From: Myxococcota bacterium
GTDB lineage: Bacteria; Myxococcota_A; UBA9160; JAFDDA01
NCBI GenBank assembly: GCA_965228475.1
Contig: OZ245817.1
Location: 3,168,001 to 3,232,000 of the forward strand
Direction of reading: 5' to 3'
Length of the DNA: 64,000 nt
The notes under the pieces were generated by a model that saw only the letters and a program-made list of their open reading frames with translations, did no database searches and was not told the DNA's origin. Shown one piece after another: positions 1 through 64,000 of this stretch. Both the position numbers and the translations under genes were made by a program. Numbering within the stretch: position 1 is the first letter of the stretch; each line of letters opens with the position of its first letter.

Positions 1-119
1 CCCCCTCGACCTCGGGCGCCGCCGAGCCGCGGTCCACGATGCCGACGGCCGCCAGCACGACGCCGGCCGCCGCCCCGAGTCCGAGCAGCCAGCGTCCGCG
101 GCGCTCGCCCGCCGCCACT
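1..119 (-). CDS. Partial CDS running off the window edge; N-terminal membrane anchor, function unknown
   Basis: Minus-strand frame VAAGERRGRWLLGLGAAAGVVLAAVGIVDRG... downstream of the Gfo/Idh/MocA gene; start codon uncertain. Confidence 0.4.
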
Positions 120-156
120 TCGCTCTGACCAACCGCCGCGTTCGAATCTTCCGAGC

Positions 157-1473
157 TCACGCGTCCCTCTCCCCGGCGGACCGCTCGCACGCGGCGCGCC
201 ACTCGTCCAGTTCGATCGTTTCCCCGTCGAGCCGGGCCTCCTCGGCCGCGAAGCCGAGCAGGTGACCCTCGAGCGCCGAACGCCCCGATGCGCGCAGGTC
301 GCCACCCTCGGCGACCACGCGCGTGAAGTGCTCGATCAACCCGTCGTCGCCGCCGTAGTGACCCATCATCGAGCCCCGCGAACCCGGGTCGATCCGTTCG
401 CTGCCGAGCACGCCCGGGCGTGAGATTTCGATCTCGCCCGCATGGAGCGCGCCGCGCAGCTCGCCGGTCGTCCCGGTCAGCCGGATCGTCCGCTCCTCCT
501 GGCTCGCGAGGCCCTGCACCGTGAAGCTCCCCGTCACGCCGCTCGGAAACTCGACGGCCACGTGCTGGTGGTCGGGCTGATCGTTGTCGGTGCGGTAGAC
601 GCACCTGCCGTAGCGGCCGGTCTCGAGCGCCCTGCGCCGCGCGGCCCGAGCCGGGTCCGGGGAGACGTCGCGGAACGGGAAGGCCCGGGCGAGCGCGTCG
701 TCGGGGCCGAGGTAGAAGCGCTCTGCATCGTAGGGGCAGCTCTCCTGGACGGGGCAGCCCTCGGTGCAGCGCTCGGGAGCCCCTTCGGGCGCGTGCTCCT
801 CGCGAAAGGCGTCGCGCCCGCCGAAAGACGCGACCCGCGCCGGGCTCTCCCCCGCGAGCCAGACCATCAGATCGAGATCGTGACAGGACTTCGCGAGCAA
901 CACCGGCGCGGCCATGGCCCGGTTGCGGAACTTCCCGCGCACGTAGGAGTGGGTGAAGTGCCAGGCGGCGACGTGCTCCTTCAGCTCGAGGTGGAGCAGC
1001 CGGCCGATGGCCCCCTCGGAGACGAGCGCATGGATGCGTTCGTAGAAAGGCGTGTAGCGCAGCACGTGACCGATCTGGAGGCGCCGTCCCGCCCGCTCCG
1101 CGGCGGTGACCACGCGCACGCAGTCGACGGGATCGGGCGCGATCGGCTTTTCGAGGAGCACGTCGTAGCCGCAGGCGATGGCGCGCAGGGCCGGTTCGAC
1201 GTGCTCCGTGTCGCCCGTCGCGATGATGGCGACGTCCGCCCGGGGCGCCGCTTCGAAGAGCGGCTGCCAATCCGCGTGGACCTCGTTCGCCGAAAGGCCG
1301 TGCGCCTCGGCCATGGCCTTCGCGCGCACCGCGTCGGGTTCGGCGAGGGCCACGACCTTCAGGCGCTCCGGATGCGCGAGGGCGAAGCGGCCGAACACTT
1401 CCGCGCCCCGCAGCCCGGCGCCCACCACCACGGCCGTTACCGCCAACCCGCGAACCTCCGTTCCCTCTTTCAC
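157..1473 (-). CDS. Gfo/Idh/MocA family oxidoreductase
   Basis: VVVGAGLRG Rossmann motif, LLEKPI, GHVLRYTP, KSCHDLD, GHYGGD. Confidence 0.9.
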   Translation of the reverse strand: MKEGTEVRGLAVTAVVVGAGLRGAEVFGRFALAHPERLKVVALAEPDAVRAKAMAEAHGLSANEVHADWQPLFEAAPRADVAIIATGDTEHVEPALRAIACGYDVLLEKPIAPDPVDCVRVVTAAERAGRRLQIGHVLRYTPFYERIHALVSEGAIGRLLHLELKEHVAAWHFTHSYVRGKFRNRAMAAPVLLAKSCHDLDLMVWLAGESPARVASFGGRDAFREEHAPEGAPERCTEGCPVQESCPYDAERFYLGPDDALARAFPFRDVSPDPARAARRRALETGRYGRCVYRTDNDQPDHQHVAVEFPSGVTGSFTVQGLASQEERTIRLTGTTGELRGALHAGEIEISRPGVLGSERIDPGSRGSMMGHYGGDDGLIEHFTRVVAEGGDLRASGRSALEGHLLGFAAEEARLDGETIELDEWRAACERSAGERDA

Positions 1474-1505
1474 CCGCCCGGGGGCGGGTATACTACGCCG
1501 CCTCG

Positions 1506-1895
1506 ATGGAAGACGCAGACCGACGCGACCTGGCCGACCTCACCCGCGCACTCAAGATCGGTGGCTACACCCGCCACGTGCTGCTCTGCACCCACGGCGA
1601 CTGCGCCGGGAGCGAGACCGCCGCGGCTTCGTGGAAGTTCCTGAAGAAGCGGATCCGCCAGCTCGGGCTCGACGCCGTCGAAGGCGGCGTCTACCGCTCG
1701 AAGGTCGACTGTCTGCGGATCTGCCGCCAGGGGCCGATCTGCGTCGTCTACCCGGACGGCGTCTGGTACCGGGAGGCCACGCCCGAGAACCTCGAGCGCA
1801 TTCTCACGGAGCACGTCGTCGGGGGACGGCCCGTCGAGGAGCTGGCCTTCGCGCGCAACCCGATCGGCGCCGGGGCGGACGACGCCGACGCCTAG
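1506..1895 (+). CDS. Thioredoxin-like (2Fe-2S) ferredoxin
   Basis: HVLLC-x4-C...CLRIC-x2-GP...VYPDGVWY pattern. Confidence 0.9.
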   Translation: MEDADRRDLADLTRALKIGGYTRHVLLCTHGDCAGSETAAASWKFLKKRIRQLGLDAVEGGVYRSKVDCLRICRQGPICVVYPDGVWYREATPENLERILTEHVVGGRPVEELAFARNPIGAGADDADA

Positions 1896-3004
1896 AGCAG
1901 CCCCACCGCCTCTTCGGCCAGCGCGGCCGCGGCGGTGAGCCCCGGCGACTCGATCCCGAGCAGGTTCACGAACCCCGGCAGCCCGCGTTCGGACTCTTCG
2001 CGGACCACGAAGTCCCGGAAGGGTTCGCCGGGCGCCGCGAGGCGCGGGCGGATGCCGACGAAGTCCGGCGTCAGGTCCGCCGCCTCGACGCCGGGCAGAT
2101 AGCGCGCGATCACCTCCGCGAAGGCGCCCGCCTTGCCGGCGTCGACGGTCAGCGCGTCGAGCCCCTTGCCGTAGTAGGCGTCGGGCCCGAACCGGATGCG
2201 GCCGCCGAGGTCGAGGGTCGCGTGGACGCCGAGCCCGGGGCCGGCGGGCACCGGGTAGACCAGGCGCGAGAGTTCGAGCCCGTGGCCCGGTGCGAGGGCG
2301 AAGTAGTCCCCGTGGCACGGGTGGATGCGATAGCCCGCGGCGTCGACGTCGATGCCGGCCAGCGCGGCCACGTGGTCCGCGGCCAGGCCCGCCGCGTTCA
2401 CCACCGCCGCGGCCCGGATCGCCTGGCGCTCGCCGTCGCAGTCCGCATCGAGGCGGTAGCTCGCGCCGTCCGGGGCGACGCCCTCGACCCTCGCCCGCCG
2501 GACGAGGACCGCCCCGTCGCGCTCGGCCTCGGCCAGGAAGGAGCTCGCGTAGGCGTGGGCATCCACGATGCCGGTCTCCGGGGAGAACAAGGCGCCCGAA
2601 GCCTTCACCGCGGGTTCGAGCTTTCGCACGGCGTCCGCGTCGATCAGCTCGATTGCACCCGCGCCGTTCGCGGTCCCGAGGGCGAAGTAGCGCTCGAGCG
2701 CCGGCAGCTCCTCGGCCGTACTTGCCACGACGATCTTCCCGAGCCGGCGGTGCGGAATCCGCCAGGTCTCGCAGCGGGCGTAGAGCGCCGCACGCCCGGC
2801 AGCGCAGGTCCGCGCTTTCCACGTCCCTTCCGGGTAGTAGAGCCCGGCGTGGACGACCTCGCTGTTGCGGCTCGAGGTCTCGCGCGCGATCTCGTCGTTG
2901 CGTTCGAGGAGGACGACGGAGCGGCCGCGGCGTGCGAAGGCCGCGGCCGTCGCCAGACCGACGACGCCCGCGCCGACGACCGCGACGTCGACGTCGGCCT
3001 TCAC
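1892..3004 (-). CDS. FAD-dependent oxidoreductase, L-2-hydroxyglutarate oxidase (LhgO)-like
   Basis: VVGAGVVG, ETSSRNSEVVHAGLYY, GIESPGLT; GTG start overlaps upstream TGA (GTGA). Confidence 0.85.
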   Translation of the reverse strand: MKADVDVAVVGAGVVGLATAAAFARRGRSVVLLERNDEIARETSSRNSEVVHAGLYYPEGTWKARTCAAGRAALYARCETWRIPHRRLGKIVVASTAEELPALERYFALGTANGAGAIELIDADAVRKLEPAVKASGALFSPETGIVDAHAYASSFLAEAERDGAVLVRRARVEGVAPDGASYRLDADCDGERQAIRAAAVVNAAGLAADHVAALAGIDVDAAGYRIHPCHGDYFALAPGHGLELSRLVYPVPAGPGLGVHATLDLGGRIRFGPDAYYGKGLDALTVDAGKAGAFAEVIARYLPGVEAADLTPDFVGIRPRLAAPGEPFRDFVVREESERGLPGFVNLLGIESPGLTAAAALAEEAVGLL

Positions 3005-4218
3005 GAGTCCTTCGGCGGGCCGAGGGCGAGCGTCCGGAGCCCCTCGCGCCGGTTCCCCGCGCTGACGGCGACGATGCCGACGGCCAGGAGCACGTAGACG
3101 ACGGCGAAGGCGCGGCGGACCTCCTCGCTCGGGAAGACCAGCTGCGCCAGGAAGAGCACGGCGAGCGCGAGGGCCTCGAGCCGCGTGAAGCTCAGGTCCG
3201 CGATGATCACCACCGCGAGCAGGGATTGCGCCGAGGTCAGCAGGAGTTCCTCGGTCTGCCGCGCGTCGAGCGGCATGCCGATGAAGGCGCCCGAGGAGAT
3301 CGCGAAGGCGACGGGGATCGCGCCCACGAGCAGGGTCCACTGGTTGACCTTGGACGAGAGCAGCGCCCCGAGCCCGATCGAGCCGCGCATGCGCAGGGCG
3401 AACAGGATCGCGACCAGGAACTCGGGCGACTCGGACGCCAGTGGCGCCACCCATTGGACGAGCAGGAACTCGCTGATGTCCCGCGTGCGGCCGATCTGGA
3501 CGAGCCCGTCGGCGAAGGGCTCCGCCGCCGCGAAGATGGCGAAGGCCGCGAAGACGAACAGCGATCCGGCGAAGAGCCGCCGCCCGAGGTCGTCGAACTC
3601 GCGGTCGATCAGGGCCGCCGGGCCGATCAGCTCGACCTCGTGGCGCGCACCGCGCATGGCCGCGACGAGGTACGCGGCGAAGATCGCGAAGAGCACGGCC
3701 GCGTCGAACAGCGAGATCTCGCCGCCGAGCGGGATGAAGAAGGAGTAGATCGTGGCGCCGAGCAGGAAGCGCATCTCGAGGCGCTGGTTCGGCTCGATGG
3801 CGAGCTCGTTCGTGCCCTGCTTCCAGCAGGCGATCAGCACGACGGCCGCCCAGCCGAGGCCGATCAGCAGCCGGTTGGCGCCGGTCATGTTGGCGACGGC
3901 GTAGTGGGTGTAGGTGGGGTCCTTCCCGGCGGTCCACGCGAAGTGGAGGTCGACGGCGTACTCGGGCAGGACGCTGATCAGCGCCAGCACCAGCAGCGCC
4001 AGCGACTGCGGGATGTCGCGCTCGGCGAGCTCCGTGGCCCAGGAGAGCAGGAAGGCGCCGCCGAGAATGGCGCAGCCTGCCATGGGGGCGACGGCTTCGG
4101 GCGGAAGCGAGAGCCCCCCGAAGCCATCGACGAGGAGCCAGGGGAGCGGCAGCAGCCCCGAGAAGAGGAACAGCGCGAGGTCCCGCTTGCGAGCGACCGG
4201 CTCCGCGCCCTCGCTCAT
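3001..4218 (-). CDS. Sodium:calcium antiporter (CaCA family)
   Basis: Multi-TM protein with alpha repeats LPEYAVD...ANMTGAN and SESPEF...SSKVNQ; alternative start 4227. Confidence 0.85.
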   Translation of the reverse strand: MSEGAEPVARKRDLALFLFSGLLPLPWLLVDGFGGLSLPPEAVAPMAGCAILGGAFLLSWATELAERDIPQSLALLVLALISVLPEYAVDLHFAWTAGKDPTYTHYAVANMTGANRLLIGLGWAAVVLIACWKQGTNELAIEPNQRLEMRFLLGATIYSFFIPLGGEISLFDAAVLFAIFAAYLVAAMRGARHEVELIGPAALIDREFDDLGRRLFAGSLFVFAAFAIFAAAEPFADGLVQIGRTRDISEFLLVQWVAPLASESPEFLVAILFALRMRGSIGLGALLSSKVNQWTLLVGAIPVAFAISSGAFIGMPLDARQTEELLLTSAQSLLAVVIIADLSFTRLEALALAVLFLAQLVFPSEEVRRAFAVVYVLLAVGIVAVSAGNRREGLRTLALGPPKDS

Positions 4219-4247
4219 GCGACGCATCGCCTCCGGGCCTTCGCAGC

Positions 4248-4313
4248 GCGCGCGCTCATTCGAAGCTTCGCCTCTGGTTCCGTGCGGAGCGCGCGTTCAT
4301 TCGAAGCTTCGCC
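4248..4313. repeat. 25-bp near-perfect direct repeat (period 41) duplicating the 3' end and stop of the kinase gene
   Basis: GCGCGCGCTCATTCGAAGCTTCGCC (4248-4272) and GCGCGCGTTCATTCGAAGCTTCGCC (4289-4313). Confidence 0.85.
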
Positions 4314-5235
4314 CGTAGGCCTTCTCGTAGCGCTCGCGGACGGCGTCGAGGTTCGTCGCGAGCCCCTGGGGCCCTTCGCACTCGACCTTCATCGCGCCGA
4401 GCACGCTGCCCACGCGGGCCGCGTCTTCGAGGTCCATGCCGCGCTCGCAGGCGAACAGCAGCCCGGCCCGGAAGGCATCGCCGGCGCCGGTGGGATCGAT
4501 GGCCTTCGAGGCCGCCACGGGATCGATGGCGACCTCGCCGTCCGCCCGCAGCACGGTCGCACCCTTCTCGCCGCGCGTGACGATCACCGCGCCGACGCGG
4601 TCGGTCACGTCGGCCGGCTCGAGGCCGGTCTTCGAGAGCACCAGGGACCACTCGTAGTCGTTCACGATGAAGATCTCCGCGCCCTCGATGAACTCCTTCA
4701 TCTCGTCGGCCTCGAAGATCGGAATGCCCTGGCCCGGATCGATCACCGCCTTGGCGCCGCCCGCCTTGAGAGCCCGGGCGTTGCGGATCATGCCTTCCTT
4801 TCCGTTGGGCGAGACGATGCCCCAGCCGTAGTCCCCCGAGACGTCCTCGATGCGCGCCTCGTGGCAGCGGTCCATCGCACCCGGGTGGAAGGCCGTGATC
4901 TGGTTGTCGTCGAGATCGGTGGTGATGAAGCAGGAGGCGGTGAAGGTATCGCCGAGTTCGAGCACGTGGTCGCGCGCGAGACCGTGCTGGTCCATCCACT
5001 CGGCGTACTCCTCGAAGCCGCCGCCGACGGCACCGAGCAGGATCGGCTCCGCCCCGAGCTGGTTCAGGTGGAAGGCGATGTTCGCCCCGCACCCGCCCCA
5101 GGACTTGCGCATCTGCGGGACGTGGAAGGCCACGTTCAGGACGTGGATCTTGTCCGGCTGGATGTGGTTTCGGAAGCGGTCGCGGAAGACCATGATGTGG
5201 TCGATCGCGATCGAGCCGGAAACCAGGATCCCCAT
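4297..5235 (-). CDS. PfkB family carbohydrate kinase, adenosine kinase-like
   Basis: GSIAIDHIM, GGCGANIA, DPTGAGDAFRAG. Confidence 0.88.
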   Translation of the reverse strand: MGILVSGSIAIDHIMVFRDRFRNHIQPDKIHVLNVAFHVPQMRKSWGGCGANIAFHLNQLGAEPILLGAVGGGFEEYAEWMDQHGLARDHVLELGDTFTASCFITTDLDDNQITAFHPGAMDRCHEARIEDVSGDYGWGIVSPNGKEGMIRNARALKAGGAKAVIDPGQGIPIFEADEMKEFIEGAEIFIVNDYEWSLVLSKTGLEPADVTDRVGAVIVTRGEKGATVLRADGEVAIDPVAASKAIDPTGAGDAFRAGLLFACERGMDLEDAARVGSVLGAMKVECEGPQGLATNLDAVRERYEKAYGRSFE

Positions 5236-5309
5236 CTCGGCACCTCCTCGGCGTACGCGGCGCTCTCCGCGCCGGCGTCGCCCGCCGCGTGCCGGACGGC
5301 ACGGGCGGC

Positions 5310-5338
5310 AGTCTGCGGGGCCGGGACTCGGGCGTCAA
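5310..5338 (-). promoter_or_regulatory. Sigma70-type promoter for the kinase/antiporter/oxidase operon
   Basis: Minus strand TTGACG-N17-CAGACT. Confidence 0.5.
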
Positions 5339-5364
5339 TGGCCCGCCGGAGATAGACTGGGCCC

Positions 5365-6234
5365 ATGCGCATTCCGGATTGCTTCCAGGGCAGCGAGCCC
5401 GTCTTCTCCTTCGAATTCTTCCCGCCGAAGACGGACAAGGGTTTCGAATCCCTCTACCGCACGGTCCGCGAGCTCAAGCGGCTCGAGCCCTCCTACGTCT
5501 CCGTCACCTACGGCGCCGGCGGCTCCACGCGCCGCAAGACCGTGGACATCGTGAGCCGCATCCAGCGCGAGATCGGCATCACGGCCATGGCCCACCTGAC
5601 CTGCGTCTGCGCCAGCGAAGACGAGCTCACCGCGGTGCTCGACCGCCTCGAAGCCGAGGGCATCGAGAACGTGCTCACGCTCTCCGGGGACCCGCCGGCG
5701 GATCAGCCCGAGCACGACCGCGCCGACGACGCCTTCCGCTACGCGAGCGAGCTCGCCGCCTTCGTGCGCTCGCGCTGGGGCTTCGCCCTGGCCGGCGGCT
5801 GCTACCCCGAAGTCCACCCCGATGCGCCCGACGCGGAGACCGACCTGCGCAACCTGAAGCGCAAGGTCGACGCCGGCGTCGACGTGCTCGTGAGCCAGCT
5901 CTTCTTCGACAACGCCGACTACTTCGGCTTCGTCGAGCGCGCGAAGGCCGCGGGCATCGCGGTGCCGATCGTCGCGGGCATCATGCCCGTGGTGAGCAGC
6001 AACAACATCCGGCGCATCGCGAAGCTCTCCCAGGCCCGCATCCCCGAGGAGCTCGATCGCGAGCTCGCGAAGGTCGAGGGCGACGACGAACGCACCCTCG
6101 AGGTCGGCATCGAGTGGGCGACGCTCCAGTGCCGCGAGCTGCTCTCGGGCGGCGCACCGGGCATCCACTTCTACACGCTGAACCGCTCGCCGGCGACGCG
6201 GCGCATTCACCAGAACCTGTTCGGCGCCTCGTAG
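5365..6234 (+). CDS. metF: Methylenetetrahydrofolate reductase
   Basis: FSFEFFPPKT, SVTYGAGGS, AHLTC, SQLFFD, HFYTLN. Confidence 0.95.
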   Translation: MRIPDCFQGSEPVFSFEFFPPKTDKGFESLYRTVRELKRLEPSYVSVTYGAGGSTRRKTVDIVSRIQREIGITAMAHLTCVCASEDELTAVLDRLEAEGIENVLTLSGDPPADQPEHDRADDAFRYASELAAFVRSRWGFALAGGCYPEVHPDAPDAETDLRNLKRKVDAGVDVLVSQLFFDNADYFGFVERAKAAGIAVPIVAGIMPVVSSNNIRRIAKLSQARIPEELDRELAKVEGDDERTLEVGIEWATLQCRELLSGGAPGIHFYTLNRSPATRRIHQNLFGAS

Positions 6235-6238
6235 CGAC

Positions 6239-6871
6239 GTGACCCACTGGGAGCCGAAGCCCCTGCGCGTAGCCGTCCTGCTCTCCGGCGGCGGGACCAG
6301 CCTCGAGAACCTCTTCGAACACATCGAACGCGGCACGCTCGACGCGCGCATCGTGGCCGTCGTGGCCTCGAAGCCCGGCGCGGGCGGGCTCGAGCGCGCG
6401 CGTCGCCGCGGTGTCCCCGCCATCGCCGTGCCGCGCAAGGGCGCCCCGAGCGTCCGGGAGTTCAACGACCGCCTCCACGAGGCCCTCGCGGACTACGAGA
6501 TCGACGTGGTGGCGCTGCTCGGCTTCCTCTCCCCCTTCGAGCCCCGCGAGCGCTTTCGCCGCTGCACGCTGAACGTGCACCCGGCCCTGATCCCGAAGTA
6601 CTCGGGCAAGGGCTTCTACGGGCACCACGTCCACGAGGCCGTGCTCGCGGCGGGCGAGCGCGAGAGCGGTGCCACGGTGCACTTCGTCGACGACGAGTAC
6701 GACCACGGGCCGATCCTGCTCCAGGAGCGCGTCCCGGTCCGTCCGGGCGACACCCCCGACACCCTCGCGGCCCGCGTCCAGGAGCTCGAGCGCCGCCTCG
6801 TCCCGGAGGCCCTGCGCATGATCCAGCGGGGCGATGCCCGGGCCACCTCGATCCAGGAATCCCTCGGCTGA
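6239..6871 (+). CDS. purN: Phosphoribosylglycinamide formyltransferase
   Basis: VLLSGGGTSL, NVHPALIP, SGATVHFVDDEYDHGPI. Confidence 0.95.
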   Translation: MTHWEPKPLRVAVLLSGGGTSLENLFEHIERGTLDARIVAVVASKPGAGGLERARRRGVPAIAVPRKGAPSVREFNDRLHEALADYEIDVVALLGFLSPFEPRERFRRCTLNVHPALIPKYSGKGFYGHHVHEAVLAAGERESGATVHFVDDEYDHGPILLQERVPVRPGDTPDTLAARVQELERRLVPEALRMIQRGDARATSIQESLG

Positions 6872-6890
6872 GGCCACCCACGGCACCCGA

Positions 6891-6920
6891 TTGACGGGAA
6901 GCGAAAATTAAGCGAAAGTC
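6891..6920 (+). promoter_or_regulatory. Candidate damage-inducible promoter/operator of imuAB
   Basis: TTGACG-N17-GAAAGT containing the direct repeat GCGAAA-ATTAA-GCGAAA; 24/30 identical to the element upstream of dnaE2. Confidence 0.7.
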
Positions 6921-6947
6921 TTCCGGGTCAGGAGGTCTGCGCCCCCC

Positions 6948-7697
6948 ATGCGCATTCGACGTCCCGGCATCGCCTCCGGCGCGGCTGCCCCCGTGGCCGC
7001 GGCCGGAGGGGATGCCGGGGCCGTTGCAGCCCTGCTCCGAGATCTCGGCCCCCAGCTCCGCCGCGGGGAGAAGCTCGACGACTCCCTCGCCCAGGCCCGG
7101 GAATCCCTCCCCCGCGACGCCACGGGAATCCCCGGCGTCGATGCCCTGCTCGGGGGAGGCCTCCCCCGCGGCCGCATCCTCGAGATCAGCGGGCCCCGCT
7201 CCTCGGGCCGGACCTCCCTCGCCCTCGGCTGCCTGGCGCGCCTGACCCGCGCCGGCGAGGTGGCCGCCTGGGTGGACGTCGCCGACGCCCTGGATCCGCC
7301 CTCCGCCGAGGCCGCCGGCGTAGTGCTGCAGCGCCTGCTCTGGGTGCGCAGCCCGGGCCTCGCCGAAGCCCTGCGCGCGACGGAGCGCCTGCTCGCCACG
7401 AGCGGGTTCGCCCTGGTCGTGCTCGACCTCGACGCCCCGGCGGCGGTGCCCCGCGCGGGGGACACGGCCTGGCTGCGGCTCGCGCGCCAGGCCTCGGGCT
7501 CGCGGACCTCCCTCGCCCTGCTCTCGCAGGAGCGTCAGGCCGGCGCGTTCTCGGACCTCGCCCTCGAGCTCGAACCCGCGGGCGCGCGCTTCTCGCCGAC
7601 GCCGGCCCTGCTCGAAGGTCTCGCCGCGCGGGCGGTGCTCGTGCGGGATCGGCTCGGCCCCTCGGGCCGGAGCTGCGATCTCGAGCTCACGGCATGA
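6948..7697 (+). CDS. imuA: ImuA / RecA-like translesion synthesis accessory protein
   Basis: TGIPGVDALLGGGLPRG, degenerate Walker A GPRSSGRTS, WVDVADALDP; coupled to imuB by ATGA; SD AGGAGG at 6930-6935. Confidence 0.85.
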   Translation: MRIRRPGIASGAAAPVAAAGGDAGAVAALLRDLGPQLRRGEKLDDSLAQARESLPRDATGIPGVDALLGGGLPRGRILEISGPRSSGRTSLALGCLARLTRAGEVAAWVDVADALDPPSAEAAGVVLQRLLWVRSPGLAEALRATERLLATSGFALVVLDLDAPAAVPRAGDTAWLRLARQASGSRTSLALLSQERQAGAFSDLALELEPAGARFSPTPALLEGLAARAVLVRDRLGPSGRSCDLELTA

Positions 7698-9370
7698 ACC
7701 AGCGAGCTCATGGCACGAGCCGGCCCGCGCGCCGCGTGGCGTGCCTGCTCGTCCCGAACCTCCCCCTGGCCGCCGAGCTGCGCGCGCTCCCCGAGCACGA
7801 GCGGGAGGACGGGCGACGCCCCTGGATCGTCGTCTCCGCTCCGGGCTCGCGCGGCTTCGTCGTTGCCGCTTCCCCGGAAGCCAGGCGCCAGGGAATCCAC
7901 GTCGGCGCGCCCGTCGTCCATGCCCGGGCGATCTGCTCGGAGCTCGGCGTGAAGGTCGCCTCCCCGGCGCTGCAGCGCGCGGCACGCGATGCGCTGCTCG
8001 ACGTCGCGCTCTCCTTCTCGCCTCGCGTCGCGGCCGACCCTCCGAGCGCCGGCGCCTTCGCCGGAGAGGCCGCCGTCTTCCTCGACGCCTCGGGCATCGG
8101 AAAGCTCTTCCGCAGCGAGGAGTCCTTCGCTTCGGCGCTGGTCGAACGCGCGGCCTCCCTCGGCCTCCCCGCCCTGGCCTGCGTGGCCGCTTCGCGCAGC
8201 CTCTCGCGCCTGGCCGCACGCCGCCTCACCCTCGAAAGCGAGACCGCCCGCGTCCAGACCGTGCCTCCCGGGCACGAGCCGGACTTCCTCGCCCCCCTGC
8301 CCGTCGACCTGCTCGACCCTTCGGATGCCCTGGCCGCCTCCCTCACGCGCTTCGGCATCCGCACCGTCGGCGCCCTGCTCGCCCTGCCGGCGGCCGGGCT
8401 CACCACGCGGCTCGGCCCCGAAGCCGCCCACCTGCTCGCGCGCATGCGCGGCGAAGCCGCCGAACCGCCGCTCCCGCGCCCGCGCGAGACGCGCTGCGAA
8501 GAGGCCCTCGACCTCGAGCACCCGATCGAGCGCCTCGAGCCCCTCGGCTTCGTGCTGCGCGGCATGCTCTCGCGCCTGGTCGAACGCCTCGAAGTCCGCG
8601 GCCTGGCCGCCGGCCCGCTCGAGCTGCGCATGGAGCTCCTCGGCGGGCGCAGCGACGCCCGGCGCATCGGCGTGGCCGCGCCCACCAACGAAGTCCGTAC
8701 CCTGCTCCGGCTCGTGAACCTCGCCCTCGAGCAACGCTCGCCCGAGGCGCCCGTCGCCGCCCTCGCCCTCGCCACGCGCGGCCGCCCGGCCCGGCGCGAC
8801 CAGCTCGACCTCTTCCGCCCCACCGGCCCGGCGCCCGCCGAGCTTTCCCGCACGCTCGCGGAGCTCGAAGCCCTGTGCGGCGAAGGCCGTGTCGGTGCCC
8901 CCGCCGTGCGCGACGAGCACCGGCCGGACGCCTACGCCCTCACCCCCTTCACGCTCCAGGGCGAAACCGCCCTCGCCGAGCGAACCCGAACGCGCGCCGT
9001 CCGTAGCGGAACAGATCACGAGCGAACCCGAACGCGCGCCGTCCGTACGGGGGCGGAGGCCGTGCGCGAAGGCCCGGGCGTCGCGTACGAAACGGCGGCC
9101 CCGCCCCGGCTCGGCCTGCGTGCGCTGCGCCCCCCGGAGCCCGTCGAGGTGACGGCGCCGGGGGGAACGCCCCAATGGCTGAACGGCCGCATCGCCAGCG
9201 GGCGCATCGTGGCCCGCTCGGGCCCCTGGCGGACCACCGGCGGCTGGTGGTCACCCGAACGCCACCACGCCTTCGACCACTGGGACGTCGCCACGAAGGA
9301 GGGCACGGTCGTGCGTCTGCGTCACGACCGGAAGACCCACCGCTGGGAGATCGACGGCGTGTACGACTGA
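7694..9370 (+). CDS. imuB: ImuB, inactive Y-family polymerase with C-terminal DUF6504-like (GPW...WW...YD) domain
   Basis: Y-family fold lacking catalytic acidic residues; clamp motif QLDLF; C-terminal GPWRTTGGWW...IDGVYD. Confidence 0.88.
   Translation: MNQRAHGTSRPARRVACLLVPNLPLAAELRALPEHEREDGRRPWIVVSAPGSRGFVVAASPEARRQGIHVGAPVVHARAICSELGVKVASPALQRAARDALLDVALSFSPRVAADPPSAGAFAGEAAVFLDASGIGKLFRSEESFASALVERAASLGLPALACVAASRSLSRLAARRLTLESETARVQTVPPGHEPDFLAPLPVDLLDPSDALAASLTRFGIRTVGALLALPAAGLTTRLGPEAAHLLARMRGEAAEPPLPRPRETRCEEALDLEHPIERLEPLGFVLRGMLSRLVERLEVRGLAAGPLELRMELLGGRSDARRIGVAAPTNEVRTLLRLVNLALEQRSPEAPVAALALATRGRPARRDQLDLFRPTGPAPAELSRTLAELEALCGEGRVGAPAVRDEHRPDAYALTPFTLQGETALAERTRTRAVRSGTDHERTRTRAVRTGAEAVREGPGVAYETAAPPRLGLRALRPPEPVEVTAPGGTPQWLNGRIASGRIVARSGPWRTTGGWWSPERHHAFDHWDVATKEGTVVRLRHDRKTHRWEIDGVYD
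8977..9047 (+). repeat. Perfect 29-bp direct repeat (period 42, in frame) inside the imuB linker
   Basis: CGAGCGAACCCGAACGCGCGCCGTCCGTA at 8977-9005 and 9019-9047; encodes ERTRTRAVR twice. Confidence 0.9.
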
Positions 9371-9391
9371 GGGGAACCGGGAGTCCAGCTC

Positions 9392-9423
9392 CCTGGCTAC
9401 ACGTGAAGCCACCTGGCTACACG
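9392..9423 (+). promoter_or_regulatory. 12-bp direct repeat (period 20) upstream of a methyltransferase; candidate regulator site
   Basis: CCTGGCTACACG at 9392-9403 and 9412-9423. Confidence 0.4.
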
Positions 9424-9473
9424 CGCGAACGAAAGATGAGCTAAGCCTTGCGCCTCACCCACACGAGGAACCC

Positions 9474-10076
9474 ATGACGGCCGCACTGCGCAAGCGCAAG
9501 AACGAAGCCACGGATTCACCCGACGACCGGCTCGAGTTCCTGCGAGGTTTCTTGAAGCGGCCGAAGGAAGTCGGCTCGATCATCCCGAGTTCGCGCTTCC
9601 TCGAGCGGCGCATCCTCCGCTGCGCGCGGGTCGAAGAGGCCAGGACCGTGGTCGAGCTCGGCCCCGGGACCGGCGGCACCACCCGCGCCCTCCTGCGCGC
9701 CATGCCGAGCGATGCCCGCTTGATCTCGATCGAGATCAACCCGAGCTTCGTCGAGCACATGAAGCGCAACCTCCGCGACCAGCGGCTCACCGTCCTCGAG
9801 GGCAGCGCCACGGACGTGGGCGCCCTGCTCGCCGCCGAGGGCCTCGACGGCGCCGACGTGATTCTTTCGGGGATTCCCTTCTCGACGATGCCCCGCGCCC
9901 TCGGGATCGAGATTCTCGAGAACGTGCGCAACGCCCTGCACCCGGACGGCCGCTTCGTCGCCTACCAGTTCCGCGACCGCGTCGAACACCTCGGCCGCGA
10001 GGTCTTCGGCCGCCCGCGCATCCAGACCGAGATCCGCAACGTCCCGCCGATGCGGGTCTACGTCTTCGACCGCTGA
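9474..10076 (+). CDS. Class I SAM methyltransferase, phospholipid N-methyltransferase (PmtA)-like
   Basis: FLKRPKEVGSIIPSS, VVELGPGTG, ILSGIPF, FVAYQF. Confidence 0.8.
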   Translation: MTAALRKRKNEATDSPDDRLEFLRGFLKRPKEVGSIIPSSRFLERRILRCARVEEARTVVELGPGTGGTTRALLRAMPSDARLISIEINPSFVEHMKRNLRDQRLTVLEGSATDVGALLAAEGLDGADVILSGIPFSTMPRALGIEILENVRNALHPDGRFVAYQFRDRVEHLGREVFGRPRIQTEIRNVPPMRVYVFDR

Positions 10077-10104
10077 CGGCGCGCCGGCCCGGGCCCGCCG
10101 CCCC

Positions 10105-11070
10105 TCACGGGCAGATGAGGTCGCTCGTGCCGCACAGGTTCTGCCCGAGTTCGATCCCGCCGCGGATCTGATCGTCGTTCTCCGGGTCGCCGTCGTTCTG
10201 GCGAGCGACGTTGTCGATGAGCCCCCAAGTCCGGAGCGGGGCCGGGAACTGCGGCGCCAGGATGCCGTTGTCGAAGCCGTAGCCGTCGTTGAACGTCGCC
10301 ACGTTCCCCTTGGCGAGCCCGCCGGTCGTGTTGCCGGGCCCTCCGCTCAGCGAGAAGCCGTCGCCCCCGTTCGAGCGGGCGGAGTTCCCGATCACCGTCG
10401 ACCCGGCTCCGGCCGAGAAGCCCGAGCCGCCGTTGGCGAAGGACGCGTTCCCGTGGAACGTCGACCCGCTCGAGGCCACGATGCCCGCCGAACCGTTCCC
10501 GTGCGAGGTGCACTTCGAAACCGAGCTGGCGGCCCCGGCCGTGATGCCGAGGGCCCCGTTGGACCCGGCGATCACGTTCGTGACAACGGAGAAGCTCCCG
10601 ACCCGAACGCCGTCGCTGCCGCTCTCGGTGACGATCACGTCCGTGACGATCGCCTCGCTACTGAGGGCGATGCCATCCGCCGCCACGCCGGTCACGCGGC
10701 CGTTCCGCACGGAGGTCCCTCGCTGGTCCGACGAGATCCCGTTGCCGTCCCCGTTGCACTCGGTGTTGATCTGGAACGCCGAACACGTGAGGCCGAAGCC
10801 CGCGAGGTCGAGGCTCACGTCTTCTTCCCTGATCTCGATGAAGTCGGTGCTCTGCGCCCCACCCCCGCTCGACCGCGAGAGGTTGCTCGTCAGGCGGTAG
10901 CTGCCCGAGCGCGTGATCGTCACCGGGAAGCCCGCCGCGTCGCCGATGAAACAGCCGGTCTGGACGGCGCAGGTCTGGTTGATTTCGAGAACGCCGGAAG
11001 CCGCGGCGGGGAGCGGGAACCCGAGGAGCCACGACGACGACACGAGGAGGAGGGAGCGCTTCATCTTCAT
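10105..11070 (-). CDS. Secreted right-handed parallel beta-helix repeat protein
   Basis: Signal peptide; FPVTITRSGSYRLTSNL; repeated N-x-x-x-x-NG-x-x-G coils. Confidence 0.75.
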   Translation of the reverse strand: MKMKRSLLLVSSSWLLGFPLPAAASGVLEINQTCAVQTGCFIGDAAGFPVTITRSGSYRLTSNLSRSSGGGAQSTDFIEIREEDVSLDLAGFGLTCSAFQINTECNGDGNGISSDQRGTSVRNGRVTGVAADGIALSSEAIVTDVIVTESGSDGVRVGSFSVVTNVIAGSNGALGITAGAASSVSKCTSHGNGSAGIVASSGSTFHGNASFANGGSGFSAGAGSTVIGNSARSNGGDGFSLSGGPGNTTGGLAKGNVATFNDGYGFDNGILAPQFPAPLRTWGLIDNVARQNDGDPENDDQIRGGIELGQNLCGTSDLICP

Positions 11071-11107
11071 CGCGCCATCGTACACCGCGGCGGATCGGCG
11101 GGGGGTT

Positions 11108-12331
11108 CTAGTCCTCGCCGCGCTTGATCTGGTCCGAGAGGCCCGCGCGCTCGGCGGCGCCCGCCTCGCCACGCACGACCGCCGTGCCGCCGAAGCGGTC
11201 CGCGATCTCGTCGAGGGCCTGGTTCAGGCGGGCGCGCCGGCGGCGCCCCTCGGCGTCGAACAGCGGGAGCTGGGAATCGGCGCTCGCCACGAGGTTCGTC
11301 ACGCCGACGCCGAGCAGACGGATCGGCTCCGGCAGGCCCCACTGGCGCAGGAGCGAAGTGGCGAGCGCGCCGATCGTGCGGCCATCGTCGGTCGGGTCGG
11401 GCAGCGTCGCGCGGCGCGTGACGAGCGAGTAGCCGCGCGGTCCGGGCGCGCGCCGGCGCCCGAGCTTCACCTTCAGCACGACCGTGCGGGCGACGAGGTC
11501 GCTCCTGCGCAAGCGCCGCGCGACCGACTCCGCGTGGCGGACGATCGCCCGCTCGAGCCGCTCGAAGTCGTCGACGTCCGTAGCGAAGGTGTTCTCCTCG
11601 CTCATGCTGACCGCTTCGCGGTAGGCCTCGACCTCGCGCACGTCTTCCCCGCGAGCGAGCCGGGCGAGGGAGGTACCCCAGTCTCCAAGCGCCGCGTGGA
11701 TCCGCTTCGAGTCCGCGCGGGCGAGATCGGCGACGGTGCGGAAGCCCGCCCGCTCGAGCCGCTCCCCCGCCACCGGCCCGACGCCCCAGAGCCGGCGGAC
11801 GGGGAGCGGGTGGAGGAACGCGAGCAGGTTCTCGCGCGTCACCTCGAGCAGCCCGTCGGGCTTGGCGGAACCGCTCGCGAGCTTCGCCACCATCTTGATC
11901 GGCGCGAGCCCGACGGAGATGGCGAGGCCCGTCTCCTCCCGCACGGCCGCGCGAAGCCGCTCCGCGACGCCCCGTGCCGGGCCGAGCAGGCGCTCCGTCC
12001 CCGTGAGATCGAGGAAGGCCTCGTCGAGGGAGAGCCCTTCGACGGCCGGCGTGAAGCGCTCGAAGATCTCGAAGATGCGGCGCGATTCGCGGCGGTAGCG
12101 CCGCATGTCGCCCGAGAGGAACACGGCGTCCGGGCAGCGGCGCTTCGCCTCGTAGCCCGGCATGGCCGAGTGGATCCCGAACTTCCGCGCTTCGTAGCTC
12201 GCTGCGGAGACGACCCCGCGCGGGCCGCCACCGCCGACGACCACCGGCCGCCCTCGCAGCTCCGGCCGGTCCCGCTGCTCGACGGAGGCGTAGAACGCAT
12301 CCATGTCCGCATGGGCGATCACGCGTGCCAT
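11108..12331 (-). CDS. dinB: DNA polymerase IV
   Basis: HADMDAFYASVE, SYEARKFG, SLDEAFLD, KPDG; clamp motif QLPLF. Confidence 0.95.
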   Translation of the reverse strand: MARVIAHADMDAFYASVEQRDRPELRGRPVVVGGGGPRGVVSAASYEARKFGIHSAMPGYEAKRRCPDAVFLSGDMRRYRRESRRIFEIFERFTPAVEGLSLDEAFLDLTGTERLLGPARGVAERLRAAVREETGLAISVGLAPIKMVAKLASGSAKPDGLLEVTRENLLAFLHPLPVRRLWGVGPVAGERLERAGFRTVADLARADSKRIHAALGDWGTSLARLARGEDVREVEAYREAVSMSEENTFATDVDDFERLERAIVRHAESVARRLRRSDLVARTVVLKVKLGRRRAPGPRGYSLVTRRATLPDPTDDGRTIGALATSLLRQWGLPEPIRLLGVGVTNLVASADSQLPLFDAEGRRRRARLNQALDEIADRFGGTAVVRGEAGAAERAGLSDQIKRGED

Positions 12332-12389
12332 GGAACCGGAGTCTAGGCGTGCCCCCGAGCGGCCGCCCGCAACGCCGGACGAGCCGGGA

Positions 12390-13139
12390 CTAGGCGCGCC
12401 GCCGCAGCGCGAGCGCCCCGCCGGCCAGCAGCACGAGCGCCGCCGTCGCGGGCTCCGGCACCGGGTCGTAGTCGTAGGTCAGGGTCACCGTCCCGGCCGT
12501 GGCCGAGACGTCGAGGACCGCCTCGAAGTCGTCGACGTTGTCTCCGACGAACATCACCCCGATCGGGAGCGAGACGTAGAGCCCGATCTCCGTCACGGCG
12601 CCGGTCCCGAGGAAGTCCGCAAGCTCGAACTCGCCGAAGGGGGTATCGAGGGTCTCCACGGTCGTCCAGGCGACGAAGTCCCCGAGCTCGTCGAAGCAGC
12701 CCGGATCGAAGCCCCCGTTTCCGCAGGAGACCGCGGCGTTGCCGAACTCGGTGGCCAAGGTTTCGATCACGGATCCCGTCTCCGTGTACCCGAAGAAGAA
12801 GATCGGCTCGCCCAGGAGATCGATGGATGCGTCGTGGGGAAGGGAGTCGTCGCCGATCGCGGTCACCTCGATCGAGAAGTTCCAGCCGTAGTCGAACTCC
12901 GCCTCGAGGGTGACGCTGTTCAGCGTCCCGAGGCTCGGATCGAACTGCATCAGGCCGGAGATGACCGCCTCGCCCAGGAACCCGCCGGAGCCGGTGCTCG
13001 TGATGTCGTAGAAATTGTTCTCTTCGATCGAGCCGAAGGTCCCGGTGGTCGAGATCGTGTCCGCCTGGGCGGCGGCCGGCAGCAGGACGGCGAACGTGGC
13101 AGCGAGAAGCGTGAGGCGAGAGCGGGAGGGCAGCGGCAT
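12390..13139 (-). CDS. PEP-CTERM sorting-domain protein (choice-of-anchor E-like)
   Basis: Signal peptide; QFDPSLGTLNSV; C-terminal VPEPATAALVLLAGGALALRRRA. Confidence 0.85.
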   Translation of the reverse strand: MPLPSRSRLTLLAATFAVLLPAAAQADTISTTGTFGSIEENNFYDITSTGSGGFLGEAVISGLMQFDPSLGTLNSVTLEAEFDYGWNFSIEVTAIGDDSLPHDASIDLLGEPIFFFGYTETGSVIETLATEFGNAAVSCGNGGFDPGCFDELGDFVAWTTVETLDTPFGEFELADFLGTGAVTEIGLYVSLPIGVMFVGDNVDDFEAVLDVSATAGTVTLTYDYDPVPEPATAALVLLAGGALALRRRA

Positions 13140-13258
13140 CGACGGAGCTCCGGCGACCCTTCCCAGCGAACGCGCAGCCTAACCGGGGCTGCGGAGCCAC
13201 TCAAGGAAAACTCGCCCAAGTCGCTGTTTCTCCAGGACGACTGGGTATCTTCCGGCCC

Positions 13259-15073
13259 ATGAGCCAAGCCGTTGCCGACAGCTTCGACGCCGGGCCCGCC
13301 GCCGGCGTCCAATGGGATCTCACCGACCTCTACGCGGGCGCCGACGACCCCCGCATCGACGCCGACCTCGACCAGGCGAAGGAGCGCGCCGAGCGCTTTG
13401 CGGATGCGCATCGCGGACGCATCGGGGCCCTCGAACCCGCCGATCTCGCGGTCGCCGTCGACGAGCTCGAAGGCATCTCGGAGCTCGTCGGGCGCGCAGG
13501 CGCCTTCGCCGGCCTCCTGTTCGCCCAGGACACGAGCGACCCGCGCCACGGGGCGCTCCTGCAGCACGTCCAGGAGCGAAGCTCCGCGATCCAGAACGCG
13601 CTCGTCTTCTTCGAGCTCGAATGGGTCGGGCTCGACGACGCGGCCGCAGAGGCGCTCCTCGCGGACCCGGCCCTCGCCGGCCGGCGTCACCACCTCGAGA
13701 GCGCGCGGCGCTACCGCCCCCACGTCCTCGGCGAAGCCGAGGAGCAGATCCTCGAAGACCTCTCGAACACCGGCGAGCGGGCCTGGAGCCGCCTCTTCGA
13801 CGAAGTCCTCGGCAGCGCGCGCTTCTCGCTCGAAGACGGCGGCGAGACCCTCGACCTCTCCGAGGAAGAAGTGCTCTCGCGCCTCTACCACCCGGAGCGG
13901 GAGACCCGCCGCCGCGCGGCCGCCTCCCTCACCCAGGGGCTGCGGGCGAACGAGCGCGTGCTCGGCTTCATCTTCAACGTCCTCACGCAGGACAAGGCCA
14001 CGCGCGACCGCCTGCGCAGCTACCCCCATCCGAAGCGCAGCCGGAACCTCGCCAACGAGATCGACGACGAGACCGTGGACGCCCTGCTCGCGGCCACCGA
14101 GCGCGGCTTCCCGACGGTGGCCCGCTACTACCGGCTGAAGGCGAAGCTCCTCGGCCTCGACCGCCTCGAGGACTACGACCGCTACGCCCCGCTCGGCGAG
14201 GCCCAGGGGGTCCGGAGCTTCGATGACGCCCGCCGCATCGTGCTCGACGCCTACGGCGATTTCTCGCCGCGCATGGCCGAGATCGCGGACCTCTTCTTCG
14301 AGCGCCGCTGGATCGATGCGGAGCTCCGCCCCGGGAAGCGCGGCGGCGCCTTTTCCGCGTCGACGGTGCCGAGCGTGCACCCCTACGTGCTGCTGAACTA
14401 CACGGGCAACCTGCGCGACGTGATGACCGTCGCCCACGAGCTCGGGCACGGGGTTCACCAGTACCTCGCCCGCGACCGCGGCCTCTTCGAGCAGGACACG
14501 CCGCTCACCACCGCCGAGACCGCCAGCGTCTTCGGCGAGATGCTCGTCTTCCGCAGCCTCGTCTCCCAGGAGAGCGACCCGCGCAATCGGCTCGCCCTGC
14601 TCTGCGGGAAGCTCGAAGACGCCTTCGCCACGGTCTCGCGCCAGGTCGTGATGACGCGCTTCGAGGAGAAGCTCCACGCGGCGCGCCGGAGCGAGGGCGA
14701 GCTCGCGACGCCGCGGGTGAACGAACTCTGGCTCGAAGCCAACCGGCCGATGTTCGGCGATTCCGTGAATCTCTCCGAAGACTACGGCTACTGGTGGCTC
14801 TACATCCCGCACTTCGTCCACTCGCCCTTCTACTGCTACGCCTACGCCTTCGGCGAGCTGCTCGTGCTGGCGCTGCTCCGCCGCTTCGACGAAGAGGGCG
14901 CGTCGTTCGTTCCGAAGTACGAGGCACTCCTTGCGGCGGGCGGCTCCCAGGCGCCCCCGGCGCTCCTCGCGAAGCTCGGGCTCGACATCACGGACCCGGC
15001 CTTCTGGGACGGTGGCCTCGCCGTGCTCGACGGCATGGTGAGCGAAGCCGAGGAGATCGCGGCCTCGCTCTAG
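13259..15073 (+). CDS. pepF: M3 family oligoendopeptidase F
   Basis: WDLTDLY, KRGGAF, AHELGHGVH zinc motif, AETASVFGE, FYCYAY. Confidence 0.92.
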   Translation: MSQAVADSFDAGPAAGVQWDLTDLYAGADDPRIDADLDQAKERAERFADAHRGRIGALEPADLAVAVDELEGISELVGRAGAFAGLLFAQDTSDPRHGALLQHVQERSSAIQNALVFFELEWVGLDDAAAEALLADPALAGRRHHLESARRYRPHVLGEAEEQILEDLSNTGERAWSRLFDEVLGSARFSLEDGGETLDLSEEEVLSRLYHPERETRRRAAASLTQGLRANERVLGFIFNVLTQDKATRDRLRSYPHPKRSRNLANEIDDETVDALLAATERGFPTVARYYRLKAKLLGLDRLEDYDRYAPLGEAQGVRSFDDARRIVLDAYGDFSPRMAEIADLFFERRWIDAELRPGKRGGAFSASTVPSVHPYVLLNYTGNLRDVMTVAHELGHGVHQYLARDRGLFEQDTPLTTAETASVFGEMLVFRSLVSQESDPRNRLALLCGKLEDAFATVSRQVVMTRFEEKLHAARRSEGELATPRVNELWLEANRPMFGDSVNLSEDYGYWWLYIPHFVHSPFYCYAYAFGELLVLALLRRFDEEGASFVPKYEALLAAGGSQAPPALLAKLGLDITDPAFWDGGLAVLDGMVSEAEEIAASL

Positions 15074-17166
15074 GGCTTCACGGTGGCTTCGGCCAGGGGC
15101 GCGAGAACCTTCCGCAGCCGCAGCCCGACGATCGAACCGTCGGGGTAGAGGACCGCCGGAAGCCCGGGCGGAGCGGTCAGCCGGAAGCGCCGTGCCGGCC
15201 CCCCGTCGACGCCGTAGGCGTCGCCGCGGAAGAGATCGATCCAGCGCCCGGGCGGCAGCGTCGCCGGGAAGGTCACGGCCTCCGCCGAATCCGGCTGGGG
15301 ATTCGGCACGACGAGCAGTTCGCTTCCGATCAGGAACGATTCGGGCCGTCCGCTCTGGAAGGCCGGCTCCTCCGGGTGGTAGAGCCAGAGCGGCCGGAGA
15401 ATCGGGAGCCCCCGCTCGGCCACCTGCCGCACGAGCTCCGCCCGGTAGCCCGCCCAGGCCGCGTGGATGCGGCCGGCGCGCACGAGGGCCGCGCGGCCCT
15501 CGGGTGCATCGAGAACCCGTGCATCGACTTCGTAGAGCGGCATGAACCCGGCGAGTCCGAGCGCCGCCGCCCCTCCGGCGGAGACCGTGGAGACGGGGAA
15601 CCCCGAGATCCCCGCCGAGAGCACGCGGGCGAGGGTCGCCTCGTCCTCGAGGGCACCCGCCACGAGCACGGCCACGTGCCCGGGGCTTCCGACGTAGGCC
15701 GTCTCGGCGAGCAGGACGCCCTGCTCGCCGTCGAGGAAGGCCCGGCTCGCCGTACTCGTGGCCTGGGCCGCGAAGCGGTTGTGCTCGTCCGCACTCGCGC
15801 CGTCGTCCCCGGCGCGAACGCCGAAGGGCAGACCCTCGCCGCCGCGCAGGCGGAGGCCCCGGGCGCCCGGTTCGACGCGTCGCGCGCGGGTCTCCTGTCT
15901 CAGACGGGCGCGCGCATCGGCACGCGCGAGATCGACGAGGAGGCCGCCCGCCACCGGGACGACGTCCCCCGCGTCGTCGCGCACCGCATGGGGTTCGAGG
16001 ACGGAGTCTTCGGGCAGCAACGGCCCGGCCGGAAGGATCAGGCGGATTCCCGCGCGGTCGAGCTCCACGGCGAGCGCCTGCCAATCGGGATAGGCGGCAC
16101 CGTCGATCGCGGTCTCGACCTCGGCGGGCGCCGCATCCCGAACGAACAGCGCGGCCGGCATCGTTCCGAGCGAGGCGAGCTCGGCGAGGCGCTCGCGAAC
16201 CGCCGCCGCGCCCCCCTCGACGGCGACCAGCGGGCCCGAGTGGATCCAGGCCGGGAGCCGGAGCTCCCCCGTCGCCCGCGAGAGGAGCCGCACGCGGTCC
16301 TCCGGGCTGCGGACCGCCGCGACCCGGAGCGTGAGCTCCCGCGCGTGCACCTCGGTGCGAAGAACGCCCTCCGTCGCGAGGTCGAAGGCGGCGTACTCGG
16401 CATTCTCCAGCCAGAGCACGGGCCCGCGGGAGCTCAGCGCATGAGGAGCCGGCGCCCGGCTGCCGGGGAAGACGGGAGAGAATCGAGCCCGAAGGCGATC
16501 GAGCGTCGTCGGGCTCGCGCCCTCGAGCCCGACGACGAGGTTGGCGAGGCGCCCGTCGGCCTGGGCGAAGGCTTCGCGCGCGCCGAAGCCGAAGAAGCGC
16601 TCGCCCGGCGCGCGCGCCTGAACGAAGGCGATGCGGTTGAAGGAGGGGTCTTCGAGGCGCACGTGCAGGCGGAGCTGGTTGCGCCCTTCGGGAACGACGA
16701 AGAGTTCGTAGGCGCGCTCGAGCACGCGGCACTTCAAGCGGCCGGTGATGCGCAGCACGTAGAGCTCGAGCTCCGCGCTCTCCACCGTCTGCCGGCTGCA
16801 CCGCTCCTGCACGGCATCTTCGACGTGGGCGTTGCGCCCGGTGCCCACGAGGGCGGACCGCCCGCGCGCGATCTCGAGGAAGGCGCGGCCGGCCACGGTC
16901 TCGAGGGCGGGAACCTCGCCGAGCTCGGGATGGCTCGCCCGGAGGCGCGCATCCTCCCAACCCGTCCCCGCGAGCTCCAGCGTGAAGCGTCCGAGCTCGT
17001 GACGAAAGGGCTCGAAGGGCTGCTCGGCATCCCCGAGGCGCCCGCTCCCGGCGGGCTCCCCCGAGCAGGCGGCCAACAGCGCCCCGGCGAGCACGAGGAC
17101 CCCGCGGCTCCGCCGCCCCACACGTTGCCGGGCAGCGTCGGTCTCCTCCGTGAGGCGTACGCTCAC
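15070..17166 (-). CDS. GH31 (YihQ-like) glycoside hydrolase-fold lipoprotein, catalytic residues apparently lost
   Basis: Lipobox LLAAC; ERFFGFG, LPAWIHSG, GLPILRPLWLYHP, LPPGRWIDLF; expected MADFGE reads LRLRGGE. Confidence 0.7.
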   Translation of the reverse strand: MSVRLTEETDAARQRVGRRSRGVLVLAGALLAACSGEPAGSGRLGDAEQPFEPFRHELGRFTLELAGTGWEDARLRASHPELGEVPALETVAGRAFLEIARGRSALVGTGRNAHVEDAVQERCSRQTVESAELELYVLRITGRLKCRVLERAYELFVVPEGRNQLRLHVRLEDPSFNRIAFVQARAPGERFFGFGAREAFAQADGRLANLVVGLEGASPTTLDRLRARFSPVFPGSRAPAPHALSSRGPVLWLENAEYAAFDLATEGVLRTEVHARELTLRVAAVRSPEDRVRLLSRATGELRLPAWIHSGPLVAVEGGAAAVRERLAELASLGTMPAALFVRDAAPAEVETAIDGAAYPDWQALAVELDRAGIRLILPAGPLLPEDSVLEPHAVRDDAGDVVPVAGGLLVDLARADARARLRQETRARRVEPGARGLRLRGGEGLPFGVRAGDDGASADEHNRFAAQATSTASRAFLDGEQGVLLAETAYVGSPGHVAVLVAGALEDEATLARVLSAGISGFPVSTVSAGGAAALGLAGFMPLYEVDARVLDAPEGRAALVRAGRIHAAWAGYRAELVRQVAERGLPILRPLWLYHPEEPAFQSGRPESFLIGSELLVVPNPQPDSAEAVTFPATLPPGRWIDLFRGDAYGVDGGPARRFRLTAPPGLPAVLYPDGSIVGLRLRKVLAPLAEATVKP

Positions 17167-18476
17167 AGGGCCGCGAGCATCTCGTCGGCGGCGCGCAGCC
17201 CGCTCGTGCACGCGCCTTCGGTGTAGGCCCCGACGAGGTAGTCCCCGGCGAAGGCCAGGCGCGGCGAGCGGTCCGTGCGCTCGAAGAACCCGGCCAGCGC
17301 GCGGGTGTAGCCGGCACGGAACTGCGGGAGCATCGGGTCCCAGCGGTGGACGACGGTCTCGCGCGGCTCGAGCCGGCCGATCGGCGTCTTCGCGAGGTTC
17401 GCGAGCACGCGCTCGGCGATGGCCGTGTCCTCCGCTTCCCAGAGCTCCGCGGCGACGCTCTCGCGCAAGGCGCAGTTCACGAGACCCGCCCCGGCCGGAG
17501 CCTGGCCCTCCTTCCAGTGGTCGACGGCGAGGCCGTAGAGTTCGAGCCCCTCGGGCCGCGGGAAGGCGACGCCGTACCAGGGCAGCGTTTCCGGGGCGCG
17601 ATCGAAGAGCAGGAAGACGATCATGCCGCGCACGTAGTGCACCTGCTCGAAGAAGCCGCGCTCGGCCGGCGTGAGCTTCGGGCAGACGCCGGGCACGAGC
17701 GGGCCCGGCAGAGCGACGACGGCGGCGTCGGCGAGGACGGCTTCTTCGCCAGCGTGGGAGCGGAACTGAATGCGCGCGCCCCCGTCTTCGGTCTCGACGG
17801 AGAGCACCTCGCAGCCGGTTCGCACGTCGAGACCGGCGGCCAGCGTGCGGGTCAGGGTGCCGACCCCGCCCTCGATCGTCTGGAGCTTGAAGTTCTCGCT
17901 CGTGAAGCGGATGGCCTGGAGCGCGAAGGCCGCCGAGAGGTCTTCCGGCTCGCTGTCGAAGGTCGAGGAGAACGCGGGGGCGAGCAGGTACTCGAAGGCT
18001 TCGGCGCCGACCAGGCGGCGCAGGTACGACGCCATGTCCTCGTGGTCGATCGGCGCCGCGCGCTCGGGGTGCCAGGGGTCGAGCCGCGCGCGCTTTCGCC
18101 AGACGTCGTGAAGCAGGCGCGCCAGCCGGAGCTTCGCGCGGCCCGAGAGCAGCGGCGATCGCAGCACCTGGAAGGGCGAGTCGGCGTCGGCCGAATGGAG
18201 CTCGCCGTCGCGCAGGACGGCGTTGTGGGCCTTGCGGAAGGGCTGCACGCGGCTGGCGAGCCCGGTCGCGTCGATCAGGCCGTGGAGGTTGCGGTACGCG
18301 CTCGAGATGAACTGGGCGCCGCGGTCGAGGGTGAAGCCGCCGTGGCGCTCGCTGCGCATGCGGCCCCCGGGCTCGGACTCCGCCTCGAGGACCTGGACGT
18401 CGTGCCCGGCCTGCTGCAGCCGGAACGCCGCCGAGAGCCCGGCGAGGCCCCCACCCACCACCACCACCGATCCCAT
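17163..18476 (-). CDS. FAD-dependent oxidoreductase, protoporphyrinogen oxidase (HemY)/amine oxidase family
   Basis: VVVGGGLAGLSAA, GGRMRS, DRGAQF, AFAGDYL. Confidence 0.82.
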   Translation of the reverse strand: MGSVVVVGGGLAGLSAAFRLQQAGHDVQVLEAESEPGGRMRSERHGGFTLDRGAQFISSAYRNLHGLIDATGLASRVQPFRKAHNAVLRDGELHSADADSPFQVLRSPLLSGRAKLRLARLLHDVWRKRARLDPWHPERAAPIDHEDMASYLRRLVGAEAFEYLLAPAFSSTFDSEPEDLSAAFALQAIRFTSENFKLQTIEGGVGTLTRTLAAGLDVRTGCEVLSVETEDGGARIQFRSHAGEEAVLADAAVVALPGPLVPGVCPKLTPAERGFFEQVHYVRGMIVFLLFDRAPETLPWYGVAFPRPEGLELYGLAVDHWKEGQAPAGAGLVNCALRESVAAELWEAEDTAIAERVLANLAKTPIGRLEPRETVVHRWDPMLPQFRAGYTRALAGFFERTDRSPRLAFAGDYLVGAYTEGACTSGLRAADEMLAAL

Positions 18477-18504
18477 GGCGGGAGTGTAGGCACCGAGTCT
18501 TCCG

Positions 18505-18534
18505 TAGACAGGAGGCAAAAATAAAGCGAAAATC
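18505..18534 (+). promoter_or_regulatory. Candidate damage-inducible promoter/operator of dnaE2 (probably leaderless)
   Basis: TAGACA-N17-GAAAAT containing GCAAAA-ATAAA-GCGAAA; 5 nt separate the -10 from the ATG; 24/30 identical to the imuA element. Confidence 0.7.
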
Positions 18535-18538
18535 GAGC

Positions 18539-21697
<3,159 letters not shown>

Positions 21698-21705
21698 GAA
21701 CGCGC

Positions 21706-21752
21706 CCGGCTAGCGGCACTCGTCCGGCGCGGCCACTCGTCCGGCTAGCGGC
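21706..21752. repeat. Short mosaic tandem repeat between convergent dnaE2 and tkt
   Basis: CCGGCTAGCGGC at 21706 and 21741; CACTCGTCCGGC at 21717 and 21734. Confidence 0.6.
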
Positions 21753-23784
21753 CGAGGTGCGCGACCACCGCCGCCGTGAGCTTCTCCGGCGTGAAGCCGA
21801 AGTACTCCGCCAGGTCCTTGGCCGGCGCCGAGGCGCCGAAGCGCTGGATGCCGTAGACGAGGCCGTCGCGGCCCGCGAGCCCCTGGAACGAACCCCCGCG
21901 CCCGGCCTCGACGGCCACGACGGGCGTGCCGTCGGGGACGACCTCCTTCCGGTAGGCCTCGGGCTGCGCCTCGAAGAGCTCGAGGCTCGGCATGGAAACC
22001 ACGCGCGCGGCGATGCCCTCGCCTTCGAGGGCCTCGGCGCTCTTGCAGGCGAGGCCGACCTCGGAGCCCGTCGCGACGAAGGTGACCCGCGGCGCGGCGC
22101 CGCCGTCGCGCACCACGTAGCCGCCCTTCCACACGTCCTCGGGCGTGAAGGCGTCCGTGCGCGTGAGGGAGGGAACGCCCTGGCGTGTGAGCGCGAGCAT
22201 GGCCGGGCCTTCGGCCTTCTCGGCGATCCAGGCCCAGGCGAGCGCGGTCTCGAGCCCGTCCGCCGGGCGGAAGACCGTGAGGCCCGGGATCGCGCGCAGG
22301 GAATCGAGGTGCTCGATCGGCTGGTGGGTGGGCCCGTCTTCGCCCGCGAAGATCGAATCGTGCGTGAAGACGAAGGTCGAGCGCACACCCATGAGCGCCG
22401 CCAGGCGAACGGCGGGCCGGACGTAGTCGCTGAACACGAGGAACGTGCCGCCGAAGGGCAGGAAGGTCCCGTCGAGGGCGATGCCGTTCAGGATCGCGCC
22501 CATGGCGTGTTCGCGGATGCCGAAGTGGAGGTTGCGGCCGGCGAACGGGTCGCCGTCCGCGATCGGGCCGACGTCGCCGCCGCCCTTGATGGTCGTGACG
22601 TTCGACCCGGCGAGATCCGCCGAGCCGCCGACGACGCAGGGCATGGCCCCGGCCAGGCGCTGGATCGCCTCGCCCGAGTGCTTGCGGGTCGCGGCCTCCT
22701 TGCCGTCCATGCCGTCGGCGATGCGGGTCACGAGGTCTTCGGGCGTGCGGCGGGCCCGGGCGTCTTCGAAGGACTGAGCGCGCTCGGGGTTCGCCGTGCG
22801 CCAGGCGGCATAGGCTTCGTCCCGCACCGCACGCGCGGCGCGCTTGGCGGCGATCCGGCCTGCCAGGTACTCGCGCACGTCGTCCGGAACCAGGAACGTC
22901 GGCTCGAGGGGCCAGCCGAGCGCCTTCTTCGTGAGCTCGACCTCCTCCGCACCGAGCGCGGCGCCGTGGGCCGCGGAGGTATCCGCCTTGTTCGGGCTCC
23001 CGTAGCCGATCGTCGTGCGCGTGATGATGAGGGTCGGCTTCGCCGTCTCGGCACGCCCGGCTTCGAGCGCCGCGCGCAGCGCCGGCAGGTCGAGCCCGTC
23101 CACCGAGGCGACGCTCCAGCCCTGGGCCTCGAAGCGCGCCGTCACGTCCTCGCTGAAGGAGAGGTCCGTGCGGCCGTCGATGGTGATCTGGTTGTCGTCG
23201 TAGAGGAAGATCAGGTTGCCGAGACCGAGGTGCCCGGCCAGGGAACAGGCCTCGGACGAGATGCCTTCCATGAGGTCGCCGTCGCCCGCGATGCCGTAGA
23301 CGAAGTGATCCCCCGGGCCGCCCTCTCCGCCGCCGAACTGACTGCCCGTCATGCGCGCCGCGAGGGCCAGGCCGACGGCGTGGGCGATGCCCTGCCCGAG
23401 CGGGCCCGTCGTCACTTCGACCCCCGGCGTGTGCCCGTACTCCGGGTGCCCCGGCGTCGACGAACCGAGCGCGCGGAATCGGACGAGCTCCTCGTGGGGG
23501 AGGTCGTAGCCGAACAGGTGGAGCAGACCGTACTGCAGCATCGAGGCGTGACCCGCGGAGAGCACGAAGCGGTCGCGCAGCGGCCACTCCGGGTCCGTCG
23601 GGTCGAAGCGCAGATGGTTGTCGAAGATCTCGAGCGCCGGCCCGGCGAGCGCCATCGGCGTCCCGGGGTGGCCGCAGGTCGCGCGCTCGACCGCATCCAC
23701 GGCCAGGAAGCGGATCGTGTTGACGATCCGCTCGTGGAGCTCGCTGCCCGGCTCGGCAATTTCGACGGTGCCCTGCCCGCTCAT
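21745..23784 (-). CDS. tkt: Transketolase
   Basis: [43 protein letters not shown]. Confidence 0.97.
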
Positions 23785-23984
23785 CGTTCCCCCATCTGGT
23801 GTATTCGGGTCCCGCCCAGCATACAGCGTCCCGCCCGCCGCGGGAGCCGCGGGGCGCCGCCGGGCCGGGCTCCGCCCACATTCACACGGCGTTCGCCCTG
23901 CCCTCGACCGGGATGCCGACGGACCGCCGGGATGGGATACCGTGCGAGCCGCCGGCGCGAGACAGGCGTCGGGCGGGAGGCACC

Positions 23985-24779
23985 ATGGCCGGAAGACTCG
24001 AGGGCAAGCGGGCGATCGTGACGGGGGCCGCCAGCGGCATCGGGCGCGCGAGCGCGCTGCGCTTCGCCGCCGAGGGCGCGTCGGTTCTGGCGGCGGACCT
24101 CGCAGAGGCCGGGCTCGCCGAAACCGCCGAGGCAGCGGCCGGAGCCGGGACCGGGATCGTCACCCGCGCGGGCGACGCCGCCGACGAGGCCTTCGTCGCG
24201 AGCCTCGTCGAAACCTGCGTCGGCGAGTTCGGCGGGCTCGACGCGTGCTTCGCCAACGCCGGCATCACGGGCGAGATGGTGAGCGTGCTCGACACGGACG
24301 TCGAAACCTGGGAGCGCGTGCTGCGCGTGAACCTGGTCGGGCCCTTCCTCGCGATCAAGCACGCGGGCGGCCACATGAAGGACCACGGCGGCGGCTCGAT
24401 CGTCTGTACCGCCAGCGTTGCCGGGCTTCGCTCGGGGGCCGGCCCGACGCCCTACAGCGCGAGCAAGGCGGGCGTCGTCAATCTCGTGCAGACCTCGGCC
24501 TACCAGCTCGCGGGCACCGGCGTCCGCGTCAACGCGATCTGTCCCGGCCTGATCGAGACCGGCATGACGAAGCCGATCTTCGACGCCGCCCGCGCCGCCG
24601 GAAAGGGCGACCGCATCGGCCAGCTGAACCCGCTCCGGCGCTACGGCGTGCCCGAGGAGATCGCCGCGACCGCCCTCTTCCTCGCGAGCGACGAGTCCTC
24701 CTACGTGAACGGCCAGGCCATCGCCGTCTGCGGCGGCCTCTCGGCCTCCCACCCGGTGGTGCCGAACCGGCTCCTCTAG
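23985..24779 (+). CDS. SDR family oxidoreductase
   Basis: [24 protein letters not shown] upstream. Confidence 0.92.
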
Positions 24780-24818
24780 CGCCCCGGAAGCGGAAAACTT
24801 CCCCGCCCCAGATTTTGA

Positions 24819-24836
24819 GGTTCGACCCATCGAACC
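24819..24836. promoter_or_regulatory. Perfect inverted repeat upstream of the ParA-like gene; candidate operator
   Basis: GGTTCGA-CCCA-TCGAACC. Confidence 0.4.
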
Positions 24837-24879
24837 CTGCTAGGGGTGTCCCGATTGCCACGCGGTGCGGGAGATCGAC

Positions 24880-25761
24880 ATGGGCCGGACCTACGACGCG
24901 CTCCGACGAGCGGAAGCCGTGCGGGCCGCGCGGGTCCTGCGGCGCGAGCCCGAGCGCGAGGCACTCCTTCCTGCCGCGGCCGCGCCCCGCCGCTGCCGGA
25001 CGCTCGCCATCGCCAGCCCGAAGGGCGGCGTCGGGAAGACCACGCTCGCGCTGCACCTCGCGGTGTACCTGCGCGCCCTGCGGGAAGACCTTCCCATCCT
25101 CCTGTGGAATCTCGACGAACAGGACACCGTCGATCGCGCGCTGCTCGGCGCGCCGGCCCCGACCAGCGGAGAGCTGGCCCTGGCCGAGGGCCTCGGGGCC
25201 GCCCTGCGCCCGGGCGAGTTCGGCATCGACGTCGTCCCGCTCCCCCGCGACGGCCACGCCTTCGAAGCTGCCCTTCCCGAGGGCGACCCGCTCTCGGCCC
25301 TGCTCGGGGACGCCCGCCGCGAGGGCCTCGTGATCTTCGACACCGGCAGCCGGCTCGACCGGGCGGCCGATGCCGCCCTCGCGGCGGCGGACCTCGTGCT
25401 CGTTCCCGTGCGCGACCCGGTCTCCCTGCGCGTCGCCGAACCGGTCTGGCGGCGCGCGAACGGCACGCCGGTCCGGGCCGTGCTCTACGGGATCGACCTG
25501 CGCGTGAAGCTCGAGGGCGAGCAGCAGGACATCCTCGGACTGCTCCTCGACCTGCTCGGCGGTTCCGGACGCGAGCACTTCACCACCGTGATCTCGCGCT
25601 CGCCCGCGGTCGAGGCGCTGACCTGCGCCCCCGACGGAAGGCCCCGCACGCTGATGCACGCGGCGCCGCGCAGCATCGTGCACGGCCAGCTCGGCGCCCT
25701 GGCCCGCGAGGTGCTCGACTGGATGGAAGCGAGCGAGGCGAGCGCCAAGACGGCCGGATGA
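24880..25761 (+). CDS. ParA/MinD family ATPase (orphan)
   Basis: Deviant Walker A KGGVGKTT, IFDTG, ADLVLVPV. Confidence 0.8.
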   Translation: MGRTYDALRRAEAVRAARVLRREPEREALLPAAAAPRRCRTLAIASPKGGVGKTTLALHLAVYLRALREDLPILLWNLDEQDTVDRALLGAPAPTSGELALAEGLGAALRPGEFGIDVVPLPRDGHAFEAALPEGDPLSALLGDARREGLVIFDTGSRLDRAADAALAAADLVLVPVRDPVSLRVAEPVWRRANGTPVRAVLYGIDLRVKLEGEQQDILGLLLDLLGGSGREHFTTVISRSPAVEALTCAPDGRPRTLMHAAPRSIVHGQLGALAREVLDWMEASEASAKTAG

Positions 25762-26390
25762 CCGACGCCGTCCGCGTCGCCTACGACGCCCGCGCGAAAG
25801 ACTACGCAGCCGCCAACCTCGGCGAGCTCGAGCGCATCGCCTTCGATCGCGAGCGGCTCGAGACGTTCGCGCAGCGCGTCCCCTCGGCCGGCGGCGTCGT
25901 CGCCGACGTCGGCTGCGGGCCGGGACACGTCGTCCACCACCTGGCCGAACGGGGCGTCGAGGCCGTCGGCTACGACCTTTCTCCAGGGATGATCGCCGAG
26001 GCGCGCCGCACCTTCCCACGCTCGGAGTTCCGGCTCGGGGACCTGACGAGCCTCGCCGTCCCGGATGCTTCGTTCGCGGGGCTCGTCGCCCGCTACTCGC
26101 TCATCCACCTGGAACCGGAGCGGCACGGCGAAGCGTTCCGGGAGTGGTCCCGCGTCCTGCAGCCCGGCGCGCCGGCCCTCGTCTCGTTCTTCGCTTCGGA
26201 CTCGGCCGCCACGCACGGCCAGCCCTTCGACCACGCCGTCCTCACGGCCTACGCGATCGCCCCGAGAACTGCCGCTGCGGCCATGCGCGCTGCGGGCTTC
26301 GAAGACATCGAGGTGTCCACCCGCCCACCGCTCGAAGGCGAGCGCCCGCTCGACCACGCGACGATCCTGGCCCGGCGCGCCCGCGCCTAG
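25758..26390 (+). CDS. Class I SAM-dependent methyltransferase
   Basis: VADVGCGPG, DLSPGM, YSLIH; ATGA overlap with parA-like gene. Confidence 0.88.
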   Translation: MTDAVRVAYDARAKDYAAANLGELERIAFDRERLETFAQRVPSAGGVVADVGCGPGHVVHHLAERGVEAVGYDLSPGMIAEARRTFPRSEFRLGDLTSLAVPDASFAGLVARYSLIHLEPERHGEAFREWSRVLQPGAPALVSFFASDSAATHGQPFDHAVLTAYAIAPRTAAAAMRAAGFEDIEVSTRPPLEGERPLDHATILARRARA

Positions 26391-26441
26391 CGCCCCAGCG
26401 CCTTGCGCGCGAAATCATCGATGGAATGTGACGAGGACTCG

Positions 26442-26517
26442 TGGTCGGGGTGGTGGGATTCGAACCCACGACGCTGACCACCCAAAGATCAGGCTCTGGC
26501 CACTGAGCTACACCCCG
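26442..26517 (-). tRNA. tRNA-Pro (anticodon UGG), CCA encoded
   Basis: CGGGGTG/CACCCCG acceptor with C1-G72 and A73; D arm GCTC/GAGC; anticodon arm TGATC-TT TGG GT-GGTCA; T arm GTGGG-TTCGAAT-CCCAC; 76 nt. Confidence 0.92.
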
Positions 26518-26595
26518 ACGCCGCCGAGGCTAACCGAGCCCCGCTCGGCCGGGTAGCCGACACCGCTACGTGCCCCAGGGCGCCCACGTCCGACC

Positions 26596-26642
26596 CCGCA
26601 AGCGGCAAAGCCGCGCGCAGCGAGGCGCAGCCGAGCGAAGTC
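26596..26642. repeat. Cluster of mini-hairpins, possible REP-like extragenic element
   Basis: GCGGC-AAA-GCCGC, CGC-GCA-GCG and GGC-GCA-GCC in tandem; single copy in this window. Confidence 0.35.
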
Positions 26643-26648
26643 AAAAAG

Positions 26649-27314
26649 TTACGCGAGCTGAATCGTCGTCAGGCACTTGTCCTCGAGCCAGACGAGCATG
26701 TCGCGCAGGGCCTCGGGCCGGATCTCGTGGCCCATCTCGTACTCGTGGTAGGCGAGGTTCACCCCGAGCCGCATGAGCGTCTCGCGGGACTCCTGGGCGC
26801 GCGCGACCGGGATCATCTCGTCCTCGGTGCCGTGGAGCACGAGGGTCGGGAAGTTCTCGTGGCCGGGCTGCTTCTCGATCGCGCCGGTGAGCGCCTCGGG
26901 CAGCCAGCTCGACATGGCGATCAGGCCGCAGAAGCGGTCCGGGTCGTTCAACACGAGGTCGTAGGCCATCACGCCGCCCTGGCTGAAGCCCATGGGCACG
27001 ATCTTGCGCCGGTCGACGGGGTACATCTTCTCGGCTTCGTCGAGGAAGGCCTTCACGGCCTCCCGGCCGGCCTGGAACTCGGCCGGGTCCGGCGGGCCGC
27101 CACCGGTGATCGGGAACCATCCGAAGCCGTGCATGCCCTGGGCGATCTCGAAGGCGACGGGGCCCTGGGGCGAGAGCACGAGGGCTTCGCCCCGGTGCAG
27201 GAGCGGCGCGAGGCCGAGCAGGTCGTGGGCGTTCGCGCCCCAGCCGTGCAGGGCGAGGATGGTCGGAAAGGGGCCTTCTCCGGCCGGGACGTGGGCAGCG
27301 TGTAGGAGTTCCAT
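26649..27314 (-). CDS. Phospholipase/carboxylesterase (alpha/beta hydrolase)
   Basis: [27 protein letters not shown]. Confidence 0.9.
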
Positions 27315-27426
27315 GGCGGCGGAGTCTACGGGTTCGCCCGACGGGGCGCCCGCGGCCCGCTCCGCTGGGAGCCGGCCTCCCGGCCCGGGAGCCGCCGCCC
27401 GAACGCCGTGCTATCCCACCCAGGCC

Positions 27427-28830
27427 ATGAGCGAACGAACCCTCCTCGACAAGGTATGGGACGCCCATACCGTCCGTGAACTGCCGAACGGCCAGACCCA
27501 GCTCTTCATCGGGCTCCACCTCATCCACGAAGTGACGAGCCCCCAGGCCTTCGCGGCCCTCGACGAGCGCGGCCTGCCCGTCCGCTTCCCCTCGCGCACC
27601 TTCGCGACGGTCGACCACATCATCCCGACCGAGTCCCAGGCCCGGCCGCTGGCCGACGATCTCGCCGAGACGATGATGCAGGCCCTCGAGCGCAACACGA
27701 AGAAGCACGGCATCCCGTTCTTCGGCCCCGAGAGCGGCGAGCAGGGCATCGTGCACGTGATCGGGCCCGAGAAGGGGCTGACGCTACCGGGCATGACGAT
27801 CGCCTGCGGCGACAGCCACACGAGCACCCACGGCGCCTTCGGCGCGATCGCCTTCGGCATCGGCACGAGCCAGGTGCGCGACGTGCTGGCCACCCAGTGC
27901 CTCGCCATGGACCGCCTGAAGGTCCGCCGCGTTTCGGTGACGGGCAAGCTCGCCCCCGGCGTCTACGCGAAGGACGTGACCCTCGCCGTGATCCACGCCC
28001 TCGGGGTGAAGGGCGGCATCGGCTTCGCCTACGAATACGCGGGCCCGGTGATCGAGGCGATGACCATGGAAGAGCGCCTCACCGTCTGCAACATGGCGAT
28101 CGAGGGCGGCGCGCGCGTCGGCTACATCAACCCGGACGAGACGACCTTCGAGTACCTGCGCGGGCGGCCCTACGCGCCCGAAGGCGAGGCCTTCGACCGC
28201 GCCGTCACGGCCTGGCGCGCCACCGCCAGCGAAGCCGACGCCGTCTACGACGAGACGGTCGAGCTCGACGGCGACGCTCTCGCGCCGGTCGTGACCTGGG
28301 GCATCAACCCGGGCCAGAGCATCCCCGTGGACGGCACCCTGCCCCGGCTGGCGGACACGCCGGATGCCGAGCGCGCCTCGGTCGCCGAGGCCCTCGAGCA
28401 CATGCAGCTCGAGGCCGGCGCGAAGATCGAGGGCACGCCGATCGACGTCGCCTTCGTCGGCTCCTGCACGAACGGGCGCATCTCGGACCTGCGCGAGGCG
28501 GCGCGCGTCGCCAAGACCGGCCAGGTCGCCTCGGGCGTGAAGGCGCTGATCGTGCCCGGCTCCCAGGCGGTCGCCCGCCAGGCCGAAGAAGAAGGGCTGC
28601 CGGAGATCTTCAAGAGCGCGGGCTTCGAGTGGCGGGAAGCCGGCTGCTCCATGTGCCTCGCGATGAACCCGGACAAGCTCGTCGGCAGCCAGATCTCGGC
28701 CAGCTCGAGCAACCGGAACTTCAAGGGCCGCCAGGGCTCGCCGACCGGGCGCACGCTCCTGATGTCGCCGGCCATGGTGGCCGCGGCGGCCCTCCGGGGC
28801 CGCGTCACCGACGTGCGGGAGGTCCTCTAG
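27427..28830 (+). CDS. leuC: 3-isopropylmalate dehydratase large subunit
   Basis: [38 protein letters not shown]. Confidence 0.97.
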
Positions 28831-28832
28831 TC

Positions 28833-29435
28833 ATGGCCGAAGACATGAAGCGCGAACGCGTCGCCGGCACCGCCTGCGCCCTGCGCGGCGACGACATCGA
28901 TACGGACCGCATCATCCCGGCGCGCTACCTGCGCGTGGTCACCTTCGACACGCTCGGACCCCACGCCTTCGAGGACGACCGCGAACAGGCCAAGGGAAAC
29001 CACCCCCTCGACGACGACCGCTTCGCCGGCGCGAAGATCCTGGTCGTGGGCGACAACTTCGGCTGCGGGTCTTCCCGGGAGCACGCGCCCCAGGCGCTCA
29101 TGCGCTTCGGCTTCGAGGCCTTCGTCGGCGTTTCGTTCGCGGAGATCTTCCGCGGCAACTGCACGGCGCTCGGGCTGCCCTGCGTGACCCTCGCACCGAA
29201 CGACGTCGAGGCGCTGCTCGAGAGCATCGAGCTCGACCCGAGCCAGGAGGTCGTGGTCGACCTCGTCGCGCGCACGGTGACCTCGCGGGTCGGCACGGCA
29301 GCGGCGAGCCTGCCGGACGGCGCACGCCAGCAGCTCCTCGAGGGAACGTGGGACGGCACGGCCGTTCTGCTCGAGGCGGGCGACGCCATCGAGCGGACCG
29401 CCGCCGCCCTGCCCTACGTCGACGGCGCCTACTAG
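28833..29435 (+). CDS. leuD: 3-isopropylmalate dehydratase small subunit
   Basis: DIDTDRIIPARYL, NFGCGSSREHAP. Confidence 0.96.
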   Translation: MAEDMKRERVAGTACALRGDDIDTDRIIPARYLRVVTFDTLGPHAFEDDREQAKGNHPLDDDRFAGAKILVVGDNFGCGSSREHAPQALMRFGFEAFVGVSFAEIFRGNCTALGLPCVTLAPNDVEALLESIELDPSQEVVVDLVARTVTSRVGTAAASLPDGARQQLLEGTWDGTAVLLEAGDAIERTAAALPYVDGAY

Positions 29436-29453
29436 CGCAGCCGCCGGCCGGCC

Positions 29454-30221
29454 CTAGAACTTCGGGTCGCGCTTCTCGAGGAAGGCGGACATGCCCTCGC
29501 GGCTCTCGCCGCCGGCGAACAGCCCGCCGAAGGCCCCCTGCTCGAGCGCGTGGGCGACGCGCACGTCCGCGTCGGCCCCTTCGAGCAGCAGCCGCTTCGC
29601 CACGGCCACGGCCCGCGGGCCCTTGCCCGCCACGTGGTTCGCGCTGTCGAAGGCGGCGTCGAGCAGCTCGTCGGGTTCGCACACCCGGTTCACGAGGCCC
29701 ATCTGGAGCGCCTGCTCCGCGCGGATGGCCTCCCCGCCGAGGACGAGCTCACGCACGGCGCCCGGGCCGACCCGGCGCGCGAGCCGGCTCGTCCCGCCGA
29801 AGCCTGGAATCAGGCCGAGCTTCACTTCGGGCTGCCCGAACCGGGCCTTGCTCGAGGCGTAGATCCAATCGCAGGCGCAGGCGAGTTCGCAGCCGCCGCC
29901 GAGGGCGAAGCCGTTCACCGCGGCGATGACCGGGACCTCGAGGGCTTCGAGGCTCTCCATCACGCGGTGCCCGAGGGCGCTGAAGGCCTGGGCGCCGGCC
30001 GCATCGAGTTCGCTCATCTCCGCGATGTCGGCCCCGGCGACGAAGGCACGGCCGCTACCCGTGAGGATCGCGGCGCGCACGCCGTCGTCGGCCGCGATCT
30101 CGGCGACCCGCTCGTGCAGCGCCTCCAGCGTCTCGCGGTTCAGGGCGTTCAGGACGTCGGGACGGTTCATCGTGACGAGCGCCACGGCGTCGTGGCGCTC
30201 GAGCAGGACCGGATCGCTCAA
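29454..30221 (-). CDS. Enoyl-CoA hydratase/isomerase
   Basis: NRPDVLNAL, FVAGADI, NGFALGGGCELA, GQPEVKLGLIPG; TTG start after GGAG. Confidence 0.92.
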   Translation of the reverse strand: MSDPVLLERHDAVALVTMNRPDVLNALNRETLEALHERVAEIAADDGVRAAILTGSGRAFVAGADIAEMSELDAAGAQAFSALGHRVMESLEALEVPVIAAVNGFALGGGCELACACDWIYASSKARFGQPEVKLGLIPGFGGTSRLARRVGPGAVRELVLGGEAIRAEQALQMGLVNRVCEPDELLDAAFDSANHVAGKGPRAVAVAKRLLLEGADADVRVAHALEQGAFGGLFAGGESREGMSAFLEKRDPKF

Positions 30222-30252
30222 GGGTTCTCCTCGTTCGGGTGAAGGGGTCGCT

Positions 30253-32745
30253 CTACTTCCAGAGCGATTCGTCGGGGAGCGGGAACAGCGACGTTCCCGC
30301 CGGATAGAGCGGCAGCGGATCGACGATGAGGGGCGCGGGCCAGCGCGGGTCGATCGCCGTCTCGAAGAAGATCAGCCGCTGGGCGCGGGACTCGACGGCC
30401 GACTGCGCGCAGAAGTGGCCTTCGTTCGAGCTGCGTTCGGACAGCGGGGGCGACATGCAGCCGGGCGTGATCGGGATGCCGGGCACGCCGTCGGGCACGA
30501 ACTGGTAGAACGCCGCCGTCGTCTCCGGATCGACGTTCCCCGCGACCGAACCCTCGCGCACCTTCAGGAAGGGGACGGCGCGCTGGACCGGCCCGAGGTG
30601 CGGCAGGTCGCCGAGCTGCCAGGCCGAAGACTCCGTCGCGTGGTTCGGCACGAGGGAATCGTCGAGGCCCTCCACCATCAGCACGCTCGCCTTCTTCACG
30701 CTGCAGTTCCCCGGCCCGTCGCACCAGTCCGGGGCGAGGCAGGTCTCGAGATCGTCGCAGACGAGCGGGACGACGGCCGGCTCGCGGTAGACGAAGCGGC
30801 CGTGGTTGTGCTTGTCCTGGCGGTCGAAGTCCGCCTGGAAGACCGACGTCGCCGCCCAGATGTCGGCGGGGGTGAGCGCCGGGAAGAGGATCGGGAGGGA
30901 CTCGAGGAAGGTCGCCGCCTGCTGGTGCAGGAGCGTCTCGAGCAGGCGCGCACCGCCCACCATCAGGGCCGCCGCGTCGACTTCCGGGGCGTAGGCGACG
31001 AAGGCCTGGCCGTTGTTGCCGCCCTCGCTGATCCCCATGTAGAGGAGCTTCGTCGGGTCGAGGTCCGGGACGCCGTCCGGCGCGCCAAGCGGAAGCAGAT
31101 CGAAGTCGCCGAGGCTCTCGATCATGCGCACGAAGGCGAGCTGTTCACCGAGGGTCTGGTGCCAGTGGTCCCCGAGCTGCTGGTTCGAAAGCAGGTCGAG
31201 CACGATCCCGAAGACCTGGTTCGTGATGCGGACCTCGTCGTCGTCGTTCGGGTCCTCGTACTCGATGCACGCGGCACCGGGGCTCGAGTTCGGCGGCGCG
31301 ACCTCGCGGTTCAGGATGTCGGTGAAGCCGATCACCGCGTAGCCGGCCTGGGCGAGGAAGCGCCTCGCGTTGCGCAGCACCTCGGTCTCGGACTCGCCCG
31401 GGTTGCCGTGCTGATACATCACGATCGGGACCGGCCCGTCGAGGGCGGCCTCCGGCAGCGCGAGGCGGAAGCAGGCGGGCCGCGAGCCCGTCACGACGGG
31501 TCGCCCTTCGGCGTCGCGCCGCAGGTACACGCCGTCGCGCCAGTTCGGCGCGTCCCAGGTCCCGCGCACGAGGGCGGCCACGTGGTTCGCGGGCTCCGGC
31601 TCGACGGCGTCGGGGTTCGCCGGGTCGATGTGGAGGGCCGGCGGGGGCGCCGCCAGGATCTGGCGCTTCATCACCTGGACGTCGTCCTGGATCGAATCCG
31701 TCGAGCGCACCGAGACGAGTGCGGCGAAGGCGATGTCGTCGGGCAGGAGCCGCGGGCGCACGACCTTGCGCCCGGCGAAGAGCACCTCCCCGAACCGGGA
31801 GCGATTCTCGGTGACGGCCGGAGGCTCGCCCGCAACGGGCTCTCCCATCACGCCTTCGAGGTAGGCGGAGGGCGCGAGGGGCCGACCCGGGCCGGCGTTC
31901 ACCCGGCGCGTCAGGAAGAAGGCGTACTGCCCCTCCGGCTCGAGGGGGATCGACGGGAAGACGAGCAGCGTGTTCGAGACGCGTCCGAAGGGCGTCACGT
32001 CGTCGTTGCGCACCTCGATGCGGAACGGCACCCGCTCCCCGTACTCCGCACTCGAGGGCGTGAGGTCGACGAGCGCCGCCGTGGCGAGCGGGTCGAGGGA
32101 GGCCGTGGGCGTGAGCGGAAGCGAAGCCGGGTCGACGGCATCGTCGAGCTCGATCACGAAGGGGCCGATCGGGCTGAAGCCGTCGAGGGCGTTCGCCTCG
32201 GCCAGCACGGCGCCGAAGACGGTGACGTGGTTCGGCGTATGGGACGGGACCGGCACGTCGAGGCGCTGCCCCGTCGCGGTGCCGGCGTCGTCGACCAGGA
32301 ACCAATCGTCCGGGAAGGGCGTGATGGAGTCGGTCGAGGTGCGGTCGTGCAGGACGCGGAAGGCCGCTCCAGCCGCGGCGGTGCGGAACTGGAGAGACTC
32401 CGTTCCACCGCCGGAAGGCCAGGAGAGCGCGCAATCGTCCTCGGCCGGGAGCGGGCCGAGGGGGTTGATCACCACGATGCCATCGTGCGGGATGGCGGAA
32501 GCCTGGAGGAAGCCCTCGGCGCTCGCACAGGCGAGGGAGAACTGCTTCGGGAGGGTCGTATGGACGGGCTCGGTGAACTCGAGGACGAGCCAGGCCGTCG
32601 TCGGCACAGCGATCGCCCCGGGGGCCGGGTCGCTCGCCGCGAGCGGCGGCAGCGCGGGCCCGCCGGGCTGCGGGTCGCAGGCGGACCCGGCCAGCAGGAC
32701 GGAGAGCAGGAGCAGGACGGAGCGAGCGGGGGACGAGGTCTTCAT
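30253..32745 (-). CDS. Large lipoprotein: Ig-like N-terminus plus alpha/beta hydrolase (VolA/Pla-1-like lipase architecture)
   Basis: Lipobox LAGSAC; PFPDD; NALDGFSP; YQHG; nucleophile GISEGG; D and H candidates (DSLVPN, EGHFC). Confidence 0.7.
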   Translation of the reverse strand: MKTSSPARSVLLLLSVLLAGSACDPQPGGPALPPLAASDPAPGAIAVPTTAWLVLEFTEPVHTTLPKQFSLACASAEGFLQASAIPHDGIVVINPLGPLPAEDDCALSWPSGGGTESLQFRTAAAGAAFRVLHDRTSTDSITPFPDDWFLVDDAGTATGQRLDVPVPSHTPNHVTVFGAVLAEANALDGFSPIGPFVIELDDAVDPASLPLTPTASLDPLATAALVDLTPSSAEYGERVPFRIEVRNDDVTPFGRVSNTLLVFPSIPLEPEGQYAFFLTRRVNAGPGRPLAPSAYLEGVMGEPVAGEPPAVTENRSRFGEVLFAGRKVVRPRLLPDDIAFAALVSVRSTDSIQDDVQVMKRQILAAPPPALHIDPANPDAVEPEPANHVAALVRGTWDAPNWRDGVYLRRDAEGRPVVTGSRPACFRLALPEAALDGPVPIVMYQHGNPGESETEVLRNARRFLAQAGYAVIGFTDILNREVAPPNSSPGAACIEYEDPNDDDEVRITNQVFGIVLDLLSNQQLGDHWHQTLGEQLAFVRMIESLGDFDLLPLGAPDGVPDLDPTKLLYMGISEGGNNGQAFVAYAPEVDAAALMVGGARLLETLLHQQAATFLESLPILFPALTPADIWAATSVFQADFDRQDKHNHGRFVYREPAVVPLVCDDLETCLAPDWCDGPGNCSVKKASVLMVEGLDDSLVPNHATESSAWQLGDLPHLGPVQRAVPFLKVREGSVAGNVDPETTAAFYQFVPDGVPGIPITPGCMSPPLSERSSNEGHFCAQSAVESRAQRLIFFETAIDPRWPAPLIVDPLPLYPAGTSLFPLPDESLWK

Positions 32746-32829
32746 CGTGGGCGGTCTCCGCGGGGGCCACGAGCCTAACACAGGCGATTTCCACAGTGTT
32801 ATCGTGTGCTTCCAACCTGGGAGGGTCCG

Positions 32830-33567
32830 ATGCCGGAACGCCGAGCACTGTCCGCCACGATCTCCGAAATGGTCGCGATCCTCGCCTTGTTGGCGGTGGT
32901 CGTGGGAGCGCTCGCGGGCAGCCAGGAGTGGGTGCCCGGCTTCATCGGCTTCCGCATCTTCGGTGCAGGCATGGTGCTCGGGGGCCTGCTGGCGCTCGTG
33001 TTCGGGCTGATCGGCCTCCTGCGCACGCGGGCCGGCTCGGGCCGTACCGGGCGCGGGCGGGCGGTCTTCGGAACACTGACCGGTGTCGGTCTCGTCGGCC
33101 TCGCCGTCGTGCTCGCCGCACCCGGGCGGAACCTGCCGACGATCAACGACATCACCACCGACCCCGACGACCCGCCGGCGTTCGTCGCCGCCCGGGAACA
33201 CGCGGCCAACCGCGGGCGCGACCTCGGCTACCCCGGCGAGACCTTCGCCGCGCAGCAGCGCCGCGGCTACCCGGACCTCGGCTCCCTCGAGCGCGACGCC
33301 GGCGTGCGCGAGACCTACAACGACGCCCTCGCCGCCATCGACCAGCTCGGCTGGACCCTCGTCGCCCAGGACGCGACGGCCCTGACCATCGAAGCCTACG
33401 AAGAGACGTCCTTCTTCCACTTCGTCGACGACGTCGTGGTCCGCGTGCGGCCGCAGCCCGACGGTTCGGGCTCGATCGTGGACGTGCGCTCGAAGTCGCG
33501 CGACGGCAAGGGCGACCTCGGCGCGAACGCGGATCGCATCCGCAACCTGTTCGCGGCGCTCGAGTAA
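32830..33567 (+). CDS. DUF1499 domain membrane protein
   Basis: 3 TM then INDITTD..PP.F, FVDDVVVRV, VDVRSKSR.GKGDLGANA.RI. Confidence 0.85.
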   Translation: MPERRALSATISEMVAILALLAVVVGALAGSQEWVPGFIGFRIFGAGMVLGGLLALVFGLIGLLRTRAGSGRTGRGRAVFGTLTGVGLVGLAVVLAAPGRNLPTINDITTDPDDPPAFVAAREHAANRGRDLGYPGETFAAQQRRGYPDLGSLERDAGVRETYNDALAAIDQLGWTLVAQDATALTIEAYEETSFFHFVDDVVVRVRPQPDGSGSIVDVRSKSRDGKGDLGANADRIRNLFAALE

Positions 33568-33597
33568 CGGACGCCGGCCGCTCGCCCTTCCCTTCCG

Positions 33598-35244
33598 CTA
33601 GCCCGCAGCGCTCGCGAAGCGCTTCGCCCAGCCGTAGTCGGGCTTCCCGCTCGGGGAGCGCACGATGCGCTCGACTTCGAGGCAGCGCTTCGGGCGCTTG
33701 TAGGCCGCGAGCTGCCGCCCCGCCTCTTCGACGAAGGCCTCGGGCGCGAAGGTGCCCCCGGCCCGCACTTCGACCAGGGCCACGATCTCCTGCCCCCAGC
33801 GCTCGTGGGGCACCCCGACCACCAGGCAGTCCCAGACGTCTTCGTGGGCCTTGAGCGCCTGCTCGACCTCTTCCGCGAAGACCTTCTCGCCGCCGGTGTT
33901 GATGGTGACGGAGTCCCGGCCGAGCAGGACGAGCGTGCCGTCCGGGGCGACGCGCGCGCGGTCGCCCGGGACCGAGAAGCGCTCCCCATCGACCACGGGG
34001 AAGGTCATCGCGGTCTTCTCGGGATCGCCGAGATAGCCGAGGGGCATCCGGCCGCGCCGCGCGAGCCAGCCGGTCTCGGGGCTTCCGGGTGCGAGGAAGC
34101 CCGTCCGGGTATCGTCGAGGACCACGTTGTCCTCGTTCATCGTGAAGTCGCCGGTCGAGGCTTCCTCGGGCCGGGTCGAGGCGCGAACGGCCTGGGTGCC
34201 GCTCTCGGAGGAGCCGAGCACGTCGAGGATGCGGACACCGGGCAGCGCGGCGAGCAGCGCGCGCTTCACGTCGGCCGAGAGCATCGCGCCGCCCGACGAG
34301 ATCTGGCGCAGCGAGGAGAGATCCCGTGCTCCCGCCGAGAGCGCTTCGAGCAGCGGGCGCGCGAAGGCGTCGCCGACGATCGTCATCGCCGCGACGCCTT
34401 CGCGGGCGACGGTGTCCCACACGTCGCCGGGGTCGAAGCGCTCGGGCCGCTCGGGGAAGACGATCGTCCCCCCGACGTTCATCAGCGAGAAGGCCGCCCA
34501 CTGGGCGGCGCCGTGCATGAGCGGCGGCGTCGGGAGGAGCCGCAGCGGCTCCCGCTCCGCGAGCCCCGCGCAGAGCGCTTCGAGAGACGGCGGAACGCGC
34601 CGTGGCGCCATGGCCGTGTGGTAGATGTCGTCCTGCCGCCAGAGCACGCCCTTGGGCATGCCGGTCGTGCCGCCCGTGTAGAGCACGTAGAGGTCGTCGG
34701 GCGAGAGACCGGTCGGCACCTCGGGCGCCGCTCCCGCGAGTGCGCCCTCGTACTCGACCGCGCCCGGCAGAAGCGACTCTCCCGAGCCGTCGTCGACCTG
34801 AAGCCACAGCGCGACCTCCGGAAGCCGCTCGCGCACGCGAGCCAGGGCCGGCGCGAAGCAGCCCTGGTAGACGATCGCCTTCGCTCCGGCGTCGCGGAAC
34901 AGGTAGAGGAGCTCGTCCTCGACGTAGCGCCAGTTGACGTTGAAGGAGGCCGCGCGCGCCTTGAAGGCCCCGAGCATCGCCTCGAGGTACTCGGGCCGGT
35001 TGTGCAGCATCACGGCCACGAGGTCCTGGCCGCTCTCGTGATTCGCGAGCGCCGGCCGCTCCCGGTGGCATCCGAGGCCGGCCCGGCGAAGCACGGCCGC
35101 CACGCGCCGCGTGCGGTCGGTGGTCTCGGCCCACGTCCGGCGGCACCCCGGCGAAACGATGCACTCGCGCTCGGGAATGACCTCGGCGATCGCTTCGTGG
35201 AGGCTCGCGAGGTTGACCTCGAAGCGCGGGGGCGCCGCGCTCAT
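33598..35244 (-). CDS. Acyl-CoA synthetase (AMP-binding, FadD19-like)
   Basis: YTGGTTGMPKGV, GSSE, INTGGEKVFAEEVE. Confidence 0.9.
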   Translation of the reverse strand: MSAAPPRFEVNLASLHEAIAEVIPERECIVSPGCRRTWAETTDRTRRVAAVLRRAGLGCHRERPALANHESGQDLVAVMLHNRPEYLEAMLGAFKARAASFNVNWRYVEDELLYLFRDAGAKAIVYQGCFAPALARVRERLPEVALWLQVDDGSGESLLPGAVEYEGALAGAAPEVPTGLSPDDLYVLYTGGTTGMPKGVLWRQDDIYHTAMAPRRVPPSLEALCAGLAEREPLRLLPTPPLMHGAAQWAAFSLMNVGGTIVFPERPERFDPGDVWDTVAREGVAAMTIVGDAFARPLLEALSAGARDLSSLRQISSGGAMLSADVKRALLAALPGVRILDVLGSSESGTQAVRASTRPEEASTGDFTMNEDNVVLDDTRTGFLAPGSPETGWLARRGRMPLGYLGDPEKTAMTFPVVDGERFSVPGDRARVAPDGTLVLLGRDSVTINTGGEKVFAEEVEQALKAHEDVWDCLVVGVPHERWGQEIVALVEVRAGGTFAPEAFVEEAGRQLAAYKRPKRCLEVERIVRSPSGKPDYGWAKRFASAAG

Positions 35245-36044
35245 CGGCCGGCCAGCCAGCGCGGCCCGAGGCGCCCGAGGTGGACCAGCGAGGCCATGGC
35301 ATCGAGGGCGTCGGCCACCGGCTCACCGGCCAGGCTCCGCCGCCCGAGCGCGAAGCCCCCTTCCTCGGTCTGCTCGTTCGCGATCGCCTCACACAGGTCG
35401 AGAGCGGACAGGCTCGAACCCGGCAGGGCGAGCGCGTCGCACAGGACGAAGATGCGGCTCGTCGTGACCGCGTCGAACTGCTTGGTTCGAAACCCCCGGT
35501 CGAGCTCGCGGCCGCACCACTGCAAGACGCCGTCGGAGAGTTCGGAATCGTTCATCGAGAACCAGAGCGTGAAGGCGGCGATCGGCTCCCAGGATCCCGT
35601 CTTCACGAGTTCCTCGTCCCAGTGGCGCGAAAGGTAGGCATCGATCGCGTGGCCGAAGCGCGGACGGAGCATCAGGGTCTTCGCCAGGTAGCCGCCGAGC
35701 AGGCCGGTGCGCACGAGCCGGGCTTCTTCGGGCTCCCCGGCCGCTCCCCAGCTTCCGTCCTCCCCGAGCTGCTCCGTCAACCGGGCGACCAGGGCTTCGA
35801 CCTCGGGCCCCGACAGCTGGCGCGCGGGGTCGAGCGCTTCGAAGAGCGCGAGCGCCGCGTCGGGCTCGGGCGCGGCGAAGGCGCCGTCCTTCATCGCCTG
35901 GGCGAGAACGTCGCGCCCGGACACCTCGCCGACGAGGGCCTGGGCGCGGAGCCGCTCGAAGGCATTCCCGCGTGCCTCGACGAAGTCGCGCGCGCGCAGC
36001 ACCGCATCCCGCCAGGCCTCTCGGACGTCGACTTCTTCCACCAC
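35241..36044 (-). CDS. Hypothetical protein with QW-like (prenyltransferase/squalene cyclase) repeats
   Basis: QLGEDGSW and QTEEGGF motifs; ATGA overlap with the synthetase; start uncertain. Confidence 0.55.
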
Positions 36045-36168
36045 GGGCGGGGACCATGCGCCATCGGAGGGGGTCCGTCCACGCCCCGGAGATCTCCTTG
36101 CTGCCCACAGCAACGACACCCCGGCGGACCGGGAGCGCGTTATGGTTCCCGCCCCGACAGGAGACGAG

Positions 36169-38229
36169 ATGTCCACGACGGACGAGACGCCGCCCGCCGA
36201 CCGCCAGACCAACCGCCTCGGCGAGGAAACCAGCGCCTATCTGCGCCAGCACATGCACAACCCCGTGGATTGGTACCCCTGGGGCAGCGAAGCCCTCGAG
36301 GCGGCGAGCCGCGACGACAAACCGATCCTCGTCTCGATCGGCTACAGCGCCTGCCATTGGTGTCACGTGATGGAGCGCGAATCCTTCGAAGACGAAGCCA
36401 CCGCGGCGCTGATGAACGAGCTCTTCGTGAACGTGAAGGTCGACCGCGAGGAGCGGCCGGACGTCGACCAGATCTACATGGACACGGTGGTCCGCCTGAC
36501 CGGCCACGGGGGCTGGCCGCTCACGGTCTTCTGCACCCCCGACGGCCGCCCCTTCTACGGCGGGACCTACTTCCCGCCCGAACCGCGCCAGGGCATGCCG
36601 GCCTTCCGCCAGGTCCTGGCGAGCGTGGCCGACGCCTACCGGAACCAACCCGAGGCCGTTCGCGACACGACGCTCCAGATCCTCGCCGCGCTCCGCGCGG
36701 AGCCTCGCGGCGAGGGCCGCGGCACGCCCGGCAGCGAAACCGTGAAGCAGGCCGCCGCCGAGATCCTGAAGAGTGCCGACGAGCGCTTCGGCGGCTTCGG
36801 CGGAGGGCCGAAGTTCCCGACGCCGACCAACCTCGACCTCCTGCTCGCCGCCCTCGACGTCCTCGAGGGCCCCGCGCGCGAGACGGCCGAAGGACACGTC
36901 GTACGAACCTGCCACGAGATGGCGCACCGCGGCCTCTACGACCACCTGGGCGGCGGCTTCCATCGCTACTGCGTCGATGGCCGCTGGGACATCCCCCACT
37001 TCGAGAAGATGCTCTACGACCAGGGCCAGCTCCTCCGCACCTACGCCGAGACCTGGCGGCGGACCGGCTGCCGCGACGAAAACCTCGTGTGGCCGATCCT
37101 CGAGACCGCCGGGTACCTGCGCCGCGAGATGACCGGGAGCGAGGGCGGGTTCTACGCGAGCCAGGACGCCGACAGCGAGGGCGTCGAGGGGAAGTTCTAC
37201 GTCTGGACGCCCGCGGAGGTCGAGGCGGTGCTCGGAGCGGAGCAGGCCGAGGCGTTCTGCACGATCTACGGCGTCTCGGACCTCGGCAACTTCGAACACG
37301 GAACGACCCACCTGGCCGACCACCGGCGCCCGGGCCGCGGGCAGATGGCCGCCGAGCGCGAGGCCCTGCGCATCGCGCGCGAGAAGCGCATCGCCCCGGC
37401 GACCGACACCAAGCGCGTCGCCTCCTGGAACGGCTACGCGATCTCCGGCCTCGCCCGAGCCGGCAGCCTGCTCGGGGAGGCGGCGTTGATCGAAGACGCG
37501 AAGAACGCGGCGGACTTCGTCCTCACCCGCATGCGCGACCCGGAAGGCCGCCTGCTCCGCATCTTCGACGGCGGGCGCGGCCACGTGCTCGCCTTCCTCG
37601 ACGACGTCGCGGCGATGCTCGAAGCCTGCCTCGACCTCCACCGCGCCGGCGCCGGCGACGCCTACCTCGAGGCAGGCCTCGAACTCGCGCGCGACGTATG
37701 CGAACGCTTCTACGACCCCCAGGAAGAGGATCTCTTCCTCGCGCCGATCGACGGCGAGCGGCTCATCCATCGCCCGCGCTCGGACCACGACGGGGCGACG
37801 CCGCACGCCGCCGGGCTCGCCGTCCTCGGCCTCCTCCGCGCGGCGGCGCTCTCGGGACGGCCGGAGCCGAGGCGCATCGCCGAGACCGTGATCACGGGCC
37901 ACGGGCGCATCCTCGACCGCGCACCGCACGCCTTCCCGACCCTGGCCCGAGCCGCCCTCGTCGCGGAGCGCGGCCTCTCGGCGGCGGTGATCATCGGGGC
38001 CGCGGACCACCCCGACACGCGAAGCCTGGCCGAAGCGGCGCACCGGACGCTGCGGCCCGAGGATGCGGTCCTCGTCGCCGAACCCGGCGCCGCATGGTCC
38101 GAAGCCATCGACCCGCTCTGGATCCAAGGGCGCGGCGCCGTCGACGGCCGGCCCACCGCCTTCGTCTGCCACGGCAGCGAGTGCTCCCTCCCCGCCCACG
38201 ACGCCGCGAGCGTGCGGGAGCTCGGCTAG
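36169..38229 (+). CDS. YyaL/SPATA20-like thioredoxin-domain protein (DUF255)
   Basis: NRL...[40 protein letters not shown]. Confidence 0.93.
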
Positions 38230-38294
38230 CGCACTCACCGGGGACTCCGCCCGTACCGCTTTGCTACGGTGCGCCGCCCGAGGAAAGGAGCCCC

Positions 38295-39344
38295 ATGCCC
38301 AAGGCCCGCGACGAGAGCCTCTACGGAACCGGCCACGACGACGGCCTCGAGGCCCTCGCCCCGCTCGATCTTTCCCGCGCCGGCTCGGTGAACGACCTCG
38401 TCACGGCCATGGCCCAGACGGCCTTCGGCGGCCGACGGCTCGGCGAAGCCGCGGACGTGCTCGAAGCCATGGTCCGCGACCCCGACTGCTACAAGGTCGT
38501 CACGATCTCCGGCGCGATGACCATCGCCAAGCAGGGGCTCGTGCTCTGCGAGATGATCGATCGCGGCTGGGTCGACGCCATCGTGAGCACCGGGGCGCTC
38601 ATGACCCACGGCTTCGTCGAGGGCGCGGGCATGCAGCACTTCAAGCATCGCCCGACGATGAAGGACGAGGACCTCTACGAGCGCGGCTACAACCGCGTCT
38701 ACGACACCATCGAGCTCGAGAAGAACCTCGACGACGCCGAGCTCCTGCTGGAGCAGGCCCTTGCCGACCTCGACCCGGGCACAACGCTCTCGAGCCGGCT
38801 CCTGTTCGAGGCCCTCGGCGCTCACCTGGCGGAATCCGTGCCGGGCCGCGCGATCCTGAAGTCCGCCCACGCTCGCGGCGTCCCGATCTACGTCCCCGCC
38901 TTCACGGACTCCGAGCTCGGCCTCGACCTCGCCATCTACAACAAGACCCGCGCGGCGAAGGAGGGCCGGGAGCCCTTCAGCTTCGATCCGTTCCTCGACC
39001 TCGACCACTACGCGGCGAACATCCGCGAGCACGAGACGCTCGGCATCTTCACGATCGGCGGCGGCGTCCCGCGGAACTGGGCCCAGCAGGTCGGCCCCTA
39101 CCTCGAGATCCTGCGCGTGCGGCTCGGTCTCGACGAGCCGGTCCGGCGCTTCCGCTACGCCATGCGCATCTGCCCGGAGCCCGAACACTGGGGCGGGCTC
39201 TCGGGCTGCAGCTACACCGAGGGCGTGTCGTGGGGGAAGTTCGTCCCGGAGGCCGAAGGCGGAAAGCACTGCGAGGTCTTCGCCGACGCCACGATTGCCT
39301 GGCCGCTCGTGGTGCGCGCCGTGATGGAACGCCTCGACGCCTAG
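38295..39344 (+). CDS. Deoxyhypusine synthase family protein (probably homospermidine synthesis)
   Basis: STGA, NRVYD, PAFTDSELG, GGGVPRNW, GGLSGC..EGVSWGK. Confidence 0.9.
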   Translation: MPKARDESLYGTGHDDGLEALAPLDLSRAGSVNDLVTAMAQTAFGGRRLGEAADVLEAMVRDPDCYKVVTISGAMTIAKQGLVLCEMIDRGWVDAIVSTGALMTHGFVEGAGMQHFKHRPTMKDEDLYERGYNRVYDTIELEKNLDDAELLLEQALADLDPGTTLSSRLLFEALGAHLAESVPGRAILKSAHARGVPIYVPAFTDSELGLDLAIYNKTRAAKEGREPFSFDPFLDLDHYAANIREHETLGIFTIGGGVPRNWAQQVGPYLEILRVRLGLDEPVRRFRYAMRICPEPEHWGGLSGCSYTEGVSWGKFVPEAEGGKHCEVFADATIAWPLVVRAVMERLDA

Positions 39345-39360
39345 TCGATTCGCGGGCGCC

Positions 39361-39963
39361 TCAGCCGTCGATCTCCCGGGGAGCGCCGTAGACCCGGCCG
39401 TCGTGTTCGAGGACGAACCCCGCGGCGTTGCGCGGAACCTCGGGCTCGCTCGTGAGGTCGCGCGCGGCCCAGCCGCGCAGGGCCGCCATCACGCCCCCGT
39501 GACTCACGACGACGACGGTCTCGCCCGCGTGGCGGCGGGCCACGGCGTCGAGCGCCGGGCCGGCCCGCTCGGCCACTTCGAGCAGCGTCTCGCCCCCGGG
39601 CGGGCGGCGCTCCCAGCGCGTGCCCTCCGAGCCGGTTCCCGAGCCGGCCTCCGCGGTTCCCGCGAAGGAGGCGTAGGGCTTGCCGTGAAGGCTCCCGAAG
39701 AACTGTTCGCGGAGGTCCTCGACGATCTCGGGCTCGAGGCCGAGGAATCCCCCGATCAGCCGTGCCGTATCGACGGCGCGCTGGAACGGGCTCGCGTAGA
39801 GCGCGACGGGGGAATGGTGCGCGGCCACGAGCTGGCCCGCAGCCCGCGCCTCCTGGCGGCCGAGTTCCGTGAGCGGCTCCTCGGGGCCGTGGGTGAAGCG
39901 GCGCTCGGCGTTGCCGAGGCTCTGCCCGTGGCGGATCAAGACGAGTCGCGCAGCCTGGCCCAT
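39361..39963 (-). CDS. Histidine phosphatase (phosphoglycerate mutase family)
   Basis: LIRHGQS, SPFQRA, LRE, VSHGG. Confidence 0.9.
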   Translation of the reverse strand: MGQAARLVLIRHGQSLGNAERRFTHGPEEPLTELGRQEARAAGQLVAAHHSPVALYASPFQRAVDTARLIGGFLGLEPEIVEDLREQFFGSLHGKPYASFAGTAEAGSGTGSEGTRWERRPPGGETLLEVAERAGPALDAVARRHAGETVVVVSHGGVMAALRGWAARDLTSEPEVPRNAAGFVLEHDGRVYGAPREIDG

Positions 39964-40045
39964 GGGGCGGCGAGCGTCGCACGGCAGCGTCGGGATCGCC
40001 AACCTCCGGCAGGGGTGCGCTGCCGCCGTGGTACGCTCGCCGGCC

Positions 40046-41086
40046 ATGACGCCCTCCACCATGCAGGCCGCCGTCTCGAAAGGGCCGCGGCGGATCGAAG
40101 TCGACACCGTTGCGCTTCCCGAGCCCGAACCCGGAGACGCGCGCATCCGCATCGAGGCCTGCGGCATCTGCGGGAGCGACCTGCACCTGTTCGGCGTCGG
40201 CGGGCTCGCGCCGGGCCTGATCCCCGGCCACGAGTTCATGGGCGTGGTCGACGCCGTGGGCGAGGGCGTCGCGAACGTCGCTCCCGGCGAACGCGTGGTG
40301 GTCGAGCCGTTCCGAACCTGCGGGACCTGCCGCCCGTGCCGGAGCGGACAGAGCGCGATCTGCCGGGACGCGCGGCTCCTCGGCGTACACGCGCCGGGAG
40401 GCATGGCCGGCTTCACGACGGCGCCCGCGGGCCGCCTCTTCCCGATTGCGGCATCGGTGCCGGCGCCGGTCGCCGCCCTCGCCGAACCGCTCTCCGTCTC
40501 ACTTCACGGCATCCGCCGCGCCGGCTTCGAACCGGGGCAGCGCGTGCTCGTGCTCGGCGCCGGGGTGGTCGGCCTGTTGACGGCTTTCGCCGCGCGGGCG
40601 CTCGGAGCCGGCGAGATCCTCGTGAGCGCCCGGCACCCGCACCAGGCGGAGCGCGCGGAGGCGCTCGGCGCGGACCGCATCCTCTCGGAAGCGGAGGCCG
40701 AGCCGGGCGCCCTCGATGCCCTCGGCCGCGAGCGCGACATCGACGTCGTGATCGAGACGGTCGGCGGCACCGCCGACACGCTGAATGCCGCGGCCGCGGC
40801 CATCCGGCCCGGCGGTGCGATCAGCGTGGTCGGCGTCTTCATGGGCCCGGTGACCCTGAACACGATCCCGCTCCTCCTGAAGGAGAACACGCTGGCCTGG
40901 TCGTACTGCTACGAGCACGGGGAACACGGCGCCGACTTCGCGGACGCCGTGCGGCTCCTCACCGAAGGCACCGGGGCCGCGCGCGAGATCGTCACCCATG
41001 AAGTGCCGCTCGCCGAAGCGCCCCGCGCCTTCGAGCTCGCCGCGGACCGCCAGGCGGGCGCGCTCAAGGTGAGCCTGCAGCCCTAG
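40046..41086 (+). CDS. Zinc-dependent alcohol dehydrogenase (MDR family)
   Basis: CGICGSD, GHEF.G, CGTCRPC...C, LGAGVVG. Confidence 0.92.
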   Translation: MTPSTMQAAVSKGPRRIEVDTVALPEPEPGDARIRIEACGICGSDLHLFGVGGLAPGLIPGHEFMGVVDAVGEGVANVAPGERVVVEPFRTCGTCRPCRSGQSAICRDARLLGVHAPGGMAGFTTAPAGRLFPIAASVPAPVAALAEPLSVSLHGIRRAGFEPGQRVLVLGAGVVGLLTAFAARALGAGEILVSARHPHQAERAEALGADRILSEAEAEPGALDALGRERDIDVVIETVGGTADTLNAAAAAIRPGGAISVVGVFMGPVTLNTIPLLLKENTLAWSYCYEHGEHGADFADAVRLLTEGTGAAREIVTHEVPLAEAPRAFELAADRQAGALKVSLQP

Positions 41087-41103
41087 GCCGGCCTGCGAAC
41101 GCT

Positions 41104-41757
41104 TCAGGCGCCGCGCAGGGCCTTGTAGAGCGGCGCGAACTTCCGGCGCGTCTCGTCCGGGAGCGGCACGACCTCCCCGAGCGCCTGAGCGCCCCACACG
41201 ATCTTGGCCGTACGCTCCACCAGGGAGGCGACCTTCAAGGCCTGCTCCGGATCCTTGCCGACGGTCAGGAGGCCGTGGTTGGCCATCAGCACGGCCCCGC
41301 GCTCACCGACGTGGCGTGCGACCTCTTCGCCGAGGGCGTCCGAACCCGTGAGCCGGTAGTCCGCGACCGGCACCTCGCCCCCGACGTAGATGTCGAACTC
41401 CTCGATCACGCACGGAATCGGCTGGTGGGTGATCGCGAACATGCTGGCGAACATGGCGTGGCAGTGGATCACCGCATGGACGTCGGCGTGGTCGCGGAGG
41501 CAACACAGATGGAGCGCCTTCTCGCTCGTCGGCGCGCGCTCCCCTTCCAGCACGTTGCCCTCGAGGTCCGTCACGACGAGGTCCGAGACGGTCATGGTCT
41601 CGTAGGCGAGGGAGGACGGCGTCATCGCGACGTTGCCGTCGGGCAGGCGCACCGAGAGATTCCCCGCCGTGGCCTCGGTGAGATCACAGCGCAGGAGTTC
41701 GCGGGCGGTCTCGAGGAGACGCTCCTTCAGATCCTGCCCTTCCGAACCCTCGGACAC
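41104..41757 (-). CDS. Class II aldolase/adducin family protein (fuculose-phosphate aldolase-like)
   Basis: GNLSVR, PTSEKALH, VIHCH, LMANHG. Confidence 0.9.
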   Translation of the reverse strand: MSEGSEGQDLKERLLETARELLRCDLTEATAGNLSVRLPDGNVAMTPSSLAYETMTVSDLVVTDLEGNVLEGERAPTSEKALHLCCLRDHADVHAVIHCHAMFASMFAITHQPIPCVIEEFDIYVGGEVPVADYRLTGSDALGEEVARHVGERGAVLMANHGLLTVGKDPEQALKVASLVERTAKIVWGAQALGEVVPLPDETRRKFAPLYKALRGA

Positions 41758-41760
41758 GGC

Positions 41761-42027
41761 CTAGACCCTGACCCGCGTCACGGCTTCGTGCAGGGCCTCG
41801 AGCGAAGGAAGGAAGGCCTCGGACAGCGGCCCCTCGTCGCGCACGGCGAGTTCGAGCTCGATCACGATGGGGCGGGCGTCGTCCGGATCGCGCACGCGGC
41901 GCAGCTGGCGAAGCGTGCGTTCGACGCGCGCGTAGAACTCCTCCGAAGGAACGGTCCCCGGATGTTCCGCCCGCCACTCGCGAAGTTCGCCGAGACAGCG
42001 GGTGAGCACGTGCTGAAGCGGATCCAC
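41761..42027 (-). CDS. Small hypothetical protein
   Basis: GC3-biased ORF 3 nt upstream of the aldolase; TAGTGT 8 nt before the GTG. Confidence 0.55.
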   Translation of the reverse strand: MDPLQHVLTRCLGELREWRAEHPGTVPSEEFYARVERTLRQLRRVRDPDDARPIVIELELAVRDEGPLSEAFLPSLEALHEAVTRVRV

Positions 42028-42088
42028 GGTGCGAGACACTACCACGCCGAGCCAGGTCCAACGGTCCGGGACACCACCACGCCCGGCC
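42026..42088. repeat. Imperfect 28-bp tandem duplication (period 35) in a divergent promoter region
   Basis: ACGGTGCGAGACACTACCACGCCGAGCC vs ACGGTCCGGGACACCACCACGCCCGGCC (23/28). Confidence 0.6.
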
Positions 42089-42104
42089 TGCTAGGTTCCC
42101 GCGC

Positions 42105-42626
42105 GTGGAACGGCTCCTTCGTGCTTTGGACTTCGCTGCGCAGCGCCACGTCGACCAGCGCCGGAAAGGCTCCCGGGCCGAACCCTACGTGAACCACCTG
42201 ATCGAGGTGGCCTGTCTGCTCGTCACCCACGCCCGCTGCCAGGACGACGACCTGCTCGTCGCCGCCGTGCTTCACGACGTGGTCGAAGACACGGAGACGA
42301 CCCTCGAGGAGGTCGAGGAGGCCTTCGGGGCCGTCGTCCGAGAGCTCGTCGACGCCGTCTCGGACGACAAGTCGCTCCCCAAGGCCGAACGCAAGCGCCT
42401 CCAGATCGAACACGTACGCAGCGCGCCGGAGCCCGTGCGCCTGCTGAAGCTCGCCGACCACACGAGCAACGTCGGCGGCCTCCCGGACGCCTGGTCGACG
42501 AAGACCCAGCGCAGTTTTCTCGAATGGTCCGAGCAGGTGATCGCCTCCTGCCGCGGCCTCGCCCCGGAACTGGAAGCCGAGTACGGTGCGCGAAGGGCGG
42601 CCGCCCTCGCCAAGCTCTCGGAATGA
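42105..42626 (+). CDS. HD-domain small alarmone hydrolase (Mesh1/SpoT-HD-like)
   Basis: H..Q.RK...EPY.NH, LHDVVEDT, VSDDK, KLADH..N. Confidence 0.88.
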   Translation: MERLLRALDFAAQRHVDQRRKGSRAEPYVNHLIEVACLLVTHARCQDDDLLVAAVLHDVVEDTETTLEEVEEAFGAVVRELVDAVSDDKSLPKAERKRLQIEHVRSAPEPVRLLKLADHTSNVGGLPDAWSTKTQRSFLEWSEQVIASCRGLAPELEAEYGARRAAALAKLSE

Positions 42627-42637
42627 AGGAGACGTCC

Positions 42638-43294
42638 ATGTCGCAGCGCGCCTCGAGACTCGTCACGCCGATCGCCCTGGCGGGGCTCCTCCTGCTCTCG
42701 GGCTGCACGACCGCCTACTACGGCGTGATGGAGCAGTTCGGCCAGGAGAAGCGCCACATCCTGGCGGACCGCGTCGAGGCCAGCCGCTCGGAGCAAGGCG
42801 AAGCCCAGGAGGAGTTCCAGGACGCCTACGACCAGTTCAAGTCCGTCACCGGCTACGACGGCGGCGACGTCGAGGCCGTGTATCGCGACCTCGCTGCGGC
42901 CCTCGAGCGCTCCGAGAACAAGGCCCAACGCGTGAGCCAGCGCATCGATTCGGTTGAAGAGGTGGCCCAGGACCTCTTCGCCGAGTGGCGCGGGGAGATC
43001 GAACAGATCAGCAATCCGGAGCTTCGCCGCAGCAGCTCCCGCAGCCTCCAGGCGACCGAGGTCCGCTACGAAGCGCTGCTGCGGGCGATGCAGCGCGCCG
43101 AGGCGCGCATGGAACCCGTGCTCGTCGCCTTCCGCGACCAGGTCCTCTTCCTGAAGCACAACCTGAACGCGCGGGCGATCGCTTCGCTCGAGGGGACGGT
43201 GCTCTCCATCGAGGGCGACGTGCAGACGCTCCTGAACGATCTCGGCCAGGCGATCCAGGAGGCGGACCGCTTCCTTCGGACGCTCGAGGGCTGA
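42638..43294 (+). CDS. DUF2959 family lipoprotein
   Basis: Lipobox LLSGC; YY..ME.FG.EKR.IL..RV; LFLKHNLNARAI. Confidence 0.88.
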   Translation: MSQRASRLVTPIALAGLLLLSGCTTAYYGVMEQFGQEKRHILADRVEASRSEQGEAQEEFQDAYDQFKSVTGYDGGDVEAVYRDLAAALERSENKAQRVSQRIDSVEEVAQDLFAEWRGEIEQISNPELRRSSSRSLQATEVRYEALLRAMQRAEARMEPVLVAFRDQVLFLKHNLNARAIASLEGTVLSIEGDVQTLLNDLGQAIQEADRFLRTLEG

Positions 43295-43312
43295 ACCCGA
43301 ACGCCGCCGGCC

Positions 43313-43621
43313 CTAGCGGTCGAGGATCACCTCGAAGCCCTCGAAGACCGGGTGTCCCAGGTAGGTGCCCTTCGGCGCGCGCGCCTGGGCGTGGGCCTTC
43401 TTGAAGGACTCGGACCGGGTCCAGTCGGAGAAGGCGCTCTCGGAATCCCAGACGGTGTGGGAAGCATAGAGGGTGCACTCCTCGTCCTTCGGGCCGCGCA
43501 GCAGCCGGAAGTCCCGGAAGCCCGGGACGCCGTCGAGATGGCGTTCGCGCTCGCGCCAGAGGGTTTCGAAGTCTTCCTCGCGCCCGAGGGCGATGCGGAA
43601 ACGATTCATCGCGATGAACAT
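43313..43621 (-). CDS. Antibiotic biosynthesis monooxygenase family protein (IsdG/HmuQ-like)
   Basis: MFIAMNRF...FE..W, SESFKKAH, GHP.FEGF. Confidence 0.85.
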   Translation of the reverse strand: MFIAMNRFRIALGREEDFETLWRERERHLDGVPGFRDFRLLRGPKDEECTLYASHTVWDSESAFSDWTRSESFKKAHAQARAPKGTYLGHPVFEGFEVILDR

Positions 43622-43631
43622 GGTTCTCTCC

Positions 43632-44303
43632 TTAGCCCGTCGCCTCGGCGCTGCAACAGCCGGGCTCGTGGACGCAGCGGCAGCCGAGAACGGCCAGGCC
43701 CGCACCGCACACCGGCGCCGCGAGGTAGAGCCAGAGCGAGCCGAGCTGGCCCGAGACGAGTGCCGGGCCGAGCGAGCGGGCGGGATTCATCGAAGCGCCG
43801 GTCAGCGGCCCGGCGAACAGGGCGCACAGCGCGACGGTGCCGCCGATCGCGAGGCCCGCGGTGATCCCCTTCTCCTTGGCACCGGTCGAGACGCCGAGGA
43901 TCACGAACATCAGGAAGAAGGTGAGGACGATCTCGAGGGCGAAGGCCGCCGGGAGCGCGACCGAAGGCGCCGTTCGCCCGAGCGTCGCGTGGTCCGGGAA
44001 GAGCAGCCGGAGCAGGCCGCTCGCCAGGAGCGCGCCGCCGACCTGGCTCGCGACGTAGGCGGGCACGTCGGCGCCGGGCATCCGGCGCGCGAAGAAGAAG
44101 CCGAGCGTCACGGCGGGGTTGAAGTGCGCGCCCGAGACGTCGCCGACGGCCTGGATCATCGCCATCACGACCAGCCCGAAGACGAGCGCGATGCCGAGCG
44201 TGCCGAAGCCGCCCCCCGCCACTTCGTCCACGACGATGGCGGCGGTGCCGGCGAAGACCAGCGCGAAGGTGCCGATCGCCTCGGCTGCGCAGCGTCGCGT
44301 CAC
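43632..44303 (-). CDS. MIP family aquaporin/aquaglyceroporin with Cys-rich C-terminus
   Basis: SGAHFNPAVT and GASMNPARS NPA boxes; tail CRCVHEPGCC. Confidence 0.92.
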   Translation of the reverse strand: MTRRCAAEAIGTFALVFAGTAAIVVDEVAGGGFGTLGIALVFGLVVMAMIQAVGDVSGAHFNPAVTLGFFFARRMPGADVPAYVASQVGGALLASGLLRLLFPDHATLGRTAPSVALPAAFALEIVLTFFLMFVILGVSTGAKEKGITAGLAIGGTVALCALFAGPLTGASMNPARSLGPALVSGQLGSLWLYLAAPVCGAGLAVLGCRCVHEPGCCSAEATG

Positions 44304-44719
44304 TGGGGCGCCGGGACGAGCGTTCCCGAGGTCGCGATCAGCCTCGAATCGGCGAGCGCCGCAGTGCGATGGGGCGCGATGGCCTGATACTCCGGCGAGG
44401 AGACCATCTCGACGAACGCCTTCCGGGACGGATATTCGACGAGGATCGCGTTGTCCCACTCCTCGCCCGCTTCCGCGATCAGCGCGCTTCGGACCAGCCC
44501 GATCCAGATCGGACGGGCGCCGGCGCGCCCGAGCAGCGGGGTCACGCCCTCGGAGTACCGGCCGTACGCCTCGGCGCCCGTGCAGGGTGCGGCCGCGAAG
44601 CCCTCTTCGTAGGCGGCCTCCTCGCGGTAGCGCAGGAGGTTGATCATCACGATCGGGCCGTCCTCGGGCTCCGCGAGGAACCGGCCGAGGGCTTCGGTGT
44701 CGGGTTCGATGACTGCCAT
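44300..44719 (-). CDS. DUF1330 domain protein
   Basis: GPIVMINLL, EAYGRY, LVEYPSRKAF, HRTAAL. Confidence 0.85.
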   Translation of the reverse strand: MAVIEPDTEALGRFLAEPEDGPIVMINLLRYREEAAYEEGFAAAPCTGAEAYGRYSEGVTPLLGRAGARPIWIGLVRSALIAEAGEEWDNAILVEYPSRKAFVEMVSSPEYQAIAPHRTAALADSRLIATSGTLVPAPQ

Positions 44720-44763
44720 GGCGCGCGAGCGTATCACGCCCTCGCAGCCAGAGCGGTCGAGCC

Positions 44764-45171
44764 TCAGCGGTTGGTCAGGAGCCCCGGCTTCTTCCACTTC
44801 GCCTCGGCACCCGCGGCGGCCGGCTTCTTCGGCAGCGGCGAGGCGATCGGCTCGAGCTTCTGCGTCCGCTCGACCCGGGCGACGCGCAGGGCATCCTCGG
44901 CCTTGGGCGCGCGGAGCCCGGCGTAGGCGGCCGAACAGCTCGCCGTGCTCCCGCCGGCCTCGGCGCAGAGTGCGAGCCAATCGCGCGCTTCCTGGACGGC
45001 GTCCCGGCGCGGCTCGGCGACGGTCTCACAGCGCAGCACGAACTGCTGGAGGTAGAGACCGTGGGCGATCCGCTGTTGTTTCGGATAGGTCACGCAGCGT
45101 TCGGCGGCGGACGCGAGGGGCGATCCGAGAAGCAGGGGGAGCAAGAGCAGCGAGAGCGAGAGCGGTTTCAT
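44764..45171 (-). CDS. Secreted hypothetical protein (4 Cys)
   Basis: Signal peptide MKPLSLSLLLLPLLLGSPLASA. Confidence 0.55.
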   Translation of the reverse strand: MKPLSLSLLLLPLLLGSPLASAAERCVTYPKQQRIAHGLYLQQFVLRCETVAEPRRDAVQEARDWLALCAEAGGSTASCSAAYAGLRAPKAEDALRVARVERTQKLEPIASPLPKKPAAAGAEAKWKKPGLLTNR

Positions 45172-45198
45172 CGAGGCCTCCGGGAAGGCCGCAGGGTA

Positions 45199-45600
45199 TC
45201 AGCTCTTCGGGCGTTTCACGCGCGGCGGCCGCGCGACCTCGAGCTTCGCGTCCACGACCGTGCGCAAGTGCGCGAGCAAGGCCGCGCGAAACGGGCCGGA
45301 ATCCGCTTCGCCGGACCGGACGCGCTCGACGAGGGCGGCGTTCCGCTCCCGCACCGCCTCGCGCAACGCCTCGCGCGGCGCGGGCGGCGGCGACGCGTCT
45401 TCGAGCAGCGTGCCGAGGCCCTTCCACTCGGCCGCGAGATGCGCCTCCTCGGTCTCGATCTCGCGGGCGACGATCGCCACGACGTTCGCCGCAACGCGGG
45501 CGTGGAACCGGTTCGGGCCCGACAGGGCCGGCACGGCCTGCTCCTCGAGGAAGCGCTCGACCGCGCGCAGCAGCTCCGGTGCGGTGGGCTGGTCGTTCAC
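45199..45600 (-). CDS. DUF6285 domain protein
   Basis: D.PTA.ELL.AV..FL, FHARVAAN, KLEVARP; follows the phosphotransferase. Confidence 0.8.
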   Translation of the reverse strand: MNDQPTAPELLRAVERFLEEQAVPALSGPNRFHARVAANVVAIVAREIETEEAHLAAEWKGLGTLLEDASPPPAPREALREAVRERNAALVERVRSGEADSGPFRAALLAHLRTVVDAKLEVARPPRVKRPKS

Positions 45601-46640
45601 GATCCCCCTCCAGAGGTCTCCATGAGCTCGACCAGGGCTTCCTCCGCCTCGGCGGTGCGGCGCCCGAGGGAGGCGAGTTCGAGCGAGGGCATCGCTCCGG
45701 AGAGATGGACGTGGGCCTGGCGGATGAAGACGAGGGCCACCTTGAAGCTCCCGAGCGCCTCCCAGAAGCGAAGCGTTTCGAGCGAGACCTCCCCTCCCCC
45801 GCCGCGCTCGTAGGCCTCGAGCAGCGCCTCGCGCGTGCCGACGCCGCCGGCCGGCAGCGGGCTCCCGAAACGCCAGGCCTTGGTGCAGAACCAGCCGAGG
45901 TCCTCGGCCGGGTCGCCGACGTGGGCGAGCTCCCAGTCGAGAATCGCGACCACGCCCTTCTCGTCGAACATCACGTTCCCGATGCGGTAGTCGCCGTGGA
46001 CGAGGGTTTCGCGGCCGGGCGCGGGCAGGCGTTCGCGCAGCCAGCGCTCGGCGAGGTCGAGGATCGGGTGCGGATCCGGCGAGAGCTCGCGGATCGCCTT
46101 GGCGGTGAGTTCGAGCTGGTCCTCGGCCGGCGGACGGCCCGCGACCGGGCGGTCGAGGGTCCGCAGGCTCCGCTGATCGGTCTCCGTCGCGTGAATGCGG
46201 GCGAGCATCCCGCCGAGGGCCTCGACGATGCCCTCCCGTGTGGCCGCGTACGCCTCGTCGCGCAGCAGGCGGCGGGGGAGCGTTTCCCCGGCGAGCCGCT
46301 CCATCAGGAAGAAGGGCGTCTCGAGCACGTCGGGCTGGATGCAGGCCCAGTGGACCCGTGGAACCGGCACGCCCGTCGCGGCGACCCGGCGGATCAGCTC
46401 GAACTCGAGGCGGCGGTCCGATTCGCCCGCGCGCCCGGGCGGGTCGCGCCGCATCACCAGCTCGAGGCGCTCCGGGCCGTCGGGCGCGCTCTCGTCGAAG
46501 ACGACGTCGAGGGACCAGAGCTCGCGCGAGGCACCGCCGGCGAGCCGCGCGAGCCCCTCGATGCGGACGCTCCGCTCGGGGGCGCCGGCCTGGTGGGCCA
46601 CGAAGGCGCCCAGCCGCTCCGCCATCTCCTCGTTCGTCAT
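45597..46640 (-). CDS. Phosphotransferase family protein (APH/ACAD10-like)
   Basis: LAGGASRE, VHGDYRIGN, ILDWELAH.GDP.EDL. Confidence 0.9.
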   Translation of the reverse strand: MTNEEMAERLGAFVAHQAGAPERSVRIEGLARLAGGASRELWSLDVVFDESAPDGPERLELVMRRDPPGRAGESDRRLEFELIRRVAATGVPVPRVHWACIQPDVLETPFFLMERLAGETLPRRLLRDEAYAATREGIVEALGGMLARIHATETDQRSLRTLDRPVAGRPPAEDQLELTAKAIRELSPDPHPILDLAERWLRERLPAPGRETLVHGDYRIGNVMFDEKGVVAILDWELAHVGDPAEDLGWFCTKAWRFGSPLPAGGVGTREALLEAYERGGGGEVSLETLRFWEALGSFKVALVFIRQAHVHLSGAMPSLELASLGRRTAEAEEALVELMETSGGGS

Positions 46641-46644
46641 GGTC

Positions 46645-47850
46645 CTAGCGATCGAGCCAGCCGGGATCTCGCGTGAGGTCCTTGGTGATGTTCTTGTGGT
46701 GCGCTTCGAGGGTGCCGCCGCCGATCTCGATCAGCTTGGCATCCCGCCAGAGCCGCGCGACCACGTACTCCCCCATGTACCCGTACCCCCCGAGCACCTG
46801 CATCGCGGCGTCCGCGGCGCGCTTGGCGGCCTGGGAGGCGAAGAGCTTGGTCGCGTCGGCGTCCACGCGCTGGCCGACGGAGTCGAGCCGCAGCCGCCGC
46901 GCGGTGTCGTACACGAAGATCCGCGCGGCGCGCCACTCGGCGAACGTCTCGGCGATGTAGCGCTGGATCTGGCCGTGCTCGCGGATCGGCTTGCCGAAGG
47001 TCGTGCGCTCGTTCGCGTAGTCGATCATCACGCGCAGGCAGCGTTCGGCGATCCCGAGGGACATCGCCGCGAGCGTGAGCCGCTCGATCTCGAGGTTGCG
47101 CATCATGTGGATCGTGCCCTCGCCCTCGTCGCCCATGCGGTTCTCGAGCGGAACGCGCACGCCGTCGAAGACGAGCTCGCCGGTGAAGGAGGCCCGCATG
47201 CCGAGCTTGTCCTCCCACTTCTGGCCGAGCCGGAACCCTTCCATCCCCTTCTCGACGAGGAACGAGCTGATCACCTTGGGCTCGGTCGCGGCGTAGACGA
47301 TGAAGCAGTCGCCGAGCTCCTGGCCGTCGCTGGCGTTGGTGATGAAGGTCTTCGTCCCGTCGAGGACGTAGGCGTCGCCGTCGCGCCGGGCGCGGGTCTT
47401 CAGGTTCAGGACGTCGGTCCCGACGGCGGGCTCGGTCATGCACAGGCCACCGAGCCACTCGCCCGAGGCCGAGCGCGGCAGGATGTGCTTCTTCTGGAGC
47501 TCGCTGCCGTTCACCGCCACGTTGTTGGCGAAGAGGTACGCATGGGCCAGGACCGCCAGGGCGAACCCCGGGTCCGAGGTGCAGAGCGCCTCCATGATCT
47601 GGACGGCGGCCACCGCGTCGAGCCCGGCGCCCCCGTACTCCTCGGGCAGGGTCACCCCGAGCAGGCCGAGCTCCCCGGCCCGGCGGAAGAGTGCGTGGTT
47701 GAAGGTCTCGCTGCGATCGAACTCGGCGGCCTGGGGCTCGACCTCCTGGGCCACGAACTCGCGCAGCGTCTCCGCCAGCATGCGATGTTCCGGCGTCGGG
47801 GCGAGGAGATCGAACTCCTGCCAGCTTTCGGGCGAACTGGGGTCGGCCAT
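46645..47850 (-). CDS. Acyl-CoA dehydrogenase (isovaleryl-CoA dehydrogenase-like)
   Basis: MTEPAVGTD, GTKTFITN, KLGMRAS, GGYGYMGEY, EIGGGT. Confidence 0.92.
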   Translation of the reverse strand: MADPSSPESWQEFDLLAPTPEHRMLAETLREFVAQEVEPQAAEFDRSETFNHALFRRAGELGLLGVTLPEEYGGAGLDAVAAVQIMEALCTSDPGFALAVLAHAYLFANNVAVNGSELQKKHILPRSASGEWLGGLCMTEPAVGTDVLNLKTRARRDGDAYVLDGTKTFITNASDGQELGDCFIVYAATEPKVISSFLVEKGMEGFRLGQKWEDKLGMRASFTGELVFDGVRVPLENRMGDEGEGTIHMMRNLEIERLTLAAMSLGIAERCLRVMIDYANERTTFGKPIREHGQIQRYIAETFAEWRAARIFVYDTARRLRLDSVGQRVDADATKLFASQAAKRAADAAMQVLGGYGYMGEYVVARLWRDAKLIEIGGGTLEAHHKNITKDLTRDPGWLDR

Positions 47851-48050
47851 GGGCCCTCCGGGTGGACGGGCAGAGTAGCTCCGGCGGGAGCGGGTTTCCC
47901 GGCCTCGGGGGCATTTCCCGGGCCCGCCCGGCGGCCGGCCGCCACCGACGGCGACGGGCCCGGCACCGCGGGTGCGCTTTTCCCCTGACCCCGGGCGTTC
48001 GACTTGGCAAATTCCCCCTGCGTACCCATCACGCCCCAGGAGACATCCCC

Positions 48051-48842
48051 ATGAAACGTTCGGCCCGCTTCGCCCGAATCGTCCTGCTTTCCCTCCTCCC
48101 GCTGGTCACCACCGCCTGCGTCATCATCGAAGACGGCGAAGTCGGCGTCTCGAAGAGCTTCGGCGCGATCGGCGACGAGCCCATCGGCCAGGGCATGACC
48201 TTCGTCATCCCCGTCGCCCGCCAGGTCGAGACCTGGAACGTGAAGCTCCAGGAGTACAAGGAGCAGGCGACCGTCCCCTCATCGGAGGGTCTGATCGTCG
48301 GCCTCGATACTTCGCTGCTCTTCCAGGTCGAAGCGGCTCGAGCACCCGAGATCCGCAAGACGATCGGCACCGAGCGCAAGTACTACCAGACATTGATCCT
48401 GCCCTACTTCCGCAACGCGCTGCGCGACGTCGTGGCGGGCTACCCGGTCCGCAACATCTACAGCGAGCAGGGGCGCAAGGAGATCGCCGACAAGATCAAG
48501 GCGAGCCTGGTCGAAAGCCTCGGGCCGCGCGGCGTGAACGTGGTCGACGTGCTCCTGCGCGACGTCCAGCTTCCGCAGCGCTTCCGCGAGAGCATCGAGG
48601 CCAAGCTCACCGCCGAGCAGCGCGTGCAGCAGAAGCAGTTCGAGCTCGAGCAGGCCGAGAAGGACGCCCAGATCGAGGTCGCGCGGGCGCGCGGTGCGGC
48701 GGAAGCCCAGAAGATCGTCCGCTCGACGCTCTCGAGCGCCTACCTGCAGTACCTGTGGATCAAGACCCTGAACGAGAACCCGAACGTGATCTACGTGGCG
48801 ACCGAAGCGAACATGCCGATCTTCAAGAACGCGGATCGCTAG
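48051..48842 (+). CDS. Prohibitin/SPFH domain lipoprotein
   Basis: Lipobox-like TTAC; GEVGV, SSEGL, VLLRDV.LP, IEAKL.AEQ. Confidence 0.9.
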   Translation: MKRSARFARIVLLSLLPLVTTACVIIEDGEVGVSKSFGAIGDEPIGQGMTFVIPVARQVETWNVKLQEYKEQATVPSSEGLIVGLDTSLLFQVEAARAPEIRKTIGTERKYYQTLILPYFRNALRDVVAGYPVRNIYSEQGRKEIADKIKASLVESLGPRGVNVVDVLLRDVQLPQRFRESIEAKLTAEQRVQQKQFELEQAEKDAQIEVARARGAAEAQKIVRSTLSSAYLQYLWIKTLNENPNVIYVATEANMPIFKNADR

Positions 48843-48873
48843 GGCCGAACACAGCCCTTCCGAGCCCCGAGAA

Positions 48874-49509
48874 TCAGCTCGCGGCGAGTTCGTGGGTCAC
48901 GTAGCGCGCGATGGCCCGGCGGAAGTCGGGCCGGGTCGCGTGGAAGATCAGGCCGAGCTGCGGCATGAGCTGGTAGCTCGCCGAAGCCTGGGTCTCGATC
49001 GCGCCGAGCTCCGGCAGCTCGAAGGTCAGGTCGAGGACCGCGCCGAGCGGCGGCACCACCGACGATTTGATCAGACAGCCGTTCTCGGAGAGCGAGAGGA
49101 CTCGGGCGTCCCATTCCATGCTGTCGCGGCGGCAGCGCGCCTGCAGGCGCGTGGGCACGCGGGGGACGGAGCGCGGCTGCTCCTCGAGGGCTTCCTGGAG
49201 CACGCGATAGAGCTCGTGCAGGCCGGCCGGGGCCCGCACGGCGCCGACGATGATCTTGCCGTCCACGGCCGGCGCACCCCGCCAGCCCGTCAGCACGACG
49301 GTCGGGATCGACGAGGCCGCGGTGGTCTCGAAGATCTCGGGGAGACGCTTCTCCTCCACGACCTGCACGTCCGGCGGGCGCTCGGCGCGCTCGGCGTAGC
49401 ACTCGATCGGCACGATGTCGTAGCCGATCTTGGGCAGGATCTTGGAAGCCAGCGGCGAATAGCTCCGCTCACCGGCGTACGAGGCCACGATTCGGGGGGG
49501 TCGCTCCAT
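48874..49509 (-). CDS. PilZ domain protein with degenerate receiver-like N-terminus
   Basis: RSVPR (RxxxR) and SLSENG (D/NxSxxG-like) motifs. Confidence 0.75.
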   Translation of the reverse strand: MERPPRIVASYAGERSYSPLASKILPKIGYDIVPIECYAERAERPPDVQVVEEKRLPEIFETTAASSIPTVVLTGWRGAPAVDGKIIVGAVRAPAGLHELYRVLQEALEEQPRSVPRVPTRLQARCRRDSMEWDARVLSLSENGCLIKSSVVPPLGAVLDLTFELPELGAIETQASASYQLMPQLGLIFHATRPDFRRAIARYVTHELAAS

Positions 49510-49519
49510 GGTGAGGGGT

Positions 49520-49547
49520 TTATCGGCCAGGTTCGCTTCGCTATTGA
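49520..49547 (-). promoter_or_regulatory. Sigma28 (FliA)-like promoter of the PilZ gene
   Basis: Minus strand TCAA-N16-GCCGATAA, 10 nt before the ATG; spacer 1 nt longer than the E. coli consensus. Confidence 0.45.
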
Positions 49548-49605
49548 GACGGGGTTTCCTTGAGAAGCCGGCGCGCAACGGGCCGGCGAACGGAGACCGA
49601 TCCAC

Positions 49606-50361
49606 TTGAGCGATGTAGGGATTGCGGCCGCGCACGCTCCCGCGCTCGCGGGATGGATCGTGCGGCAACGCCGGGCGATCGAGGCGTCCCTCGCCGCCGA
49701 ACTCGGCGAGCGGATGCCCGCGGTGACGTCTCCGGAAGCCGAGGCGCTGCGCCGCTTCCGCACGTTCGCTGCCTCCTGCCTGCTACGCGGCGTTCGCTCG
49801 GCGCCCGCGCTCGACGGCCTGAAGCTCGACGATGCCCGCGTCCGCAGCCTGATCGAGGCCTGGTGCGCGGCCGCGGAGCGGGTCGCCGGCCCGGCGGAGG
49901 GGCCCGCCACGCGCGCGGCCCTCGCCCCGCTCGCCGTCCAGTTCCTCACGGCGGTGCGCGGCACGCAGAGCAGCCGCCGGCGCCGCGGCGCCGCCCGCAC
50001 CGGAGCCCGGGCCGTGCGGGCCGCCATCGACCGCATCGCCGACGCCTTCCTCGCGATCGACCCGGACACGGGCCGGATCGTCGATGCCAACCCGGCCGCC
50101 GGCGCTCTGCTCGGCCTCCAGCGCGACGCGCTGCTGGCGAGCAACGTCGGGAAGTTCCTCGCGAGCCCGGACGCCGAGGAGTGGGTCGCCCAGATCGATG
50201 CCGTGGCCGAATGCGGCGAACCCACCCGCTTCCGGGCCGCGCTTCGCGACGGCGGCGGCCTGCGGATCCCGCTCGACGTCCAGGTCACGCGCCACGCGAC
50301 GCGCAAGCAGACCCTCGCCCTCGTCGTCGCGCGCCCCGCCGCGCCGGCACCCCCCGCCTAG
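49606..50361 (+). CDS. PAS domain protein without output domain
   Basis: DAFLAIDPDTGRIVDANPAA..LLG...LRDGGG.RIPL; TTG start after GGAG. Confidence 0.72.
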   Translation: MSDVGIAAAHAPALAGWIVRQRRAIEASLAAELGERMPAVTSPEAEALRRFRTFAASCLLRGVRSAPALDGLKLDDARVRSLIEAWCAAAERVAGPAEGPATRAALAPLAVQFLTAVRGTQSSRRRRGAARTGARAVRAAIDRIADAFLAIDPDTGRIVDANPAAGALLGLQRDALLASNVGKFLASPDAEEWVAQIDAVAECGEPTRFRAALRDGGGLRIPLDVQVTRHATRKQTLALVVARPAAPAPPA

Positions 50362-50433
50362 CCTTCGAGTCCCGTCCGCTCGGCGCACCGATGCCGCCCG
50401 AACCGGCGCCGGGAGTTGCTACGTTCCGCCGCC

Positions 50434-51375
50434 ATGCGACTCCTCGTCACCGGCGGTGCAGGTTTCATCGGGAGCCACGTGGCGGAGGCCGCACTCGCGG
50501 CCGGCCACGAGGTCTCGATCCTCGACGATCTCTCGACCGGCAAGCGGGAGAACCTGCCCGAAGGCGCGGCGTTCTTCGAAGCGGACGTGCGCGACCGCGA
50601 CGCCGTGCGCCGGGCCTTCGCCGAGGCGCGGCCGGAGGTCGTGAGCCACCAGGCGGCCCAGGCGAGCGTCTCGATCAGCGTGCGCGAGGCCGTCTTCGAC
50701 GCCGAGGTGAACGTGTGCGGCGGCCTCCAGATCATGGACGCCTGCGTGGCCGAAGGCGTCGGCCGCCTGCTGTTCGCCTCGACCGGCGGCGCCATCTACG
50801 GCGAAGTGCCCGAGGGCACCCTGGCGCGGGAGGACACGCCGCCCGTCCCGCTCTCGCCCTACGCCTGCGCGAAGCTCTCGGTCGAGCACTACCTCACCTG
50901 CTACGCGAGCGAGCACGGCCTCGCGAGCACGGTGCTGCGCTACGCCAACGTCTACGGCCCGCGGCAAGACCCGCACGGCGAGGCCGGCGTCGTGGCGATC
51001 TTTGCGCGCCGCCTCGTGGCCGGGGAGCCGATCCAGATCAACGCGCGCCGCGAGCCGGGCGACGATGGCTGCGTCCGCGACTACGTCCACGTCGACGACG
51101 TGGTCGCCGCGAACCTCGCCGCGATGGAAGGCCGCATCGACGTGCCGGTGCTGAACGTCTGCACGGGCGTCGCCACGGACACCCGGACGCTCGCGAAGCA
51201 CCTGAAGGAGCACCTCGCGAGCCGCTCCGAGTTCTCGGACGGCCCGCGCCGCGCCGGCGACGTCGAGCGCTCGGTGCTCGACCCCGCCGAACTCCACCGC
51301 CACCTCGGCACGGGCGTCGCCCTGGCCGAGGGCCTGGCGTCGACGGCCGACTGGTTCCGGAAAGAGACGCGCTAG
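50434..51375 (+). CDS. NAD-dependent epimerase/dehydratase (UDP-glucose 4-epimerase-like)
   Basis: TGGAGFIGSH, STGGAIYG, YACAK, RYANVYGPRQ, RDYVHV. Confidence 0.92.
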   Translation: MRLLVTGGAGFIGSHVAEAALAAGHEVSILDDLSTGKRENLPEGAAFFEADVRDRDAVRRAFAEARPEVVSHQAAQASVSISVREAVFDAEVNVCGGLQIMDACVAEGVGRLLFASTGGAIYGEVPEGTLAREDTPPVPLSPYACAKLSVEHYLTCYASEHGLASTVLRYANVYGPRQDPHGEAGVVAIFARRLVAGEPIQINARREPGDDGCVRDYVHVDDVVAANLAAMEGRIDVPVLNVCTGVATDTRTLAKHLKEHLASRSEFSDGPRRAGDVERSVLDPAELHRHLGTGVALAEGLASTADWFRKETR

Positions 51376-52118
51376 CCGCGCCTCCCCAGCACGATGACGA
51401 GCAGAGCGGCTCCGAGCAGCGCGAGAGGCGCCGCTTCGGGCACGGGGAGCACCGTGCCCGAGATCGTCAGGGTCGCGAAGATCGGCAGCGTGTTCCCGAG
51501 GAAGCCGACGTACGTGGGCGAAACGAGCTGGAGAGCAAAGCCCGGCGCCGGCGAGGACGCGACCTGGGAGAGAGTCGCCGTGCCGGTGTTCACGAGCCCG
51601 GTCCGCGTGGTCCAGCCCGCCGCGTCGTAGGCCGAGGTCGGTGCCGTTCCGGCGAAGCCACCCTGCCCTACGCGCATGGCATCCAGGTCGAGCGGAAGAA
51701 CGACGACGCCCGGGATGAGGTGGACGTTGAGACCGCCCGAGAGGCCGAGCAGCCCACCGATCCCGCCCCCGACGTTGCAGGCCTGGCGAGGGCCCGGAGG
51801 ACACGCCTCCCCCGCCGCCTGTCCGGTGAGGCCACCCAGGGAAAACGTGCCGCCCTGGAACGCGACTCCGGAGGAGGCCGTGAGCGCCGGGCGGGTCACG
51901 GGAAACGAAACCGTCGGAAGGACCTGGGGGAAGGCGGATCCCGGCAGTACCACGGTCGTCCCGGTCACGGAGATCGTGGCGACGCCGGAGAGCGAGACCG
52001 GCAGGAAGCCGGGGCTCTGCAGCTCGAGCACCAGATTCGCGAGCACCGGCGCGGCCCGCGCTGCGGGTGCGAAACCGAACGGGACCGTCAGCAAGCCGAG
52101 AAGAAGCGCGAACCGCAT
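51372..52118 (-). CDS. PEP-CTERM protein, paralogue of 54123-54866
   Basis: Signal peptide; C-terminal VPEAAPLALLGAALLVIVLGRRG. Confidence 0.82.
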   Translation of the reverse strand: MRFALLLGLLTVPFGFAPAARAAPVLANLVLELQSPGFLPVSLSGVATISVTGTTVVLPGSAFPQVLPTVSFPVTRPALTASSGVAFQGGTFSLGGLTGQAAGEACPPGPRQACNVGGGIGGLLGLSGGLNVHLIPGVVVLPLDLDAMRVGQGGFAGTAPTSAYDAAGWTTRTGLVNTGTATLSQVASSPAPGFALQLVSPTYVGFLGNTLPIFATLTISGTVLPVPEAAPLALLGAALLVIVLGRRG

Positions 52119-52195
52119 GGGAGCCTCCCTTCCGGACCTCGACACCTGGCGGTGCCCCCGTACAGGAAGTGGCGCCGGGGGCCCGAGGCGTGGCA

Positions 52196-52600
52196 CTACA
52201 AGAGCGGCGCGTCGCGGGTTTCCTCGTCGGGGATCGTGTACCACCAGGCCCAGGCGATGAAGAGCAGCTGGAACGGCAGCCGGATCCAGTTGGCGGCCCC
52301 GGCACCCGAACCCGGTCCTTCCCGGCCGACGTTCTCGAGCGCGACGTAGAGGTTCGCCGGGAAGACCGCGATCAGCAGCGCGATGAGGCCCCAGGCCGCG
52401 AGGATCCGCGTGCGCGGTTCGAGCACGTAGACGCCCAGGATGATCTCGAACAGGCCCGAGATCACGTTCAGCCACTCCGGGTTCGGCAGGCCCGGCGGCA
52501 TGATCGCCACGTAGAAGTCCGGGTTCATCAGGTGGTTGAAGCCGGCGAAACAGTAGGCCGCGCTCATCACGTAGAGCAGGACGCGCTTCGGCGTGCTCAT
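52196..52600 (-). CDS. DoxX-like membrane protein
   Basis: AG.NH...P..Y..IMPP, SG.FEI, AVFPAN, RLPFQ. Confidence 0.85.
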   Translation of the reverse strand: MSTPKRVLLYVMSAAYCFAGFNHLMNPDFYVAIMPPGLPNPEWLNVISGLFEIILGVYVLEPRTRILAAWGLIALLIAVFPANLYVALENVGREGPGSGAGAANWIRLPFQLLFIAWAWWYTIPDEETRDAPLL

Positions 52601-53310
52601 GCGTCTCCTTTCAGGGAGTCGTTCAGGAAGTCGACGAGGCGGCGCCAGGCGGCCGCAGCCGCCTCGGGGCGATGGGCCGCGGGCTGGGTGTCGTTCATGA
52701 AGGCGTGCCCGGCGCCGGCGTAGACGACCATCTCGCTCGGGTACCCGGTGGCCGCGACGCGCGCTTCGAAGGCGCGCACGTCCTCGACGGGGATCAGCGC
52801 GTCTTCGTCGCCGTACTGACCGAGCAGGGGGCACGAGAGATCGGGGGCGGCCTCCAGGGGCGAGCGCAGCTTGCGGGCGGGGTCGAGGCCGTCCGCGTAG
52901 GCGAGCATCCCGTAGAACGGGGCGCAGGCCGAGAGGCCGCGGCACGTGCACGCGGCGAGGATCGCGTACTGTCCGCCCATGCAGAACCCGGTGATGCCGA
53001 CCGGCCGCGCCGCCACCGCCTCGTGCCCGGCGAGGAAGTCGATGGCCGCCTGCAGGTCGCCGAGCACCTCGCCGTCGGAGAGCTCGGCGATCCAGGCCAT
53101 CGCCTGGGCGGGGCTCGTGATCGTCGGCGGGCCCGTTCGCCGGTAGAGATCGACGGCGAGAACGACGAACCCCTCGCGCGCGAGACGCGCAGCCAGCTCG
53201 CGGAAGTGATCGTAGAGGCCCCGGACGTCGGGGATCAGCACGACGCCCGGGTGGGGGCCGGCTTCGTCGGGGCGTGCCAGAAAACCGTCCTCGACGTCCG
53301 TCCCGGCCAT
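52597..53310 (-). CDS. Dienelactone hydrolase family protein
   Basis: GFCMGG nucleophile, YGDED, AGHAF. Confidence 0.92.
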   Translation of the reverse strand: MAGTDVEDGFLARPDEAGPHPGVVLIPDVRGLYDHFRELAARLAREGFVVLAVDLYRRTGPPTITSPAQAMAWIAELSDGEVLGDLQAAIDFLAGHEAVAARPVGITGFCMGGQYAILAACTCRGLSACAPFYGMLAYADGLDPARKLRSPLEAAPDLSCPLLGQYGDEDALIPVEDVRAFEARVAATGYPSEMVVYAGAGHAFMNDTQPAAHRPEAAAAAWRRLVDFLNDSLKGDA

Positions 53311-53318
53311 GGCGAGCC

Positions 53319-53326
53319 AGTATACT
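53319..53326. promoter_or_regulatory. Palindromic bidirectional -10 element (AGTATACT) serving two divergent, probably leaderless genes
   Basis: TATACT on each strand, each exactly 8 nt from an ATG (53310 minus, 53335 plus); 24-nt intergenic gap. Confidence 0.75.
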
Positions 53327-53334
53327 CGCGCGCC

Positions 53335-54126
53335 ATGCCCTACGAACGAGAACTCGAAGTCGCCCTCGACGCCGCACGCGAAGCGGGAGCGGCGGTCCGC
53401 CGTTTCTACGAGACCGGGACCGAGCACTGGGAGAAGTCGGAGGACAACCCCCTCACCCAGGCCGATCTCGAAAGCGATCGCATCATCGCGAAGCACCTGC
53501 GCGAGTCCTTCCCGGAGGACGGCCTGATGTCCGAGGAGACGATCGACGACAAGTCGCGCCTCGAGAAGCGCCGCGCCTGGATCATCGACCCGATGGACGG
53601 CACGAAGGAGTTCACGAAGAAGATCCCGGAGTTCTGCGTCTCGATCGGGATGGTCGAATACGGCGAGCCCGTGGTCGGGGTGATCTACAACCCGATCGCC
53701 GACGTCGCGGTCTGGGCGACGCGCGGCGGCGGCACCTTCCGCGACGGCGAGCGCGTCACCGTCTCCGCCTGCGCGGAGCTCTCCTCGGCCGTCGTGATCG
53801 CGAGCCGGACCGAGATCTCCCGCGACAAGTTCGCGCCCCACGAGGGCTGGTTCGCGAAGATCGAGCCCGTGGGCTCGATCGCGTGGAAGCTCGCCTGCGT
53901 CGCCTCGGGCGAGGGCGATCTCAACGTCTCCATGGCACCGAAGAACGAGTGGGACGTGTGCGCGGGCGACATCCTCGTGCGCGAGGCCGGCGGCGTCTAC
54001 GTCGACTTCGACGGCGCGACCCGCACCTACAACCAGGACAACCCGCTCATCGAGAGCTTCATGGCCGCCGGCTCCGCCACCCTGGTCGAGCAGTTCTGCA
54101 CGAAGGAGCGGGCGCGGACGGCCTAG
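53335..54126 (+). CDS. cysQ: 3'(2'),5'-bisphosphate nucleotidase / inositol monophosphatase family
   Basis: PLTQAD, SEE, WIIDPMDGTKEF, SRTE, WDVCAG. Confidence 0.82.
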   Translation: MPYERELEVALDAAREAGAAVRRFYETGTEHWEKSEDNPLTQADLESDRIIAKHLRESFPEDGLMSEETIDDKSRLEKRRAWIIDPMDGTKEFTKKIPEFCVSIGMVEYGEPVVGVIYNPIADVAVWATRGGGTFRDGERVTVSACAELSSAVVIASRTEISRDKFAPHEGWFAKIEPVGSIAWKLACVASGEGDLNVSMAPKNEWDVCAGDILVREAGGVYVDFDGATRTYNQDNPLIESFMAAGSATLVEQFCTKERARTA

Positions 54127-54866
54127 CGCCGCCGCAGCGCCAGGACGAGGCCCGCCAGCCCGGCCCCGACGAGAAGCAGCGACCCCGGCTCGGGGATCGG
54201 GTGCGACGTGTTCGTGAAGGTCAGGTAGGACAGGATCGGCAGCAGGTTGCCGAGCGCCAGCACGTAGGTCGGCGTGACGAGCGTGAGCGGCGCGACGCTC
54301 CCGCTCGTCGTGACGAGACCGTTTCCCGTGTTGACGAAGGCCGCGCCGGTGCTCCAGGCGCCGGCGTCGAACGTGAAGGGCGCCGAGGTGAACCCGCCCT
54401 GCCCGATCCCCGCAGCGTCGAGATTCACCGGGATCACGACGATGTTCGGCACGACGTGGACGTTCACGAAGCCGTTGATCCCCATCACACCGCCGACTCC
54501 GCCGCCCTGGTTGCAGGCCACGCCCCATCCCGGCCCGCCGCCCGGGCAGACCTCCCCCGGCGCCTGGGCGGTCACGCCCCCCGCCGAGAAGGTTCCGGCC
54601 TGGTTCGACAGGGTCATCACCGTGATCGAGGCGATCGCCGTCGTGGAAGTCACCGGAAGGATCAGATCGAACGGGAGACTCACCGCACCGGCCGGGATCG
54701 CGACGGAGCTGCCGCTGACCGAGACGGTCGTCGCGCCGCTGATCGTCAGGGGAGCAATGCCCTGCAGATTGATCCCGAGGATGACGTTCGTCTGGACGGG
54801 TGCGGCCAGGGCGGGCCCGGCGAACCCGAGCGCCGCGATCGAAGCCAGGAGCCGGAAGCGTGCCAT
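54123..54866 (-). CDS. PEP-CTERM protein
   Basis: Signal peptide; C-terminal IPEPGSLLLVGAGLAGLVLALRRR; SD AAGGAGG. Confidence 0.88.
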   Translation of the reverse strand: MARFRLLASIAALGFAGPALAAPVQTNVILGINLQGIAPLTISGATTVSVSGSSVAIPAGAVSLPFDLILPVTSTTAIASITVMTLSNQAGTFSAGGVTAQAPGEVCPGGGPGWGVACNQGGGVGGVMGINGFVNVHVVPNIVVIPVNLDAAGIGQGGFTSAPFTFDAGAWSTGAAFVNTGNGLVTTSGSVAPLTLVTPTYVLALGNLLPILSYLTFTNTSHPIPEPGSLLLVGAGLAGLVLALRRR

Positions 54867-54928
54867 GGCGACCTCCTTGCGAGACCCGGAGGCTCGATCA
54901 TCCCCCCGGCGTGCGGCCGAAGCAAGCT

Positions 54929-54946
54929 CGGCCCGGAACCGGGCCG
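54929..54946 (-). terminator. GC-rich inverted repeat directly after a stop codon
   Basis: CGGCCCGG-AA-CCGGGCCG; no U-tract. Confidence 0.3.
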
Positions 54947-55696
54947 CTAGCGTCGCTTGTGCCGCGCCTGGGCGAGCCCGGGGGGCAGGAGCGCCCCCAG
55001 GAGGATCCCGGGCGGGTCGCCCCGCCGGCAGTCCGGCCGGGGCGCCTCGCGGCGTTGGCCGGGCACGAGACAGTGACTGTCCGCCAGGTCGACGTCGCCG
55101 TCGCCGTCGTTGTCCAGGCCATCGGAACAGGCCGGGCGTTCGTCGTCGTCGAAGATGTCGCTGCAGCCGTCGTCGTGAGGGAAGTCGACCAGGCCGTCGC
55201 CGTCGGAATCGACGCCGTCGTTGCAGGCGGCGTGCTCGGCGTCGCTGTTCAGCGCGTCACACTCCGTATCGGCCAGGTCGCTGAACCCATCCCGGTCGTT
55301 GTCGATCCCATCTTCACACGCGTGGAGCTCGCTGCGGGTCCACGGCTTGCCCTGACATTCGGGATCGGCGAGATCGACGAGCCCGTCACCTTCGTTGTCC
55401 CAACCATCGTCGCAGGCATGGGGCCGGCGCGGGGGGCAGCGGATGAGGCCCTCGCAGGATTGTTCCCGGACGAGGCACTGGGGGTCCCAGACGTCGATGA
55501 GACCGTTGCCGTCATTATCGATGCCGTCGTTGCACTCGGCGGCCTCGGCGTCATCGAGGGCGCTGCGGCAGTCTGGATCGGATCGGTCGATCCGGCCGTC
55601 GCCGTCGTTGTCGATGCCGTCGCCGCACTCGGCGGCCGTTGCTGCACCCGGAACGAGCAGCACGAGGCTGCAGAGCATGAAGAAGGATCGACCCAT
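54947..55696 (-). CDS. Secreted Cys/Asp-repeat protein (6 x C.DG.DNDGDG..D..D..C), putative metal/Ca binding
   Basis: Signal peptide; six repeats visible in translation; hydrophobic and basic C-terminal tail. Confidence 0.8.
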   Translation of the reverse strand: MGRSFFMLCSLVLLVPGAATAAECGDGIDNDGDGRIDRSDPDCRSALDDAEAAECNDGIDNDGNGLIDVWDPQCLVREQSCEGLIRCPPRRPHACDDGWDNEGDGLVDLADPECQGKPWTRSELHACEDGIDNDRDGFSDLADTECDALNSDAEHAACNDGVDSDGDGLVDFPHDDGCSDIFDDDERPACSDGLDNDGDGDVDLADSHCLVPGQRREAPRPDCRRGDPPGILLGALLPPGLAQARHKRR

Positions 55697-55742
55697 GTCG
55701 ATCCTATACCACGAGCGGCCAGCGGGCGTCCAAGCGGACGCC

Positions 55743-57137
55743 TCAGCTCTCGTTGACGGCTTCGGCCATCTCCACGGCCACGCCCTTGGCGTCGCCGAAG
55801 ATCATCATGGTGTTCTCGTTGTAGAAGAGCGGGTTGTCGATCCCGGCGAAGCCCGGGTTCAGGCTCCGCTTGATCACCATGACGTGCTGGGCGAAGTCGA
55901 CGTCGAGCACGGGCATCCCGTAGATCGGGCTCGATTCGTCTTCGCGGGCGGCCGGGTTCACGACGTCGTTCGCGCCGATGATCAACGCGACGTCGGTCTC
56001 GCCGAAGTCCGAGTTGATCTGCTCCATCTCGACGAGCTTCTCGTAGGGCACGTTGGCCTCGGCGAGGAGCACGTTCATGTGGCCCGGCATGCGGCCGGCC
56101 ACCGGGTGGATCGCGAAGCGGACCTTCACGCCGCGGGACTCGAGCGTGTCCATGAGCTCGCGCACCGCGTGCTGGGCCTGGGCGACGGCCATGCCGTACC
56201 CGGGCACGATGATCGCGGAGCTCGCGGAGTTGAAGACGATCGCCGCGTCCTCGGCCGTGTAGCCCTTCACCGCCGGGCGATCGATGCCGCCCTGCTGGCC
56301 ACCCGTCTCGGCCGCCGCGCCGAAGGCGCCGAACAGCACGTTCGAGAGCGAGCGGTTCATGGCGTCGCACATGATCTTGGTCAGGATGATGCCGGCCGAA
56401 CCGACGAGCGAACCCGAGATCACGAGACCGGCGTTGCCGAGCACGAAGCCCGTCGCACAGGCCGCGAGGCCCGAGTAGGAGTTCAAGAGCGAGATCACGA
56501 CGGGCATGTCCGCGCCGCCGATCGGGATCACCGCCATCACACCGAGCACGGCCGCGGCGCCCACGAGCACGGCGAAGGCCGTCGTGTTCGTCGGATCCTG
56601 GTAGATCATCACGCCGGCGGCGATCGCCGAGAGCAGGATCGCGCCGTTCACGAACTTCTGGCCCGGGAACTGGATGGGCGCGCCGGTCATCACCTCCTGC
56701 AGCTTGGCGAAGGCGATCAAGCTGCCGGTGAAGGTGACGCCGCCGATCAGGATGCCGAGTACGATGGCCACGGGAACGACGCCGGGGCCCTGGGCGATGC
56801 TCACCCCGCCGCGTAGCAGCTCCGCGCTCGCGACGAGCGCCGAGGCGATCCCGCCGAAGCCGTTCAGCAGCGCGACCATCTGCGGCATGGCCGTCATCTG
56901 GATGCGCGTGGCCATCAGGCCGCCGACGACGGCACCCGTGATCACGCCACCGACGATCATGCCGTAGCTGACGACGCCCTGGTTCAGCAGCGTCGCGACG
57001 ATGGCGACGAGCATGCCGATCGAGGCGAGCAGGTTGCCGGACACCGCCGTCTTGGCGGCGGACATGCGCATGATCCCGAAGATGAACAGGACCGCGGCGC
57101 TCAGATACGCGAGCTGGACGATGAAGCTCGAGCCCAC
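55743..57137 (-). CDS. pntB: NAD(P) transhydrogenase beta subunit
   Basis: MTAMPQMVA, GGADMPVVISLLNSYSG, HPVAGRMPGHMNVLLAEA. Confidence 0.97.
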   Translation of the reverse strand: MGSSFIVQLAYLSAAVLFIFGIMRMSAAKTAVSGNLLASIGMLVAIVATLLNQGVVSYGMIVGGVITGAVVGGLMATRIQMTAMPQMVALLNGFGGIASALVASAELLRGGVSIAQGPGVVPVAIVLGILIGGVTFTGSLIAFAKLQEVMTGAPIQFPGQKFVNGAILLSAIAAGVMIYQDPTNTTAFAVLVGAAAVLGVMAVIPIGGADMPVVISLLNSYSGLAACATGFVLGNAGLVISGSLVGSAGIILTKIMCDAMNRSLSNVLFGAFGAAAETGGQQGGIDRPAVKGYTAEDAAIVFNSASSAIIVPGYGMAVAQAQHAVRELMDTLESRGVKVRFAIHPVAGRMPGHMNVLLAEANVPYEKLVEMEQINSDFGETDVALIIGANDVVNPAAREDESSPIYGMPVLDVDFAQHVMVIKRSLNPGFAGIDNPLFYNENTMMIFGDAKGVAVEMAEAVNES

Positions 57138-57140
57138 GGC

Positions 57141-57425
57141 CTAACCCTTCTTCCCGAACATGGCGAGCATCCGGTTCGTCACCAGGAAGCCGCCGACGCA
57201 GTTGATCGTCGCGAAGACGATGGCGAGGAAGCCGAGCCAGCTCGCGATGGTCGTGTCGCCGTGGCCGGCGGCCAGGATCGCACCGACGATCGTGATGCCG
57301 GAGATCGCGTTCGAACCCGACATGAGCGGCGTGTGGAGCAGCGGCGGCACCTTCGCGATCACGAAGAAGCCGACGAACATCGAGAGGACGAAGATGGTGA
57401 GTGCGGCACCGGGATCGGCGAGCAT
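57141..57425 (-). CDS. pntAB: NAD(P) transhydrogenase alpha subunit part 2
   Basis: VPPLLHTPLMSGSNAISG, GGFLVTNRML.MF. Confidence 0.95.
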   Translation of the reverse strand: MLADPGAALTIFVLSMFVGFFVIAKVPPLLHTPLMSGSNAISGITIVGAILAAGHGDTTIASWLGFLAIVFATINCVGGFLVTNRMLAMFGKKG

Positions 57426-58579
57426 CAGTTGGCGCCTCCTTCGACGAGGCCCCGCACGCGCTCGTTGGCGATGCGGCCCTCGTGGGTCAACAGGGCGCCC
57501 GAGGTGATCTCGTCTTCGAGATCGAGCTCGATCTTCCCTTCGTTGATCAGGTGGGTCAGGAACGTCACCAGGTTCCGCGAGTACATCTGGCTCGCGTTGA
57601 ACGGGATGGCGCTCGCGAGGTTGGTGGGCCCGTAGATCCGGACGCCATGGGCCTCGACCGTCTCGTCCGGCTGGGTCAGGGCGACGTTGCCGCCGTTCGC
57701 CGCGGCGAGGTCGACGACGACCGAGCCCTGCTTCATGCCCTCGACGGCGCTCTCCTCGAGGAGCCGGGGCGCCGGCGCACCGGGGACGAGGGCCGTCGTG
57801 ATCACGACGTCGCACTTCTTCGCGACCTCGCCGAGGAGCTCGCGCTGCTTCGCGTAGAACTCCTCGGACTGGGCCTTGGCGTAGCCGCCCGAATCCTCGG
57901 AGTCGCCGGTGTCGAGATCGAGCTCGACGAAGCGGCCGCCGACGGATTCGATCTGCTCCTTCACGACGCTGCGCGTGTCGTAGGCCTCGACGACGGCGCC
58001 GAGGCGCTTGGCCGTCGCGATGGCCTGCAGGCCCGCGACGCCCGCGCCGACCACGAGCACGCGCGCCGGCGAGATCGTTCCGGCCGCCGTCACGAGCATC
58101 GGGAAGAACTTCCCGAGCGTCGCCGCGGCGTGAAGCACCGCCTGGTAGCCCATGATCGTCGCCTGGGACGAGAGGGCGTCCATGCTCTGGGCGCGCGTGA
58201 TGCGCGGGATCAGCTCCATCGAGAACGAGGTCGCCCCCTGCTTCGCCAGCCGGCCCGCGAGCTCGGGCTGATCGAGCGGGCGCAGGAAGCCGATGAACGT
58301 GGCGCCCTGCTTCAGCTGATCGATCTCGTGACCCGCACCGGTGTCGGTGGGCGGCGAGACCTTGAGGACGAGGTCCGCGCTGCCGAGCAGGCCCGCGGCG
58401 TTCGCCTCGAGCCGCGCGCCGGCGGCCTCGTATTCGGGGTCCGTGAAGCCCGCTTCGAGGCCCGCACCGGCCTCCACGGCCACTTCGCAGCCGAGCTTGG
58501 CGAGCGCTTTCACGCCATCGGGCGTGAGCGCAACGCGGCGTTCACGCGGTGTCTTTTCCTTGGGGACCGCGACGAGCAC
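57425..58579 (-). CDS. pntAA: NAD(P) transhydrogenase alpha subunit part 1
   Basis: ERRVALTP, RAQSMDALSSQ, GAGVAGLQAIATA, SGGYAK. Confidence 0.95.
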   Translation of the reverse strand: MLVAVPKEKTPRERRVALTPDGVKALAKLGCEVAVEAGAGLEAGFTDPEYEAAGARLEANAAGLLGSADLVLKVSPPTDTGAGHEIDQLKQGATFIGFLRPLDQPELAGRLAKQGATSFSMELIPRITRAQSMDALSSQATIMGYQAVLHAAATLGKFFPMLVTAAGTISPARVLVVGAGVAGLQAIATAKRLGAVVEAYDTRSVVKEQIESVGGRFVELDLDTGDSEDSGGYAKAQSEEFYAKQRELLGEVAKKCDVVITTALVPGAPAPRLLEESAVEGMKQGSVVVDLAAANGGNVALTQPDETVEAHGVRIYGPTNLASAIPFNASQMYSRNLVTFLTHLINEGKIELDLEDEITSGALLTHEGRIANERVRGLVEGGAN

Positions 58580-58646
58580 GAACCTTTCCCTCCGCCGAGT
58601 GCCGGCGCACTATATGGCATGGGCCCCGGTCCCCCAAGGGTTTCCG

Positions 58647-59363
58647 ATGGAGAAGGCATTGGCGGCGGAGAAACTCTCGGCAGCGGCGTTCCTGCGCAAA
58701 ATGGGGCCCGGCTGGCCTTCCCGGCTGGCCCTCGACCCGGGGGCCGGAAGCGAAACGGACCGTTTCCTGTGGCTCGCTGCCTGCCTGCTGCGCGCGGGCG
58801 ACCGGCGCGAAGACCGCGTGGAGACGGCCCTCGCCGCGCTGGCCTCGGCCGGCCTCGATGCAGCGGAGAAGGTCGCCACCGGCGGGGCGAGCCTGACCGA
58901 TGCGCTCGCCGCGGCCGAACTGCGCAGGCCCGAGGTGCTCGCCGCGCAGCTCTCACGCTGTTCGGCGGCCCTGGTCGAGGGGGCCGGCGGCTCCCTCGAC
59001 GCGCTGGCCGCCGAAGGCCCCTCCCTCGAAGAACTCGGGGCGCGTCTGGTGCGCCTCGGCCCGGGCCTCGGCCCCGGCACCGTGCTGCGCTTCCTGCGCG
59101 CCCTGCGGGACCGCTGGCCGGCCGCGGACGAAACGCCGCTCGATCCGGCCGCCCTCGCGGCCGGAGCCCACCTCGGCTGGCTCGACGAGTGGGACGACCT
59201 CGAGGGTGCGCCCTCCCTGCTCCGCCGCCGGCTCGACGACGAAGCCGACGCCCCTCCCCTCCCCGCGGTGGAGGAAGCGCTCGAACGCCTGGGAAAGGCC
59301 GCGTGCCGGAAAGGCCGCGCTGCGCGCTGCCCGCTGCGCGGCGCATGCCCTGCTCGAGAGTGA
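58647..59363 (+). CDS. HhH/endonuclease III-like hypothetical protein
   Basis: HhH-like GLGPGTVLRFLR; C-terminal C-x7-CPL-x3-C (3 of 4 FeS-loop Cys). Confidence 0.55.
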   Translation: MEKALAAEKLSAAAFLRKMGPGWPSRLALDPGAGSETDRFLWLAACLLRAGDRREDRVETALAALASAGLDAAEKVATGGASLTDALAAAELRRPEVLAAQLSRCSAALVEGAGGSLDALAAEGPSLEELGARLVRLGPGLGPGTVLRFLRALRDRWPAADETPLDPAALAAGAHLGWLDEWDDLEGAPSLLRRRLDDEADAPPLPAVEEALERLGKAACRKGRAARCPLRGACPARE

Positions 59364-59372
59364 GCGCGGCGA

Positions 59373-59885
59373 CTAGCGCGGTGCCTCCCGCTCGAACCAC
59401 GCCACGTCGTGGTAGGCGCCGAACTTCCGCCCGTTCCCGGTGAAGACGCCGACGCGCTCGAAGCCCACGCGCTCGTGCAGGCGGACCGAGCGCTCGTTCG
59501 GCAGGGTCACCCCGGCGACGAGCCGGTTCAGGTCCTCCCCGCGCAGGGCTTCGAACAGCCCCTCGTAGAGCCGCGTCCCGAGCCCGGCGCCGACCCCATC
59601 GGGCGCCAGGTAGATCCCGGTCTCGGCGGTCGTCTCGTAGGCCGCCTTGGCGCGAAACGGCCCCGAGCACGCCCAGCCGAGGGGGCGCCCACTCTGCACG
59701 TCCTCGGCCACCAGCAGCCGGTAGCGGCCCGTCGCCGCGAACTGGTCGAACCACGGGCGCCGCGTCTCGACGGTGTAGGGCACGACGTCGAAGGTGATCG
59801 CCGTGCGCTCGATGTAGTGATTGATGATCGCGACGATGCCCGGAAGGTCGCGGGCCTCGCCGGGCCGGATGATCGTTTCACCCAC
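59373..59885 (-). CDS. GNAT acetyltransferase (phosphinothricin/methionine sulfoximine acetyltransferase-like)
   Basis: NHYI..TAITFD, GAGLGTRLY, LPNERSVRLHE..GF. Confidence 0.9.
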   Translation of the reverse strand: MGETIIRPGEARDLPGIVAIINHYIERTAITFDVVPYTVETRRPWFDQFAATGRYRLLVAEDVQSGRPLGWACSGPFRAKAAYETTAETGIYLAPDGVGAGLGTRLYEGLFEALRGEDLNRLVAGVTLPNERSVRLHERVGFERVGVFTGNGRKFGAYHDVAWFEREAPR

Positions 59886-59986
59886 GGGCGCCTCCCTGCC
59901 CGGGCAGCATACGACCCGGCCCCGGGCACCGCCCGCGATGTCCCGACCGCCGGAGGCTGCTATCGTGCCGCGCCGCAGGAGACCCC

Positions 59987-61078
59987 ATGAGCGACGCACC
60001 CCAGATCATCCGCAAGAAGACCGGCAACTTCCTCGAGGACTTCGAACCCGGCCAGGTGTTCCGCCACAAGGGCGGCAAGACCGTCACCGAGGGCCTGTTC
60101 ACCACCTTCACCGAGTTCAACATGACGACGAACCCCTTCGCCAAGAACGCGCGCTACGCGCGGGCGTACGGGTTCGAGGGGCTCGTCTGCCCGCCGGGGC
60201 TCGTGATGCTCGTGGCCTTCAGCCAGACGGTCGAGGACGTCTCGGAGAACGCGCGCGCGAACCTCGAGTACATCGACATGCGCTTCGGCGCCCCGGTCTA
60301 CGTGGGCGACACGATCGAGGTCGAGACCAAGGTCCTCGGCGTCCGCCCCTCCTCGAGCCGCCCGAACCTCGGCATCGTCCACGTGCAGTCGACGGCGCGC
60401 AAGAACGTCGGGAGCGAGGACGAAGCGGTCGTCGCGACCTGGCAGCGCAAGGTCCAGGTCTACAAGGACGACATGGACGCGGATCTCCACGCCGGCGAGA
60501 TCGCGCCCGACGAGGTCGCCTGCGATCTCTGGCTTCCGGAGTACGACGCCTCGGCCGACTACAAGGCCCTGGCCCACCTCTCCGCCCCCGACAGCTACTT
60601 CGAGGACCTCGAGCCCGGGACGCGCATCGAGCACTCGCGCGCGCGCACGATCACCGACGAGCACATCTACCTGACGGCGATCCTCGACAACACGAGCCAG
60701 GTCCACTGCAACCAGAACATGATCGACCGCAACCCCGACCAGTACGTCGGCGGCCAGCTGATCATCTTCGGCGGCATCCCGTTCGTGCTGTGCCTCGGCC
60801 TGTCCTGCCCGGACGTCGGCGACAACGCCCTCGGCGACGTGGTCTACACGACCGGCCGCCACACGGCCCCGCTGTTCGCGGGCGACACGGTCTACGCCGC
60901 GACGGAGATCCTCGCCAAGAGCGACCACCCGAGCCGCGAAGACCTCGGCATCGTCGAGACCCGCCTGCTCGGCCACAAGTTCGTGCGGGACGAGTCCGCC
61001 GAGGACGGCTGGAAGAAGGTCGACATCTTCACGCTCGACCGCCAGATCGCCGTCAAGCGCCGCTCGCACTACGCCTGA
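59987..61078 (+). CDS. Double MaoC dehydratase, mesaconyl-CoA (2-methylfumaryl-CoA) hydratase-like
   Basis: GNFLEDF..GQ; DVSENARANL.Y; YFED; NTSQVH; HTAPLFAGDT. Confidence 0.78.
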   Translation: MSDAPQIIRKKTGNFLEDFEPGQVFRHKGGKTVTEGLFTTFTEFNMTTNPFAKNARYARAYGFEGLVCPPGLVMLVAFSQTVEDVSENARANLEYIDMRFGAPVYVGDTIEVETKVLGVRPSSSRPNLGIVHVQSTARKNVGSEDEAVVATWQRKVQVYKDDMDADLHAGEIAPDEVACDLWLPEYDASADYKALAHLSAPDSYFEDLEPGTRIEHSRARTITDEHIYLTAILDNTSQVHCNQNMIDRNPDQYVGGQLIIFGGIPFVLCLGLSCPDVGDNALGDVVYTTGRHTAPLFAGDTVYAATEILAKSDHPSREDLGIVETRLLGHKFVRDESAEDGWKKVDIFTLDRQIAVKRRSHYA

Positions 61079-61082
61079 GGCA

Positions 61083-61100
61083 GTTTGCCTCCGGGCAAAC
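61083..61100 (+). terminator. Hairpin just downstream of the hydratase gene
   Basis: GTTTGCC-TCCG-GGCAAAC; no U-tract. Confidence 0.35.
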
Positions 61101-61140
61101 CGCCTCGACAACTTTGGACGCATCGATCGCCGTTTGATTC

Positions 61141-61177
61141 GGACCTAGCCTGGGTGGTGTCGCAACCCAGGAGGTCC
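61141..61177 (+). promoter_or_regulatory. 5'UTR stem-loop sequestering the Shine-Dalgarno
   Basis: GGACCT-(AG)-CCTGGGT pairs with ACCCAGG-AGGTCC; AGGAGG (61169-61174) lies wholly in the 3' arm. Confidence 0.55.
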
Positions 61178-61179
61178 AT

Positions 61180-63390
61180 ATGCTCGCTCGAATCGCTTGG
61201 AGTGTCGTCGCCTTCTTCCTGGCCGAGAGCTCGGCTGCAGTGACCCTGACGGTGACGGCGGACAATCAGACCGGCTACGTGAAGGAGAGCGCGCAGGGAA
61301 CGGGCGTTGGCGACTACACGGATACAACCGCCGTGGACGTCGGAGATCGCTCGACCCATCAGCGCCTGTACGGAATTCTCTCCTTCGACACCTCCGGGCT
61401 GCCCACCGGAGCTGTGATCGAATCCGTCACCCTCGACCTCCGATACGTCTACGAGGCCGGCGACCCCTTCGGTTCGCTGGGTGACCTGCTGCTGGACGGC
61501 TTTCGCGGCTCCCTCGGCGCAAACGAACTTCTTCAGAGCAACGACTTCGAGGCCGACGTCGGCGGCGAGGGAGACGGCTTCCTGACGATCGGCGACCCGG
61601 GAAGCCCGACCGTCGACTTCGACGAGGACTTCGGCAGCGTCGGCCTCGAGCTCATCAACGATGCCGCAAAGACGCAGTTCCGACTCCGATTCGACGGAGA
61701 GGACTTCGAGACCCCTGGCGCCCAGGACCGCGCCTCCTTCGCCGCCTCGGGTTCCGGAGCCCCGACGCTCGAAATCGAGTACCGAACCGGAGAAGACGTG
61801 CCCGGATTCGTCCCCCCGGACTACGAGGAAGGAGCCTTCGAAGTCGACGTGACGCTTCCGGCCTGCGACGGCAGCGCGCACATCATCGACACCACGGAGA
61901 CCAATTGGTCGAACGTGCCCTGGAGCACGAAGGACGTCTTCTGCATCAAACCGGGCGACTACTCGTCATTGGGGACGCTAGAACTCCACACGGTCTCCGG
62001 CTCGGCCACGACGAGAAAGTTCTTGCGTTACTACGATCCGAGCGATTCCGACCCCGAGCACCCGGTGGTCCGTGCGGACACGAGCGCCAACGAGGCGGTC
62101 GTCGAAGCATTGGAACTGGATGAATCCGACTACTGGACGTTCGATGGCATCACGATCCGCGATAGCCCGAAGGCGGCGAACTTCCTTCTCGACTCCTCGC
62201 ACAACGTGATCAACCGGGTTTTCTTCGACGACACGCAGGGCGACTCGCTCATCATCCAGAACGACTCGGACGGGAACGTGGTGCAGAACAGCGTCTTCCG
62301 AGACGATGACGGCGGCTACGAGTCCGACAGCGTATGCGTGCTGCTCGACGGCCTCGGGCCCGGGGCGGCAGACCCGGACCGAGAGCTCGAAGACACATGG
62401 ATTGCTCAGAACGAGTTCATCAACTGCAGCGACGGAATCACCCTCCACAAGCAGCCAAACGAGACGGGTGCCTGGGTTCCCGGGACGGTCATCGCGGACA
62501 ACGACATCTACCTTACCGACGTGGTCTATTCGGAATGCGATGGCGCCTTCGGTTTCCAAGACGGTGTGAGCAACGTCAAGAACGGCGCGTGCGCCTGCGC
62601 TGAGAACGGGATCGATGTCAAGATTGCCGTCCAAGCGAGCGACTTGGGCGACAACGACAAGCGTGTCCGGATCGAGAACAACCGGATCTGGGGCTACCGC
62701 CACACCGACGATAGCCAGGATGCGGGAGAGGACATCTGTTCATCCGGTAGCTTTGGGGACGCGATCGTGATCCATACCGACGCCGAAGGTGTCATCGTGC
62801 GCGGTAACATCATCTGGGATTCGCCTCGCGCTGTGACGGGCAGCGGACTTGGCGGCCACTTTGTCGTCAACAACCTGATCGCCGAGGGAAGAGACTGCCA
62901 CGAAGACACGGACGGGCTGAACGACTGTTTCCCGGACCGAGGGTATGGAATATCGGTCTTCGCTGCGGGAGACAACGTCGTCTACGGAAACACGGTCGCA
63001 GGAATGGGGGATCGCTGGGCGGTCATCACCGATGGGGACTCGGGCAGCCCGAACTCTTTCGAATGCAACGCCATGATCGACGCCAAGAACTGGGCGAACA
63101 GCGACTCAGAGAACATCTCAATGTGGAATGCCTTCCACAACGTTCGGCAGCCGAACGGTGCCAGCGAGTACTGCCCGACCCAAGCTGTCCCGCTTGTCGA
63201 CTGCGAAAGTATTTCCACCAGCGAAACGAGCCCGCATGCATCCTATACATTTCATATCAAGCGATGGACTGGGCCGGACGTGATGACCCTGGACAACGCC
63301 GTTCGGACCAAAGACACCCCGAACCACACCGACGAGGGCCACACGACCGCGGACTGTGACCACGAGGACTCGGGACACCCTTGGAACTGA
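61180..63390 (+). CDS. Secreted acidic protein: DNRLRE/CBM96-like N-domain plus right-handed beta-helix (pectin lyase fold)
   Basis: Signal peptide; LSFDTSGLP.GAVIESVTLDL...PTLEIEY; repeated V.I.NN coils; ENGIDVK. Confidence 0.72.
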   Translation: MLARIAWSVVAFFLAESSAAVTLTVTADNQTGYVKESAQGTGVGDYTDTTAVDVGDRSTHQRLYGILSFDTSGLPTGAVIESVTLDLRYVYEAGDPFGSLGDLLLDGFRGSLGANELLQSNDFEADVGGEGDGFLTIGDPGSPTVDFDEDFGSVGLELINDAAKTQFRLRFDGEDFETPGAQDRASFAASGSGAPTLEIEYRTGEDVPGFVPPDYEEGAFEVDVTLPACDGSAHIIDTTETNWSNVPWSTKDVFCIKPGDYSSLGTLELHTVSGSATTRKFLRYYDPSDSDPEHPVVRADTSANEAVVEALELDESDYWTFDGITIRDSPKAANFLLDSSHNVINRVFFDDTQGDSLIIQNDSDGNVVQNSVFRDDDGGYESDSVCVLLDGLGPGAADPDRELEDTWIAQNEFINCSDGITLHKQPNETGAWVPGTVIADNDIYLTDVVYSECDGAFGFQDGVSNVKNGACACAENGIDVKIAVQASDLGDNDKRVRIENNRIWGYRHTDDSQDAGEDICSSGSFGDAIVIHTDAEGVIVRGNIIWDSPRAVTGSGLGGHFVVNNLIAEGRDCHEDTDGLNDCFPDRGYGISVFAAGDNVVYGNTVAGMGDRWAVITDGDSGSPNSFECNAMIDAKNWANSDSENISMWNAFHNVRQPNGASEYCPTQAVPLVDCESISTSETSPHASYTFHIKRWTGPDVMTLDNAVRTKDTPNHTDEGHTTADCDHEDSGHPWN

Positions 63391-63406
63391 GGGGCGGCTG
63401 GGCGGG

Positions 63407-63730
63407 TCAGACCTGCTCTTCGGCCCAGTCGCCCACGACGGGGAGCTTGAAGCGCTCGTTCTGGAAGGCCTTCACCATGAGCACGACCCAGAGGATCAGG
63501 CTCACCGGTGCCAGCAGCAGGCTGATCGCCCAGCCGATGAGCGGCACGAAGCCCGCGCAGGCCGAGATCACGAAGATCGCGCCGAAGGTCGCGGTGCTCT
63601 GGTAGGCGTGGAAGCGGACCGAGTCGTCGTCCTTCTCGAGGATCAGGAAGATGACGCCGGTGATGAAGCCGAGCAGGTAGCAGAGCGCTCCGGCGATGTT
63701 CGAGTCGAGGCCTGTCGAGGATTCGCTCAC
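63407..63730 (-). CDS. DUF4870 family membrane protein
   Basis: TGL..NIAGALCY, EK....VRFHAYQS, FKLPVVG. Confidence 0.85.
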   Translation of the reverse strand: MSESSTGLDSNIAGALCYLLGFITGVIFLILEKDDDSVRFHAYQSTATFGAIFVISACAGFVPLIGWAISLLLAPVSLILWVVLMVKAFQNERFKLPVVGDWAEEQV

Positions 63731-64000
63731 GGATGGTCTCCTTCGGACGCGTCACGCGCCTCCCCTTCAAAGTAGAAAGGATGCCGCGACTTCCCCAGCC
63801 AATCCGCGGGCACGGGGAGGTCGAGCCAGGAAAGCACGGTGGCGGCGGTATCGACCGTCTGCACCCGCGGGATCGTGCCGCCCGTCGGCACGCCGGGCCC
63901 CCAGGCGATCCACGGGATCTCGACGTCGGCGGGTGAGGCCCCGCCGTGCCGCAGCCCGCTCCCTCCGTGGTCGCTCGTCACGAGAATCCGGGCGCGCCCC
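63727..64000 (-). CDS. Alkaline phosphatase/nucleotide pyrophosphatase family protein, 3' part only
   Basis: ILVTSDHGG...HG, IPWIAWG, VDTAATV; truncated by the window edge. Confidence 0.75.
   Translation of the reverse strand, partial: GRARILVTSDHGGSGLRHGGASPADVEIPWIAWGPGVPTGGTIPRVQTVDTAATVLSWLDLPVPADWLGKSRHPFYFEGEARDASEGDHP

What the first reader, a model, noticed from the sequence alone, without database searches (positions are those of the whole stretch)
6891..18534. Shared 30-bp promoter/operator upstream of imuA and dnaE2: candidate unrecognised SOS-type regulatory motif
Seen: TTGACGGGAAGCGAAAATTAAGCGAAAGTC (6891-6920) and TAGACAGGAGGCAAAAATAAAGCGAAAATC (18505-18534) align without gaps at 24/30. 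Both are A-rich islands in very GC-rich DNA and sit directly upstream of the two halves of the mutasome. Each reads as -35 (TTGACG/TAGACA)-N17-atypical -10 (GAAAGT/GAAAAT), overlapped by a direct repeat of 11-bp period, GC(G/A)AAA-N5-GCGAAA (reverse strand TTTC-N7-TTT(C/T)). Known: imuABC cassettes are usually LexA-controlled, and the alphaproteobacterial/Acidobacterium LexA box GTTC-N7-GTTC has the same period. This motif does not match the E. coli, Gram-positive or Myxococcus xanthus boxes. Inference: a lineage-specific LexA variant, or an activator or alternative sigma factor given the G at -12, defining an uncharacterised DNA-damage regulon.
Basis: partly seen in the sequence, partly recalled or inferred. 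Interest (0 to 1): 0.8.

Follow-up and report, generated by a model that had tools for sequence, protein, structure and literature searches.

The report
Direct-repeat LexA box, TTCG-N7-TTCG
The shared sequence in front of this bacterium's two error-prone DNA-polymerase gene blocks is real and conserved across its order, and it is most likely the docking site of the DNA-damage repressor LexA, in a sequence version related to, but not matching, the published alphaproteobacterial box.

Summary
Observation confirmed: the two 30-mers match at 24/30 and are each other's only close match in 5.0 Mb. The core is an 11-bp-period direct repeat, TTCG-N7-TTCG (read here as CGAA-N7-CGAAA), laid over a sigma70-type promoter. 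In relatives of the same order it precedes dnaE2 (28/29), imuA (28/29), lexA (23/29, profile not trained on lexA) and a PA0069 radical-SAM gene (20/29), and the recA operon in 12/20. It occurs in both orientations, which fits a repressor operator, not an activator or sigma site. It tracks LexA: absent before lexA in 18/18 other Myxococcota, present in many Acidobacteriota, among whose LexAs this one nests. Where LexA helix 3 differs, the repeat becomes TTCAC-N6-TTCAC before lexA, imuA and the radical-SAM gene. Two genomes that deleted lexA lack the box before the radical-SAM gene. None of 105 sites matches GTTC-N7-GTTC exactly. Binding and damage induction are untested, and the 2006 Acidobacterium LexA-box paper could not be read. 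The scan noted this motif before on other genomes. Verdict: new variant of a known kind.

The parts
6891..6896 (+). predicted sigma70 -35 hexamer (TTGACG) of the imuA-imuB promoter
   Evidence: sequence; TTG(A/C)Y lies 9-10 nt before 23 of 25 forward imuA sites
6900..6918 (+). inferred LexA operator; half-sites GCGAAA at 6901-6906 and 6912-6917
   Evidence: 26.0 bits with a profile built from relatives only; 28 of 29 orthologous promoters carry it
6914..6919 (+). predicted -10 hexamer GAAAGT, overlapping the second half-site
   Evidence: 17 nt after the -35; last T kept in 24 of 25 forward imuA sites
6948..7697 (+). imuA (RecA-like), preceded by AGGAGG at 6930-6935
7694..9370 (+). imuB (IMS family); start may be 7736
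11108..12331 (-). dinB (Pol IV); no operator upstream, so not counted in the regulon
   Evidence: no hit above 5 bits
18505..18510 (+). predicted -35 hexamer (TAGACA) of the dnaE2 promoter
   Evidence: sequence; TTG(A/C)Y lies 9-10 nt before 19 of 27 forward dnaE2 sites
18514..18532 (+). inferred LexA operator; half-sites GCAAAA at 18515-18520 and GCGAAA at 18526-18531
   Evidence: 27.4 bits; 28 of 29 orthologous promoters carry it
18528..18533 (+). predicted -10 hexamer GAAAAT, 5 nt before the ATG (likely leaderless mRNA)
   Evidence: last T kept in 27 of 27 forward dnaE2 sites; start codon exactly 6 nt downstream in 13 of 27
18539..21697 (+). dnaE2 (imuC), error-prone DNA polymerase
   Evidence: NF004225 above cut-off

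Best explanation
The two sites are most likely LexA operators (SOS boxes) of the direct-repeat type, consensus TTCG-N7-TTCG, laid over predicted ordinary sigma70 promoters of the split mutasome genes imuA-imuB and dnaE2. Inferred mechanism: the genome's single LexA (G000:C1:4314691-4315290, minus strand) binds the repeat and blocks RNA polymerase; after DNA damage, activated RecA triggers LexA self-cleavage, and imuAB, dnaE2, lexA and a PA0069/SplB-like radical-SAM gene are derepressed together. Shown: the motif, its conservation, its position, its gene set, its co-occurrence and co-variation with LexA, and LexA's intact cleavage and catalytic residues. Inferred: binding, repression, induction and transcription starts.
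For: (1) A profile trained only on relatives' imuA/dnaE2 promoters finds the site before lexA in this genome (29.4 bits) and in 23 of 29 relatives at 15 bits or more (28 of 29 above 10); coding control 0 of 30. (2) Radical-SAM PA0069 gene: 20 of 29 relatives, profile not trained on it; control 0 of 30. (3) Genome scan: 7 hits at 24.8 bits or more, all intergenic, then a gap to 20.3; four are lexA, imuA, dnaE2 and the radical-SAM gene. (4) Orientation and position vary: forward in the -35/-10 spacer at imuA (25 of 26) and dnaE2 (27 of 29), mostly reversed at lexA (19 of 29), reversed over the -10/+1 at the radical-SAM gene (21 of 21). (5) It follows the LexA type: own order 26 of 30, own class 2 of 2, other Myxococcota 0 of 18 (12 of these carry the M. 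xanthus-like GTTCAG), Acidobacteriota 22 of 40. (6) Four Acidobacteriota with helix 3 reading SLN(A/G) have TTCAC-N6-TTCAC before lexA; all 5 non-lexA matches of that pattern lie before imuA (2) or radical-SAM genes (3). (7) G034 and G056 have lexA deleted from the folE-groES interval, no imuA or dnaE2 found, and no box before the radical-SAM gene. (8) LexA passes TIGR00498 and aligns with solved LexAs at the Ala-Gly site and the Ser-Lys dyad.
Against: No binding or expression data. Counts for imuA and dnaE2 use the regions the profile was trained on, and they are the 29 best-scoring of 60 relatives; kin are not independent. The helix/operator co-variation is one clade, and the lexA loss is two genomes of one family, possibly one event. 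Three of the seven top hits in this genome are not known repair genes (higBA-like pair, tcmP-DUF5131, a ferredoxin), and 20 of 61 strict matches in relatives lay elsewhere, mostly before nothing conserved. No site at this genome's recA operon, uvrA, uvrB, recN, ruvAB, ssb or dinB. One 53%-identical LexA of another class (L277) and 18 of 40 Acidobacteriota lexA genes score below 13 bits. G007, G020 and G039 have no lexA found, and G020 and G039 carry boxes; all three also lack the adjacent groES, which points to assembly gaps. G056 keeps one 25.7-bit match (L332). No TTCAC site before dinB in 5 loci of the variant genomes.
Confidence: 0.9

Rival explanations
1. A different repressor (an XRE protein such as DdiA, or a WYL protein) binds the repeat, and lexA is just one of its targets.
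For: In M. xanthus dnaE2 is activated, directly or indirectly, by the XRE protein DdiA, and LexA directly controls few genes (PMC12288472 and PMC9705874, passages). This genome has a WYL gene about 290 bp from one top hit and an XRE/M78 antitoxin behind another.
Against: The operator changes together with LexA helix 3 at lexA, imuA and radical-SAM genes, follows the LexA clade across phyla and is lacking where lexA is deleted. The site near the WYL gene is on its 3' side, not in its promoter.
Confidence: 0.06
2. The motif is an activator site or the recognition element of an alternative sigma factor, which would explain the G at -12.
For: The forward sites give a non-consensus -10, GAAANT, in nearly all imuA and dnaE2 promoters.
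Against: The repeat is reversed in some orthologous promoters (L006, L007, L035) and at most lexA and all radical-SAM promoters, and it lies in the spacer or over the -10/+1. TTGAC and the -7 T are kept as for sigma70; reversed promoters of Acidobacteriota have canonical -10 boxes.
Confidence: 0.03
3. Same mechanism, but already published: this is the Acidobacterium capsulatum LexA box of Mazon et al. 2006, whose consensus (recalled as GTTC-N7-GTTC) may be one species' instance of this repeat. This bears on novelty and does not exclude the best explanation.
For: Same 11-bp period and TTC core; this LexA nests among Acidobacteriota LexAs with the alphaproteobacterial one as sister; A. capsulatum LexA is listed as experimentally validated (PMC8565304 Table S2); two Gemmatimonadota lexA promoters of the clade match GTTC-N7-GTTC exactly.
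Against: 0 of 105 sites in this order and 0 of 40 Acidobacteriota lexA promoters match GTTC-N7-GTTC; the position of its G is mostly T here, and a G follows TTC in 104 of 105 sites in both halves.
Confidence: 0.35
4. Chance likeness of two A-rich promoters in GC-rich DNA.
For: Column-permuted profiles still give 0-2 hits above 20 bits (maximum 23.7), so single weak hits can be chance.
Against: Conserved in 28 of 29 orthologues of each gene across 12 families with 0 coding-control hits; a strict pattern gives 63 matches against 4 for its reversed control in 41 genomes.
Confidence: 0.01

Closest known systems
Alphaproteobacterial LexA box GTTC-N7-GTTC (Caulobacter, PMC9578287 Table 1; PMC3323433 and PMC8565304 passages), also attributed to Acidobacterium capsulatum (Mazon 2006; title seen in reference lists, motif recalled)
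   Same: Direct repeat with 11-bp period and TTC core; sits on lexA and imuA/dnaE2 promoters; LexA proteins in one clade (SH-aLRT 96, one alphaproteobacterial row).
   Different: The leading G is mostly T (88 and 72 of 105 in the two halves), a G after TTC is nearly invariant, and the spacer is T-rich; 0 of 105 exact matches. LexA identity to the Sphingomonas protein is only 37% and helix 3 differs.
Myxococcus xanthus LexA box CTRHAMRYBYGTTCAGS (PMC9705874, passages)
   Same: Same phylum; LexA autoregulation; small direct regulon.
   Different: Different sequence and a different LexA clade: other Myxococcota classes have helix STNGVxDH, and 12 of 18 carry GTTCAG; a single Myxococcota LexA clade is rejected (AU p=0.0018). 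In M. xanthus dnaE2 depends on DdiA (PMC12288472).
Balneolaeota direct-repeat LexA motif TTACACATATTTTWTACATA (PMC7739468, passages)
   Same: Direct repeat; regulon of lexA, translesion polymerases and a radical-SAM gene; found by the same comparative approach and there confirmed by EMSA.
   Different: Different half-site; that LexA was not compared here.
Gram-positive SOS box CGAAC-N4-GTTCG (PMC9578287 Table 1)
   Same: Shares the CGAA half-site.
   Different: Palindrome rather than direct repeat; the Bacillus lexA promoter scores below threshold.

Membership tests
LexA operator (SOS box) | Motif in the promoter of lexA itself | tested here: met
   G000:C1:4315388, 98 nt upstream; 23 of 29 relatives at 15 bits or more with a profile not trained on lexA
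LexA operator (SOS box) | Motif before several DNA-damage genes, overlapping the core promoter | tested here: met
   imuA, dnaE2, PA0069 radical-SAM gene; recA operon in 12 of 20 relatives; not before uvrA, recN, ruvA or ssb here
LexA operator (SOS box) | Cognate LexA with winged-helix domain, Ala-Gly cleavage site and Ser-Lys dyad; RecA present | tested here: met
LexA operator (SOS box) | Operator sequence varies with the LexA DNA-binding helix | tested here: met
   one clade with SLN(A/G) helix has TTCAC-N6-TTCAC at lexA, imuA and radical-SAM genes
LexA operator (SOS box) | LexA binds the motif, and genes are induced by DNA damage | not testable with these tools
   needs EMSA and expression data
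Alphaproteobacterial / Acidobacterium box GTTC-N7-GTTC | Direct repeat with 11-bp period | tested here: met
   count matrices
Alphaproteobacterial / Acidobacterium box GTTC-N7-GTTC | Consensus GTTC in both half-sites | tested here: not met
   0 of 105 sites; G at that position in 1 and 11 of 105; 0 of 40 Acidobacteriota lexA promoters
Alphaproteobacterial / Acidobacterium box GTTC-N7-GTTC | LexA in the same clade | tested here: inconclusive
   one alphaproteobacterial LexA, on a long branch, is sister to the clade at SH-aLRT 96 in a quick tree; A. capsulatum LexA itself was not obtained
Myxococcus xanthus LexA box | CTRHAMRYBYGTTCAGS and myxobacterial LexA clade | tested here: not met
imuA-imuB-dnaE2 mutasome | RecA-like ImuA, IMS-family ImuB and DnaE2 | tested here: met
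   here split into imuAB and a separate dnaE2 with its own operator

The most novel reading that the evidence does not exclude
One LexA clade spanning Acidobacteriota, Gemmatimonadota and this Myxococcota class (with Alphaproteobacteria as sister) reads 11-bp-period direct repeats, and its natural half-site variants (TTCG, TTCAC, TTACAC, GTTCGG, GTTC) map onto a few helix-3 residues, giving a readable specificity code for how a LexA dimer binds a direct repeat. This class took its LexA from Acidobacteriota, replaced the myxobacterial repressor and rewired a mutagenesis-centred regulon, in some genomes even writing the operator into the coding sequence of pgpA upstream of recA.
Probability: 0.4. 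Interest if true: 0.7.

Novelty: new variant of a known kind. Interest (0 to 1): 0.5.

Why it matters
It would give the SOS box for an uncultured Myxococcota class and for much of Acidobacteriota, allowing their DNA-damage regulons to be predicted, and it suggests that the published GTTC-N7-GTTC consensus does not describe most of that phylum. The matched pairs of LexA helix and operator variants make it directly testable which residues set half-site specificity on a direct repeat. The biology itself, LexA control of imuABC, is the expected one.

Tried and rejected
Activator or alternative sigma reading: rejected on orientation flips and geometry. E. coli, Gram-positive and M. xanthus boxes: no match by inspection; their lexA promoters score below threshold. 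RNA evidence: no RNA holder listed. A loose pattern in five genomes was uninformative, with control counts as high as matches. Looking for the variant operator before Y-family polymerases of the TTCAC genomes found none in 5 loci; the pattern search then found it elsewhere. The 20 strict matches away from known targets gave no further known repair gene. Literature: searches found no description of this consensus (0 papers for six spellings). Mazon 2006, Erill 2006 and Erill 2016 are not held, so novelty against them is open. PMC3789691 and PMC1978210 (passages) held nothing relevant. No structure or complex prediction was run, since none of the tools models protein with DNA.
Full report
Observation. 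Both 30-mers lie at window 6891-6920 and 18505-18534 and match at 24/30. Each is the other's only close match in the 5.0-Mb, 70% GC genome; against 4338 upstream regions the next best is 18/30. The downstream genes are imuA (6948-7697), imuB (7694-9370) and dnaE2 (18539-21697); a dinB lies between them on the minus strand. Record titles of the closest LexA relatives are mostly Myxococcota or Deltaproteobacteria bins, and an earlier scan note calls this genome an uncultured Myxococcota.

Conservation. I took the 29 best-scoring of 60 relatives in the same order for each gene. The repeat is plain in the raw upstream sequences. A profile seeded on the two window sites and rebuilt from relatives only gives (G/A)CGAA-N7-CGAAA, with CGAA in 53 or 54 of 54 sites in each half. 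It scores 15 bits or more before 28 of 29 dnaE2 and 28 of 29 imuA genes, with 0 coding-control hits; these two counts are on training regions. A strict pattern gives 63 matches in 33 of 41 genomes against 4 for the reversed control.

Regulon. In this genome seven hits score 24.8 bits or more, all intergenic, and the next is 20.3. They precede lexA, imuA, dnaE2, a PA0069 radical-SAM gene, tcmP-DUF5131, a higBA-like pair and a ferredoxin. Independent tests: with the profile trained on imuA and dnaE2 alone, 23 of 29 relatives have a site of 15 bits or more before lexA and 28 of 29 above 10, control 0 of 30 (counted from the listing); 20 of 29 have one before the radical-SAM gene, control 0 of 30. 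A list of canonical SOS genes in PMC8565304 (passage) includes imuA-imuB-dnaE2 and splB. recA ends a pgpA-cinA-thpR-recA operon; of 20 relatives examined (from 40 with a match), 8 have a site at the pgpA promoter and 4 inside pgpA, while this genome has none. No site was found before uvrA, uvrB, uvrD, recN, ruvAB, ssb, recG, recQ or dinB here. Of 61 strict matches in relatives, 41 fell by coordinates (judged by eye) at these targets; the other 20 were fetched and were mixed: four precede an uncharacterised long-ORF family, one is a second copy near imuA, and the rest precede nothing conserved.

Geometry. At imuA and dnaE2 the repeat is usually forward, between TTGAC and a -10 of the form GAAANT whose last T is kept in 51 of 52 forward sites; a start codon follows exactly 6 nt later in 28 of 52, which suggests leaderless mRNAs. 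It is reversed in three orthologues (L006, L007, L035), in 19 of 29 lexA promoters and in all 21 radical-SAM promoters, where it covers the -10/+1. A sigma or activator site would keep orientation and distance; an operator need not. The G at -12 is then a consequence of the overlap (inference).

Which protein. The genome has one LexA that passes TIGR00498 and keeps the cleavage site and catalytic dyad. Its type is confined to this class within the phylum: 59-60% identity in the sister order and mostly 45% or less in other classes. The motif follows it: own order 26 of 30, own class 2 of 2, other classes 0 of 18, of which 12 carry GTTCAG as in the M. xanthus box; Acidobacteriota 22 of 40 chosen across the similarity range; Vicinamibacteria 5 of 6 (13-bit threshold). 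In a 43-row tree the class's LexA nests among Acidobacteriota and Gemmatimonadota, with one alphaproteobacterial LexA as sister; a single Myxococcota clade is rejected (AU p=0.0018; quick tree, and I had seen a faster tree first). Transfer from Acidobacteriota is likely, but the direction is not established. Four Acidobacteriota whose helix 3 reads SLN(A/G) have TTCAC-N6-TTCAC before lexA. A pattern drawn from those promoters gave 8 matches in the four genomes and none in G000: 3 at lexA (circular), 2 before imuA and 3 before radical-SAM genes, one with the same -35/17/GAAAAT/6-nt/ATG layout. lexA was not found in 5 of 61 genomes. Three also lack the adjacent groES, pointing to assembly gaps. 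In G034 and G056 folE abuts groES, so lexA is deleted; imuA and dnaE2 were not found in them, and their radical-SAM genes lack the box. Against: each of these tests is one or two events; L277 has a related LexA and no box; G056 keeps one 25.7-bit match.

Comparison with what is known. The period equals that of the alphaproteobacterial GTTC-N7-GTTC box (PMC9578287 Table 1, PMC3323433 and PMC8565304; passages), which a Sphingomonas lexA promoter shows. The consensus is not met: 0 of 105 sites match, the leading position is mostly T, and G follows TTC in 104 of 105 in both halves. So it works like that box but fails its consensus. Mazon 2006 reported a LexA box for Acidobacterium capsulatum (title seen in reference lists; the motif is recalled; text not held). 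A. capsulatum is the only Acidobacteriota LexA in the part of a 2021 table of validated proteins that I read (PMC8565304 Table S2; no site sequences given). That paper may contain an instance of this motif; I put that at 0.35. Searches found no description of the consensus. Erill 2006 and 2016, and their supplements, could not be seen. PMC7739468 (passages) describes a different direct-repeat LexA motif in Balneolaeota. Earlier scan notes reached the same reading on other genomes; I looked them up after forming mine, and they are not independent support.

Verdict. A real, well-conserved operator, most likely LexA's (0.9); a new variant of the direct-repeat SOS box; interest 0.5. The regulatory logic is expected. 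The added value is the phylum-scale consensus, the helix-operator co-variation and the probable transfer of lexA.

Noticed in passing
L266 (~608-626, oriented to recA), L269 (~612-630), L273 (~646-664), L274 (~597-615): In four genomes of two families a 26-30-bit operator lies inside the pgpA coding sequence, upstream of cinA-thpR-recA, at the same aligned position (IFVLLS/IFVLFS). All four use the TTA codon, which is 0.02% of Leu codons in G000 and 0-1 of 43-48 in their own cinA: a likely coding-embedded LexA site.
   Followed up: partly
L164:1-115 and L176:1380-1500: Both Gemmatimonadota lexA promoters carry tandem TTCGG repeats of 11-bp period with exact GTTC-N7-GTTC matches, pointing to LexA as the binder of the repeat noted in e1-4227833.
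   Followed up: partly
L309:1271, L316:1249, L327:79, L328:1279: The operator, in a TTGAC-TTTCG promoter layout, precedes a long-ORF family (35-43% identical among members) with no Pfam or NCBIfam hit in the first 400 residues and no homologue in G000.
   Followed up: partly
L094:311-2970 (G000:C1:3590810-3593470) and L096:1339-2966 (G000:C1:3445338-3446965): Two of the strongest boxes in this genome precede island-like operons: higB with an XRE/M78 antitoxin and a Beta-protein gene, and tcmP-DUF5131.
   Followed up: partly
L095:2400-3535 (G000:C1:4927061): A 29-bit site lies between a terminator-like hairpin and a small ferredoxin gene, with a WYL-domain gene converging; its target is unclear.
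   Followed up: no
L344 and L345 (G034, G056): Small genomes (2.2 and 2.8 Mb) in which lexA is deleted between folE and groES and the mutasome was not found.
   Followed up: partly
L226, L247, L348: Further half-site variants before Acidobacteriota lexA genes, TTACAC-N5-TTACAC and TTACG-N6-TTACG, each with a distinct helix 3; several Acidobacteriota have lexA directly followed by a Y-family polymerase.
   Followed up: no
window 17163-18490: A flavin oxidoreductase gene starts at 18476 on the minus strand, so its promoter must overlap the dnaE2 promoter back to back.
   Followed up: no
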